Shown here: in pieces, positions 1 through 64,000 of the stretch
How the letters are laid out: every line of letters begins with the position of its first letter
How positions within the stretch are numbered: position 1 is the first letter of the stretch
NCBI RefSeq assembly: GCF_006345805.1
Contig: NC_042997.1
Span: 20,770,001 to 20,834,000, forward strand
Source of the DNA: Octopus sinensis
Lineage: Eukaryota
Length of the DNA: 64,000 nucleotides
Direction of reading: 5' to 3'
Position numbers and translations under genes: made by a program
Notes under the pieces: model-generated
The model's database searches: none
Told to the model about the DNA's origin: nothing
What the model saw: only the letters and a program-made list of their open reading frames with translations

Positions 1-3000
1 ATGGATGCCTTTCTTGATACAAACCACCTTACAGTGCATACTGAGAGTTATAATACATAAAAGAGTTACTAAATTATTAATAGACATGAAGTTAATTCCT
101 TGGTAATAAACAAACATCTTAGCTTAGTAAATAATGTTACACTGGTAAATTTATTTAACACTGGATGCTTGGAGTGTGGGTACAACACTGATTTGATATT
201 CTATAAGAATCAAATAATAGCAGTGTGAGAGAAGTCAATCTTGGACCCAATTCTCCAAACTTAACACCTTCTTATAACTGTTGGAATAGTTCCAATTATC
301 ACTCTTACTAGAATGATAATTGGATCTAAGAGTTCGTTTGAGATGTCAATTCAATTCAGAGAGGGTAAATTTGGGTAATATATAATCTTTTAATTGCTAA
401 TCCTGTTCAAAAGTGAAGTCTAAAAAACAAAGAACCAAGCATTAAATATCTTATTCTCGGGAACAAAGCTGAAAAACTGCAGAAATCCAAAATATATATA
501 TTTCTATGTTTACTGGCCAGAATGAGCACACAGAATAAATATCCTCCAAAATTTAACTCCCCATTAAAATATAGGTTTTCCAATACAGTTAATAACACCA
601 ATGACTCTATCCTATGTACTTAGCTGCAGAACATGTATTGAGTTGGGTTAATTCTCCATATATAAGGTCTCTGGACTGCATTCTCAACATGAAATGCTGA
701 TATGTAACTGTTATCAAACGTGTTTTCTGTCCGCAAAAGACTTCCAATTGATTGATATCAACAAATATAAAGGAAATCAAAATCAAGAAAATGAATCATA
801 TCTTCTGTTCTTGTAAATGTTCCCAAAGAGTCTAACCCACATAAAGATCCATATTCAGCAAATTTAAAGCCAAAAAAAGAACAAAGATACTAAAATAAGA
901 AATTGTTAGAATGATAAAGAATTTTAGAACATGGTAAAAAAAAGGTTAGCTATTTATAATAATATTCAAATCTTAAATAGACTGGTAAAATTTTAAAACA
1001 AATTAATAACAATTAGTTTATTCCTATAAAGACAAGTTTAAAAAATTCACACTGTAAAACCATTTACATATATATAGCACAGCAGTAAATTCATCGTTTG
1101 AACTAACAGATGAATAGTTCACTACTAAGTGACAACTTTAATTAAGAAAGAGTGATCAGGTTCCTGAGGAATATATAGTTGTCACAAATAAATATTAACA
1201 TTGATTTATTCATGTGAGGCATAGTTTTAACACCTTTTGATTGATAACATTCTAACACCAGATATTAATATATATTCACACTTTTTGTGTTTATCAATAT
1301 CAACAGCATTTTGTTATCGTATTTGTTTTGCAAGATTCTTATTTTTAATGATTCTTTTATTAATTTCATTATTTGTAAAATGATAAGTATTGACTTTATA
1401 TTGTAAATACATTATATTTATAAGATAACTCGCAAAAGTTATTTTTTATTATATTTTCAAAATTTGTACTAAGTATAAATAAGAGCAAAACCAATACATT
1501 AAACCTGAAGCTAAACCAAAGCTCGGCACTACTATATTTATTAAACATTTTTTTCCATTGTCAATTGAATTTTTTTTTAAAAAAACCTATATCACCTGCA
1601 AGTGTTATGAAAAATTGTGGAGTAGTGACCAAGGTTCAAACTCAAGAATCTTAAAGACCTGACCTAAAAGCTGTAAAGTAAAAATATCTGATTATCTACC
1701 TTCTGTAGAAATCTAAATTTGAAATAGCAAAATATTGTACTTTTGAATAAAGAAGCAAATATTTCGATTCTCAAACATGTAATTTGTTACTTTGTGAAAG
1801 ACAGTATCTTAGCTTTGTATAGTTTTCTGAATTGAAAGAATAGCAGGGTCTGATGTGACGCAGGAATTACTAGGTACTGGTCTTTAGTATTACAGTGATA
1901 ACTTTGAACATGTTCCATATTTAATTTACTTTATCCACTTTAAATTTTAGAGTTAAGCTTCTTTACCTTTCATATACAGAATTATCATTGAAATAGTAAT
2001 ATTTTCCCCTCAATATGAATGCAGTTTTAATTTATCAAAATTTATTGGCTCACTCTATTAAATATATTGGAACCAACTTAACTCTTTGTTTCACATGCAA
2101 AAAACGTTCTGAGTATACCTCCCCTTATGTATCATACTGTATCTTAAAATGTATCAACTATTGCTATTGACTATAAACGGAAGGAGGTTATCACATGCAA
2201 GCATTCTGCAGTTTAAATACATATGTAATGTGTAATAAAAGACCTGAAAATCATTGACTGAAATTATCCATGAAATCAGCAGAGAAAATCTCTATCTTGT
2301 GGTATACATAATTGAAAAATAACAACTAAGGTAGATTTCGTTTTTGGATTTGGTTTGCAAGATTCTTTATATGAATTCGTGTGTTGAAGCATATTTTGTT
2401 GTGTCTGGAGAGAGTAATTTTCTTTTTGTGCCTTATAATGTGGAAATTTTACCGGTGAGTGTGTTACATTATAAGGCACAAAAAGAAAATGACTCTCCCC
2501 AGACACAACAAAACTAAGGTAGATATTCCAGTTATATCAGCCAATTAAAATTTTTGAAAAATATAATGCAAATAGGTGAATAAAGCCAATTGGTGAAATT
2601 AAAAGCTATGTTTCAGTCTTTTTACTGAAGAGATCTAATATAATCAAAATATTTTCATGACAGTCATCAACTAGCTTTAAAAACGAGGTCCATCTCCATC
2701 CATAAAGATTTATTTTCAAAATATTTTGTCTGGCTAACATTATTGAAGTTATCTATCAAGATAATTGTTTTTATTTTAAACACTCCTCGGGGCACTTTTT
2801 GTCTACTCATATCATAACTATTCTCATTTGACCGGATTCTTCAAATTACTAAAATACACGTGATATGTAGTTTATTGACTGTGTATTTTTACCATCTTGT
2901 ATTTCTCATGTTTAACTTCAGGTTCTTGATAATCAATAGTCACCCAGGGCAACCCTTGAGTTTGCCTCAGGCTTAATCAGCAGACTCAAAAGTGTTACCC

Positions 3001-4849
3001 ACATAAAAGTGTTGCCTGAGACAGACTCCCCACCACACCACAAGCACCAGCTACACTATTATTGATAATCTTTTTCTCAGTTTAGCTACACATACACAAT
3101 ATAATTTTTAGATTCACTCTACACATTAATGGAAGATCATATCTGACTCATACTTCTTGATTTATCTCTTTGGATCTGGTATATTTACAGCTTAAGTTTA
3201 TTCTATCCACTACAAACTGAAAGAGCAAAGAGTAAGAAAGTAATTATGAATTTATAAGTGGGTAAACTTAAAATATTTGCTCATATTTTCAGTATATAAT
3301 TTTTCTTTAAAAACAACATAAAAAAAAGATATAGTGCTAATACAAACAAAATATGTTGTTATTTGCACTAATTAACTCTGCTGAACTGATCTCATTTATA
3401 GATGGCGTTTCCATAAGGTTATAAATTGAGTTGATGTTTAATCAGTGAAATAAAAATTTAATTTGTTACTAAACATGAAAACAATTTTTAAAAAAATTTT
3501 TACCTTTCAAAGCTAAACAAAAAGGAAATTGAGTATTGATAGCTCCATTATTTTGTTGATAAACATATGATACTTACCTGCTTAATTATATGCAATAACA
3601 ACATTAGAAAAGATGAATTTGAAGTAAATGTTTTTAAATCATTATATTATCTGTTAATACTTTTAAATTCAGTGATAGATAAAGTTGTCTTTTATATGAC
3701 TTTATACTCCTCTCCCTCACTCAGTGGCATCAATAGAAAAATTGGTGAAAAGAGTATTTGAAAAGTAAGAACACTTAAAATATTAATTCTGTATGATTTT
3801 GAAATTTATGCTATTTCTTAGGAAATAGTTTTAAATAATTTTTTCATTAATGTTTATCAAAATGTGTGAAACAGTGGGAATACTATCAGAGTCATATATA
3901 ACACACACACACATACACACACATCTGCAGACATGCATGTATGTGTTTCATAGAAGTGGAATACATGAGATCAAACACCTATTCCACTGTTTATCTTATT
4001 TATTCTATAGCTTTTCATCTTATCATCTCTTCTACTCACCATATCATGTCACCCATCTATAACTGAGAACAAGCCACTCAGCTTATGCATGCTAAATATC
4101 TCCAGCTCCCTTACCCTTAGCTCCATCCCCTATAACTTGCTTCTTCACTTTTCTCTATCTTTCAGTAGGATAGGATTGCATCTTTGCAGCATTTACCTAC
4201 CCTGTGTGATTCTTCTGTGACCATGCTCTCATAGACATTCTCTCTTGAGGATTTACTCTGGCTCCACATCCATCATTCTATTTCTTCTCTTTACATCACT
4301 CTACCAATGTGTAACATGGATTAGAATTGTATCTCCTACTAAATCCACTCCATTGCCCTTATCACTCTCCCTGACATTGTGTTTCCCTTTACCACCTATT
4401 ATCTACTCTCAGCTTACCATTTCTTTATACAATACATTACCCACTCATGTTTAACGTGGGTAGCATTTCTTCTTCCTTAATCCTCCCTTCCATCCTATCA
4501 CTCTATATCTTTTACTCACGAACCCCCACAAAAGCTAATTTTCTCCCCTATCTTTCCTATGACCTTACCCACTTCCCTATTATTTTTTCAGTCAGTCACT
4601 CATCTGCCATTTACTGCCAAACGTATATCTGTGTAACTCCAATAAGAACTGGCTTGGACGCTGACATTCCATCGAACTCAAGTAAGCAGACCAACCTGCC
4701 TCATTGCCATTACTACTTTGTCCCTCCTTTCTTTCACATTAATCACTAAATTTATTCTTTCCTATCTCCTTCATTACTCCTCTAACACTGTTCTCTCTCT
4801 TATTCTCTCCATTGCCAACTTCTCAAAATAATGAATTTGTTTCATTCCT

Positions 4850-5190
4850 CATGCGAGCTCTCTTTTGCTTGGTAAGCTACAAGGCGATCCCACCCTGTAT
4901 ACTCTCTTGTGGTTAGTAAATCAAATCAAGCAGCAACAATGCAGGGCTTGAGAGAGCTCTTCACTTGTGTTGATGGCAATGTGCTCTATAGTTTTGGTGG
5001 CATGAAAATGCACCCAATACATTCTCTAAATTGTTTGGTATTAAGACGGGGATTCAATCATAGAAAACATGTTAGAATGAGATACTGAGCAAGGTATGAT
5101 TCTCTGACTTGTTGGATCTTGTCAAAATGTTCAGTCAATGCCAGCATGGTAAACATACACAAAAGGATGATGATGATGATGATGATGATG
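4850..5190 (+). mobile_element. Degenerate copy of (GAT)n-tailed SINE-like family A
   Basis: Decayed family A 3' motifs (catagaaaacatg...gccagcatggtaaac) ending in a (GAT)n run at ~5166-5190; boundaries approximate. Confidence 0.45.
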
Positions 5191-5266
5191 GTGCTGGTGC
5201 TGGTGATAATGATGATCATGATCATGATCACAATATGCATACAATGATAAAATATACATTTATTTG

Positions 5267-5303
<37 letters not shown>

Positions 5304-5919
5304 GATGCATATTTGTGCATGTGTGTATCTTGCATAAGTCTTGTTTGTGTGAGTGTATAATATGTTATCTATTGTTTCTGGTTGGTAAATTATTTATATG
5401 AACTTAAATATAGAAATAGATAATATTGATGTAGATTTAACAATAAAATAAAAGTACTGGAACTTATCCAATTTTCTTTTCAGAATGGAAAATCTGTACA
5501 ATGATACTGCAACAACTGTCTTGAACTTTGGCTGTTGGCCATGTCATGGATTTCAATCTCATCCACTGTTAAAGTAATAGGTTTTTCCTGTAAGACATCC
5601 AAGCTTTGGCTAAGCTCCCTGACAATAAAAGATAGATATTTGCTTCAAAGACACGGAGTTGGTTACATTTTCTTTGATCTTTTGCCAATACTATTCATTT
5701 GCTCAAGGTAAAACAAAATAGCGAATTTGGAAAGCATTCCTTTATATTTTTGGGACGTGTTAGTCGGCGAATCTCTTTAAAACATTATTATCTAGATAAA
5801 TGTGAGAATGGATTTAAAATTTAGACTAATACAGATATCATTGACTGAGATTTTTTTTAAATATAAGTGATTGACTTGAAATAAAACTAATTCAGTTTTC
5901 TATCCTATTTGTTAATTAA

Positions 5920-6763
5920 AATTATTTCTTCTATTAATAATATTTTCTAAACCCTATTTGATAAGTATCATCTCTTTTATATTAATGCAACAGAAAAAGT
6001 TATAAAAATACTGATGAGAGTTCTAATTTATGTTAAAAGACCTCATAATTGGACTGTCTCTTGTTTGGTTGTAAACTCGAGGCTTGATAAAATTTGAATT
6101 GATTCTAAATTAGTAGAATGTTATCTCCATCAAGTCACTATGTACAGACTGGCAGTAAAACAAACTTCATTCACTATGAAGATCCTCGTATACAGCAGAA
6201 ATGTGCTGTAATAAATAAATTGATATATCTAATAAATGAGAAGAATTTTTGTATCAATTCTAATAGAAAGAGAAGACTAATACTAGTCTCGTCGAATTAA
6301 TCATTTTAATGTTGTTTTCTTTGGTCTCAAGTAGAGTTATTGTTTTCTATATACATTAAAAAAACAGTGAACACATATACAGAAGCTATAAATTTTTTTA
6401 CAAATTTTGCTAAGATTTTCCATATTGAAATTTGTTTTATAATGATTTTTTGGAAGTAATACTCACCATATTATTATTTTGTTCAGTTTATCAATGTATT
6501 CATCATATTTAATTCACTTTCAATGAGAATGAAAAAAAAAGAAAAACAATGTCTTTTGTTATTGACCAGATAATCAAAACCTGTAAACCTAAAGAAGATA
6601 TTTTCTTTTAAAGCAAAGCCAAACTTTTCTTTAATTCATAAATAAATAAACTCATTGAACAGTTAATACAATAATTATTTCTTCTATTAATAATATTTTC
6701 TAAACCCTATTTGATAAGTATCATCTCTTTTATATTAATGCAACAGAAAAAGTTATAAAAATA
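5920..6763 (+). repeat. 91-bp exact direct repeat pair (5920-6010 and 6673-6763)
   Basis: aattatttcttctattaataa...gaaaaagttataaaaata occurs twice, offset 753 bp. Confidence 0.9.
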
Positions 6764-8149
6764 GTTTCTGAAATAAAAAGAAATGTATCCTGCAAAGAAA
6801 ATTGCTCATTTCGTATTCATTTTGTCTTTTTTTTTTTCTTGTACAATTTATAAAAAGCCAAAAGGAAAATAGTTTGAATATTTTTGTTATCTTATAGAAT
6901 TTCTTATCTAAAGGTAGCTTCCGCCAAAATGAATTAACAAAATGAAAAAAAATAGATGTTTAGAATTTTTTGAACAACTTATGTAATCATGTATATGTTT
7001 GCAGGGCCTTTATTTAATTTTTTATATAAATGTATCTTCTGCAAAATGACTGAAATTGGATAGATTCCAAAACAAATGTATATTTTGCATTTTGGTTTTC
7101 ATAAATTTTTATGAACACAATGAGGATAATTATAATAGTATATTTATATATTGTGCTGGTACTGTTTATTTACCATTCTCAAAGTGATGCTAAGGAAATG
7201 TTCAGTTGTACAAAGCAGTAAAAGTACATTATCTCAGACTTGGAAAATAATTTGCCAAGACTATGAAGAAAAGAATTATTACTATCTTTGTCAAGTTGAG
7301 ATTTCCTTATAGACTGGGGCATATATTTTATATTTTGGAATCATAATTTGCTATAAATTTTCCAGTGAAACATTGCTAAGTGTTGTTTCATAAAGAAGTA
7401 AACAATTTCTTAATGATAGTAGCAGTCAAGCAAGTAATATGGAACCAATGTACTGATATTTTTGCAGATCAGGATAAGATCAGGTGGTATGTACCCTTTT
7501 GTTCTCAACCAACGTAACTGATTAATGTGGAAAGGTTTTGGCCTTCAAATAAGGGCTATGCAATGACATTGTTTAATATAATTACAAGTGTTCAGAATTT
7601 TTGATATTTTTAAGATGGGTTTCACTCAGTTTATTTTATAACTTGATTTGAGATGGGAGTGAATAGTCTATAACCTTTCAAGGACCTTTTAAATAACACT
7701 GTAATGTAAGTTGATACAATTATTATTTACTTCCGACTTTTTGAAAGCTGGTTGTTGGGTTGATAATAATGGTGGGGTGGGAGATCCAAAAATATGCATA
7801 TTATGGGTTTAAGTGGAGATGTAAGTAAAATGAGGGTTTCAAGTGGAATCAGTTACTTCAGAGAACTGGAGACCATTTTAGCTGTGATAAAAGCGATAAA
7901 GAAATTACAGCATCTGGCAATAAGAGTTTTAGATATGCTGATAAATGTGTATTTGTCTAGAAGGATGTTTTTGCTTTACATGAGAATGAGTACTGCCTTA
8001 AACATGGGAATGGTACTCTTTTGTTTGGTGCATGTGTGCAATGTAAGACAGTTACTTTTATTGTCCAAGAATAAGGTTGATTAGGTAATATAAGAAAAAT
8101 AGTTTTGGAGTGTGATTAGTTATTCATTAGGAGATATTGGAGTTTTGCA

Positions 8150-8546
8150 GCACCTCCGTACTGGTGGTATGTATAAAACACCATTTGAGCATGATCATAA
8201 CCTGCGTCGCCTTACTGGCACTTGTGCTGGTGGCACATGCAAAAACATTTGAGTGAGGTAGTTGCCAGTGCCACCGGACTTGCTCCTGTGCAGGTGGCAC
8301 ATAAAAAGCACCATTTGAGCATGGTCATTGCCAGTGTCGCCTGACTGGCCCTCGTGCCGGTGGCACATAAAAGCACCCACTACACTCTCGGAGTTGTTGG
8401 CGTTAGGAAGGGCATACAACTGTAGAAACTCTGCCAGATCAGATTGAAGTCTGGTGCAGCCATCTGGTTCACCAGACCTCAGTCAAATCGTCCAATTCAT
8501 GCTAGCATAGAAAGCAGACGTTAAACGATGATGATGATGATGATGA
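8150..8546 (+). mobile_element. SINE-like family A copy with (GAT)n tail
   Basis: Internal ggtggcacataaaagcacc subrepeats; 3' end ...gctagcatagaaagcagacgttaaacgatgatgatgat shared with many other copies in the window. Confidence 0.85.
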
Positions 8547-8579
8547 TTATGACTCTTAATTAATTGTTACCATTCTTTG

Positions 8580-10230
8580 GTCCTCTTGGACCTTCCACAT
8601 ACAGGTGTTATCCACTCACAATTCATTTGCCCAATAGCATATATGTGCTGCTTCTTGAACAGACACCACAAAATGTTCTCCAATAGGGATATTTCAACTT
8701 CGTTTTCTTTAGAAATACAGAGATGCAGTCGTTACAGATTCCATGGAAGTAATCTTGCAATACATCAACCCCGTAAATACACAGCACATAAATAAAATCC
8801 TCTCCGACAAAAGTTTGTCCTCACAATGTTTTTGCAATAAAACATATCAAAATTGTTTCTTAATCACTTGAGTTCCTCTTCAGAGTAAGAAAATCATCAT
8901 CATCATCATCCTCATCATCATCATCGTTTAACGTCTGCTTTCCATGCTAGCATGGGTTGACGATTTTGACTGAGGGCTGGCGAGCCAGATGGCTGCACCA
9001 GGCTCCAATCTTGATCTGGCAGAGTTTCTACAGCTGGATGCCCTTCCTAACACCAACCACTCCGAGAGTGTAGTGGGTGCTTTTTACATGCCACCGGCAC
9101 GGGGGCCAGTCAGGCGGTACTGACAATGACCTCGCTCGAATCTTTTTACACGTGCCACCTGTACAGGTGCCAGTGAAGCGACGTTGGTAACGATCACACT
9201 CGAATGGTGCCCTTTTATGAGCCACAGGTACGGAAGCCAGTTGGCTGCTCTGGCATCGATCAGGCTCGGATGGTGCTCCTGGCACCCTACTACCACAGGC
9301 ACAAGTGCCAGTAAGACGACGCTGGTAACAATCATACTCGAATAGTCGCTCTGTCAACAATCACACTCGTATGGTGCTCTTTGCACCCCACTGGCACGAA
9401 TGCCAGTCATCAAATTGATTTTGATTTTGATTTTGAAAATATTTCATTTATATTTGTGTCACAACTGGTAAACAACAATGTCATTGTTGGTTATAGGTTC
9501 CCAACAAGCTAATCACTAGTTCTGTGAGGAAAGTGACAAGAGAGTGTTTGTAACTTAGAATACTTCTTAGATTCGCTTTGGTCGTCCAAAAAGCCCAGGC
9601 ATTACTTATATGAGAATACTGTTGACATATCAGAAATGGTATAGTTATTGTATACTCATATGTTCTAGATTGCGTTTTTAAAAAACCATTTCAATGATTG
9701 GCTGAGACTTACAAAATGTTCTCCAATAGGGATATTTCAACTTCTTAACTAGTAATCTACACAAGCTGATGTTTATAGTTTACAACTTCTCAATATCCAT
9801 ACGGTGTCTAACCCACTAGATTCTGTTCAAAACACCTTCAGAAATCATTGCTATATAGAATGGCACAAGAATGGCACAAACACTTATAATTTCCTCCTTG
9901 CTTTAAACCAGTCTAGGAAATCCCTATAAAGGGATTGTATGTTTCCCATACACACCTGGCTTCATATCCAACTGCAGACAGCTTGTCCATCATTCTTTGA
10001 TGCTTTTGATATTCTATACAGCATATTTCAGAGAACTCTTCAAGTTTCACATTAATTTTGTACAATGTCATTATGTAAATGATAATTAGCTTCAGCAGAT
10101 TTGACCTTGGTTGGAAGGATGAAAATTTGGTTGACTAGGTATAACTCAAAACTAGAAAGAATGCCAATAAAAGGAGAGCATTTCAATAAAAATACTTGTA
10201 CTGAATGCTTCGTTAATTAAAATACTGGTA
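8580..10230 (-). pseudogene. Possible highly decayed Polinton/Maverick-type family B DNA polymerase relic (interrupted by a SINE)
   Basis: Minus-strand broken frames give IFIEMLSFYWH, then RMMDKLSAVGYEARCVWE, then (N/Y)IPIGEH, in the order recalled for the Vsr-like insert (YEFxGCxWHG...LRxxGYxVxxxWE) and downstream YPxG motif of Polinton polB. Many stops and frameshifts. Confidence 0.3.
8894..9437 (-). mobile_element. SINE-like family A copy
   Basis: (CAT)n gtttaacgtctgctttccatgctagcatgggtt... followed by several gtgcttttta..gtgccac subrepeats. Confidence 0.9.
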
Positions 10231-10569
10231 ATGACAAAACATGCAGGGAGACTTCCACTTCAGTTCACAGAAGGGATATATGTAAAGTGATTATTGCTAC
10301 CAAAATTAGATGAGCCATCTGAGATAGAACGTTTACACAAAAACCTGTTTTAGAAATCCTTCTTCCCTAACATTCAATTGAGTCCCTGCATTCACACCTT
10401 AAACTAATCACTTCACTAGTAAACCTGGCATTCACCACTGTGGGAAATTAGAGAATGGAGTCTTTGTGCAGCATTGTAAACAATGGTCTTGATTTAAATC
10501 GTACCATAATATCACTGCCATGATGCCTTTTATACACTGATGGAAAAAACTGGCAAATTCAATTAAGTG

Positions 10570-10850
10570 TTATAATGACAGTAAAATTATTAAAACTTCA
10601 ATGGTATTCAATCTATGCTATCTTCTCCATTCATACCAAATTCACTGCTTGTTTTTCCTACAACATCTCACTTCTTCAATTCATACTGAATACATTACAC
10701 AGTCTTTTCTTGTATAATTTCAGCTTCATAGAAATTTTATGCTCTTGCTTCAATCCTTGATATTAATTTTCAACAATTCACACTAGCATTCCTTAGATAT
10801 TTATATCGTTCTTCAATTTCACACTGTTTTAAAATCCCATTGAAATACCC
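10570..10850 (-). mobile_element. Possible decayed RLE LINE (R4/Dong-like) RT fragment
   Basis: Minus-strand ERYKYL and YKKRLCNV resemble the YKYLG...YxxRLRKVL region seen better preserved at 50450-51100. Confidence 0.3.
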
Positions 10851-10894
10851 TCTTTTCTTCCCGAAAGTATTAACAAGGATGTAAAATTAAACAT

Positions 10895-11060
10895 GTATTT
10901 GTGTGAGGAAAGTACCTCTCCATGATGCAAACATAGGCAAGGTTTTTTTATGGTGGACCAGAAGTTGTTCCTGAATCAAGATCACCTTCTCCATACCACC
11001 AATATTATCCAAGGGAAAGTAAAGGGTGGATACATATCAACACCCGTGTTATTGCAGGCA
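10895..11060 (-). mobile_element. Fragment of SINE family D
   Basis: Shares ggcaaggttt..tatgg..gaccag and ttatccaagggaaag with the 54999-55316 element. Confidence 0.55.
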
Positions 11061-11087
11061 AAACCAAAAAGAAACAAAACATGTATC

Positions 11088-11143
11088 ATAATCATCCTCA
11101 TCATCGTTTAACGTCAGTTTTCCATGCTAGCATGGGTTGGACG
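11088..11143 (-). mobile_element. Short 3' fragment of SINE-like family A
   Basis: catcatcgtttaacgtcagttttccatgctagcatgggttggacgg. Confidence 0.75.
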
Positions 11144-11512
11144 GTATATTTGTTTATTGCTGAAATAATCCTATCAGTCCACTATACTAGAGTGATGCTT
11201 TATTTTATCAATTCTGAAAGAATTACAGATCTCAACAAAATTTGAACTTAGAATGTAAAGAACTAAATTCCAAAAGTTCTTTTGTCTGGTGTTCTAATCC
11301 TCCTGGCATATAAAGAGACTCAACATAAATACAACGCTAGATAACCAGTGTATACATAAATATTCACACACACACACACATGAGTGTTGTCTAGAAAGTA
11401 ATGCCTGTTAATATTATATAACTACAGGATACAAAGGGTATTTGATAACATTTAATTTATATATTACTCTCTTCAAACCAATTAAAAGGTTATTATTTCT
11501 TTCAGATACCCC

Positions 11513-12612
11513 ATGGCAGACAGAGTGCTAATAGAAGAAATGGAAACACATACAGTCATTGTTGCTGTATGTGCAGAAAACAGTGATTTAGAAATTGCCA
11601 ACTTTCAAAATGCTGCAAGATCTTCTGCACACAAAGTTCAGATGGAATTAGAAGCCTCTGGTGGCAATGTTTCAACTGTATCAAGAGGGAAAAACATACT
11701 AAGCATTTCTTCACTAAAAATACTATTATTCATCAAATGTGATCAAAATATTATTGATGATGACCTAAAAAAATCAATGAGAGCTTTTGCCAAACAACTT
11801 CAGGTGTTGGAATGAACTATCAGAAATGTGATGCATGAGATTATTTGTTGCAAGTCACATATATTGATAAGAGATCAATTCCTGCCTGCAAAGACACAGC
11901 AGGGAAAACGTTTAAACCATGCCAAAAGGTTGCTTAACAAGATAAAAAACCCTCATAAAAACACGACATGCTTTGAGTCTTCTCTGATGAGAAAACTTTG
12001 AAAAAGACCATCCAAGAAATGAGAGATGGTTATGTGCCAATTCTTCAAATGTCACCTGCAGTGCACACTAAGTTTCCGGCAACTGTGATGATTTTACAAG
12101 TAGTGAATAATGAAGATCATGCTATGCCACATCATATCTTTCCATAGAATCTTAGAATTACTACTATTTAATACATTGAGGGGCTAGAAAAAGTTTCTAA
12201 GCCTTGCATAGTTGAAGTATGTAGTAGACGACCATACACATTTCAGCAAGACTTGGCACATTTTCTCAAAGCCCATATATATTCCTTTACTACCCACAAG
12301 GGGCTAAACATAGAGGGGACAAACAAGGACAGACAAAGGGATTAAGTCGATTACATCGACCCCAGTACAAAACTGGTACTTTATTTATCGACCCCGAAAG
12401 GATGAAAGGCAAAGTCGACCTCAGCAGAATTTGAACTCAGAACGTAATGACAGACGAAATATCGTTAAGCATTTCGCCCGGCACGCTAACGTTTCTGCCA
12501 GCTTGCTGCCCATATAACCCAAGAATGAATTTTAGACATTCTATATGATTATGTAACATAAAACTTGGGACTGCAAGTCAGTAGATTTAAATTCCATGTA
12601 CTACTGCATTTG
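11513..12612 (+). pseudogene. Decayed Tc1/mariner-superfamily transposase (DD37D/maT-like), interrupted by a SINE
   Basis: ORF 11513-11815 gives an N-terminal HTH-like region. Downstream broken frames read VFSDEK, HTKFPATVMIL..HIFP, RPYTFQQDLA and DLNSMYYC, matching the FSDE / FQQD / SPDLNPxDY motifs. Confidence 0.85.
12280..12510 (-). mobile_element. tRNA-derived SINE family B inserted in the transposase
   Basis: Minus strand begins ggcagcaagctggcagaaacgttagc, contains a B-box-like gagttcaaattc, and is flanked by a catata TSD (12274-12279 / 12511-12516). Confidence 0.9.
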
Positions 12613-12913
12613 AAACAGTGATCCTTTTATTGATTCTTTTATTGTCTAAATGACATGACATTAAGTCGTAAGTTTTGGATGTAAAATGAAAGATTAAAAT
12701 TCAGTTTTCTACTAGGCCAGCCACCTCAGCTATATTTTAAATATACTTTTTATTTTTTAAATTATGTTTCTAACACGAAATACCAGTAAACAATAAAAGC
12801 AAGATATTTACTTATGACTAAGCTACAGGAAAAAAATCTTTTACAAGGGGAAAAACACATGAAAATATAATTAAAAGAATCCTGTCAGAAACAATGTTGA
12901 TGACGATGATGAC

Positions 12914-13330
12914 ATCATCATTTAATGTCCGTTTTCTATGGGTTGGATGGTTTGACAGGAGCTGACTAGCTGAAAGCCTGCCCAGGTTCCATGTCTGTTT
13001 TGATATGGTTTCTACAGTTGGATGCCCTTCCTGATGCCAACCACTTTGCAGAGTGTACTGGGTGCTTTTACACAGCACCAGCATGGGTAACTTTTTATGT
13101 GGCACCAGCATCAATTAGCCTGCAAGATTAGGATAAGTCAGGTGAAGAGGGATGCTGAGTACATGCTTGTATGTAAGGACAGCCATGATTTCACTTAGCT
13201 TGATGTGTCTTCTCAAGCACTGCAAACTGCCAGAAGTCTTGGTCCTTTGTCATCTCCTCTGTGAGACCCAATTTCAGAAGATCCTTTCTCACTACTTTGT
13301 TCTGCATCTTCCTTGGGCCTATTCTTTCCA
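12914..13330 (-). mobile_element. Diverged SINE-like family A copy
   Basis: catcatcatttaatgtccgttttc...ggatgcccttcct..gccaaccact; distal part shares cttctcaagcac with the 59264-59838 copy. Confidence 0.7.
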
Positions 13331-14689
13331 AATGTTCCTGAGCAGCTTTTGCAAAAAGAAATTTTAATGAAATAAATATCACTGTGTTATGAAAATGGTA
13401 ATAATGTATAAATTAAGTCTATTAGTATTATTCTTTACTACTTTTCCTAAGCAGTGTAAACTGCAAATACAACACTCAGTAATTTACATCTCTCCTTGGC
13501 AATATGAAGTCATAGACCATCACGTACTTCTCCTCACATAAACTACTGCTTAATTGATCATTTGAGATTGCAACATGTTACTAACTGACAGATTTCAATT
13601 TTGTTGAATTCCCAAGCTTAAAATATGTATTGTTACCGTTTTCAATACTATAATTAGTTCGATAGTAATATATAATAGATTTCATTGTGCATAAATGTGC
13701 ATCCATTTATTAGTGGGCGTGTGTGCGTACATTTTCCATTTATTGTGGTGTCTTTTTATTGTGGGGCATTAATTTGCACCAGGAAAAATCCAGCACTAAT
13801 TATAAAATAAAAAAAAATTTTAAGGCTCTTCCCTTCTCTCAATGCCCTATGCATATACTTATTTAGCTTAATTATTTATTCAGGGCTCCATGAATGATGT
13901 CTAAATAATTGTATGTGTGCCATTTAACGCCAATATACAAAATTTTCATTCTGGATATTGATATTTATTAAAAGTTTACCAAGATGTTTTCAAGAAATAT
14001 ATTTATGGGAAATCATTTTGTCATAAATATCTTGATACTAAACATTAAGTTATGATGACAATTTTGAAGTCTTCTATCATAATACAATTTTCTTGATTTT
14101 TAGATATTTGACATCTATGATATAATATTCTTCTAAATATAATGAAGATTGCTTACTTCACATTCTTACTTTGGAAATATATCTTATAAATTGTGATATA
14201 TTTTAATCAAACAATATATCTCAAAATTGATGTTTGGCATTTCCTGAACAGAACATTTTAGCAGTAAAAACAATACTGGGGAGAAAACAATAATTTCCCT
14301 ATTAATCTTCATTAAACTTCAGCAGAAAAATATTTTGATGTATTTTTTACTACATTTAGTTACCTTATTTTTACATATTTGCATTGCTTTGGCTTAGGTA
14401 AATCATGGAGGAAGCTGCTGGATGGGTTTCTAGCTGGGTACAAATAGGAGAAAGAAAATCTTCCTTATATCACACTCCACCTTTTTCTAATATAGACACA
14501 AGGCCTGAGTTTCAGTGTGACAGGGTGGGATAGGGTGGGGGGGTTGGTCAATTAAATTCATCTCAGTGGATGAATGATACTTTTTAATTGACCCTGTGAG
14601 AGGAAAAGAAGATTTGATGTTGGTAGTATTTGAATTCAAAATACAAAAGGCTGGAAGAAAAACTGATTCCAAATTCTGGCATAAAGCCA

Positions 14690-14845
14690 ACAATTTTGCA
14701 ATTACATCGTCCCCAGTGTTTAACAGGTACATGCTTTATGAAGGCAAAATTCAATCCCAGTGGAATTTGAACTGAGCATGAAGACGGATGGTATGCCACT
14801 AAACATTGTGTCCAGTATGTTAACAATTCTGCCAGCTGACCACAT
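14690..14845 (-). mobile_element. Diverged SINE family B fragment
   Basis: acatcgtccccagt...gaaggcaaa...atttgaactgag...ttctgccagct motifs. Confidence 0.6.
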
Positions 14846-14999
14846 TTAAGGCTAGAAGAAATATTGCAAATCATTGTCAGACAAACCTAACCCAATATGA
14901 TCTCTATCTCTCTATCTCTCTTTCTCTCTATCTCTCTCTCACTCTTTCTACCTCTCTCTCTCTATGTAATTATCTTCAATACCAATGGGATGACCGGCC

Positions 15000-15380
15000 C
15001 CACACCATATGTTACTAAGGATGTGAATATGGCTACATCCCATGTTTATAAATATATTGGATCTGCCAGTACTTTTTTCAAACGAAACTTTCTTAACCAC
15101 TGGTCATTCTTCAGAGTCCCAGAAAAACGGTTAGTCATGTCCCTGGCCCGCCTTGTGTGGCACCTCAAAGATCAAGAGACCCTGTGTGATATAAGGGGGG
15201 AAATAATTGATTATCCAGGCCCATATATTAAAGGAAGTAGCTGTTGCAAAATCTGCATCGTAGAGAGAGCCAAAATTCTTAAGGTCTATACAAAACTTGG
15301 CATTTTAAATAGTCATTAAGAAGTGTTTTCTAAATGTGTCCACTTCAAGCACTACCTATTGGTAGCGTTTGCTGGTTAGG
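15000..15380 (+). pseudogene. Penelope-like element GIY-YIG endonuclease C-terminal fragment
   Basis: YKYIGSASTFFKRNFLNHWSFF...SLARLVWHLKDQ...PYIKGSSCCKICIVERAKIL...LNSH*EVFSKCVH matches the PLE endonuclease pattern YIG-x-FKxRxxNHxxSF...CxLCxxE...LN...SKCRH. Confidence 0.85.
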
Positions 15381-15651
15381 CCTTTTCAGGTCTATAAGGG
15401 TTATTTTATCCTCTGGTTCAACGGAGATAACCGGTTCTCATTAAAATCTTTTTGTTAAAATGTGTATCTCAATTTCTGAGCGTTTCCTCATGTCAACGAT
15501 GTAGAAATTTAAATTTTGTCTTTATATAGAGTCTGACGAGTTGTCCACAAGGCATCTATGCAAATGGCGGGCTTTTTCGAATTGCATTTCGATAACAACG
15601 TGCTTATTCGGAACAAAAATTCAGTACTGAATATACTCCGGTTAAATTTAC

Positions 15652-16264
15652 AATTTAAAAATAGGATAAAATCTTTATGAGAATTTATCAAGTAGTTAGC
15701 GTGAAAAACCTCAAAAGAGAAAAAAGCCATCAATTTTTTCACTTAAATATATTTATTCATATTATATAGAGGGCATTACTATAGATAAATGCCACACGTT
15801 AGGAGGGACTCTTAAAGTCAAAACTACCAAAGTAAATAAACAGATCGTACCAATTTACATAGATGTATAAAGGGTGAACATTTCTATATGCTACGTTGGA
15901 TACATTGGTTGTTCGTCTGGTATGTTGATTTTGTTCATTTGTTATAAATCTTGAATTGTGCTTGCACTGATGATTAAAAAGTGCATTACTGCACTAATTA
16001 CGAAAACACGGTGATCTGCAGCTAAATTCAGTTTTTAAATGACTTGCTGCGAGAGTTGCATTCGGTACGATGTGTTTATTTATTTTGGTAGTTTTGACTT
16101 TAAGAATCCCTCCTAGTGCGTGGCATTTATGCATAGTAATGCCCTCTATATAATTTAAATAAATATATTTAAGTGAAAAAAATGGTGGATTTTTTTCTCT
16201 TATGAAGTTTTTCACGCTAACTACTTGATAAATCATTATAAAGATTTTATCCTATTTTAAAATT
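15652..16264. repeat. ~200-bp diverged inverted repeat pair (15652-15850 / 16064-16264), probably inverted PLE pLTR ends
   Basis: aatttaaaaataggataaaatctttat...atcgtacc versus ggtacgat...aagattttatcctattttaaaatt; directly downstream of the GIY-YIG fragment and ending in (TA)n. Confidence 0.8.
15963..16022 (+). ncRNA. Degenerate type I hammerhead-like motif
   Basis: tgca-CTGATGA-...agtgca(ttac)tgcact...-CGAAA-acacggtga-TC-tgca. Stem I closes, but the bases of stems II and III are mismatched. Confidence 0.4.
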
Positions 16265-16322
16265 ATATATATATGTATGTATATATGCATATATTTATAT
16301 ATTATTTATATATATATTTATA

Positions 16323-16515
16323 CTTTATTTAAAGCAGCAGAAAATTCAACAAAACCTGTTACTCTGAGTTTCACGTTGCCGTTCGTCGGACAGTTTTTAC
16401 TCAGAGTAACAGGTTTTGTTGAATTTTCTGCTGCTTTAAATAAAGCATATTACTCTACCACTGTTATTTGAGTACTCTTTTTTTCCACCTTGTTTCACAT
16501 TTATGTGTTTACTCC

Positions 16516-16517
<2 letters not shown>
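16323..16517. mobile_element. Fold-back mini-element (47-bp perfect inverted arms plus ~72-bp tail) in (TA)n, PLE-derived candidate
   Basis: Arms 16323-16369 / 16399-16445; tail ends actccgg then (TA)n; second copy in opposite orientation at 61816-61991. Confidence 0.85.
16356..16393 (-). ncRNA. Minimal type I hammerhead ribozyme fold with variant core (CCGACGA)
   Basis: Minus strand: ctgt-CCGACGA-acg(gcaa)cgt-GAAA-ctcagag-TA-acag. Stem I ctgt/acag, GNRA-capped stem II, near-palindromic stem III, GUA triplet. Confidence 0.7.
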
Positions 16518-16740
<223 letters not shown>

Positions 16741-16994
16741 TTGGCAGAAGTAACAGAGTGACTCCAGGACCAAGGGCTTCATGCATTAGCATTTATCAAC
16801 CTAGTTACAAATTGATTTGTAACTAATTTGATAAGTGCTGGAGGGAACCCGCAGAAAAGATAGACCCAGGAAGATGTAAAATGAGGTGGTTAAGCATGAT
16901 CTTCAGTTCTTGAGGCTCACAGAAGCAATCACAAGAAACTGAGACTTCTGGTGATTTGCCGTGCTCGAGAAATTATAGCAGGCTTAGTGAAATC

Positions 16995-17215
16995 ATGGTT
17001 GTGGCCAGTGCTGGTGACATGCAAAAGGCACCTGTGCTGGTGACACATAAATGTCACCCTTGTTGGTGACACGTAAAAGACACCCAGTACGCTCCGTAAA
17101 ATGGTTGCCATTAGGAAGGGTATCCAGCCATAGAATCCAAGCTAAAACAGATGACTGGAGTCTACTTACTGGCTCTGGTCAAACCACCTAACGCATGCCA
17201 GTATGGAAAACGTAT
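16995..17215 (+). mobile_element. Diverged SINE-like family A copy
   Basis: gctggtgacac.taaaa subrepeats, ttaggaagggtatccagcc, catgccagtatggaaaacg. Confidence 0.6.
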
Positions 17216-17357
17216 ATGTACTTAAGTACTGTTTTGGAGTCACAAATTCTATTCTCCATGTAATGGTCAATCTGATACTGTAGTACAATATACTTATCCA
17301 TGGTTTTCACACAGTATAATCAAACCTGTTTGCAAACCTCTTAACAACATGAAGTTT

Positions 17358-17720
17358 CATCATCATCATCATCGTTTAACGTCTGCTTTCCATGCTAGCA
17401 TGAGTTGGACGATTTGACTGAGGTCTGGCGAACCAGATGGCTGCACCAGACTCCAGTCTGATCTGGCAGAGTTTCTACAGCTTGATGCCTTTCCTAACCC
17501 CAACGACTCCAAGAATGTAGTGGGTGCTTTAACGTGCCACCGGCACGAGGGCCAGTCATGCAGTACTGGCAACATGTTCAAATGGTGCTTTTTATGTTCC
17601 ATCTACACAGGAGCCAGTCCAGCGGCACTGGTAAGGACATCACTCGAATGATTTTTTTATGTGCCACCAGCACAAATGCTAGTAAGGTGACGCAGGTAAC
17701 GATCACGCTCGAATGGTGTT
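17358..17720 (-). mobile_element. SINE-like family A copy
   Basis: (CAT)n gtttaacgtctgctttccatgctagc... with subrepeats. Confidence 0.88.
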
Positions 17721-18359
17721 GCAATGTAACTTAAATCTAAAATTATATATTTTTAGCATCTTGTATTCTATGTAATACTCAGGGTCCGATCCAATCTACA
17801 ACTGTTAAACTAAGATATAGAGGTGCGATATAAATGTCCACTCATCATAATCATCTCTTCCCCAATTTAAAAAAAAAATGAAAAGGCTACGGACAGTGTC
17901 TACTGTTCCTCTCTACACAAACTAATAAAGGTATTTCGTAGTTGACACCAGCAATTATCAACTTTTCATCCCTTGATTAGAGACTATTCATAATTTTCAA
18001 AGTAGCAGTAATTGTTAGTTGCCTCCAGATTTTATTGTTGTTGTATGTTGTGTTTTCTAATGAATGTCTTGACAGTAACAAAACTAAAAAAAAAATTAGT
18101 AAATAAATAAATAAATGAATAAAGAAACAATTTACTATTTTTCTGAATAGTTCTAATATCAAGAAACACAATTAATAATAATTAAAAAAAAGTACATTTT
18201 CATTTTATCTGAGAAACGTTTCTACTAAATCATATATTTTTCCACAAATATTGTTTTCAATGTTATGTCAATAGTCTGTGTTTCAAGTTTGCACCCATTA
18301 TTATGTTTACTAATGGATAGCCTTCAAAGTTTTATATGTATGTATATGTGTACAAACAC

Positions 18360-18632
18360 GTGTGTATGTGTGTGTGTGTGTGTGTGTGTGCACCTGTATG
18401 TGTGTGTGAGTAATGTATGTATATATAGATATGAGTGTGTATGCACGTATACATAGAAGTATATGAGTGTATATATATAAGTATATAGATAGATAGACAG
18501 ATAGACAGACGGACAGGCAGACAGACAGATAGGTATAGATATAGATGTATATATAAACACACACACATACAACTTACACATATTCACACACAAATATAAA
18601 TTACTCTTTTCTTCTTTCTTTTCCATTGCTCT

Positions 18633-18664
<32 letters not shown>

Positions 18665-18665
18665 T
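18360..18665. repeat. Compound (GT)/(GATA,GACA)/(CT) microsatellite block
   Basis: Directly visible. Confidence 0.9.
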
Positions 18666-19187
18666 TATCACCTTCTCATATCAATCATCCAAGTTCTCTT
18701 CTGCTACTTTTTATTCTATCACACTCTGCTTTGGCTCTCTTCCCATCCAGAAATAAGAGAAAGAACGGAACAGAAGAGACAATTCAAGAGAGGCAGAAGT
18801 CTCTTCAGTTTCACCAGAGTAATACATGTTCTCTAGTATTGTTGAACATATAAATAATAAGAGTATAGGGCAGAGAATGCAGCCTCTCAGTGATGGTGCC
18901 ATGATAAAATTTTAGAAAGATGGACAAAAGAAGAAAAATATAGATGGAATAGAATGTTCATATTACAAGAAATCTGATGCAGGTAGACAGAAAGAAAGAC
19001 AGACATAACACGAAGATATGATGAGAGTCATGTGAGAGAGAATTCAGGAGAAGCAGGAAGAGAGATAGTGGGACATGATGAAAAGAGGTAAAGGACAAGG
19101 ATATGAGAGAAGGATATAAGATATATGCATCAATGGAGGGAAGGAAATGTTGAAAGAGACCAAAGAAAGATAAGTTGATTGATAACC

Positions 19188-19417
19188 TATTTCTTTACTA
19201 TCCACAAGGGGCTAAACACAGAGAGGGAAAACAAGGACAGACAAACCGATTAAGTTGATTATATCAACCCCAGTGCATAACTGGTACTTATTTAATTGAC
19301 CCTGAAAGGATGAAAGGCAAAGTCGACCTTGGCAGAATTTAACTCAGATCATAATTGCAGACGAAATATGGCTACGCATTTCACCCGGCATGCTAACGTT
19401 TCTGCCAGCTCACCTCC
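19188..19417 (-). mobile_element. tRNA-derived SINE family B
   Basis: Colinear with 12280-12510; degenerate 13-bp TSD ttgattgataacc (19175-19187) / ttaatagataacc (19418-19430). Confidence 0.88.
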
Positions 19418-20442
19418 TTAATAGATAACCAATCTGTTCAACTTGCTACAATTCACTAACTTTATTCATACACAAATTTTCATATTAACATACATAGATC
19501 AGTGACTAAATGACATGGTGAGGTGTGAAGATTACTAGCCTCTTAATCAAGGTCACCCATGTACAATACTTTTGAACATGCTATTTTATCTGGTTAGCAC
19601 AGTGATTTAACATTTGGTTTCATTCCAGAGATATCTTTTACCTTATAAGTTCATTTCTTAGTTTTATATTTACTGCTTCGCAATCTAAATACATCTGAAG
19701 TTCAAAGGATAATATTAACAATCATGTGAACTATTGGGTTATTCTAGAACATGCATTCCACTATATTAATGTCTCCAGAAGGTGCAGTCTTTGTTCCTCA
19801 GAGAAGTATTCTTTCTATTTTGACCTTTTACAATTTTGAATAAAAGATGGACATTGGTATATTTTCACTGATGCCTTTCATCACTATTTATATATTTCTC
19901 CTTTGCATATAAAATTGATTCATACCTCTAGTAGATGGGTGAATATTAAAAGAAAAATACCTATAACTTCCTCAAGTAGTTCTAGCTATTCTGTTTATTT
20001 CTCATCAGATTAAAAAATTACTGTAATAAAGAAAACTACCAGATAAATGCAAGAAACAGAAAAAATTATTTGCAGCTGTATTTTTTATACAAGGAAATAA
20101 GAAAATTTAACCTGTAAGAATGTCAGAGAGAATTAGGAACTGGCTTTCAAAATAGAAAATTCCTCAAACTAAATTTTTGGGTTTTATTATGTTTTATGGT
20201 AATAAAACTAAGGTATAAATTGAATTAAAACCTGTTTTTGATTAAGTTTTTTTGTATTTTTCAGCGTCTGATCAGAAACAACAAGCATTACTAAACTTAT
20301 AATGGCCATTTAATTGATTTTTCTCTGCCTTATTAATCACAAAGTAAGGTTTGTTCGCAATAGTTTTACAATTTGGTTTCCATGCAGAACATGTCGCCAA
20401 GTATTTGTCTGTAATTCTTATTAGAATTCATCACACCATTCA

Positions 20443-20834
20443 GTGTGTGTGTGAGTGTGTGTGTGTATGTGTGTGTGTGTGTGAGAGAGAGTGTGTATGT
20501 GTGTGAGTGTGTGTGTGTGAGTGTGTGTGTGTGCGCGTGCTTAGTATGTTTGTTTCAGATTAAAACCTCTTTAAGTATTACTATCTCTTGCCTTTCTCTT
20601 TCAGTTTATTAGTTGTTACTTGAAGTTGCTGCCAATGGGACTTTTATTTGTAAAATATTGACTTTTCTAAGGAAAATTTCTTTATTCAACTAGTAACATT
20701 GAACAAATACAAACATCCGAGTTCATTCTCACTATGCAGCACATTAGATAAAGGTCAACAAATACCTTGTAGGTGTATCTAGAAAACAAAAAACCAAACT
20801 ATAGTAAGCCCAATATATATGTGAGTGTGTGTGT

Positions 20835-20874
<40 letters not shown>

Positions 20875-21206
20875 TGTGTATGTGTGTGAGTGTGTGTGTG
20901 TGAGTGTGTGTGTGTGTGTGCGCGTGCTTAGTATGTTTGTTTCAGATTAAAACCTCTTTAAGTATTACTATCTCTTGCCTTTCTCTTTCAGTTTATTAGT
21001 TGTTACTTGAAGTTGCTGCCAATGGGACTTTTATTTGTAAAATATTGACTTTTCTAAGGAAAATTTCTTTATTCAACTAGTAACATTGAACAAATACAAA
21101 CATCCGAGTTCATTCTCACTATGCAGCACATTAGATAAAGGTCAACAAATACCTTGTAGGTGTATCTAGAAAACAAAAAACCAAACTATAGTAAGCCCAA
21201 TATATA

Positions 21207-21260
<54 letters not shown>
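20443..21260 (+). repeat. Tandem duplication, 387-bp period, bounded by (GT)n
   Basis: Unique core 20534-20820 repeated at 20921-21207 with no differences noticed by eye. Confidence 0.92.
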
Positions 21261-21263
<3 letters not shown>

Positions 21264-21906
21264 ATGTGTGCATGCACAAATTGCCTGAGTGTTGACATTT
21301 TGCTTGTCACAGTTTGATTGAAATAACAGTGATGTTCACATTCCATGCAGGTATTACACCTGGTCCACTCTAGGCTTTCAAAGATTTATTGAATATAAAA
21401 GTCCATAAATTAAAATGACAAATGAGGTTTGATGACAGGAAGAGCATTTGTCAATAAATTCCTACTTTACAATCAATTCCCATCCAAGCTATGCCAGTAT
21501 GATAAAATGGACATTAAATGATGGAACAACTGGAACTCTCAATCTATAAATACTGGACTTTAACAGTTTGTGGAATTAATAGTTTGAAGAATCTTCATAC
21601 CATATGAATTGTAAAATTATTAAATATTATCCATTCATTATAATTCTAAACAAAAAACTGTATAGTATTGATTGGGAAATAAAGTGCTTCTTAGCATGTT
21701 TTCCTACTCTTCCTTCTTTTTTGTTACTGTGTTTTCTATACCAAATAGTGAATGAGAGTCATTATAATTCTGGATAGTTTCCTCTAACTTATTACAACAG
21801 AAATAAATAATTTATTTCTAGTTTGAATATTTACATATGTTTTATTGACCCACTATAATAGGAAATAGTACAAATAGAATCTTACTATGCCAGTCTAGTC
21901 AATACA

Positions 21907-22500
21907 TCTATTATATAAAATCCGTTCTGTCTGTGTGTGTGTGTTCTAGGATTTCAGGCATCCTCCATCTGATTGCGCTCAAATTTGATATGTAGACACC
22001 GACGGTATCAGGGCATGTATAAGTCTTGAAAAAATTACAAAAATTGATTCTAGGTGAGAATGCGATCGATAAAGCCATGGAAACATGCATTTGTATGCAC
22101 AAGTACATCAGCTGTTGTGATCGATACTACGCATATGCAAGAAAAATGCATGTGCAGTTTGCACAAAAAAAGCCAGTTGGCTTGAAATAATGCCACAAAA
22201 TGCAGTATATTTAAGAGACCAAAAATGTAAGATGCAAAAGTGATATTTTCTTCAAACTTGGCATGAAGGAAGGAAGGACTATTTGGTTTCTCAAGAAGTT
22301 TTTTTTGCCTTAACTTCGTTTAACAAAACCAAAAATTTTATTGAAATAAAGGCATGCTTAATTATTTTTTAATGAAAGGAAAACACTGATTGCTTTTTAT
22401 TCGGCAGATATGATTCAACACCGTCCATTGGATGGGGAGGCGTTTTGCTCGTTATTTATATAAACACATATAGATGCAGGCACTTCCTAAGTGCATAGTT
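21907..22500 (+). mobile_element. Probable non-autonomous Helitron 5' portion
   Basis: A|TCtattatataaaa start, then ctgtctgtgtgt and tgattgcgctcaaatttg, typical of Helitron-like 5' ends. No 3' hairpin/CTAG end identified, so the right boundary is approximate. Confidence 0.45.
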
Positions 22501-24982
22501 TTCGGCTCAGTCAAACTGTTGCTCTAGATTAAAACTGAAATAAGCCAGAAACTTGTGGTATACTCACAGTCCTCATGTACAGCCAACTTGATACTGAGCA
22601 CAGGTATGTTGGTTGATCATGGCTCAGATATATGGACAAGCTGAAGATTAACGTCTCAGCAGTCAATATAGCTCACAATACCTTTGAGCAAACAACCTTG
22701 GAGTGAACAAAATGAAGATCATTGTATCAGAATGGTATCAGATAATATGTTTCAACCAGCATTAATAGGTGTTGGGGTGCAAGGCAAAGGAGAAAGGCAT
22801 CTGCAAATATACCTCTTGCATGACCCATTATTCTCATACTTGCAACATCTGTGGGCTTTTTAGCAAATCATTGGCAGGAATCAAATGTCACATTCAACAT
22901 AAGCATTATGACTGACAAAAAAAAGGGTAGGTTGTCGGATCCTCGTATGTTAAAACCAATAGGAGAATCCATTAGATGTGTGCATATGTGTGTGTGTGTG
23001 TGTTTGTTTGTATTTCTTTAACTTGGCATCATGCACTCAGAGTCAGTAATTTTCAATCTTCTTCTGCTACAGGTCATCAAACAATGGGAAATATCATTTA
23101 GTTTGGAAACAAGCAAGAGTTAGCAACAAGAAGGGCATATAGACGCAAAAAATATGCCTAAAAGAATTCTATCTGACTGTTAAAATGATGTTGATAATAA
23201 TAATGATATGTGTGTGCATGTGTGAATGTATGTCGATATATATAAATGTATGAATAATACTTATCTATATCTGACAGTACTAGCAAAAAACATATGTCTC
23301 TGTACTGACAAGATCAAACTCTCTCCCTACCGTATTCTCCACATTTAATTTTTAGTTAATATTCATTAATTACTATTTCTCAGCTCACTTCATCAAATAT
23401 CTTTTTTCATCCTGGCTTGTTCATGACTTTACCATTTGCTTTTCTTCTATAGTGTAACTGGACATCTTATATAGTTCATTTGGTATTAGATAGAGTATCT
23501 ATGCGAAAATTATCACATGTCAGATACAGAAACAAAATTTTGTGCATGTCTTACTACCTTAATGTAAAGAAGGATATGCTGAACAATATAATAATGTAGA
23601 CTCTAAAATACAAACGAACACAATAGTTGGGCTTCATCTGGTAATAGGTCTTCTTGATCAGGGATGCTTGGGGCTAAATAACATCAACAACCTTTCTGCA
23701 TTTAATACAATATCTGATGGAGTAAAAAGTTTGCAATCCATTGATGGAAGTATGGTAAAAATAGATATTACATGAAAGGATAAGCATTAAATTTAGCAAG
23801 AATTTTTGACAGGTTATTTTCTTTAGAATATGCAATATTTTAAAACAGAAAAATTTCAGTTTATTTCAATGGCTACAACAATATTTGGATATATGCTATC
23901 CATTTCTTGCTTCAGTATTCTAAACTATTCTGTTGTGAAAATTACTCATTGGAAATCTACTGACTTCACCATAATTTAATTTGTTACCAGTGACAAATAC
24001 TTTTAGAGGCTTCATTAATTCTTATACTGTTCAAATGCTTTGTTTTCATTCATGCTTTTAAAATTTATATTGTTTTTACTTTCAGGTACATAAGTCTGGT
24101 ATAAGTATCAAACAGTGGATGGTATGCTTTTAGAGATCAGAGTTCATTTTCTTCCCAGTTGTAACTTTCTCTATTCAAGAAAGTTAAGACTGTCTCATGT
24201 TCCATTCCTCTCTCTACCACATTTTCGTTGACATCACACCTTCCAGAAGGAAGACGAGTCAAACTACTTCTGTGTGCTTTCAATGAATTACTCCTTGCCC
24301 TGCCGCATCATGTAGTTCAACAACATCATCTGACCCTTAGATGTCTTTAGAAGAAATTTGGTCTGCAAATTATCCAGACAGAACCAATGTTTTATAGCAA
24401 GACAGTTTCTTAGTAGCTACTTTCAACTATATTCCATTAGAGATAAAGCCACTGACTTTCAGGCTGTGTCTAGTTGTTGTCACTTCTAACAATATAATCT
24501 TATTTAAAGGATACTGCTTTCTGTTCCTCATTAACCTTCTATACATAGATGTAGGAGCACACAGTTTCATTACCTCGTGTAAATTACACACTACTTTCAT
24601 AAATAGATAGTCCAGTGAGGGAGCTTTTCCATGGTCATTCAACTTGCTAAAATGGCAACCAAACTTCACTCCAAATCATATTCTTCTTTATTAAAAAAGG
24701 AAAACAAAACACATTGAGCAACATAGGCCTAGATATAGAAAAGGCTGAGATGATGGTGGCTGGTACACTTTTGATATTTTTGATTAAGCAGACCTATGAT
24801 TCGTCTGCTTGATCAAGTCTTCCTGACCTGAGGCTAAACATCAATAGCATATGCTCTCCGGCAAAAGAAAGTAAAACTACAACATCTTTCATCGAGTACA
24901 TTACAGCTTATTTTTGTTTAATACTGTTAAAGCACAACGATTACAAGATACAAACACCATTTCTTCTGACATAACATCATAA

Positions 24983-25190
24983 CATCATCATCATTGTTTA
25001 ACATCCGCTTTCCATGCTTGCATGGGTTGGACAATTTGACTGAGGACTGACGAACCAGATGGCTGTGCCAGGCTCTAATCTTGATCTGGTAGAGTTTCTA
25101 CAGCTGGATGCCCTTCCTAACACCAACCACTCCAAGAGTGTAGTGGTTGCTTTTATGTGCCATTGGCACGTGGGCCAGTCATGCAGTACC
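24983..25190 (-). mobile_element. SINE-like family A copy (truncated)
   Basis: catcatcattgtttaacatccgctttccatgc... Confidence 0.85.
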
Positions 25191-28100
25191 ACATATTTTG
25201 CAATTGTTTCTGTAACACCCTGTTGTGTTGAAACACTTAACTCTATTACTTCATCTTTTACTACAAAGGAATATTGTACAAACGGCTATAGGCCTAACTG
25301 TGGTATGGCAACTATAACACAAAAATCTGACAAGTATTTTGTTGCTTTGTAATGACATGTTGAAGTCCCTCTGAAGATCTAAACAGATTAATCAAGAATC
25401 CCTTTGAGATATCTCTTTTATATTTCTACAGTATACAAACATCAGCTCATAGGTTGTGTGAAAATAACTGTGTTTAAGACTGATAAGCACCCACCATTCA
25501 ACAGTTAGTTCCTGTTTTAATCTTACACTCACTTTAAGACTGGCCATTAGGTTTTTTTACGATTACCATTCTGTTGCAACACGTCCAGATTAGGTTTGCA
25601 TTGTTTGTAGTTTCTTCTTCCTTTTTTTCACTCAAATCTCAAGTAATATAAATCTTACATGTCATTTGAAATTTGTGTCATATTGCCCGTTTCCCTTCTT
25701 ACTGTACCATAAAAACTCAAAACCACCAGAAAAGCAGAGTTGTATCACATGATTGCATCATCTAAATAAATTTTCAGCCATAATAAACACTAGGCCTTAA
25801 AATCTCTGACAATATCTCACAGCAGTGTCACATACATACACACATTGCCAAAGCTGTTTCCAAAAGATTAAGCTTCTTCTTGGGAGCTAAAAATTACTTT
25901 TAGAGTCTAATTAGAACAAGTTTGAGTATCATCAAACTGATATATTGCTGTATCCATTAATATGGTTTGGCTTTATAGATTCAGGGTTTGATCATCCATC
26001 AAATACTAAAGTTTATTCAGTTATAATCTGAATCAGTTTTCCCCTAATTTATTTTTTCATTTGAGTTAACTAAATTGTATTTAGCTTGTTTCTTTCATTA
26101 ATATTTTGCTGTATCATCTGGTTTAATAGGCAGAGTGAGATGAAGCAGAGATATTCCATAAAGCTAAAATAATAAAAATTTTAATTTAAAAAAATAACTA
26201 CTAACATTTGAAATAATCATATTATTATACTGATTTAATTTTTGTACATTCATGCATGGGTTGGATGGTTGCACAAGTTTAAATATTTGATAATTAATTT
26301 TAGAGTTATATCAGTTGCAGTGGGGTATCCTTTTGTGGTCAAACAAAACTGCCAAGTAAGAATAGTATCTATTTTCAATGATGATTATTGAGTTAAGCAA
26401 TGTAATATGCTTTCTTAAACAATAGATGAAAGAAACAAAGCAATTGAAATCACCCTTTTTATTCTGTTCATTTAATGATGGTTTCTATGAAACAAATGAA
26501 GAAAGCTTTGAAAAATATTGCTTCTTCACAAAACATGCATTGAATCAAGGAAATTTTTCAATGTACATTACTGGTTTTTTTTTTTATTTTAAGACAAAAA
26601 GCAAACTATTTCTGTTCAGTAAAATTAGATGAAAAATTACAATTGCGATAAAAAAAAATGCGATCTACAACTATGCATTTTTATTGTTTTCAAATACTGT
26701 TATTTCAGTAAATTGTTTGTTGCAAAATTTTCTTTGCCTTGAAGTTTCATTCATTTTCTCTCTTTAGATTTAAGGATAATATCACACCAATCGTTTTTAT
26801 CATAAATTCCCTTTCATTTGATTGCAGTTTTTAGATGTTATAAATATCTCAAGGCAGTTTTTGATTTTCATCTGATCTACAATTTTTTCAATGAAATAGG
26901 CTGCCAATGGCTACTGTATGTGATTACACTTAATAACAATCCTCTGTCCTGTAATTGTGTAGAAACATGTTCAAGCATTTTATAAATTCTTCTAGATTTA
27001 AATAATTCAATACTTTTCATGATGTCATTTGTTTAATTCTTAAACTTTCTTTTAATTACTTGTTAGTTTAAACATTTTCACAAGAAATACAAGAAGATAA
27101 ATGTGAAAATATTATTTTTGCCTACAAGAAATTTTGCCTTTATCTTTTGGTAAAGATAGAACGGTTACTTTTGCTTTAAAATTTCTTTCTCTATCTCAGT
27201 TCTGTTTAACAAAGGGGAAGAGGTAATATTCATGACATCTGCAGTTCCTCCCTGTTTGATGAGATTAATGACACTGTTGTTCAGTTCCGGCACATTAGGT
27301 GAATATACACAAGAGAAGAATAAGCTGGAGACGGAGCTGTCAATGAAAGATTAGGTAAAAAGGTTTTAGATACAGTAAGGAAAAAAAACTGGAGAAAGAG
27401 CAGTGGTGATAAGTTTGGAGGAACAAAAACCATTATAGTAGTAATAAAAGAGATGCTGAAAAGAAATACTAAATGTATGAGCAAGAGGTTACAGTTTACT
27501 GGTGAATGAGTCAGCTGAATAGCCGGCTTTTAGACGTGGCTTAAAATGTGTATGTACAGCACAGGTGCACTATAGCTGATATGTTAGAAATTCATACATT
27601 TATATGATATACATATATGCATAGATAGTAATGAAACACACACATTTATGTATATAAGTGAAATGTACACCCATTACATGATTACAAGTTTAGCCATGTA
27701 TGCAGCTACATATATGCAGACATTAACTCATTTGCATATTCACAAATACCAGGAACTGTCTTCACTGCGTCATTTTGTTACTGGCTGGCTTGAATTCTAT
27801 GAAGGGAAATTTAAATGAATTTCAAATAAATTCAAACACACACACACACATGCACAAATACACACACATTCATACTTACATCTGTACATATATGCATAAA
27901 TAGGTAGAGAGATAGATAGATAAATATCATACACATATATTATGTGTGTGTGTGTATGTATATATATATATATAGAGAGAGAGAGATAGATAGATAGATA
28001 GATAGATATAGATAGATAGATATAGATACATATATATATATATATATATATATAGTGAGAGAGAGAGAAAGGGAAAAGGAGTGGTGTGAGAAATTTTGAA

Positions 28101-28538
28101 ATTGTTTTCATAAATGAAATTTATTTAAATATATTGAATTCATTCAGCAAGTGAAAATATTTTCCTAATGTTTTCCTGGGAAGAAATCACAAAACAAAAA
28201 CAAAACTTATATGAACATGACTATCTGTGTTGCTGAGACATTATTAAAAGTTTCAACTAGATTTCCTCTAAAGTAAACTCAACTCAATATTTATGACACT
28301 TTGACTTCTAATCAACATATTTTCTTCTTCGCTAAAATTTAGTAGTTTTGACAGTCTTATTCACTCTTCATGAATTGCTTGAAAGTTAGCAATCTAAATA
28401 TAAACACTTATTGCAGAACGACTATTCAACACAAATATTTCTGGTTCTGTACAATAAATAAGAAATAATATTTTATTGGAAATAATTTCTATATGTATAC
28501 ATATAGGTAAACACACACACATATATATATGTATATAT

Positions 28539-29648
28539 ATAGTGTAATAAATAAAATATATGCATACATACAAACATATATGTACGTACCGACATCTACA
28601 TGTATATATACATGCATATATAAATATATATACGTACAGGACACCACAAGAAGACGTAAAAATCAACAGAAACGAAAACGGAAAAGCCATTTTGTTACAA
28701 CAGAAGGACAGAGACGTGGAACAAGACGAAAACGAAATCGGGAAAAACAATTAGGTACAGCAGAAAAACGAAGTACAGGACATACTACACAAGGAAAAAT
28801 CCCCTTCATCAGCTGTCGCTAGCAGACATAGCGTGTTTCGAAGGCAAGACAGGACACGTCTGTCATGCTAGGCCCTCCTACGAGAGAATTAAAATAAAAT
28901 AACCTCGTAGAGGGGTAAAACGAGCAAGAAAAAAATGTAACACAAAAAGCGAAGTAACAAAGAACTGCACAAAAAAAACAAGAAAAAAATACAAAATTAA
29001 AGATACATGTACAAGAAAATACAAAACGAGAATTAAATTACAATACGAGAAATCAAAATAAACAAGAGAACAAACGAAAAAGACGAACGAAGGCCTTTGT
29101 TCTGGCGGGGACGAGAAGGTAACTGGCGAGCGCTGGGAAACACGACCTTAGGGCCTGAATGCAACAGGCGAAAGGATCAGCAGTGACGAAAGTGAGGAGT
29201 GGGAGAGAGAGAGAGACAGATAGAGGAAGACACAGGCTAGAGAGAAGGGTGAGGCAGAGAGAGAAAGAGAGAGGGGAAGGCAAAGCAAAGGGAGAGAATT
29301 TCGCATCATTGTAGTAAACTGTAAAACAAACTGGGAGGAAAGAGACGGAACGAAGTGAAAATTCGAAAAATCGAAAATTCAAACGAACTCGACGCGAAGC
29401 GCTGACAGACAATAGTGTAATAAATAAAATATATGCATACATACAAACATATATGTACGTACCGACATCTACATGTATATATACATGCATATATAAATAT
29501 ATATACGTACAGGACACCACAAAAAGACGTAAAAATCAACAGAAACGAAAACGGAAAAGCCATTTTGTTACAACAGAAGGACAGAGACGTGGAACAAGAC
29601 GAAAACGAAAACGGGAAAAACAATTAGGTACAGCAGAAAAACGAAGTA
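28539..29648 (-). mobile_element. Non-coding element with 237-bp direct terminal repeats (pLTR-like), in microsatellite context
   Basis: 28539-28775 and 29412-29648 differ at two positions seen. No TG..CA/PBS/PPT LTR signature. HHR-like motifs on the minus strand at ~28801-28871; CpG-rich relative to flanks. Confidence 0.75.
28801..28871 (-). ncRNA. Hammerhead-like remnant
   Basis: Minus strand: ctagca-tgac-agac(gtgtcct)gtct-tgccttC-GAAA-cacgctat-GTC-tgctag-cgacag-CTGATGA-agggg. A 6-bp stem I ctagca/tgctag flanks GAAA..GUC, but the upstream core box is defective and an intact CUGAUGA lies downstream. Confidence 0.4.
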
Positions 29649-29653
29649 TACAT

Positions 29654-29734
<81 letters not shown>

Positions 29735-29768
29735 ACATACACATATACCCACTAACACACATACACAC

Positions 29769-29968
29769 ACATGTATATAATTTTAAGCAGTTCTATGCTA
29801 TGAGTTTTACATACTCCTAACAAGAGCCCAATTCTTTCAGACATTTGAATGTATTTAGAATGCCTTTGGTTCAACATTCCAAAACTTGAAAGAGTCAGGC
29901 TCTTGTTAGGGGCCTATGAAAATTGAAGAAGCACTGAACTGAATCAGACTGTTTTAAATAATACGTGT
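29769..29968. repeat. Imperfect ~200-bp palindrome (MITE remnant or hairpin)
   Basis: cctaacaagagcc (29816-29828) / ggctcttgttagg (29898-29910), plus nested ctttcag/ttgaaag and gaatgt/acattc, and outer cagttc/gaactg pairings. Confidence 0.65.
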
Positions 29969-30130
29969 AACTTCTACTGAATGTGTTGAATGACCTTTGC
30001 TTCTATTTGCCCAATCATATATATATATATATATATAAAATATTATTAGAGACAAAACCACTATTTTGCAAAACAAACAAGGAAAGACTTAATCAATACA
30101 TAAAATTTTAATAAATAGTCAAAAAAACCG

Positions 30131-30173
30131 CCACTACAATCGTTTCTTGTCTTGATCGACAATCTTCAGGTGG
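30131..30173 (-). ncRNA. Minimal type I hammerhead ribozyme
   Basis: Reverse complement of 32058-32100. Confidence 0.8.
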
Positions 30174-32057
30174 ACTTCCAATCTAAAAAATCAAAATTTT
30201 AAAATATAAAAATAATAATTTTAAATAATTAAAGTATAAATGAAAAAATATAAGTATATAATCCATATATAACCTATATATATCCATCGAAAAAATTAGA
30301 CAAATTACCACGAATTCCCTAAAAAAACCATGATAAAACAAAACTCTTAAAACATATAACGATAAAATCCCTTTGCTAAACTCTATAACAAACCTATATA
30401 GTAATCCCCCTAACCTAAACATTCACACACAAATACCACACGTAAACCACAGACCACGACTTATACACATACCTATACTAACTTATAAACTCAATATACA
30501 CCAAAACCCTCTCCCTCCCCACACAGACAAATTAACACATACATCCCAAAACCTAAATAACAAACCCATATACACATTCAACACAAACACACACACACAC
30601 GCAAAACACGCACACACAACAGATACATATACTCCCTCACTATCGCATATACATACTCACTAAACTCGACATATACAACAATACTTACACACCCACAAAA
30701 ATCATTATATACATTTATGAGCTTTAACTTACCTTAGCAGCTCTAACAAACAACTTGCAGTAACCCAATCCATTCTCTATGCCTACCTCACTACTACAAA
30801 TTCCATTCACAATTCCAAGCAACGCTAGTCCACCACCCAGTTATTCACGTGGCAAAACGAACACCACTCAAAAATTATGAATGAAACAATGTAAAAAAAT
30901 AACCACATCGAAAATAGACAAATTACCACGAATTACCTAAAAAACCATGATAAACCAAAACTCATAAAAGCATATAACGATAAAATCTCCTTTGCTAAAC
31001 CCTATAACAAACTTATATAGCAATCCCCCTAACCTAAACATTCACACACAAATACACACACGTAAACACAGACCCAAAACTTATACACTTAAACCTATAC
31101 TAACTTATAAACCTCAATACACCAAAACCCACTCCCTCAACACACAGACAAATTACAATACATCCCAAAACCTAAATAACAAACCCAAATACACATTCAC
31201 ACACAAACACACACACACGCAAAACACACACAACAACAGATACATATACTCCCTCACAAATACGCATATACATACTCACTAAACTCGATATATACAACAA
31301 TATATTTACACACCCACACTCATACAGATAAATAAATTAATATACAACTAAAAACTCACAACCAATCTCATATACATAAACACTCCTATGAAAACAACAT
31401 TAAATACATCGTAATTAACCAGAATATCAAAAATAACAATATGACATAAGGATAAATCAAATACATACTTACAATTCAGTTACAAATTATGAAGTGAAAT
31501 TAAATTCTTAGCCGTTAAAAAACCAAACAAAAATTACGTTACCATAGAAATAACTTATGTAAAAAAAGAATACGCGCCATAGAAAGTAAACGCGCCATAG
31601 AAAGTAAACGTCATTCAAAATATGAATGGAGAAATATAAAAAATGGAACTAAAAACTATATCCACGTAGCAAACCAACGCTACTTGTGTTAATTTGTCTG
31701 TGTGGGGAGGGAGAGGGTTTTGGTGTATATTGAGGTTTATAAGTTAGTATAGGTATGTGTATAAGTCGTGGGTCTGTGGTTTACGTGTGTGTATTTGTGT
31801 GTGAATGTTTAGGTTAGGGGGATTACTATATAGGTTTGTTATAGAGTTTAGCAAAGGGAGATTTTATCGTTATATGTTTTAAGAGTTTTGTTTTATCATG
31901 GTTTTTTTAGGGAATTCGTGGTAATTTGTCTATATTTTTTCGATGGATTATATATAGGTTATATATCGATTATATACTTATATTTTTTCATTTATACTTT
32001 AATTATTTAAAATTATTATTTTTATATTTTAAAATTTTGATTTTTTAGATTGGAAGT

Positions 32058-32100
32058 CCACCTGAAGATTGTCGATCAAGACAAGAAACGATTGTAGTGG
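32058..32100 (+). ncRNA. Minimal type I hammerhead ribozyme
   Basis: ccac-CTGAAGA-ttgtc(gatcaa)gacaa-GAAA-cgattg-TA-gtgg: 4-bp stem I, 5-bp stem II, near-palindromic stem III (acgattgt); predicted cleavage after 32096. Confidence 0.8.
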
Positions 32101-32279
32101 CGGTTTTTTTGACTTTTATTAAAATTTTATGTATTGATTAAGTCTTTCCTTGTTGTTTTGCAAAATAGTGGTTTTGTCTCTAATAAATTTTATAATATTT
32201 TACTATAAAATTGGATTTAATCCTAAACTGATTTTTTCCCTGTAAATTTGGATTTATTCCTAATATTTATATTATATAT

Positions 32280-32323
<44 letters not shown>

Positions 32324-32619
32324 CACTTAATAAGACAGAAAGAAATGAAATAGCATACCTCTGTTGGATGTGTAATGCCAGCATGCTTAAACACTTGGTT
32401 TAATAGATCTTCAGAAGCACAGCATTCTGGTTGCTGCACTTTCTAGTATTCCTATTTCCCTTCCTGATCTCAAGTTTGAGTTTGCTATGGTTGCTCCCTT
32501 CGAGTTGTGTTTCTGCTATAGCCATTTCTCCCAACCCTAGCTAGGTTAATTATATTAACATCATTACTACTTATTATTGATCCACTATTATGGAAATTGC
32601 TTCACCTATGCACATTTTG

Positions 32620-34400
32620 TGCTGCTATAATCTGCATGAAATACCAGCTATTAGAAAAGGTGAGCTGGATTTTATACTTATAAACACATGGTATTTGCTG
32701 TTTTTTTGAAAATATTTCTCTAATGCCAAGTAGAATAATTTGGGAATGTTGGAAAGAATTTGCTTTCTGAAAGGAATTATATGCCAGTTTTTTTTCCAGT
32801 TATCTAGCATACTGCAATTATTGTTAGGATTGTCCTTCTTACTACATTTATTTATTCTATTGCTATTATTGTTGTAGATCTTTAATTTTTCTCTATACCC
32901 CACCTTTTCTAGTGCTAAATTATAAAAGTCTTCATTTAGTTAGAAAATTTCTTCATTCGCTTGACAGGTTAGAAATACAGGCAAATATATTTACTACTAT
33001 TGACTGGGTTATACATCAAGGGTGATTACTATTTTTATGTATTTGGCTTGTGATAAAGTTTATACATCTCTGCACTTAGATCTATTGATATGGACAGTCC
33101 TAGGTTCTTAAAATTAAAAAACAAAATTCTCTATTGCTACATATCTCTAAGTTTGAGGGGAATTCCCTGTTTAGGCTAAATAGCATATATATTTCTTTCT
33201 AAGTTCGTAACTTGTGTGGAGTCTGTTGATCCCATAGTAATATCAAACATCTCTGGTCTCTCCTTTCTAACCCAATACTTATCCTCGAATTTGATCATTG
33301 ATTTTCTAGCTGCTAAAATAACACCTATTTTTTCTCTAATTAGTTTGGTGTTATTCATAGCAGGGATGAGTGCCTTGTTTAGGAGAAGAGGGTTAATAGG
33401 GGTGTAATAATTAGAAATATCAATTTGCATTAATTGTGTACTATTTGTATTAGGGAGATTAACGAACTAGTTAATAACTTTGTAAAGAACTAGACCAGAG
33501 TTTCAGCTTAATTATGTTCCTTAGAGAGCGTGTATACTTATCTATTATATGTTTCCTTATCCTACCAAGGACATATGAGTTAGTGTTAAAATTTGGTTTT
33601 AACACTTAAGATTAATACTAGGGGTTCTAGTGTCATAGGATTCAGTTTTATTATATACCCTATATCTTCCATATTATAGCTTTGGCTTGCATGTTAGGTT
33701 GTTGGGATTCGTGTCTTTGTAGTTTCTAGTGATTTCTTTTTAAATAGTGCATGGTTATTAGAGTGGCATAAGGGGTACTAGCTACTGGTTATGTCTGTGT
33801 ACCCCAATATTCATTCCATCTTTAAGGCAGTAAGCTGGCAGAAATGTTAGCATGCCGGGCAAAATGCTTAGCGGTATTTTGGCTGTCTTTATGTTCTGAG
33901 TTCAAATTCCACCATGGTCAACTTTGCCTTTCATCCTTTCAGGGTCGATAAATTAAGTGCTAGTTGCATACTGGGGTCGATCTAATCGACTGCCCCCCCC
34001 CACAAATTTAGGGCCTTGTGCCTAGAGTAGAAAAGAAAAGAATATTCATTCCTTCTTCAGAAGTTTTTTAGTTATAGAGTGTAGTTTCTGAAGGTGTTTA
34101 TTCCTTCTTAGGGGGAATCCTTTGAATTTGATGTTTTTAATTATATTCCATAGTTCATCTTCGAAAGCAGCTACGTTTTGGTTTGGGGGTGGATATTTCC
34201 TAGTTTTGAAGATTTGCTGTAACTGTAACTGTTCATCTCTTTTCTTGCTGCTGAAATCTGCTTATTTTCAGTCATGGAAGTACGCATGCCATCTCAATCT
34301 ATGTATGAATGAGTTGGTTTTGCTGATATATTCCTTCTTTGATGGTAGTGAAATATCCTTGGGGGATGTGTCAATGTTAATTAACTCCATTCTCAGGTAC
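32620..34400 (-). pseudogene. Decayed Penelope-like element reverse transcriptase body
   Basis: Minus-strand frames: SPKDISLPSKKEY..FIHRLRWHAYF..FKTRKYPP..FEDELWNIIKNIKF; QIDISNYYTPINPLLLNKAL..ARKS..WVRK..FDITMGSTDSTQVTNL; IIPFRKQILSNIPKLF..KYFQKNSKYH. These match the PLE RT type with FDVTMGSxDGAE and WFNPPF motifs; split by a SINE. Confidence 0.88.
33825..34040 (+). mobile_element. tRNA-derived SINE family B inserted in the PLE
   Basis: aggcagtaagctggcagaaatgttagc...gagttcaaattcc...; 19-bp TSD with 2 mismatches (33806-33824 / 34041-34059). Confidence 0.92.
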
Positions 34401-34679
34401 CCCGCCTTATTCACTCATTGCAGTACGAGGGTTATTTCAAAATGAGTTTGAAGAGATATATTATCCTGATGGTAACCGTGTTTACTCTCAAGCTGGTTTC
34501 AGATGCTGGCTAATCACAACTGTTCTTACGTGGTACCCCAGCTAACAATACGTTGTTAGGCTCTGCTAGGTTTTTCCCTGGGTAAATACGAGTTTCCTGT
34601 TCAGGACTGCTTGTGTTCCATAAAGTAAGTGATAGTATTAATAATGATAATGATACACACACACACATATATATGTATT

Positions 34680-34742
<63 letters not shown>

Positions 34743-35077
34743 TACATACACATATAAGGTAGTGCTGCAGCATGGCCACAGTATAATAACTGAAACAGGT
34801 AAAAGATAAAAGATATAAATACATAGTTTTAATATATTTTAACTGAAAGAATATTGTGGCTGTCAATTGGTTTCACTTTCTTGAAATTGAAATTATAATA
34901 TTTTTGTATTTCCTTAAGAAGATTACAATCATTTTAATGTCATGATTTGCAAAAGGGAAACCAGTCGACAAACACTAAACAGTTTGCATTTCCCTTCTTT
35001 TATTTCATATTTATATTTTTTGCATTATAACTCACCACATGGGGATAATCAAAATTGTCTTCCTCTCTTCTCTTACC

Positions 35078-35382
<305 letters not shown>

Positions 35383-35387
<5 letters not shown>

Positions 35388-36077
35388 CATTGGTACACAA
35401 ACATGGAGGGCTGTTAGGCCAGACGAGGTAAGGTAGTGAATGCTGGAGGAATATTCTGACAAATAGAAAAGATAGAAGAGGAGACAGACAAGAATGCATC
35501 TAGTCTGTGCATTAGACTGAAGGAAAAGAAAGATGATCATGTGAGGAAAAAGAAAGATGGACGATGGTCCTGTGTGAGCAACAAGAGAGAGGAAAAGAGG
35601 AAGAGGGAGAGAGATACACAGATAGAAAACGGTGAAGGGGAGAAAAAAGAATTAGAGAAAGGATGAGAGAGAAAAAAATAAAAGGGGGAGAGAGAGAGAA
35701 CAGTACAGGGTAGAGTCGTATCTAACGGCCCTCCATGTTTGTTTTCGTTTGGTTTGTTGTATGTCTCCACTGTCCTGTTTTTGTTACCAACTTTGACAGT
35801 CCACAATTCCCACATTCTATTTTGGTTTGTGGGAGCAACTGTTTTTCGAAGGCTGATATAGTTGTTAATTGCTCGAAATGTGGAGTAGATGAACAGCCAA
35901 CAAGTGATGAATGGTCGTTCTTTATGTTACTTGCCTTGTTTTCCATTTGTTTCTCTCGTTGATCACATACCCAAGTTTGCCTTCGGATTTCATGTTGTTT
36001 TCGTATTTCACAATTCATGTTATTTTTGTATTTCATGTTGTTTACGTTTTGTGACGTCCTGTATCTATATATGCATG
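35383..36077. mobile_element. Diverged relative of the 28539-29648 element, with inverted organisation
   Basis: 20-bp inverted match 35398-35417 / 35722-35741. The 3' tttacg..gtgacgtcctgtatctatatatgcatg resembles the reverse complement of the 28539 repeat. CGAAA..GTA..TGATGA order at ~35873-35911. Confidence 0.4.
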
Positions 36078-36191
36078 GCCGCAGCTCTGAGCTGAAACTA
36101 GAGAAAAAAAAATATATATATATATGTGTAAGTATGTACATATATGTATGTATATATGCATGTATATTTTTTATAGCTATACATGGATTAG

Positions 36192-37700
<1,509 letters not shown>

Positions 37701-38887
37701 TATTCAATTCAGTCTTCAGTTAAATTTTGTTTGCAATTACCTATTTTATTGCACATTTTAAAGTTGTTCATATGAAAAGACAGTTTAATAACATTCACAA
37801 ACGTTAGGATTTTATAGTTGCTCATATACTACGAAGACATTTTATTAGTGTTGTCAACAAATATTTTCCTATGTTTGACTTATATGTCTTTTTTGTTTTT
37901 TTATATTTTTCCAAGATTATTGAATCATGAAAATTCTTTGATCTTCTGTGAGCTATATTGCATTATGATTTGATTTAGTTATTTCAGTGGGTAGCAATAT
38001 ATTAACTATGAAGGTGTTACTGCCCTTACACTGATCCAGATATTGAAATTGATATTATTCAGGTGAATCTTCCCTTCCATGAAAATATCATGGAACATGA
38101 TTTGATAAAGTGTTGTTTTGTTCCATTTGGACCAAGTTAGGGAATTTAACAAGACAACACAAGTTCCACCACACATATTATGCACAAGAAATTGTTTAAA
38201 TCTCCTCTGATATTCATCCTAACATCTTTAAGAGAAAATATCACTCAGAGATGAACCATTTTCAGTCACATTTCACCATAGACCTGTCCAATGAATGTTG
38301 GACTGAGGTTAAATAAAAACCACTACCTGTTAGAATAAAATAATTATTAACCAGCTATTGAAACCTGTTAATCATATTAAAATGACTAGCCTTTGTTTCA
38401 TTTAGAGATACTGGGTAAAAAGAAATTATGTTTACATATTGCAGAGCTTAAGTATAAATTTTTTTGTTGTCATTGGTGAGAGCATGCTTTGCAGAATACA
38501 AAAAAGTGAATACAAAGAACTTTGACTTCTATTCAACTGGATCCTGCCCATTATCTGTTACTAATGTGAATGTCATTTAATTTTTCAGTGAGACACATTC
38601 ACCCTTGCAGTCTCCCTTATCTTTATCTTATCTCTACTGTTGAAGCTACAAGCTATATACTTCCATCTGAAACAAAGTGTCTGCTCGATTATACAACCAT
38701 CCTTACAAGTCTTCCAATTGATCAATGCTCAGACAATTTCATGACATCTATCCCTGATAACTCAGTACCTTTTGTTCGTGATGCTATCTCACCAAATTGT
38801 CATTAATCACCTTTATTAGAAGGTAAGGTAATCACCTTTATCAGAAGCCTATTCGTAAGTTATGTCTTCTCAGGAGCTATCTTGTGA

Positions 38888-39175
38888 TCATCATCATCAT
38901 CATCATCATCATCGTTTAACGTCCGTTCTCCATGCTAGCATGGGTTGGACGGTTCGACCGGGGATCTGGGAAGCCAGAAGGCTGCACCAGGCTCCAGTCT
39001 TATCTGGCAATATTTCTACGGCTGGATGCCATTCCTAACGCCAACCACTCCGTGAGTGTAGTGGGTGCTTTTTACGTGCCACCTGCTCAGGTGCCAGGCG
39101 GCGCTGGCATCGGCCACGAGTCGGATAGTGCTTTTTACATACCACCAGACCAGGGATCCTGGCTGGTTCAATTCG
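38888..39175 (-). mobile_element. SINE-like family A copy
   Basis: (CAT)n gtttaacgtccgttctccatgctagc... Confidence 0.88.
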
Positions 39176-39294
39176 ATATGTTTGAAAAATTATATAGACC
39201 CTTGCTTTGGTTGTTAAAAAGAAGAAATGCTTAGGCAAAGACAACAATATGTTTTAGAAAATTTTAAGATGAACTAGTTTATTATATTGAACAG

Positions 39295-39369
39295 ATAACA
39301 GTTGAGTTATATCTTCAAAAGGAAAATGAGAAATACATGCTAAAAGCTAGGAGTTCTGTATGCTCACAG
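39295..39369 (+). other. Candidate 75-nt phase 0-0 exon (ITVELYLQKENEKYMLKARSSVCSQ) of an unidentified transcript
   Basis: acag| acceptor, strong CAG|GTAAGA donor, one open frame; next good acceptor at ccttttgttgcag|39565. No recognisable homology. Confidence 0.3.
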
Positions 39370-39850
39370 GTAAGATTCAGCTATCCATAAATGGATAAGT
39401 TGTGTTATTGTGATTGCTCTGATATATTATTAGTAAAATTATTATTATAGCTTCTAGGCTATATGCTGCATATTCTTTTTGTTCTATTATTTCAAAAATG
39501 AAGTTTTTAGTTGTATATTTTACTGATTTATTTTTCCTTAAATATTGTTGACCTTTTGTTGCAGAGGGGACTATGACTGCAAGGGACTGGCCAGATCCTT
39601 TGTTTCTTACTCTTCTGGGACTATACATAAAAAGGATTTCTACTGTAAGAAAGATATATACAAGATGGCAGTGATTTTGATAACTGACCAAGAAGAGAAC
39701 AGAATGGGCAATGATGAAAACAGCAGGAAGGAGGATGTGGTTAGAAATCCTCTTTATCACTTCATTAACTAAAAAAGATTTTCTCTTTACTCATCAGCAA
39801 AACTACCAGCAGCAATGCTACTGCTGCACTTAATATATATATATATATGA

Positions 39851-39953
39851 TACAGATAAGGTAATAATTTTATTCTCAAATGTAGGCTAATGCTAATAAT
39901 ATTGCATGGATAGGACAAACTAAGTTGAGAATAAAATCATTTCCTTATCTGTA
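39851..39953. mobile_element. ~100-bp MITE-like hairpin with 29-bp inverted repeats bounded by TA
   Basis: tacagataaggtaataattttattctcaa (39851-39879) / ttgagaataaaatcatttccttatctgta (39925-39953), 27/29 complementary. Confidence 0.7.
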
Positions 39954-40812
39954 TTTTTCTATACATCTCAATGCTTCTAAAGCAAACTTTATTTGTTGAC
40001 TTTCAACGTAAGTTGAATTTAATATATAAGTAAAGACCAACACTGGGAAACTGACATCTAGATTGTTGTCAGGTGCCCACAACATTCTACCAGTTTTGCA
40101 ATGGGAACAGTAGAACAACATTAACTTTCTGCAGAGCGCAGATATTGAGAAAAAGTGATGAAGTTTTTAAGAAAAAAATAGGAATTTCTAGCATCAGTGG
40201 GCTGATCAGTCCAAGAAGACTTTCAGCTTTGGATCTATGGATATACTGGTAGCAATTCCTGGTTTGGTAGTGCTGTTTGTGGTAAAAATACCATTGCTGG
40301 TCTGAAATAAACTCTAGAGAAACATGTGTAAATGGGTTACCATAGTTGCCTGTTTTCTTAGATTATATATTATTTAAATATATCTGTTTGCTTTGTATAA
40401 TCATATATTTATTTTGTTTAGACTCATCCCTTCTTTTTATATAATCTTATCTTATTTATTACCATGTAATTTTGAAACACCTTCATATTTTTATTGTGTA
40501 AATGAATGGCCCCTGGTGACAATAATAAAGAAACAATTATTACTATCATGTTAAATTTTTCATAGTTTTATTTTAAACTTCTCCAAATTAAGTAACAGCT
40601 GTAGAAATTTCTGTGTCTATAGAAAACAATAAGCTATAAATTTATACACATAATATAAATCATAAATTCAAATGTTTAAGTGAGAAAGCTTATCCAATTA
40701 TATTTGTACATTTATATGATATGAAATAAACTATTAAACATATATACTCATTAATATGAAGAAAACACATTTACATATGGGTATGAGCATATATATTTTA
40801 AAATTTGTTTGT

Positions 40813-40839
40813 ATATATATATATGTGTGTGTGTGTGTG

Positions 40840-40875
<36 letters not shown>

Positions 40876-41980
40876 CATATATATATATACATACATACAC
40901 ATGCACACACACACACATATATATATATATGTACACAGTGAGAGAAAGAGAGAGAGAGATAAACAGAGGAAGATATACATACATGTATATGCTTGTATAT
41001 ATACGTATGCATTTATATATATGATATATAAGTGTGTGTCTGTGTGTATGCATACACACAGACACACACTTATATATCATATATATAAATAAATATATGT
41101 AAATACACACATACACACATACACACACACACATACGTGTATTAATATATGGGTATATGAAACACATATAATCTTTTTCCTTAAAAAGAAATATATAAAT
41201 TTTATTTCCAGAATCGTATTATGAATTATTTAAAAAAAACAGATTTTGAATATGAATATATTTTATAGGAATTTATTTGTAAATTCTATGGTTTGAAATA
41301 TTCTAATTTTATTTCTTCTAGAATATTTTCTAATTTCCGTTTTAAACTAAGTTTCTTTAATCTGTAGACATTAAATAATCTTTTTCTTTTTATTTCATTG
41401 AAAAATGTTTCAGATTTGTCTATTGAACCATCAAGGAATTCAAAAGGTGATGCCGACTTTTGCTATCATCAATAGTGTAGTGTTAAGTTTTGATTTATAG
41501 ACAACACACTACTTCCAACAGACTACTTACCAATGCACGCAAATGGTTTCAAAATGAATAATGAGGTTATGATTTAAAAACTAGAGTTTAACTTTTTTTC
41601 ATATCCTATATGATGAAGAATTTCATATTTTCCGTTGTTGGGGTATATATATATATATATAATATATATATATACATACACATATAAATATACATACATA
41701 TATATATATATATACATATATATACACACACATATATATATATATATACATATATATACACACACCACATATATATATATATACATATATACATATACAT
41801 ATATATATACATACATATATATATATACATATATATATATACACAGACATATATACGTAGATATATTACATATGTATATAACATAAACATATTGATATTA
41901 CACACACACATTATACACATATATACAAGCATAAAAATAAAAAGATGTGTGTGTGTGTGATTGTGTGTGTGTGTGTGTAT
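40813..41980. repeat. Low-complexity (TA)/(CA)/(GT) fields
   Basis: Two blocks, ~40813-41135 and ~41643-41980. Confidence 0.88.
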
Positions 41981-44149
41981 GAATAGTGAAAAAAGTGAAA
42001 AACTTAATTTAGTAATTCATATTTAGATTCCATCTATACATTTTTTTTACATATATGTTTATACCTGTCAAAACAAAACTTGCATTGTCGTCTATGTTAT
42101 GTAACTTGCCTGTTTAACTAGTAGAGTACAATAATATAAATACTGAAAAGAAATAAATAGTTTGAGTTGATTCTCTTCTCTATATCCTTCTCTTATTTTC
42201 ATATCAAACAACTCTTGAAGGTAGTGCCCCAGCAGGACTTCAGACCAATTATTGAAACCAGTAAAAATAAATTTAAAAAATAAGGAAATTAAAGTAAAAA
42301 ATGAAATGAGTTTCTGTTTGTTTATTAGACAATAGAATTTGAATAAAGGCTGTAATCTAAAAAGCTAATGTATGTAGTTAATTATTTATATAATTTTATT
42401 TTTTACGTATTTATTAATAACTCAACTCACTAGACTTCAATTATGTAGATAATGACTTATTTTTTAATATACCTGCTCCCACCAATAAATAACATTTGAC
42501 AACATTATTCATAGCAGTTGAAGTTTTCCAGTAACACTACATACATAACATATGATATTTCAAACTGTTTCTCAGACTGATTTGTTTCCTCACTGCAATA
42601 AAAATTCTTAAGCCCTGATTAGTTGCTTTCAATAAAGCTCAAGTTAGACCCATAACTGTTCCACCATAGCTATTCATAGAAACATCATGGCCCAAATTCA
42701 AAAGAATGCTCTTTGAGTAATTAGCAAAGACATGACAATTTCTGGTCTCACAGATATGTTTCCTAACCATATTTATTACTTATGATCCGAACTGGCTTGT
42801 CATACCCCATTCTCCTCTCATTATGCTCACCACCAGGCTCTAGATATGGACATATGGGTGTTCTAACTGAACATTAATTGTAACAATAGTCTTAGAGGAT
42901 TTGTGAACATCATGAGAAGTGCTTTGTCTCTCTCCTAACTAAATGAGCCTCTGTGTATCACACATTTGATACCAGGATATTTCTGAGCTCATGCTAGATT
43001 ATTTATCTGTGATTATTAACGATTAATTCACAAGGCTTTATTAATGATTCGCTTAACAAAAAATATCTTAATATTGAATGTAGATAACAAAGCAATTATT
43101 CAAAAATGGGTAAAGATAACCTTTCTATGAACAAAGTAGTCTCTTGAAGTTTCTGTTCCTACTGGTACAAACAGCCTCTCCTCAAATCACATCTTGTCGC
43201 CATAAAGAAGCAATGATGTATAAGTTAATGTAGTCACTGGCATACAAAACATGAATGATCATGGCTGGAAAACCTTTGATCAGGGAGTCTATTTGAACCG
43301 GCTTGTCCTGGGGGTTGAACGACTTCTAATAAGTTTTGATTAATCTAAAGAACACAAAGAATAACATAATATTGGTATTATATACATAACTTTTAATTAA
43401 TGATAAATGACAAATACTTATCATTGTGTCTTTACAAGGACTTTTAAGATGTATGCAAATATTGTAGAATTAAGAATTCAAATCTAATCAAAACTTTGTC
43501 TTGAGAAAATTTAAAACAATATCTTAGCAACCAGCTCTAGTTTAGTAATATATATGCAGTATAAAAGAATGTAATAAACATTCTCTAAAGACCAGTCTGA
43601 CCTGTTTCAATGATTATTCTGTGACTTAATATTCACAGAGAACCAGACTGAGAACTTATAATTTAGGTTAAATACTTAATAAGAAAACAATAGAGTGATA
43701 TAAAAAAAAAGGTATTAATAGTGTGTCAAGAAATGTAAGTAGGTGGTATTACCTTTAATTACTTCTTTCAGTATTTTAGTATCTAACTTATTCTTGCTAT
43801 TAAAAAAAACCTTTACACTTTTGTTTTGTTATATTTTACCTTGATTTTTTATAATCTATGTAAAATATTTATGTTTGTATCATCTTAGAGTGCATTAATC
43901 TTAATCGTTTACAGTTTCATTTAATGCTCATGCTCTGTCTGTTACATTCGCCGATTAAATATATTTTTGCATTTTGCAGATATTCTTTAGAATAATTATC
44001 AACATTGTTACAATCATCTTCATTAACATTGATGAGCTTGACAATAATAATGATAGTTTTCACCAACAATACCAACATTATTATTGTCATAATTTTCCAT
44101 ATTGTTACCATTGTAGTTTTCACAATAACAATCAACAACAAGATAGTTG

Positions 44150-44485
44150 TTGTTATCATCATCATCATCATTTGTTATTTTTCAATTCTGTGTTCTAATC
44201 ATCATCATCATTACTATAATAGTTGTAGATACCTTCTTCTTTTTCATTCTTGACTTCCTCTTCCCACTCCACACCTTCATCGTTGTTCTCATCATCACAT
44301 CATCATCATCATCTTCACCACCACACCCCACTACACCACATCACACCACACCACCACCACCACCACTACTGCTGCATCCACCTCTGTCCCCACTGCTGCT
44401 GCCACTACCACCACCACAATCACCATCATCATCACGATCATCATTATCATCATCATCATTATCATCATCATCATCATCATAATCA
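44150..44485. repeat. (CAT)n/(CAC)n trinucleotide repeat block
   Basis: Directly visible; explains the poly-His/Pro/Ser ORFs. Confidence 0.9.
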
Positions 44486-44826
44486 CATGACCACTTCAAT
44501 TTTTTTTTTAATTCACATAAAAGAAGTTCATTAAAATTACTTGTCCTGATTAAGATAATGAGATCTCAAACAAAGTATCAAAAATCTCATGAATCGTTCT
44601 CCTTGAGAGATTAGTTTTGATTTAATGCACTTTGAGTTCAAAACTGGACAGGCCGGTAACTAATAAAAAGACAGTTCAAGCTAAAAAGGCCAGATGTCAT
44701 AGTATCTGAAATGAAATCTGTTAATTTTCTATGAAGCTAGTTTAAAATGGCTTCACTTCAAACAAAGGTTAAATGCTGGTGAAGAGAAAATCTGAACCTG
44801 AAGGTCATACATTTAGTAAGACTGTT

Positions 44827-44874
<48 letters not shown>

Positions 44875-45689
44875 GGGGGAGAGGGAGAGGAGGAAAGAGC
44901 ATGCTCACAATGGAAAATTCTATAACTGTTTCTTCAGACTCTCACAGAATTAACAGTTACTTACATGGCCATAATGATGATTATGATGTTGATCATCATG
45001 ATAAAGATCGCAGCAATGATGATAACAATGAGTATAATGATGATTTGGATGATGATAATAAAAATGATAAGGATAATGGTGACAAAAATGATAATGATAA
45101 TGATTGAGAAAAGCTAGAAAATATTCATTATATTATTGATTTCTTCTATAGACACAACATCTCACTCAGATTTATATGGATAGGGAAAGTGAGATTGTCT
45201 GTTTGGAATATTCTTAAGTGTATTAGCAATACGAAGGAAATAAAATAGTTTCAACAGACTTAAATATAGATTGCAAACTCAGTTAAAAAAAGATACCGTT
45301 CATAGGGCTTTTTTTAAAAATAATACCGAGAAATCTCATCAACCGATTATATAAATGCATCAGCAAGGACTTTGTCTTACTGCAATATATCAGAAGGAAG
45401 CCAACTATACGAAGCCCATTCTTTCTCAAGTTATATTAGAAAGACAAGGTGAACTTAGCTCTTTAAGCAAAAAGAAGATTATCGTTAGATTTCAGCATAG
45501 TTCTTGAAAATTTAAAAGTTATGTGTTTATTATAGCTCAATGATGAATTATTAAAATTATGTTAACTACTAACAAAAACTGTTGTAGTTTCACACCCTGT
45601 AAAGTTGGTTAGTTATGGCCCCTTATTCTTAAGAAAAACTAAAACAAGCAACTATTTTAATAAAAAGAGAGACAGAGAGAATCATGATC

Positions 45690-46550
45690 ACTACAATATT
45701 TGTTTCTAACACTGCAACAAAGCTAGAAATGCAGGGAGGGAATTAGATGATTTATTCAACAGCAGCATATGACTTGAAGGTACTAAATATCACTGACATG
45801 AGAAGGATGAAAGGCAAAGTTGATCCTAGCAGGATTTGAACTCAGAATGTGAGGAACTCTAACCAAATACTGCAAAGCCTTTTTTTTTTTTTTAACTTTC
45901 TAAACATTCAGCCAATCCACTCAACTTGACTACTGTAATAACAAATTACTACATAGATACAAAGCTACCAATTTCAGGGTGATTGGTATTGTATTTTATT
46001 GAACTTCAGGAGGATGAAAGGCAAAGTTGATCCCAGCAGGATTTGAACTCAGAATGTAAGGAACTCTAACCAAATACTGCAAAGCCTTTTTTTTTTTTAA
46101 CATTCTAAACATTCAGCCAATCCACTCAACTTGACAGCTGTAATAACAAATTACTACATAGATACAAAGCCACCAATTTCAGGGTGATTGGTACTGTATT
46201 TTATTGAACCTCAGGAGGATGAAAGGCAAAGTTGAGCTCAACCAGACTTGAAGTCAAGATTTAATCAGTTACAAGTAAATACAGCAATGTATTCTTTCTA
46301 ATGCTGTAATGGTCTACCAGTCCACCAAGCCTGATGACTGTAAGAAGGATTTCTAACATAGGCATAAGATATCATATTTAAAGGAAGCAAGAGATTGATT
46401 TTATTGACTACAGTACTTCATTGGTTTTTATTTATGAAGCTGAAATGATGATTTGCAGAGCCAACTCAGGTAAAATTTGAACTTGGAATGTAAAGAGATG
46501 GAAGTAAATATCACGTTGCATTTTGAGCCAATCCATCACCCCATGACAAC
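45690..46550 (-). repeat. Tandem array of ~205-bp SINE family B-derived monomers
   Basis: aggatgaaaggcaaagttga recurs at 45804, 46011 and 46216; the first two units are near-identical and a more diverged unit follows (~46400-46550). Confidence 0.8.
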
Positions 46551-46631
46551 TCTAATAAGGATTGTTTCTTTTGACAAAGTTTAAGGCCAACTTTTACATG
46601 GTAGGATTTACAGCTGATTGAATTAAAGTAA

Positions 46632-47040
46632 ATTGAGGAATGTTTGAAGGCTCTTGGGAATAGGAAGTTCGCTAGCGGTCTCCAGCTGCAAGTATATCCC
46701 TGTTGGGAGAACGTCTTGTTTGCCGTAGATTTTCCACAGATGCAGGGACAGGCCGGGTTGAAGCCACTGGTTGCCGGATCAGATGCTTCTGTTCATCAGA
46801 GCCCCATTAGCCAGGTGCGGCCCTGATACTGCTGGGTGTCAGAACAATCCACCTTGGGTGGCCCTACCAGAAACTGAAGTCTCCAACGGCATAGCTCTGA
46901 CACTCCCGTTTCACCTCCTTACCATGGTGAGGAGGGGTTGGACTTTAGAGGGGCGTTTGTGAGAGATGCAGCATTGAGGATGAATGAAGCCAGCTCAACA
47001 CACCCCGGGTGAATGTTGTCTCAAGACAAGACAAGAAGAA
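46632..47040. mobile_element. GC-rich non-coding retroposon with 12-bp TSD, RTE-related
   Basis: gaattaaagtaa at 46620-46631 and 47041-47052; caagacaagacaagaagaa tail at right end; minus-strand gagctatgccg..tagggccacccaag..gttctgaca recalls RTE/BovB 5' UTR sequence. Confidence 0.7.
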
Positions 47041-48029
47041 GAATTAAAGTAATACATTATAGATATCTATTTTATTAACCCCTGCAAGATGGATATGCAA
47101 TTTGATTCTTTAACTTTTGAAAAGTCAAATTTGAAGTAGATCATTTGAAATTAACATGAATATCTATATATGAAGCATATACAATTAGGCTCTAAGAGCA
47201 TCTCTTGATGATTTCCTCTTAATGTAGATTATCTACTGGAAGGTAGCCAGATGGAATTTATAGGGGATAATCATAGGAGAATAAACTTCTTTTTGAACTT
47301 TACAACACTCTTCAGTTATATAATCCTTCTGTTTACCAAACAATGGACATTCTTTTATAGAACTTCTTGCAGTGAGATATTTGAGCATTAAGCATATTGG
47401 CTACGTGTACAGTCTTCTCTAGAAATAAGATTTTGCTGTTTAGTTGGCAGAGTCAGAGTCCTCATTGACCTGTATAACAGTACTCATGGACATTGTATTT
47501 TGCATCAACCCCCTCTTTATTTTCTCTTTCTTCCTTTTTCTCTTTCTTTCTCTTCTTCCTTCTCTCTTCCTCATCCCCCTCTTGCTCTCTGTCTTTCTAA
47601 GTCCATTCAGCTCTGTGGCAACTATTTTTATCCAGCCAAGGACAAACTGCTATACAATTCATTTATCTTTAAGAAGAAAGCACTTGGTAGTTCCCATGCC
47701 TTGTTGTGTACTGAGAAAGCATTAGGTTGATAAATGGATTATTTGAATGATTCAATCTATATGGCAATTTCTTAAAAACATTATTATATACTTATTTATT
47801 CTATCATAGCCTTGTACTAAATTTAACACGATGTTCATTAAATTAACTCAGTTCTCACACCATGCAAAGAACAATATTGAATCAGAAGCAAATGGTTTGT
47901 GAATGAAAGTTGAACAGATATAAGAGCAGAAAACATTGAAGCACTTTGCTCACTCCTCTCAACATATATTGACAAATTATTCAATTTCTGGTTTAGGCAT
48001 TTAACAAACACACTTAAAATACTTATAGA

Positions 48030-48840
48030 TGCATGACTTTATGGTTAAGAAGGTTGCTTCCTGGCTGCTTGGTTTCCAGCTCAATCACACTGCGTAACAC
48101 CTTGGGCAAGTGTCTTTTCTCATAATTCTGAAACAACCAAAGATTTATGAGTAGATTTGATAGATAGAAATTAAAAGAAGCTTATTGTGTGTGTTTGTGT
48201 GTGTGTGTGTGCTTGTGTGTATGTGTGAGTGTGTGTTTGTTTGCTTATGTGTGTACACATGTGTGTATGTGTGTGAGTGTAGACACACACACACACACAT
48301 ATATATAGACATACATCATCATCGTTTAACGTCCATTTTCAGTGCTAGCACAGGTTGGATGGTTTGACCGGGATCTGGGAAGCCAGGAGGCTGCACCAGG
48401 CTCCAGTCTTATTTGGCAGTGTTTCTACAGCTGGATGCCCTTCCTAACGCCAACAACTCTGTGAGTGTAGTGGGTACTTTTTACGTGCCACTGGCACAGG
48501 TGCCAGGGGAGGCTGGCAGTGGCCACAATCGGTTGGTGCTTTTTACGTGCCGCCGGCACAGGTATGTAAATATGAATGCACATATGTGTGTGCATGCATG
48601 TGTGTATATGAGTGTGTGCATGTTTGTATCTCCGTGTTGTGATAGTTGTAAATGTTAGTTAATGTCTTACAAACAATGTCATTCATTCCCAATATTCTGT
48701 GAGACCATGCCTGGCATGGGGAAATATTACTTTGCTTGGAAATAGGTAAAAATTGCTAACAGGAAAAGCATCTGGCTGCAAAAAATCTGCCTCAGTAAAC
48801 TCCATCTGATTTATGCAGGCATGAAAAAGTAGGTCTTAAA
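48030..48840 (+). mobile_element. Diverged tRNA/CORE-like SINE family C, interrupted by family A
   Basis: tggttaagaaggttgcttc...caccttgggcaagtgtcttt head, then GT-rich linker; family A insertion at 48314-48562. Confidence 0.6.
48314..48562 (-). mobile_element. SINE-like family A copy
   Basis: catcatcatcgtttaacgtcc... Confidence 0.85.
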
Positions 48841-49098
48841 ATGCTGGTGGCACCAATAGCAGTGGTTGTGGTGGTGCCAGTGGTAGTGGTTGGTGTTGAT
48901 GATAGTGGTGCCATCATTAGAGAATCCGAAACAGCCCTTTCTGCTTATCAACTCACATTTATAGACTCTCAACGTTCTCACTATGTGTCTGTATGTTCAT
49001 GTGTTTGTGTGCATTCTAATAAACAATATAAAGCACCATCACAGGAATGTTGATAACAACAATGATAATTATTACATCTGGAATTTAGAAAAGAATTG

Positions 49099-49342
49099 CT
49101 GTGCAGGTGGCACATAAAAAACACCATTTGAGCGTGACCATTGCCGGTACTGCCTGACTGACCCTCATGCCGGTGGCATGTAAAAGCACCCACTACACTC
49201 TTGGAGTGGTTGGTGTTAGGAAGGGCATCCAGCTGTAGAAACTCTGCCAGATCAGATTGGAGTCTGGTGCAGCCATCTGGTTCACCAGACTTCAGTCAAA
49301 TCGTCCAACCAATGCTAGCATGGAAAGTGGACATTAAACGAT
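49099..49342 (+). mobile_element. SINE-like family A copy
   Basis: ...gctagcatggaaagtggacattaaacgatg 3' end. Confidence 0.85.
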
Positions 49343-49449
49343 GCCGACTAACTACATTAGCAGAGTGCATGTTAGCCAGTACCTTTATTTGCCTGAAAGT
49401 CTTAGCTTTTCCATATTGTCACTTAGACATTTACTAACATAAATATGTG

Positions 49450-51095
49450 TGCAAATTATTATTGGTATAATTCTGAATTTACCAGGGTGGACGAGCTGCA
49501 AGTTTTTAAGCTATTGTCCATATATGCTCTCCTTCTTGCTAAACAGTACAACTCTACAATATTTTTCTTTTATGTCCCAAATATCTATATCAGGCATATT
49601 ATGTTTACATTTGGTATAAGTTTTGATGAGAATGTTTCAATAATATCCCCTGTCCTGATATGTATAAATTCAATAACAAAGGCATTGTTTATATTTATCC
49701 CAGGGCTGTTTTACTTCAGATGTCATTGTATATTGTTTCCACAATAACATCATATCACTGTGGGCAACAGTACGTCGATGACAGCTGCTAATTACATGTG
49801 GTGTATCCTGCACAGAAGAATGACATAATGGACATTTATAGTTGCATCTTGGAAGTCTAAGGGCATTCTTGTCATGATTGTTCATTAATATTAGATATTT
49901 TGTAGGCATTTCTTGTTCTTGGACTCCAAAAGCATAACCTACGAGAGGTGTCATATGTAATAGTATCAAATCCAAGAGATGCTACACTTCAATGTTACTG
50001 TATTTCTCAAGTTTACAGGAAATAACACATGCATTACATTTTTGAGGTTTGTAAAATGTTTTTTTTTTCAGTCTCTAGTGACATGTGCTAGTCCTGCATT
50101 TCTAGGTTCTCAAAGGAGGTCATCAGAAAGAGCAGGCTTCTTGGGGAGTTCATTGCCGACCTATAAGATGTTATTCATTACACTTTTGGGCACTTGGCTG
50201 TTATATCTATTTTTATTGCACTTGTTTAATAGATACAGTGAATGAAACCATAAAGCACTCAAAGCCTGTTTGCACTAGCCTTAAAATTTTTCTTCCCTTT
50301 CCTTTATAGATAGAGTCTGTTAATATCGCTGTTTCTATGGAAGTTGGTAACTGATTTTAGGATGTTGTGGACTTAAATACTTATTGAGCAGATTTCCTCT
50401 ACAAACCAGTCAAAAATCCTAAATGTTGATATCAGTATTGGTACTGAAAATACATTTTGAGATCTTGTCTTGTTGTAGGAGAAAAACTCTGACTGCCGTA
50501 TCATTTTAAGTCTGATATAATATTCATTGGCTTCATCATCATCATCATCGTTTAACGTCCGCTTTCCATACTAGCGTGGGTTGGACAATTTGACTGAGGT
50601 CTGGCGAACCAGATGGCTACACAAGACTCCAATCTGATCTGGCAGAGTTTCTACAGCTGGATGCCCTTCTTGACGCCAACCACTCCGAGAATGTAGTGGG
50701 TACTTTTACGTGCCACCGGCATGAGGGGCAGTCAGGTGGTACTGGCAATGGCCACGCTCAAATGGTGCTTTTTATGTGCTACCTGCACAGGAACCAGTCC
50801 AGTAGCACTGGCAACAACCTTGCTGAAATGTTTTTTCACGTGCCACCAGCACAAGTGCTAGTAAGGCAACGCAGGTAATGATCACACTCGATTGGTGCTT
50901 TTTACATGCCACCGGCACAGAAGCCAGTTTGTTGCTCTGGTAACGATCCCACTCATATGGTACTCTTAGTGCTCCACTAGCACAGATGCCAGTCATCAAA
51001 TTTGATTTCGATTTCTCTATCTTTATTCAATGCACATTTGTAGGATGTATCTTCACCAATACCTAGGTATCTGTAGCACTCATCATGTGGGGCAA
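49450..51095 (-). pseudogene. 3' part of an R4/Dong-like non-LTR retrotransposon (RT thumb, CCHC knuckle, restriction-like endonuclease), split by a SINE
   Basis: Minus strand in order: CYRYLGIGED, EYYIRLKMIRQSE..NK..NVFSVPIL..DW..EEI, NFHRNSDINRLYL*RK, AFGVQEQEMPTKY, KCPLCHSSVQDTPHVISSC, HNMPDIDIWD, IIPIII. Confidence 0.9.
50534..51012 (-). mobile_element. SINE-like family A copy nested in the LINE
   Basis: (CAT)n start; the LINE protein continues on both sides. Confidence 0.9.
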
Positions 51096-52264
51096 GGAAG
51101 AGTGAGAAAGACCATAAATGTAAAGATTTTTGAGTTTGCAGAATAGTATCTTTGTGTTTAATTGTGACATACAAACATATCTTCTCACCAAATTATGTAC
51201 ATATACTTAGATCTACCTACCCACCCACCATCCTTGGTAAAAGTAGCTACTATCTACTCCTTGAAGATGACGTGGATATCTGAAAGAGTCTATTTTGTAT
51301 GCGCTCTTAGTAGTTATTATTCTCATGCTCCTGCCACATGTAAAGTTTTTCATCTCTTTTAGTCATCCTATGATTCCACTGCACCTCTCTTTTCAACACC
51401 TAAAGCTTGGTCTTTTCCTTGATGGTAGCAGAGTCCTGGGTTCTCTCCTACCAACTTTAGTTTTTGCTAAGTTTATTTCAAGGCATCTCACTTCTAGATT
51501 TTTGCTCTTATATCTGGAATTTCATTTTTAATTTTACTGCAGATTCAGTCATTCCATTTCTATCATCTCACATTTACTTTCCTCTCCCAGCTATATTGAG
51601 TCTTCTTATTTCATTGCTGTCTTTTTTTATTCACTTTTCTATTCACAAAGCTTTGAGTGAATGATTGTATTATAGAGTAGTGAGGTCTCCCTAATCTTAG
51701 AAAGACCAATTAACTTTCTGTAGAATGGTTTGTCAATGAGAAATGTAGGCTCAAGACGAGCCTTTTAGTTTTGTTGAAGACATGGCAACCTCACACATGT
51801 AGGTGCCACAATAAAATGTCCCTAGTATAATGTGTAAAATCAAGGATTGGGTGAGTGAATTCTTCATAATGTTCAGAGCATGACAACCTTACTAGTACTG
51901 TTGCTACAATAAAATACACCCAGTACCCTCTCTTTAAAGTGACTGTTGTATTTTGAAAGGCCTCAAACAGTAGAAACCAAGCCAAAAATAAATAGAACAT
52001 TCACACGAAACATGACACCTGACACTTTTAGGAGAATAGTGACCTCAAATAAAACTGATTTGGAGTGTGATGACTGGTCAAATGTCCATGCTTGTATGGA
52101 AAGTGAGCATGAAATGATAATACTGAGGAGGAGCAGGGGATGATTATGTCTTTGATTTCAGTTCATAGCTAATATTGTTTAATTCTAGATGTACACATAA
52201 AAATGACATCAACTCCCAAAGTAAGAAAGGTGGTAGGTTTTAACAACCAATATAGTTTTCAAAG

Positions 52265-52535
52265 ATATTCTCTCAAAACGTTGGTAGACAGAAACTGAAA
52301 GAAGCCTGTCATGTGTGTGTGTGTGTGTGTGTGTGTGTTGAGCCCCACCACTACTTGAAAATTGGTGTTGGAGAGTCTATGTCCCAGTAACTTAGTGGTT
52401 TGACAAAAGAGACCTATGGAATAAGTGCCAGGCTTTACACAAAAAATTAAGTTCTGGGTTTCATTTATTTGACTAAAATTCTTCAAGACAATGCCCCAGC
52501 TTGGCAACAGTCTAATGACTGAAACAAATAAAAGA
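52265..52535 (+). mobile_element. SINE family C, 3' portion
   Basis: ttggtagacagaaactgaaagaagcctgtc(GT)n...cagtctaatgactgaaacaaataaaaga, as in 63077-63490. Confidence 0.75.
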
Positions 52536-52949
52536 TGTTGTTTCCAAAATAATAATTTGATTCCATGACCGTTGTTATGTAAGTAACCTGCCATACTACA
52601 ATGCTTAATAGTAGCCATGTAATCAATTACCGAACATAAATGGACAACAGCAAACTCTTCCATTAGTGATGAGTTGGGTTCTTTAATCATGTTTCTAAAG
52701 AATTTTCAGCAGAGATATTAGAATGCATACTTATAATAAAGGAACGCAAAATATAAAATCTGAGGGAATCAGATCATGAAGAAGAGAGGGACATAAATAT
52801 TTGGTTATGTTGCAGGAGATAGAGTGAAACAGAACAAAATGGCAATATTTGGAATGAATTTAATATGAGAATCAGAAAGAAACAGAATAAAGTGGAAGAT
52901 AGCCTTTAATTATAGGGATCAAAATGAGGACCATACCAATTCTGAAATA

Positions 52950-54000
52950 TTCTGTAGCTGTTTTACAAAGGATGGAAAAAATGAACTGAGGGTAACTTAA
53001 AGAAGCATTAGAAAGTTTTTAACAATGTATGTTGCATTTAACAATGCTTTTAACAAAGCTTTTAACATTGCATATCCATGAAGCAATGCTAGCAGAGTGT
53101 ATATATCAAGAAAAGAGAAAAGCAGAGGATTACTTAGTGTAACAGACACAGCACTCTTGCCAACGGTAGGACAAGAGAAATATGTTGTGTAAAGTGAAGA
53201 TGTACATCCAGTGAAGTCAATGGCAAATATAGAAACATGGAAGCAGTAATGGATTATAAATAAATGACAGATGGGAAAAGGAAAGAAAAGCAGAAAAGAA
53301 AAAGTGTTATATAACGAAATGTATTAACAAATAGAAGACATAGTACAAAAAATAGAAATTTATGTAAGTAAACATAAAATTGTTCATAGCCTTACAAGAA
53401 AAAAGCAATTAGAGTAAACCTTGTTAAAGTAAAAATATAGAGTAGTCAGCAAGTCAGTGGGTGTTGGATGCTTAGTGAAGAAGAGAGAACTGTGAATTAA
53501 TATAGTGTATGAATGTAACAAAATAATGCAAGAAAATATATTATGGAATACACAACAGACAAATGAGAAAATGTACAATGGAAGGTTACTAGGTGCATTA
53601 GATTCAAAGTAAATAGAGAATGGTGCCTTTACCAACTTGAAATTATTACTGATAATTATCAAGATAAAATTCTCCGGGATTTCTCATTACAAGCTGTATA
53701 ACTAATAGAGGCAATGAGAACAAATATTATCATTATAAAATGAAAAGGTAAAGAAGGCAAACTTATGCATTTTGCTATAACATACAAGAGTAAAGTTGAA
53801 CTAAAATAGAGGAAAACCATGAGAGAAAGGGTCAAGGACATACTGATGAAAGCTACCCTTGTTGTCATAAGACCACTGAAAAGAAGAACAACAAAACATC
53901 TCCTGAAGTTGTTGAACAGCTTCAGAAATTGAAACAGAGAGGTGCAGAAAACTCATTTCTGTTTGAGAAAAAAAAAAATTCTGAAAACCCCTGAGAGATG
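52950..54000 (+). pseudogene. Heavily decayed R4/Dong-like LINE 3' fragment
   Basis: RKFLTMY, SNASRVYISRKEKSRGLLSV (cf. RLYxxRKEGGRGL) and KILRDFSLQ..IEAMRTNIII (cf. KILWDFxIQTD..RPDI); purine-rich strand bias. Confidence 0.65.
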
Positions 54001-54100
54001 AGGGCACATGTCATAACATATCGAAACATTTATCCATTAATATAATCAGCGTGGAATTCTGATAAATGATGATTTATTTAGCTATTATCTAATTCTACTA

Positions 54101-54313
54101 AGGTAGTAAGCTGGCAGAAATGTCAGCACACCAGCTGAAATGCTTGGCAGTATTTCATCTGTCTTTATGCTCTGTGTTCAAATTCCGCCAAGGTCAACTT
54201 TGCCTTTCATTCTTTTGGGGTCGATAAATTAAATACCAGTTGTGTACTGAGGTCGATCTAATTGACTGGTCCCTTCTCCCAAAATTTCGTGCCTTGTGCC
54301 TAGAATAGGAAAG
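54101..54313 (+). mobile_element. tRNA-derived SINE family B
   Basis: Colinear with 33825-34040; degenerate TSD attatctaattctact (54084-54099) / attatctaactgtact (54314-54329). Confidence 0.9.
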
Positions 54314-54998
54314 ATTATCTAACTGTACTGACACTGAAAAGACAAAAAAAAAACACAATCAACCTCAGTGAGTTTAGAATTCAAAATATAAAGGATGTAA
54401 CTGAATGCCACATTGTATTTAATCCATTGCTTTGTTGTTTTTATCCTTTCATCATTCCATAGATCCAGAAAAACCCTGACTGCCAAGTACAAGAGCTTGT
54501 TGTGTTCTTTGGACTTAAGGTGAATGCAGGTCCTTACCATCATTCTCTCCCATCTTTTGTCAAATTTTTTGGCACACCTCATCTATCTTCACCTTCCTCT
54601 TCAAGTAGTACTCGGCCGAAGTACTTTGTGTTGGGCCAGGCTGAAGAGGAAAGTATCTTCATTAGTTTTTCCAATCCTTTTCACTAAATACTTCTGCTGA
54701 TCGTGATGGTGTTGATGTTTTGCCATCCCTGTTTCTTCAAGCAACAGAATTATTGCATAGACTCTCCTAGTGATTGCAACTGGAGATATTGGAAGCAGTG
54801 ACGTTGATATCAAAGTTGCTTCTATTTTATTTGATATTTCTGAATGGTGTTTGAATCATTTAAGTCTTAATCATCTCTTTTAACTTTTGTTATCGTCTCT
54901 GACAAATTAAAATTTTGATCTTGGTATTTGTGATAACCAACAACAGATGGTAATCTAGCAGCAATATCGCTTTCATATCACACACTACCACTTTACAT

Positions 54999-55316
54999 GC
55001 TGCTGCTGAGACCCGCTTCAGTCATGACTGACCATGGGATTGCACCTAGAAAGTTACCCTCCCGGCACAAGTCTGGGCAAGGTTGTTTATGAAAGACCAG
55101 CAGTCATCCATGCGTACTGGCCTGCCCTCTCCATGCCACCAGTGTTATCCAAGGGAAAGGCAAAGGCTGATACAGCTTGGTACCTGTGATGTCGCAATTA
55201 TTTCTACAGCTGAGTGAACTGGAGCAACGTGAAATAAAGTGTCTCGCTCACGAACACAACACGCAACCTGGTCCAGGATTCGAACTCGACGCTCTAACCA
55301 CTGAGCCATGCCCTTT
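54999..55316 (-). mobile_element. tRNA-derived SINE family D with perfect 16-bp TSD
   Basis: Minus-strand head with A box tggctcagtgg and B box gttcgaatcc, (CAG)n tail; cactaccactttacat at 54983-54998 and 55317-55332. Confidence 0.92.
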
Positions 55317-56864
55317 CACTACCACTTTACATAAAGAAAACTGAACCACAGAGTCTTACACCGCTGTAGTATAACTGGGTGGGGGACACAACCCATCCTG
55401 AAAAATGCTTTTATGGGGTCAGCCCTTATGGGTCTACTGTATAAGCCTGCATTGAGTATAAATTCCCATAATAGGGGTGGGGAAAACTTAAGGGCTATCT
55501 AGGTCACCACAGACTTTAATTATGTCACTTTACTATGTGCCTTATCCCAAATCTAGATTGTGTGCCTCTTCCATTTTTTACAATAGCCTCTGTGTTTTTC
55601 TCACATTTCACTCTTCAAATTTCTCTAGCTTTCACCTTCTGTGGTTACTTAACCAGTTAGAAATCTTCTTCTAACCAAATTTTACAGCCATATAAATATA
55701 CATTTCTAACCAAGATAATGTGGTCCTAGATACACGATACATTAAAAATTGCAGGATGGTAATTCCTAGAATATCTTTCATAATATATCTGCTTGTTTAG
55801 GGCCGAGCTGGAGTCAAATGATTCAGTAATGGCAGTAGATGAAAAACTAAAACCTATTCTATAGAAAGTAGTGTATGTTCAACGTGGATCCTTATCCTCC
55901 AAATTAATACCAGCAAAAATGTTAACAAAACTAAATCATCTTTCTCTGTACACATGGGCAGCATTTAAATATATTTTGCATGGCTATTGTAGCCATCAAC
56001 ACATGAAATAAATTGTGTTGCTACATATTTATATCTTAGAAGAAATCTCTATTGCATTTCCCTCTTTGTATGACCCATAACTTTTCTAGTAAATGATATA
56101 TTGAATATAGCTAGGCCATGTGTATAGAGACTAAATGACTTGTTGAGAAAAAAATCGCTCAAGCAAAAGAAAAAAATTTCTTTTCGTTTAGCAATCCTTA
56201 GCTTCTGTAGTTTCTGAAATAATGGAGCAGATATTTAAGAAAGCAATTAATCAAGTAACTAGATGAATGTAATGAAATTGCAACACCTAATTGCTTGGTA
56301 TATTATATATTGTTGTTGTTTAATACCAGGTCATCCTTGATTGAGTAAACCCTTGACTGAAGACATTTCAACAGTGATCAGTCTGTCTATTTTTTTTTCC
56401 CTGACCGAGCATCTCGGACTATAGTATCCAATATGTCCACAAGGGCCAGTGTTAAGCATGAGCTAATCGAAACAATCTCCTCAGGAACCACATAGATTCT
56501 GAACAACTTTGATAAAATTTCTTTGTCCAACTAAAGCTACAAAAATTACTAATAAAGTCAACAGTAATAAATGTGTGGGTGCCAAAAGGGTTGTGTCACA
56601 TTATGACATGCTAAATAATTTGGCATGAATCATTTCAAATTTTTCCAGAAAACAGATTTTGCTTAAAAATGTGTGATGACAAAACTGTAGATTTCTCAAT
56701 TGCAAGATATGTTATCATAAATGTTTGATTGCAATTTCCAGCTCTTGATAAGAAGGTATAACTGGAAGAAGTGATAGAAAAAGGAAGGAAAAGAACAAGA
56801 GCTAGAATTGGGAGAAGGATCTGGTTTAGGGCACTGAATATTCTGATGCTACCTGGTATTCTGT

Positions 56865-57170
56865 TTTATCATTTATCTTTTAGTTGTTTCAGTCATTAGA
56901 CTGTGGTCATTCCTTGAAGAATTTTACTCAAACAATTTCGCCCCAGTATTTTATTTTTCTAAGCCTGGTACTTACTCTATCGGTCTCTTTTGCTGAACCA
57001 CTAGGTTAAGGGATGTAAACACACACATATCTATACATACAATGGGTTTCTCAGGATTTGGTTGGCCTAAGGTTGTAGCAGAAGACACCTGCCAAAGGTA
57101 CCACACAATGGAACTGGACCTGGAACTATGTGAATGGCAAGCAAACTTCTTACCACATAATCATGCCGGC
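56865..57170 (-). mobile_element. SINE family C copy
   Basis: Reverse complement matches head and tail of 63077-63490. Confidence 0.75.
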
Positions 57171-59263
57171 AACTTACATTTTATGACAAAATAGAAAATT
57201 ATTAGTACATTTGGATGTTATGTCTAAGAGGTTAAGTGATGACTTGGTAGCTGTTCCCTAGATATACTGAATAGTAAGATTAGTAGTATAGGTGTACAGT
57301 GCTTCAAGATAACTAAATTATTTCCAGATTAAGCAGATTGGGATATTTGCTTTTATTGATGTAGTATGCAAATTCCCATTTCTTAATAATCTGTTTATGA
57401 AATGTAGAGGAGATTGAAGTAAAATAGAAGACTGGATTCTTCCCAATGTTTTTTTTCAGTTTCAGTGGTCCACTGAAAATTTCATTCCCTCATGCCTTCT
57501 CTTTTCTTTGCTTTTATTCAGTGTCAGTATGTTGTTTTAATCCCATAACAAATACATATATTAGATCTACAGTATATATTTAATTTTCTTAAATCATTAA
57601 CTTTATTCTCAATATCTGCCACTGTAAATTATTTTTGATAAGTTGTATGCAGTAAATTGAGTTCTCAGAAAAATCCACTGCAATTTCATTCCTCCCACTC
57701 CTTTTTTACTTCAGTTTTAATCCTGTTAGGTTCTTCAAAAACAAAAGTTTGAATAAGAATTCTTACATGGTTTAGATTTGTTGGTCTGAAAATGTGATTA
57801 TTTTACTTCTTTTCAAAACCAAATTCAATAAAATTAAAATATAGCTTTAAAATAATCCAAACAAGAGGTAAAACTTAATGATACTTCAGAACATACATGT
57901 TGGATTTATTTTATGTTCTATATGCTGGAATATTTCCTAACTTTCAAATTCAACAAATTTCATAGCCAACAAAGCTCTTTTCATTTCTTTCATCCATTTA
58001 ATGATGGCTTCTGACACTCAGTTTGATATGTTCCTGTTTGATGACGATAATGCCAGTGTGTGAATATTACTATAATGTTTGAGTCATTTTACAGAAGCAG
58101 CTCTTATCTCTTGTCTGTGGTGCTAATACTGAAGGCATCCTTTTAAGGAAATTACTCTTCAACTGTCCTGTGAGTTTTAATGTCATGGCAATGTTAGTGT
58201 CATTAATGCAATAAAATATTTTTATGGAAATTTTAGTTCCACTTCACACAAATTGATATAAAACAAATAATTGAAGTTATTCACTACATTATAAACTTGG
58301 GCATATTAACACCTGATAATTATAACATCACATCAAAGTTGGCATTTTTTGCTAAAAATCTTTGCATTCCTTCATATATTTGGAAGCACACAACCCTTCT
58401 GATGAATTTTGAAAAAACATGTTTCATCAAGTCATGACAGAATCACAATTTTTAGTAATATTTTTCTTTCTTTGTATAAATTTTATTTTATTTCTGATGC
58501 TTTTCTTAAATAGTTTTAGTTCCCTCTTTTGGTTTCTCCCAACATCAGCTTAAACTTTGGCCAAGTTTTAATAAAATCTCTCAATCTTTCTTTATCAGAC
58601 AGAAAAACACAATGTATTCTGAAAGTAATAAAATAAAGCTACATTTTCACATAGCTGTCTCTGACTTCCAACAGAGTTCCCAGAATTAAATCTTGATATT
58701 TTCTTCACAGAGATGGCTAAAAGCAATTGCTATCTGTTAATACCATGTAAGTAACTTCTTCAGAATAAGTAAAATTCTATTTTTGGTTAAAGCTGTGCTT
58801 CTAGGAATCATGTATTATACTGATTATAGTGTCTTTTTATGGCTAGGATTTAGTAGCAGCTTTTTGATTTATCAATCCATAGAAAGAATTTAATGGAGTT
58901 TCTTACGATATAGTAGAGTAGGCAATATGTAAATTAGGACAGAAAGCTAGTTCATATCATATTTCTTTATGGAAAATATGAACAGTCAAGACAGGATTAT
59001 TAAATATGAAATGAGGAGTTTCAGACAAAAGTGACCACTCAAGTCTGTAATGCTTCCTTTTTCTTTTACAGTTTTACATCTATTTTCCCTGAGTGGAATT
59101 GTTTCTGAAAATTTGGCTGGCATTGAGGCAACTGGATACACTTGATATTGGCAACCACCATTTAACCATGATACAAACTTGTTGTCTAGACAGACTGTAC
59201 ATTTTATATTTAAGATTCTAATACACTAGCTGAAGCAAGATCTAACCCTAACAGTCCAGCATT

Positions 59264-59838
59264 CATCATCATCGTTTAACGTCTGCTTTCCATGCTAGCA
59301 TGGGTTGGACGATTTTGACTGAGGGCTGGCGAACCAGATGGCTGCACCAGACTCCAATCTTGATATGGCAGAGTTTCTACAGCTGGATGCTCGTCCTACC
59401 ACCAACCACTCTGAGAGTGTAGTGGGTGCTTTTATGTGCCAACGGCACGGAGGCCAGTCAGGCGGTACTGGCAATGACCTCGCATGAATCTTTTTACACA
59501 TGCCACCAGCACAGATGCCAGTAAGGCGACACTGGTAACGATCAAACTCAAATGGTGCCTTTTACATGCCACTAGCATGGAAGCCAGTTAGCCGCTCTGG
59601 CAACGATCATGCTCGGATGGTGCTTTTGGTACCCTACTAACACAGATGCCAGTCATTGAATTTGATTTCACTTGCCTCAACAGGTCTTTGCAAGCAGATT
59701 TTTAGTGTCCAAAGAAGGAAAAGGTATGCATAAGTGGGCTGGTTACACTCCTGGCATAGGCCATGAGGTTATGGTCTCATTTGGCTTGCCGGGTCTTCTC
59801 AAGCACAGCATATTTCCAAAAGTCTCAGTCACTAGTCA
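59264..59838 (-). mobile_element. Long SINE-like family A copy
   Basis: (CAT)n start, multiple subrepeats, extra upstream segment (59670-59838). Confidence 0.88.
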
Positions 59839-60838
59839 TGCAGTTTGGGTTGACCAGTGTGTATCCAGAAGTTTCTTGGAATTATGGTTATCTTGCTACT
59901 AGATCTGATTTGCATATTTAAATTGATATTGTTCAGTTTAACTTAAAGTAAGATACTTTTTTGCCTTGTTATGTAAATACATTCGTTGCTGTTATGGAGT
60001 ATTTATCTACAATTGTTTTAACATGTTCTACCCTATTTTTATATATAAATTTACAAATTGCTGAAAAATTATTCTTTTTGTTCCATAATTTGCATTTAAT
60101 CTCAAATACTGCATATTTCCCATAAACATATTGCATGTTCATAATCACAGAATTTTCACAAAAAAAATTTCTTGATTTTCAACCAAATGATAAATATCAG
60201 AAACTCTTGGCTCTTCTTCATGAGAAATGTTAACTCTTCTAAAACCCAATATAATTTTTTGTTGTATGAAATCCGCACAAGTACTATGTAACACATCTCC
60301 CAACTGTAACTCTTGGATCTGCAGGATGTGTGATTTCTATTCTCAATGAGTCTCATCTGTATCAGTTCCCCTTCAGTTGGTTACCTTGACCAAATTTATT
60401 AAATTCAGACTCACAACAAGTAGATTTATCAAGATGTTTATAGGTTTAAAGGATTCCTAATGTAGTTACATAAATCTGGTTTGTTCTTCAATAACTGTCT
60501 TCATTTGGGATTTAATATTATATATTTTCATATCCTATATTTCACTGAAATATTCTTCATATGTGAAATTTTCAATAATGCTTTAATTCTAGCCCTTCAT
60601 AAAAATGATTGTTTTTTTTGAATGACTATAGTTATCATCATCATCTCTCCTGCTTCTTCACCATTTTTCCAGCAGTGAGTGTATAACACCATAGTCATAC
60701 TTCAGCAGAGCTAATGTCATGTTCACACATGAATAGGATTCTTTATATTCTGAAAGCCCAATTGTAACCTAAACATTAACTTGATTTTTAAAAAAGGGAA
60801 AAACACAGACTTTAAGACACTTTTATGTATAAGAAATA

Positions 60839-61090
60839 TTGGGTTGTCCGAAAAGTTTGTGCCGATTTATAGTAGCTTACCTTTCGACTTATTTTAGAAC
60901 ATGGTTGATGAATTCTTTGCCATGAAACCACATCAGTTCTGAGAAGAGGATATTTTCAAGTTAAAAGGAAGATGGAGATGCATTGTGCAACGAAATGGTT
61001 CATATTTGGTTGATTAAAAATGTAATGGCAAGTATTTATTGACCTTTTTCTTTCCTTTAAAAATCGGCATAAACTTTCCGGACAACCCAA
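60839..61090 (+). mobile_element. Internally deleted mariner element with 30-bp TIRs and TA TSD
   Basis: TA|ttgggttgtccgaaaagtttgtgccgattt ... aaatcggcataaactttccggacaacccaa|TA; the interior retains a transposase C-terminus EFFAMKPHQF*EEDIFKLKGRWRCIVQRNGSYLVD*. Confidence 0.93.
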
Positions 61091-61815
61091 TATATGCTAA
61101 GCCCCAGTAATGTAATCATATCTGAAATATATGTTAAAGTCTAGACACTGTACAAAATGGTTTGTTGCTATTTTTGTAGGAGGTTTAATGATTGTAAAAA
61201 GTGCATTGTTGTTTACACGTTAGAAATACAGGTAAAATTTAGACCAGCACTAACATATTCATAACATTTGAGGCACAAAAAATATTCAATTGTGATACCA
61301 GCCACGTTGTCATAATTTTATCGATTTGTTATGAACGTTTTTTAACTTTTAATGTGCTTTTTGCCAATCCTTTAATTATGCATACAACTTCAGCAGCAAC
61401 AAATTAACTTACAACACTTTATTATAAGGAGTAAAAGCAATAACTGGAGATTGTTTTCTTAAAGAATATTACTAGTTACAGTGTTCTTAAACATTTAGGT
61501 GAATTATGACTGTAAGCAATTCTCAGTATGTAAAAAATTCTTTCATTAGAATCTATATCTTTTATCTTTTATTTGTCTCAGTCATTAGACTACAGCCATG
61601 TTGGTACCATCTTGAAAGGTTTTGTTGAGCAAATCAATCTTTTTTTTTTAAAAGTCTGGTATTTCCTTTGTTATTCTCTACTGCTGAACTGCTAATTTAC
61701 AGGTTTGCAAGCAAACCAACCCTGGCTGTCAAGTGGTTTGGATATAGACATGCAAAAATACAAAGATGCACACAAATATATATATATATATATTATATAT
61801 ATATATATATATATA

Positions 61816-61991
61816 CCGGAGTAAACACATAAATGTGAATCAAGGTGGAAAAAAAGAGTACTCAAATACCAGTGGTAGAGTAATATGCTTTATTTAAAGC
61901 AGCAGAAAATTCTACAAAACCTGTCCGATGAACGGCAACGTGAAACTCAGAGTAACAGGTTTTGTAGAATTTTCTGCTGCTTTAAATAAAG
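61816..61991. mobile_element. Second fold-back mini-element (37-bp perfect arms plus tail) in (TA)n
   Basis: Arms 61888-61924 / 61955-61991; tail 61816-61887 is the near reverse complement of 16446-16517. Confidence 0.88.
61921..61958 (+). ncRNA. Minimal type I hammerhead ribozyme fold with variant core (CCGATGA)
   Basis: ctgt-CCGATGA-acg(gcaa)cgt-GAAA-ctcagag-TA-acag; predicted cleavage after 61954; stem I extendable to 37 bp. Confidence 0.72.
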
Positions 61992-62196
61992 TATATATAT
62001 ATATATATATATGCATGTACATCAGACTTCTACATAGGTTTTTTTCAACCAAATTCACTCTCAGAGCATTTGTTGGGCCATGGTTATATTAGAGTAAATG
62101 ACACAGGTGAAGATTAACCAAATGGACGTTGGGATACTGAATGACAAGCACAAAAATATTTTTAATGAATTAAAATTTTCCCTCTTAGTTGGAGAA

Positions 62197-62550
62197 TCAT
62201 CACCATCATTGTTTAACGTCTGTTTTCCATGCTATCATGGGTTGGACGGTTCAACCGGGGTCTGGGAAGCCAGGAGGCTGCACCAGGCTCCAGTCTGATC
62301 TGGCAGTGTTTCTACAGCTTGATGCCCTTCCTAATACCAACCACTCTGTGAGTGTAGAGGGTGCTTTTTACTTGCCACTGGCACAGGGGTCAGAGGAGGC
62401 TGGCAAACAGCCATGATCGGTTGGTGTTTTTATGTGTTACCGACACAGATGCCAGTCAGGCAGCTTGGCATCTGCCACGTTCGGATGGTGCTTTTTACGT
62501 GTCACTGGTATGGGTATCTTAATTACAATTTCCATTTGATTTTTATTTTG
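62197..62550 (-). mobile_element. SINE-like family A copy
   Basis: catcattgtttaacgtctgttttccatgc... Confidence 0.85.
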
Positions 62551-62589
62551 ATGTTGGTAACAAAAATCTTGCAGTAATTGTTAGTGACT

Positions 62590-62822
62590 CAAGCTGTAAA
62601 AACCCCATACCAAAACTGACCTCACCTGCTCTGGTGCTATGTAATCTGCACTCAGTCCACTCTGCAGAGAGGTTGGTGTTAGGAAGGACATCCAGCAGTA
62701 AAAACCATGCCAAAACAGACACTGAAGTCTGGTGCAGTCTTCTGCCTAGCTAGCTCCTGTCAAACTATCCAAACCATGCCAACATGGAAAGTGGACGTTA
62801 AATGATGAGGAGGAAGACGATG
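62590..62822 (+). mobile_element. Diverged SINE-like family A copy
   Basis: ttggtgttaggaaggacatccagc...catggaaagtggacgttaaatgatga. Confidence 0.75.
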
Positions 62823-63076
62823 TTGCATTAACTTTATTACAGGCAATGTTATGTGTTCACTTCACAGCATTTCTACATTCCTTCATTTTTGCACCAAATT
62901 CTCAATATTTACAGAATGCTTAAAAGTTTTCAAAATACTTCAGTACCTCTGGTATGAGACAATTTTCAAAACTTAACAATTTATCCTTTTTCATATACAA
63001 ACTTTTACATAGGACACAGTATCCAGTTTCTATATATATAATCAGTAAGCTGGATCATATACATAATATTAACTAG

Positions 63077-63490
63077 GTGTAGGAGTGGCTGTGTGGTAAG
63101 TAGCTTGCTTACAAACCACATGGTTCCGGGTTAAGTCCCATTGCATGGCACCTTGGGCAAGCGTCTTTTACTATAGCCTCGGGCTGGCCAAAACCTAGTG
63201 AGTGGATTTGGTAGACAGAAACCAAAAGAAGCCCGTCGTATATATGTATATATGTATATATACATATATGTATGTGTTTGTATATATTTTTGTTTGTCCC
63301 CCTAACATCGCTTGACAACCTATGCTGGTGTGTTTACGTCCCTTAACTTAGCGGTTCGGCAAAAGGAACTGATAGAATGAGTACTAGGCTTACAAAAAAT
63401 AAGTCCTGGGGTCGATTTGCTCGACTAAAGGTGGTGCTCCAGTATGGCCACAGTCACATGACTGAAAGCAGTAAAAGAGAGTAAAAGGGA
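63077..63490 (+). mobile_element. Full-length tRNA-headed SINE family C with CORE-like segment and internal microsatellite
   Basis: A box tggctgtgtgg, B-box-like gggttaagtccc, ccttgggcaag CORE-like motif, (TA/TG) linker, 3' gactgaaagcagtaaaagagagtaaaag tail. Confidence 0.88.
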
Positions 63491-64000
63491 AAAGAAGAGT
63501 ACTTCTCTGCACTATAACATTTTGCTGTTTAAATATTTGTGTCATTTATAAAGATTTTGAAGAATAAAATTCAAGCCACAGTGGTTTTCTTTAACCATAG
63601 AATAGAAAGGTGTTAATTTAATTTGATTGCTGTACAATATCCTGACATATTATTATTGTACGATATCATAATATATAAAAATAAAATATTATATCATCGT
63701 CGTCATCATCATCGTCATTGAAATCATCATCATCATCATCTCATCATCATTTAGCATTCATATTTCCTGCTGGCACAGTTAGGATAATTTTACAGGATCA
63801 TTTCTTTCTAGTTTTCACATGTCTTCTACATTCATGGCCCACATCTCATGTCCATGTAGCATTATTGTTTATTCTCTAGTACCATACAGTCTCTCTTTCA
63901 CATTGAGAGAAGAGCCTTTAGTTACTGGCAGAGGTAATAGCTCTCTGAATTTTCTCCATCTATTCATGATGTAGCAACCATACTTTCAACTAATTAGGTA

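What the first reader, a model, noticed from the sequence alone, without database searches (positions are those of the whole stretch)
30043..32270. 2.2-kb head-to-head element with two divergent hammerheads, the same architecture at larger scale
Seen: ~500-bp near-identical inverted arms each carry a clean minimal HHR (30131-30173 minus, 32058-32100 plus). Only the right arm has an ~85-bp tail, both ends abut (TA)n, and the interior is non-coding, very G-poor on the plus strand, with a diverged ~410-bp direct repeat. The sequence is unrelated to the mini-elements but the layout (short arm, inversion, long arm plus tail) is the same. Inference: a second ORF-less PLE family; read-through transcription would give a 500-bp dsRNA stem with a self-cleaving site in one arm.
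Basis: partly seen in the sequence, partly recalled or inferred. Interest (0 to 1): 0.72.

Follow-up and report, generated by a model that had tools for sequence, protein, structure and literature searches.

The report
Head-to-head Penelope-type insertion with two hammerheads
This 2.2-kb mirror-image repeat is real and is most likely the footprint of one insertion by an abundant Penelope-like jumping gene, which left two cut-short copies of its non-coding, ribozyme-bearing end joined head to head; that layout is already known for these elements, and whether this family lacks its own enzyme gene is still open.

Summary
Observation confirmed. The arms 30029-30539 and 31685-32198 are 97.7% identical and carry identical type I hammerheads facing outwards. 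A 75-84-nt tail lies on the right only, with (TA)n at both ends. The reading needs correcting. This is not two arms around a filler: it is a 1,656-nt tail-less copy (minus strand) joined to a ~585-nt tail-bearing copy (plus strand) of one template. Each copy holds sequence the other lacks, so neither is a fold-back of the other. In public contigs the whole interior is high-copy, and 12 other head-to-head junctions appear at other positions, so the inversion is likely rebuilt at each insertion. An inverted 5'-truncated copy, a one-sided tail, a (TA)n target and opposite-strand hammerheads are all published Penelope-like element (PLE) features (e.g. Penelope-13_HM, Hydra clade). ORF-less status is unproven, about 50%: no ORF in 1.66 kb, but other copies continue upstream. 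The proposed self-cleaving dsRNA arm is unlikely: the ribozyme is predicted to work as a dimer and to be fully paired with its antisense copy. The host is likely an octopus. New member of a known kind; interest 0.3.

The parts
30014..30036 (.). Left (TA)n tract, likely half of the insertion target
   Evidence: sequence
30029..31684 (-). Long tail-less copy (about 1,656 nt), 5'-truncated at 31684, non-coding, U/G-rich and C-poor on its sense strand; outer end ambiguous between 30029 and 30043 in AT-rich DNA
   Evidence: high depth over its whole length
30131..30173 (-). Type I hammerhead, identical to the right one; predicted cut after 30135 on the minus strand
30285..30697 (-). Internal direct repeat, copy 1 (the right arm starts inside this copy)
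30698..30905 (-). Spacer A; other copies carry extra sequence at 30842/30843
   Evidence: loose ends and records 25 and 28
30906..31318 (-). Internal direct repeat, copy 2 (90% to copy 1, period about 619)
31319..31684 (-). 5'-most retained segment B, with an 18-bp tandem duplication at 31572-31610; other copies continue beyond 31685
31684..31685 (.). Head-to-head junction: asymmetric, no palindrome, at most 1 nt of overlap
31685..32269 (+). Short tail-bearing copy (about 585 nt), 5'-truncated at 31685
32058..32100 (+). Type I hammerhead: 4-bp helix I, CUGAAGA core, 5-bp helix II, GAAA, self-complementary helix III segment, GUA cut after 32096
32195..32269 (+). One-sided PLE tail (75 nt; up to 84 nt if the shared end is set at 32186)
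32263..32320 (.). Right (TA)n tract
32700..34390 (-). Flank, not part of the element: decayed PLE reverse transcriptase gene of another, low-copy element
   Evidence: tblastn E 7e-11; near single-copy depth over 32400-33000

Best explanation
The 2.2-kb structure consists of two differently 5'-truncated copies of the same non-coding, hammerhead-bearing sequence joined head to head inside a (TA)n tract, and is likely the footprint of one recent insertion made by a Penelope-like element (PLE) enzyme. Shown here: the two copies, their one-sided tail, their shared rare alleles, the abundance of the family, and other head-to-head junctions in other copies. Inferred mechanism: a PLE reverse transcriptase/GIY-YIG protein cut both strands of the (TA)n target and primed one cDNA on each DNA end from uncleaved RNA of one source copy. 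One cDNA started at the proximal start site (about 98 nt 3' of the ribozyme cut; no tail; ran 1.66 kb). The other started at the distal site (about 173 nt 3' of the cut; tail; ran 0.59 kb). The two unfinished cDNA ends were then joined by end-joining. The ribozyme is family cargo, predicted to cut only as a dimer or with protein help, and to be masked in any read-through transcript of this locus. The clade is probably Hydra (about 60%, by ribozyme style and target). Whether the source family has its own ORF is about 50:50.
For: (1) Neither copy can be a fold-back of the other: the left has 1,145 nt the right lacks, the right has a tail the left lacks, and the junction has no primer homology. 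(2) Both copies carry G32111 and C32113, where 68-99% of public depth reads A and T, which points to one source template. Only 1 substitution separates them, so the event is recent. (3) Summed contig depth over the interior is about 400-4,800 times the unique flanks in three runs, and 3.5-5.6 times higher again at the ribozyme end, a 3' bias as expected of target-primed reverse transcription (rough, not a copy number). (4) 12 distinct head-to-head joints at other positions appear: 10 of the 15 joints shown in table 5, plus 2 more in table 5c; 47 joints were not shown. (5) Two copies of an unrelated mini family in this window have the same layout with different junctions and 72-nt tails; the tail-bearing arm is the more truncated in 3 of 3 elements. 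(6) Literature: inverted 5'-truncated copy, one-ended tail and (TA)n target (PMC8557442, passages). Penelope-13_HM is listed with an inverted 5'-truncated copy and a hammerhead on each strand (its supplement). Opposite-strand hammerhead pairs were reported and tied to truncated PLEs (PMC4209133). A purified PLE protein cuts and extends both strands, starts at two internal sites that define the tail, is predicted to be a dimer, and does not need ribozyme cleavage (PMC11167929). (7) Co-folding two ribozyme copies gives the textbook dimer as the lowest-energy structure, -21.4 kcal/mol against -6.5 for one copy.
Against: No partner ORF was tied to this 3' end. No listed contig spans the window's own junction or the empty site (most records were not shown). 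The tail (75-84 nt) is longer than the 30-40 nt described in print. No target-site duplication can be read inside (TA)n. 11 of the 12 other joints come from one run (X1) and cluster at an AT-rich palindrome (32120-32129), where library fold-back is a rival cause, although their depths of 64-464 are at or above single-copy level. The two-ended priming model is my inference: PMC11167929 (parts 1-2 of 4 read) does not claim it for inversions, and PMC3846280 (Discussion) prefers self-priming on an antisense template. The 3-of-3 tail rule has a 1-in-4 chance of agreeing by luck.
Confidence: 0.85

Rival explanations
1. On the nature of the template: it is a true non-autonomous (ORF-less) PLE family longer than 1.66 kb, mobilised in trans.
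For: No ORF and no PLE protein match inside the element (best tblastn E 0.63 with 162 PLE endonuclease or RT proteins). Depth does not fall from segment A to segment B (A/flank 3686, 3309, 395; B/flank 4802, 3735, 450). The interior is structurally fluid across copies (42-bp duplication at depth 6737, deletions of 106 and 399 bp). The Hydra families listed as complete total only 2.1-2.7 kb including the ORF.
Against: Copies continue 5' of 31685, and some carry 128-203 or more extra nt at 30842/30843, so the full unit is unseen. Autonomous Pen1_Av carries a 0.9-1.5-kb non-coding spacer before its 3' pLTR (PMC3846280). Recently active Penelope insertions in O. vulgaris average about 5.5 kb (329 insertions, 1.80 Mb; PMC13282606). 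Internal repeats can inflate the depth plateau.
Confidence: 0.5
2. On the nature of the template: it is the long 3' non-coding region of an autonomous PLE, and this locus is simply two truncated products.
For: 3' depth bias of 3.5-5.6 times; copies continue upstream; truncation with inversion is the norm for autonomous PLEs.
Against: 1.66 kb without coding remnants; flat depth over the inner part; six 11-12-mers from the 3' end found no related PLE in the PMC8557442 supplement (1 chance hit in a Chlamys ORF), and the Hydra-1_Obim ribozyme differs by eye.
Confidence: 0.45
3. On the inversion: it arose by self-priming or fold-back (on an antisense template, as proposed for rotifer Penelopes), not by priming from both target ends.
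For: PMC3846280 Discussion; the X1 joints cluster around a 10-bp palindrome.
Against: This junction has no palindrome or primer homology, and each arm holds sequence missing from the other.
Confidence: 0.15
4. The inverted arm is an assembly artefact (missed-adapter or fold-back read).
For: 11 of 12 differing columns are small indels, typical of long-read error; no listed contig bridges the junction.
Against: The junction is not a centre of symmetry; the tail is family sequence seen in all four runs yet absent from the left arm; two other elements in the window have the same build; the layout is a published PLE signature.
Confidence: 0.04
5. It is a non-LTR retrozyme, or a fold-back/MITE-like DNA transposon with 500-bp terminal inverted repeats.
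For: Non-coding, type I hammerhead; long terminal inverted repeats.
Against: No head-to-tail hammerhead repeats: the 619-bp duplication excludes the ribozyme. The ends are asymmetric because of the tail, and junctions vary between copies.
Confidence: 0.05

Closest known systems
Hydra-clade EN+ PLEs, especially Penelope-13_HM (Craig et al. 2021, PMC8557442; passages, section 11, supplement parts 2 and 53)
   Same: (TA)n target; hammerhead near the 3' end in the same style (4-bp helix I, CUGANGA plus U, short helix II, AC...GU helix III; closest by eye Penelope-5_HM); inverted 5'-truncated copy giving two divergent hammerheads
   Different: No ORF in the 1.66 kb retained; much longer non-coding region; 75-84-nt tail; no sequence match to the listed families
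Penelope/Poseidon PAc of Anolis (Frangieh et al. 2024, PMC11167929; parts 1-2 of 4)
   Same: Two ends downstream of the ribozyme separated by a tail; first end about 90-100 nt past the cut site; AT-rich target
   Different: In PAc the ORF starts inside the ribozyme and the tail is coding; here it is non-coding and longer
Opposite-strand hammerhead pairs in Schistosoma (Cervera & de la Pena 2014, PMC4209133; parts 1-2 of 4)
   Same: Two hammerheads close together on opposite strands, read as truncated PLEs; dimer-dependent design
   Different: Spacing here is about 1.9 kb against about 100-700 bp; helix III is present; no G10.1-C11.1 pair
Non-autonomous Chlamys elements such as MRC1 (PMC8557442, passage) and animal non-LTR retrozymes (PMC7229834, passages; bioRxiv 10.64898/2026.07.22.740005, part 1 of 5 and passages)
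   Same: Non-coding, high-copy, presumed PLE-mobilised
   Different: Retrozymes are short (about 200-400 bp in the examples seen) head-to-tail repeats with a ribozyme per unit; this family is dispersed and longer than 1.6 kb, with one ribozyme per copy

Membership tests
EN+ Penelope-like element insertion | Inverted 5'-truncated copy next to the 5' end | tested here: met
EN+ Penelope-like element insertion | Tail on one end only | tested here: met
   75-84 nt, longer than the 30-40 nt in print
EN+ Penelope-like element insertion | Type I hammerhead near the 3' end, dimer design | tested here: met
   (motif and fold prediction only; no cleavage assay)
EN+ Penelope-like element insertion | Dispersed copies with 5' truncation bias | tested here: met
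   depth ratios, (rough)
EN+ Penelope-like element insertion | Hammerhead helices conserved among copies | tested here: inconclusive
   none of the 40 substitution rows or 12 indel rows shown falls inside either ribozyme, but 46 and 48 rows were not shown
EN+ Penelope-like element insertion | Target-site duplication or empty-site allele | tested here: inconclusive
   both ends lie in (TA)n; flank contigs stop at the TA runs
Autonomous PLE | RT plus GIY-YIG ORF in the same element | tested here: not met
Hydra clade | (TA)n insertion and canonical hammerhead | tested here: met
   not exclusive to the clade
Hydra clade | RT/EN motifs (RWK, DKT, no CCHH) and phylogeny | not testable with these tools
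   no ORF linked to this 3' end; no genome held
Naiad clade | Absence of a canonical hammerhead | tested here: not met
   canonical hammerhead present (PMC8557442)
Non-autonomous PLE family | Defined full-length unit without ORF, sharing a 3' end with an autonomous partner | tested here: inconclusive
   5' end unseen, copies continue past 31685; no partner found
Non-LTR retrozyme | Head-to-tail repeats with a hammerhead in each unit | tested here: not met
   (this locus only)

The most novel reading that the evidence does not exclude
A young, dispersed, ORF-less PLE parasite longer than 1.6 kb, with thousands of copies, is spreading through (TA)n in octopus-like genomes. Each insertion can build its own near-perfect inverted repeat by priming from both target ends, with the tail-bearing strand usually the shorter. 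The family would then be a large natural record for testing two-ended PLE priming, and a possible major source of the perfect dsRNA that octopus ADARs hyper-edit.
Probability: 0.35. Interest if true: 0.55.

Novelty: new member of a known kind. Interest (0 to 1): 0.3.

Why it matters
The layout itself is textbook PLE, so the locus alone is ordinary. Its value is as a handle on an open question: how PLEs make inverted copies and tails. A family with very many young copies lets one count junction positions, tail sides and arm lengths and so choose between two-ended priming and antisense self-priming. This locus already disfavours simple fold-back. If the family proves ORF-less it would add a long, dispersed non-autonomous PLE to a short list. 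Octopus is reported to have unusually much near-perfect dsRNA-forming sequence and hyper-editing, and Penelope is heavily edited in lizard (PMC5625713, passages). Head-to-head PLE insertions are a candidate source, untested here.

Tried and rejected
No whole genome is held, so no genome-wide copy survey or 5' walk was possible. Rfam: no hammerhead match in the whole window at E<=1 or in 31950-32270 at E<=10. Pattern scans: 0 matches in metagenome contigs in 2 scans; 1 match in viral contigs, lacking helix I and the rest of the motif, so chance. Earlier-findings look-ups by place and by sequence were empty. Word-index protein searches with the endonuclease remnant and a transposase-like fragment found nothing; Pfam named neither the 7 window frames nor 4 of 5 PLE proteins. 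The idea that the neighbouring decayed RT gene (34390-32700) belongs to the element was rejected, because its depth is near single-copy. The idea that this gene continues into the left flank was inconclusive: E 0.009, within the range of 30 random pieces. Homology between spacer A and segment B was rejected: score 20 against a shuffle mean of 20.2. No RNA holder is on record; X8 is only guessed to be RNA, and its cover is no evidence of expression. The bacterial promoter scan was at chance level and is not relevant. The ribozyme and tail monomer folds are no more stable than shuffles. Literature searches for Octopus + Penelope + hammerhead ribozyme, for Penelope + twin priming, and for non-autonomous Penelope found no description of this family or of the two-ended model for PLE inversions; the library lacks most subscription papers. 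The O. vulgaris repeat library (Zenodo, PMC13282606), Repbase/Dfam and the bioRxiv supplements could not be seen and may already hold this family.

Full report
What is there. The window is animal DNA, rich in microsatellites and repeats. The host is likely an octopus. This is inferred: the second-best relative of an endonuclease remnant elsewhere in the window is a named Octopus bimaculoides protein at 41% identity, and the repeat landscape fits from recall. Arms 30029-30539 and 31685-32198 match in 506 of 518 columns, with one substitution and otherwise small indels. Each arm has the same type I hammerhead, the only two strict hits in 64 kb, against 0.01 expected per shuffled window. The interior has a 90%-identical direct repeat, 73 G in 1,145 nt on the plus strand, and no Met-started frame above 79 aa. 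Both ends meet (TA)n.

Re-reading the anatomy. Taking the ribozyme strand as sense, the structure is two copies of one sequence. A 1,656-nt copy on the minus strand (31684 to about 30029) ends about 98 nt past the ribozyme cut site. A copy of about 585 nt on the plus strand (31685-32269) runs a further 75-84 nt, the tail. Each copy has sequence the other lacks, and the junction shows no palindrome and at most 1 nt of overlap. Neither copy can be a fold-back of the other. This argues against a missed-adapter assembly artefact and against simple self-priming at this locus. Both copies share G32111 and C32113, where 68-99% of public depth has other letters, so they likely come from one source copy in one event.

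The family. 22 public runs from 11 studies and six organism labels hold part of the element; I laid four of them. Summed contig depth over the interior is about 400-4,800 times that of the unique flanks, and the ribozyme end is 3.5-5.6 times deeper still. The tool warns that this is no copy number, and overlapping short contigs inflate it; I read it as hundreds to thousands of copies at least. Single features give a floor: one 42-bp duplication has depth 6,737 where unique contigs of that run have about 27-43. Other copies go on beyond 31685, carry extra sequence at 30842/30843, and show internal deletions and duplications. Twelve head-to-head joints at other positions appear: 10 of the 15 joints shown in table 5 and 2 more in table 5c, with 47 joints not shown. 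Eleven come from run X1 and lie about 10-28 nt downstream of the cut site, next to an AT-rich palindrome; one from X2 joins 30551 to 31826. Library fold-back is a rival for the X1 set. No listed record spans the window's own junction or the empty site, but most records were not shown. No listed substitution or indel falls inside the ribozyme (40 and 12 rows shown; 46 and 48 not shown), which fits conservation without proving it.

Neighbours. Two copies of an unrelated mini family (16323-16517 and 61816-61991) have the same build, 72-nt tails and different junctions. In all three elements the tail-bearing arm is the more truncated. PLE endonuclease remnants lie at 14975-15370 and 19684-19827, and a decayed RT gene at 34390-32700. 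The RT gene is near single-copy and so is not this family's ORF. No PLE protein matched inside the element (best E 0.63, 162 proteins).

How it likely works. Shown elsewhere in vitro: a PLE protein cuts and extends both strands of AT-rich DNA, starts reverse transcription at two internal RNA sites whose distance is the tail, and does not need ribozyme cleavage (PMC11167929, parts 1-2 of 4). Inferred here: one cDNA was primed on each end of the cut (TA)n target, one from each start site; both stopped early and were end-joined. This accounts for the outward-facing ribozymes, the single tail, the unequal lengths and the variable junctions. The published alternative is self-priming on an antisense template (PMC3846280, Discussion), which expects junction palindromes; this junction has none. 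The ribozyme's helix III segment is self-complementary, and two copies co-fold into the dimeric hammerhead (-21.4 kcal/mol against -6.5 for one copy), as described for metazoan PLE ribozymes (PMC4209133). A read-through RNA of this locus has one sense ribozyme, and in both full-length folds all 43 of its bases pair with the antisense arm (-79 kcal/mol for that duplex against -5.4 for the active monomer fold). The dsRNA stem is plausible if the locus is transcribed; self-cleavage within it is not.

Comparison and novelty. Craig et al. (PMC8557442; passages, section 11, supplement parts 2 and 53) describe inverted 5'-truncated copies, one-ended tails and (TA)n targets as typical. They list Penelope-13_HM with an inverted copy and a hammerhead on each strand, and report an intact Hydra element in O. 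bimaculoides. Cervera and de la Pena noted opposite-strand hammerhead pairs in 2014. The ribozyme's style is closest by eye to Hydra-clade motifs, but the clade cannot be tested without an ORF. The family matched none of the elements in that supplement, and my searches found no paper describing it; repeat libraries I could not see may hold it. Whether it is ORF-less is about even. For: 1.66 kb non-coding, flat inner depth and a fluid interior. Against: an unseen 5' continuation, and precedent for long non-coding spacers in autonomous PLEs.

Verdict. Real, well explained as a PLE-type insertion footprint (0.85), a new member of a known kind, interest 0.3. The boldest reading left open is a long, ORF-less, high-copy PLE parasite whose insertions record two-ended priming (probability 0.35, interest 0.55).

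Noticed in passing
window 32700-34390 (-): Decayed PLE reverse transcriptase gene (tblastn E 7e-11 to an unnamed 813-aa RT/EN protein; Hydra-like by eye), ending about 380 bp from the element's right end; continuity into the left flank was inconclusive.
   Followed up: partly
window 14975-15370 (+) and 19684-19827 (+): Remnants of PLE GIY-YIG endonuclease genes (best E 7e-29 and 6e-7); the first resembles the end of Hydra-1_Obim by eye.
   Followed up: partly
window 16323-16517 and 61816-61991: Two mini head-to-head elements of one family, with 72-nt tails, different junctions, and a hammerhead with a variant core (CCGA) whose 3' half resembles Hydra-2_aMil/aJap by eye; in the second, the tail-bearing arm begins at the ribozyme cut site.
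   Followed up: partly
window 28539-29662 (-): Partial tandem with 254-bp direct repeats (97%). The minus strand carries GAAAC about 26 nt BEFORE CTGATGA, as in the Octopus Naiad 3' end seen in a paper supplement (by eye). The Naiad 'half-core' might be a permuted hammerhead.
   Followed up: no
window 32106-32124 (public run X1): Eleven distinct head-to-head joints centred 10-28 nt downstream of the ribozyme cut site, beside a 10-bp AT palindrome: either a hotspot of ribozyme-less mini insertions or library fold-back.
   Followed up: partly
window 15643-16273: 210-bp inverted arms (89%) around a 212-bp spacer, ending at the TA tract next to the first mini element.
   Followed up: no
window 11486-11815 (+): Fragment that looks like a Tc1/mariner transposase N-terminus (from recall); Pfam and one homolog search did not confirm it.
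   Followed up: partly
window 5920-6010 and 6673-6763: Perfect 91-bp direct repeat around a 662-bp AT-rich insert.
   Followed up: no
window 29805-29921: Weak 48-bp inverted repeat (73%) with a 21-nt loop in the left flank.
   Followed up: no

What the first reader, a model, noticed from the sequence alone, without database searches (positions are those of the whole stretch)
61816..61991. Ultra-minimal fold-back element: little more than a hammerhead core on a 37-bp perfect stem
Seen: a 30-nt hammerhead core (CCGATGA, acg-GCAA-cgt, GAAA, ctcagag, GUA) sits between 37-bp perfect inverted arms, with a 72-bp tail, embedded in (TA)n. Read on the minus strand, the long arm begins at the predicted cleavage-product 5' end (acagg...), although the 4-bp stem I makes the junction ambiguous. 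Known: PLE pLTRs carry minimal type I HHRs with palindromic stem III, and PLE insertions often have an inverted 5' pLTR lacking the 3' tail. Inference: a ~180-bp non-autonomous PLE parasite formed by template switching at the ribozyme.
Basis: partly seen in the sequence, partly recalled or inferred. Interest (0 to 1): 0.82.

Follow-up and report, generated by a model that had tools for sequence, protein, structure and literature searches.

The report
Stump-sized Penelope insertion with hammerhead
This 176-base hairpin is real, but it is most likely one of many very short, dead-end insertions of an abundant Penelope-type jumping gene whose mirror-image half is made anew at each landing, not a tiny parasite that copies itself as a unit.

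Summary
The anatomy is exactly as described: 37-bp perfect arms, a 30-nt hammerhead-like core, a 72-bp tail, (TA)n on both sides. A second copy in the window (16323-16517) has the same two outer ends but another centre, and at the one arm position where the copies differ, both arms of each copy agree, so each mirror arm was copied from that insertion's own donor. Public contigs of four runs show a very abundant family with (TA)n at both fixed ends; all 15 of 41 joints shown differ and sit at single-locus depth. The finding's own centre is at most about 8-12% of core-bearing depth. This is the known head-to-head Penelope-like insertion with a one-sided tail, cut very short. Best mechanism: priming at two fixed RNA sites 37 and 109 nt behind the ribozyme cut, then joining of the two cDNAs, often in stem I. 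Junctions lean towards stem I, but the match to the cut site follows from stem geometry and does not show cleavage. The core departs from consensus (U4C, A-U at 10.1-11.1), no Rfam hammerhead model hits, and no linked ORF was reachable.

The parts
61776..61815 (.). (TA)n target array, tail side
   Evidence: same flank type at this end in public contigs (loose ends before 61819 in 36/25/36/5 records of X1/X3/X5/X7)
61816..61887 (-). 72-bp tail: pLTR positions +38 to +109 (+1 = first base after the predicted cut), present on one arm only; outer end = distal priming site
   Evidence: same outer end in copy 2
61888..61924 (-). tail-bearing arm, pLTR +1 to +37; 5'-truncated at the base of stem I
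   Evidence: (37 bp perfect)
61921..61924 (.). inversion junction, ambiguous over the 4 bp shared by the arm and the native stem I 5' strand
   Evidence: 61920 is C here but A in copy 2's direct arm and in 76%, 76%, 98%, 68% of depth in X1, X3, X5, X7
61925..61954 (+). minimal type I hammerhead-like core: 5' box 61925-61931 with U4C, stem II 61932-61941 (3 bp, A-U closing pair), GAAA 61942-61945, near-palindromic stem III 61945-61953, predicted cut after 61954
   Evidence: sequence; stem II pair probability 0.94-0.95, stem III 0.005 in the monomer; stem III self-duplex -7.4 kcal/mol; no Rfam hit
61955..61991 (+). tail-less arm, pLTR +1 to +37; outer end = proximal priming site
   Evidence: (TA)n abuts this end in 37/21/25 records of X1/X3/X5 (listed as loose ends before 61883)
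61992..62012 (.). (TA)n target array, tail-less side
16399..16517 (+). copy 2, tail-bearing arm, pLTR -10 to +109 (runs 10 nt past the cut site, to the start of stem III)
16323..16398 (-). copy 2, tail-less arm, pLTR -39 to +37, with core (16389-16360) and the native 5' strand of stem I

Best explanation
A dead-on-arrival, extremely 5'-truncated, head-to-head insertion of an abundant endonuclease-type Penelope-like family that targets (TA)n. Steps: (1) the element's RNP nicks both strands of a TA array (inferred from flanks and from Frangieh 2024); (2) each nick primes reverse transcription at one of two fixed internal sites of the pLTR RNA, 37 and 109 nt behind the ribozyme cut; the 72 nt between them is the one-sided tail (two fixed ends shown; priming inferred); (3) both cDNAs stop early, in or near the hammerhead, which lies only a few dozen bases away; (4) the two cDNAs are joined end to end with 0-7 nt of microhomology or a few extra bases (heterogeneous joints shown; end joining inferred). 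In the finding's copy the join lies inside stem I, whose two strands are the longest complementarity between the two cDNAs at that place; this gives a 37-bp perfect stem that ends at the cut site whether or not the RNA was cleaved. The mirror arm is built anew at each insertion, so the 176-mer is a product, not a replicating unit.
For: Copy 2 shares both outer ends to the base but has arms -10..+109 and -39..+37, against +1..+109 and about -34..+37 in copy 1. At +12 copy 1 has A in both arms and copy 2 has T in both arms; arms are 37/37 and 47/47 identical within copies while the copies differ at 3 of 109. In four runs 10628, 5420, 3924 and 318 contigs lie on the 176-mer, most 90-99% alike; loose ends show (TA)n at both fixed ends. 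Of 41 joints 15 are shown: all differ, each in 1-2 contigs per run at depth about 10-117, like the 21-108 of single pieces in the three large runs; 12 of 14 rows with letters between also differ. 7 of 14 forward joints have 2-7 nt microhomology against 8-20% expected (aligner bias possible). Upstream of the core most depth carries the native A at 61920, 3 to 40 times the C of this copy. The arrangement (inverted pLTR, tail on one side, palindrome at the junction) is described in Arkhipova 2013 (PMC3846280) and Craig 2021 (PMC8557442); tail = stretch between two RT start sites in Frangieh 2024 (PMC11167929). A second, unrelated hammerhead-bearing family in the same window has the same layout at 2.2 kb (about 30040-32265).
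Against: No RT/GIY-YIG ORF could be tied to this pLTR: none adjoins either copy, no whole genome is held, and 351 loose ends were not shown. Joints come from short-read contigs, 26 of 41 unseen, only joints inside the 176-bp reference are visible, and for 12 of 14 forward rows the tool prints 'between: not known' (8 of these have overlapping letters, 4 are unresolved). The upper bound of 8-12% still leaves room for up to a few hundred copies with this centre. Three further pieces bridge the centre colinearly with small gaps (X5 piece 24, X7 pieces 30 and 31), so similar centres recur. Both window copies (2 of 2) are ultra-short, more extreme than the usual picture. The tail is 72 bp, longer than the 30-40 bp in print. 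The stem I duplex between cDNAs is weak for the 9 native bases seen in the window (-5.0 kcal/mol) and was not among the 15 best 12-mer duplexes.
Confidence: 0.78

Rival explanations
1. One reading: a fixed ~176-bp fold-back non-autonomous element that is transcribed and re-inserted as a unit by a PLE protein.
For: Both outer ends are fixed; the minus-strand transcript would hold +1..+109 in sense; C at 61920 has summed depth 11688, 7693, 4692, 517 in X1, X3, X5, X7, and near-identical centres recur (pieces 24, 30, 31). PLE pLTRs can act in trans (PMC3846280 passage).
Against: Copy 2 has another centre; the +12 difference is in both arms of each copy; shown joints all differ; upper bound 8-12% of core depth, 0.3-0.4% if spread over overlapping contigs, and that depth may include native arms laid on the left side. 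The transcript lacks everything beyond +109, while PAc needed RNA about 55 nt beyond its start sites (PMC11167929).
Confidence: 0.08
2. Cleavage run-off (a variant of step 3): the ribozyme cuts the template RNA, RT runs off at the cut, and this sets the arm end at +1 and, after trimming, the cluster at +6 to +9.
For: Copy 1's arm starts at +1; one joint seen in X3 and X5 (61921 to 61963, 3 shared letters) can also end at +1. 8 of 14 forward joints have both arms stopping behind the cut; 7 of 14 direct-arm starts fall in +6..+9, scan p = 0.0009; 6 of 14 left-arm ends fall in +2..+8, scan p = 0.03.
Against: No direct arm starts at +1..+5 (0 of 14); 3 of the 7 clustered rows have unknown letters between, leaving 4 of 10; stalling of RT on entering stem I from its 3' side predicts the same cluster; copy 2 and at least two 5c rows run past the cut; U4C and a weak stem III argue for poor activity; in PAc cleavage was not needed and no reads ended at the cut (PMC11167929).
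Confidence: 0.25
3. Copy 1's centre arose after insertion, by deletion between the two imperfect direct repeats that a longer head-to-head junction carries (arm +1..+9 reversed, and the native stem I 5' strand).
For: Copy 2 converts to copy 1's centre by one 19-bp gap bounded by the same 4-mer (alignment); hairpins favour slippage; microhomology deletions in PLEs are reported (PMC3846280).
Against: The copies are not parent and child (+12 differs in both arms); several joints give near-perfect palindromes without spacer, which deletion after insertion is not expected to favour (inference).
Confidence: 0.15
4. The donor RNA is itself short and non-coding (a retrozyme-like or pLTR-only unit, perhaps starting just upstream of stem I), which is why inserts are so short; the PLE protein acts in trans.
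For: 2 of 2 window copies are under 200 bp; 6 of 23 direct-arm starts lie in -31..-46 and one more at about -48; sequence upstream of stem I has low agreement, 0.51-0.59; animal retrozymes are proposed PLE derivatives (bioRxiv 2026.07.22.740005).
Against: No tandem repeat of this unit in the window; the upstream consensus is AT-rich and ends in AG, as an intron end does before stem I in D. virilis Penelope (PMC4209133), which points to a normal pLTR; longer copies are invisible with a 176-bp reference.
Confidence: 0.2
5. A MITE-like DNA element or chance hairpin with a motif look-alike.
For: TA flanks; no Rfam hammerhead hit.
Against: The outer ends are not inverted repeats of each other; one arm is 72 bp longer; centres vary; core boxes, stem II, palindromic stem III and GTA stand in the right order in both copies.
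Confidence: 0.02

Closest known systems
Inverted-pLTR insertions of endonuclease-bearing PLEs with optional tail (Arkhipova, Yushenova, Rodriguez 2013, PMC3846280; Craig et al. 2021, PMC8557442; passages read)
   Same: Head-to-head 5'-truncated partners, tail on one side only, palindrome or microhomology at the junction, AT-rich microsatellite targets that hide the TSD.
   Different: Both partners are cut down to under 120 bp, so no ORF or full pLTR remains; tail 72 bp instead of 30-40; no linked ORF seen.
[quoted passage not shown]
   Same: Type I order of boxes, 4-bp inner stem I, small palindromic stem III suited to a dimer, scattered copies from truncated PLEs; that paper already notes pairs 100-700 bp apart on opposite strands, and an intron end at the 5' side of helix I in D. 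virilis.
   Different: U4C in the core, stem II only 3 bp, A-U instead of G10.1-C11.1, no unpaired base after position 9; a T-to-G change at 11.1 in about a third of depth in three runs.
Poseidon of Anolis (PAc) in vitro (Frangieh et al. 2024, PMC11167929; parts 1-2 of 4 read)
   Same: Two internal RT start sites that define the tail; both target strands cut and extended; AT-rich target.
   Different: There the ORF starts at stem II; here the matching ATG frame closes after 29 codons and the ATG is ACG in copy 2. That paper does not treat inversion junctions in the parts read.
Animal non-LTR retrozymes (Cervera and de la Pena 2020, PMC7229834, passages; Li, Clavereau, Pollet 2026 preprint, part 1 of 5 and passages)
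   Same: Short, non-coding, type I hammerhead, PLE-related.
   Different: Retrozymes are head-to-tail tandems with two or more ribozymes; this is a head-to-head single-core insertion.
L1 twin priming (recalled; only a search listing seen)
   Same: Two target nicks prime two cDNAs that are joined with microhomology into an inversion.
   Different: In L1 the second priming site is variable and the arms do not overlap; here both sites are fixed and the arms overlap, giving an inverted duplication.

Membership tests
Endonuclease-bearing PLE (truncated insertion) | pLTR in inverted arrangement with a tail at one end only | tested here: met
   both ends abut (TA)n in public contigs
Endonuclease-bearing PLE (truncated insertion) | variable 5' truncation and variable inversion junctions | tested here: met
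   2 window centres plus 15 of 41 joints shown, all different
Endonuclease-bearing PLE (truncated insertion) | hammerhead motif in the pLTR | tested here: met
   motif in both copies; variant core, see below
Endonuclease-bearing PLE (truncated insertion) | linked ORF with PLE-type RT and GIY-YIG endonuclease; clade assignment | not testable with these tools
   no genome held; no ORF next to either copy; metagenome scans 0 and 0
Endonuclease-bearing PLE (truncated insertion) | target-site duplication | tested here: inconclusive
   copy 1: only TA shared; copy 2: 38-bp exact repeat on both sides, but about 160 bp of microsatellite from the tail end
Minimal type I hammerhead | core boxes CUGANGA, GAAA, NUH in type I order with stems I and II | tested here: inconclusive
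   all boxes present except U4C; stem II 3 bp; U4C is a known natural slow variant (PMC3088659 passage); no Rfam hit
Minimal type I hammerhead | G10.1-C11.1 pair and unpaired base after position 9 (PLE consensus) | tested here: not met
   A-U pair directly after A9 (consensus)
Minimal type I hammerhead | palindromic stem III allowing a dimer | tested here: met
   9-nt near-palindrome, duplex -7.4 kcal/mol; monomer stem III probability 0.005
Minimal type I hammerhead | self-cleavage | not testable with these tools
   needs a bench assay; only contigs, no raw RNA reads
Non-LTR retrozyme | head-to-tail tandem of two or more ribozyme-bearing units | tested here: not met
   single core per insertion, head-to-head arms; no such tandem in the window
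Self-propagating non-autonomous fold-back element | many copies share one centre and descend from it | tested here: not met
   at most 8-12% of core depth; a small subfamily is not excluded
MITE | terminal inverted repeats at both outer ends | tested here: not met
   outer ends differ; one arm 72 bp longer

The most novel reading that the evidence does not exclude
In this family the hammerhead fold itself decides where the two cDNAs stop and join: RT stalls on entering stem I or runs off a cleaved RNA, and the two stem I strands splint the join. Thousands of stump insertions would then be a genome-wide footprint of how the PLE ribozyme acts during transposition, in a family whose core is fixed for the slow U4C variant. 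A small sub-branch: copies like this one, with an intact core on a perfect 37-bp stem I, could be re-mobilised as units.
Probability: 0.3. Interest if true: 0.6.

Novelty: new member of a known kind. Interest (0 to 1): 0.3.

Why it matters
The role of the hammerhead in PLE transposition and the origin of the head-to-head structure are open (Craig 2021 and Frangieh 2024, passages read). A family with two fixed priming sites close behind the ribozyme and thousands of short inserts offers a cheap census test: where do the two arms end relative to the cut and to stem I? As it stands the finding is one ordinary product of a known architecture; what is new is the family, its variant core, a 72-bp tail and a lean of junctions towards stem I. 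Such inserts also seed perfect RNA hairpins across the genome.

Tried and rejected
Whole-genome search: no genome held. Metagenome scans with a core pattern and a tail pattern: 0 and 0. Rfam: 0 matches at gathering score in 64 kb; at E<=10 only generic hairpin families. Sequencing runs: no RNA holder on record; X7 is a guessed RNA run and contigs cannot show ends, so expression, 5' ends at 61955 and circles were not tested. No listed piece spans the 176-mer: expected for a high-copy repeat and not used as evidence. Summed depth is not a copy number; plateau/31/45 gives about 1300-2100 (my assumption of single-locus depth 45) and only supports 'thousands or more'. Enrichment of direct-arm starts on the two stem I strands is weak: 17 of 23 (p = 0.01), 13 of 19 after dropping 4 rows with unknown letters between (p = 0.06), 10 of 14 for table 5 alone (p = 0.06); categories chosen after seeing the data; 3 rows whose orientation I could not read (61894/61963, 61966/61914, 61963/61921) were left out. 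Duplex scan did not single out stem I. The ATG in the core opens only 29 codons; no protein search was run on it. The RT-like remnant at about 32600-34400 gave 0 Pfam families for 2 of 2 peptides scanned and a weak atlas lead; nothing ties it to this pLTR. Literature searches for an octopus or cephalopod PLE hammerhead, PLE twin priming, PLE hairpin inversions and non-autonomous PLEs found no description of this family or of ORF-less stump inversions, but the library lacks many subscription papers, Repbase and Dfam; Lunse et al. 2017 on dimeric PLE hammerheads is recalled only (one search fetched an unrelated paper), and supplement file 1 of PMC4209133 and the supplements of the other papers were not seen and may list such motifs. 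Earlier-finding look-ups by sequence and place were empty.

Full report
Observation. The 176 bp at 61816-61991 consist of a 72-bp tail, a 37-bp arm (61888-61924), 30 nt of hammerhead-like core and the perfect inverse arm (61955-61991), between (TA)n arrays. The hairpin folds far better than 200 of 200 shuffles. I number positions from the predicted cut: +1 is 61955, the first base after GTA. The plus strand carries about -34..+37 (core, no tail); the minus strand carries +1..+109 (tail, no core).

The ribozyme. Boxes stand in type I order. Departures from the PLE consensus of Cervera and de la Pena 2014 (Results, Discussion and a supplement line read): U4C, a 3-bp stem II closed by A-U rather than G10.1-C11.1, no unpaired base after position 9. 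Stem III is a 9-nt near-palindrome: pair probability 0.005 as a monomer, -7.4 kcal/mol as a dimer. The ribozyme fold of 61915-61964 lies 3.6 kcal/mol above the minimum. No other letter is listed at the U4C position in four runs, so it seems family-wide, though that table has only 9 rows; position 11.1 is G in 33%, 34%, 31% and 8% of depth, which breaks the closing pair. U4C is a natural slow variant in a viroid (PMC3088659 passage). Rfam finds no hammerhead here. So it reads as a variant minimal PLE hammerhead; activity is untested.

A second copy. Local BLAST finds one more copy, 16323-16517 on the minus strand. Both outer ends are the same to the base and both lie in TA arrays. The centre differs: the tail-bearing arm runs to -10, past the cut, and the other arm starts at -39, showing the native 5' strand of stem I with A at -35 where copy 1 has C. 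At +12 copy 1 has A in both arms, copy 2 T in both arms; arms are identical within each copy (37/37, 47/47), while the copies differ at 3 of 109 bases. Descent from one fold-back master would need the same change twice or arm-to-arm conversion; copying both arms from one donor at insertion explains it directly.

The family in public data. 24 runs of 12 studies hold the stretch in part. I laid 4 of the 24, all contigs: 10628, 5420, 3924 and 318 records, most 90-99% alike. Among the 24 of 375 loose ends shown, (TA)n abuts the +109 end in all four runs and the +37 end in three. Before 61915 the loose consensus is AT-rich and ends in an AG-bearing 6-mer (30-34 records, agreement 0.51-0.59); it would extend stem I to about 14 bp with one mismatch and one bulge, and resembles an intron end placed before helix I as in D. 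virilis Penelope; this is a lead only. Related subfamilies show up as loose ends behind 61894 and 61898. Of 41 joints 15 are shown; each is different and stands in 1-2 contigs per run at depth about 10-117; five recur in two runs. 12 of 14 rows with letters between are shown and also differ. At 61920 the native A outweighs this copy's C by 3.2, 3.1 and 39.5 times in X1, X3, X5; the C depth bounds this centre at 12%, 11% and 8% of core depth, or 0.3-0.4% if spread over overlapping contigs. Both letters can be inflated by arms laid on the left side (A by a subfamily, C by native arms), so these are rough. Against my reading: three pieces bridge the centre with only small gaps (X5 piece 24; X7 pieces 30, 31), so centres like this one recur.

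Where the junctions fall. Among 14 forward joints, 8 have both arms stopping behind the cut, 7 direct-arm starts fall in +6..+9 (scan p = 0.0009; 4 of 10 after dropping rows with unknown letters between), none in +1..+5, 6 left-arm ends fall in +2..+8 (p = 0.03), and 7 have 2-7 nt microhomology. Adding 7 rows of table 5c and the two window copies, 17 of 23 direct-arm starts lie on a stem I strand (p = 0.01; 13 of 19, p = 0.06, with uncertain rows dropped). Only joints inside the 176-bp reference are visible and the tool keeps the best supported, so this is a lean, not a proof.

Mechanism. Shown: two fixed ends in TA arrays, variable centres, allele-matched arms. From print: PAc protein cuts and extends both target strands and starts RT at two internal RNA sites that bound the tail; ribozyme cleavage was not needed and no reads ended at the cut (PMC11167929); inverted partners, one-sided tails and junction palindromes are typical of PLEs. 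Inferred: two primings at +109 and +37, early stops near the ribozyme, end joining. For this copy the join lies in stem I. Because the cut site is the base of stem I, three routes give the same junction: run-off from a cleaved RNA, pairing of two cDNAs through stem I with flap trimming, or later deletion between stem I repeats (copy 2 turns into copy 1's centre by one 19-bp gap). The sequence cannot tell them apart. Self-priming of one cDNA, the model offered in Arkhipova 2013, does not fit this copy by itself: the tail is on one arm only and the core on the other only, so neither arm is a full copy of the other (inference).

Internal comparison. An unrelated family at about 30040-32265 has the same layout at 2.2 kb: inverted arms 97% alike over 180 bp, a consensus-type core (32062 on plus, 30169 on minus), an AG a dozen bases before the core, a tail of about 78 bp on one side, TA flanks. 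It shows the ordinary long form of what the finding is in stump form.

Host. Not determined by any search; the repeat landscape looks cephalopod to me from recall, and Craig 2021 notes only Naiad remnants in cephalopods, which would fit the decayed RT at 32600-34400.

Comparison and verdict. Works like, and by structure belongs with, truncated inverted insertions of endonuclease-bearing PLEs; the ORF test could not be run. Not a retrozyme, not a MITE, and not shown to be a self-propagating element. Earlier AI notes on shark and other genomes describe the same kind of stump insertion; I read them after forming my view and treat them as leads that lower novelty, not as support. No paper on this family turned up in nine searches, within the library's limits. 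New member of a known kind; interest 0.3.

Noticed in passing
window 30040-32265: Second, unrelated hammerhead-bearing PLE-type insertion in (TA)n: inverted arms (30103-30282 / 31949-32128, 97%), core at 32062 (+) and 30169 (-) with 5-bp stem II, tail of about 78 bp on the right only, and an internal 619-bp-spaced direct repeat (partial tandem).
   Followed up: partly
window 32600-34400 (-): Decayed RT-like reading frames with stops and frameshifts, interrupted by another repeat near 33810-34040; looks Naiad-like from recall; 0 Pfam hits for 2 peptides, atlas lead to an RVT_1-bearing cluster at score 0.90 (19% of members).
   Followed up: partly
window 16680-16717 and 16272-16309: Exact 38-bp repeat of AT-rich non-periodic sequence on both sides of copy 2, the tail-side one about 160 bp away across microsatellite: possibly a long TSD whose TA part later expanded.
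   Followed up: partly
window 61883-61887 versus 61992-61996: The RNA bases just behind the +37 priming site match the TA target at 4 of 5 positions, so this priming site may use short pairing with the target, unlike the non-homologous start reported for PAc.
   Followed up: no
window 61816-61887 and 32187-32264: Both hammerhead families in this window have tails of 72-78 bp, about twice the 30-40 bp in print.
   Followed up: partly
window 28539-28775 and 29412-29648: 237-bp direct repeat, 99% alike, 873 bp apart, around a purine-rich segment; looks like the end of another mobile element in partial tandem.
   Followed up: no
window 62197-62817: Nested inverted repeats (62293-62348 / 62665-62720, 82%; 62197-62258 / 62756-62817, 71%) from two oppositely oriented copies of a common interspersed repeat with a 64-66-bp internal unit also seen at 8173-8377 and 59498-59653.
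   Followed up: no
loose ends behind 61894 and 61898: Related subfamilies of the finding's pLTR with changed sequence just behind the cut site, one with a T at +5 that would remove the stem I mismatch.
   Followed up: no
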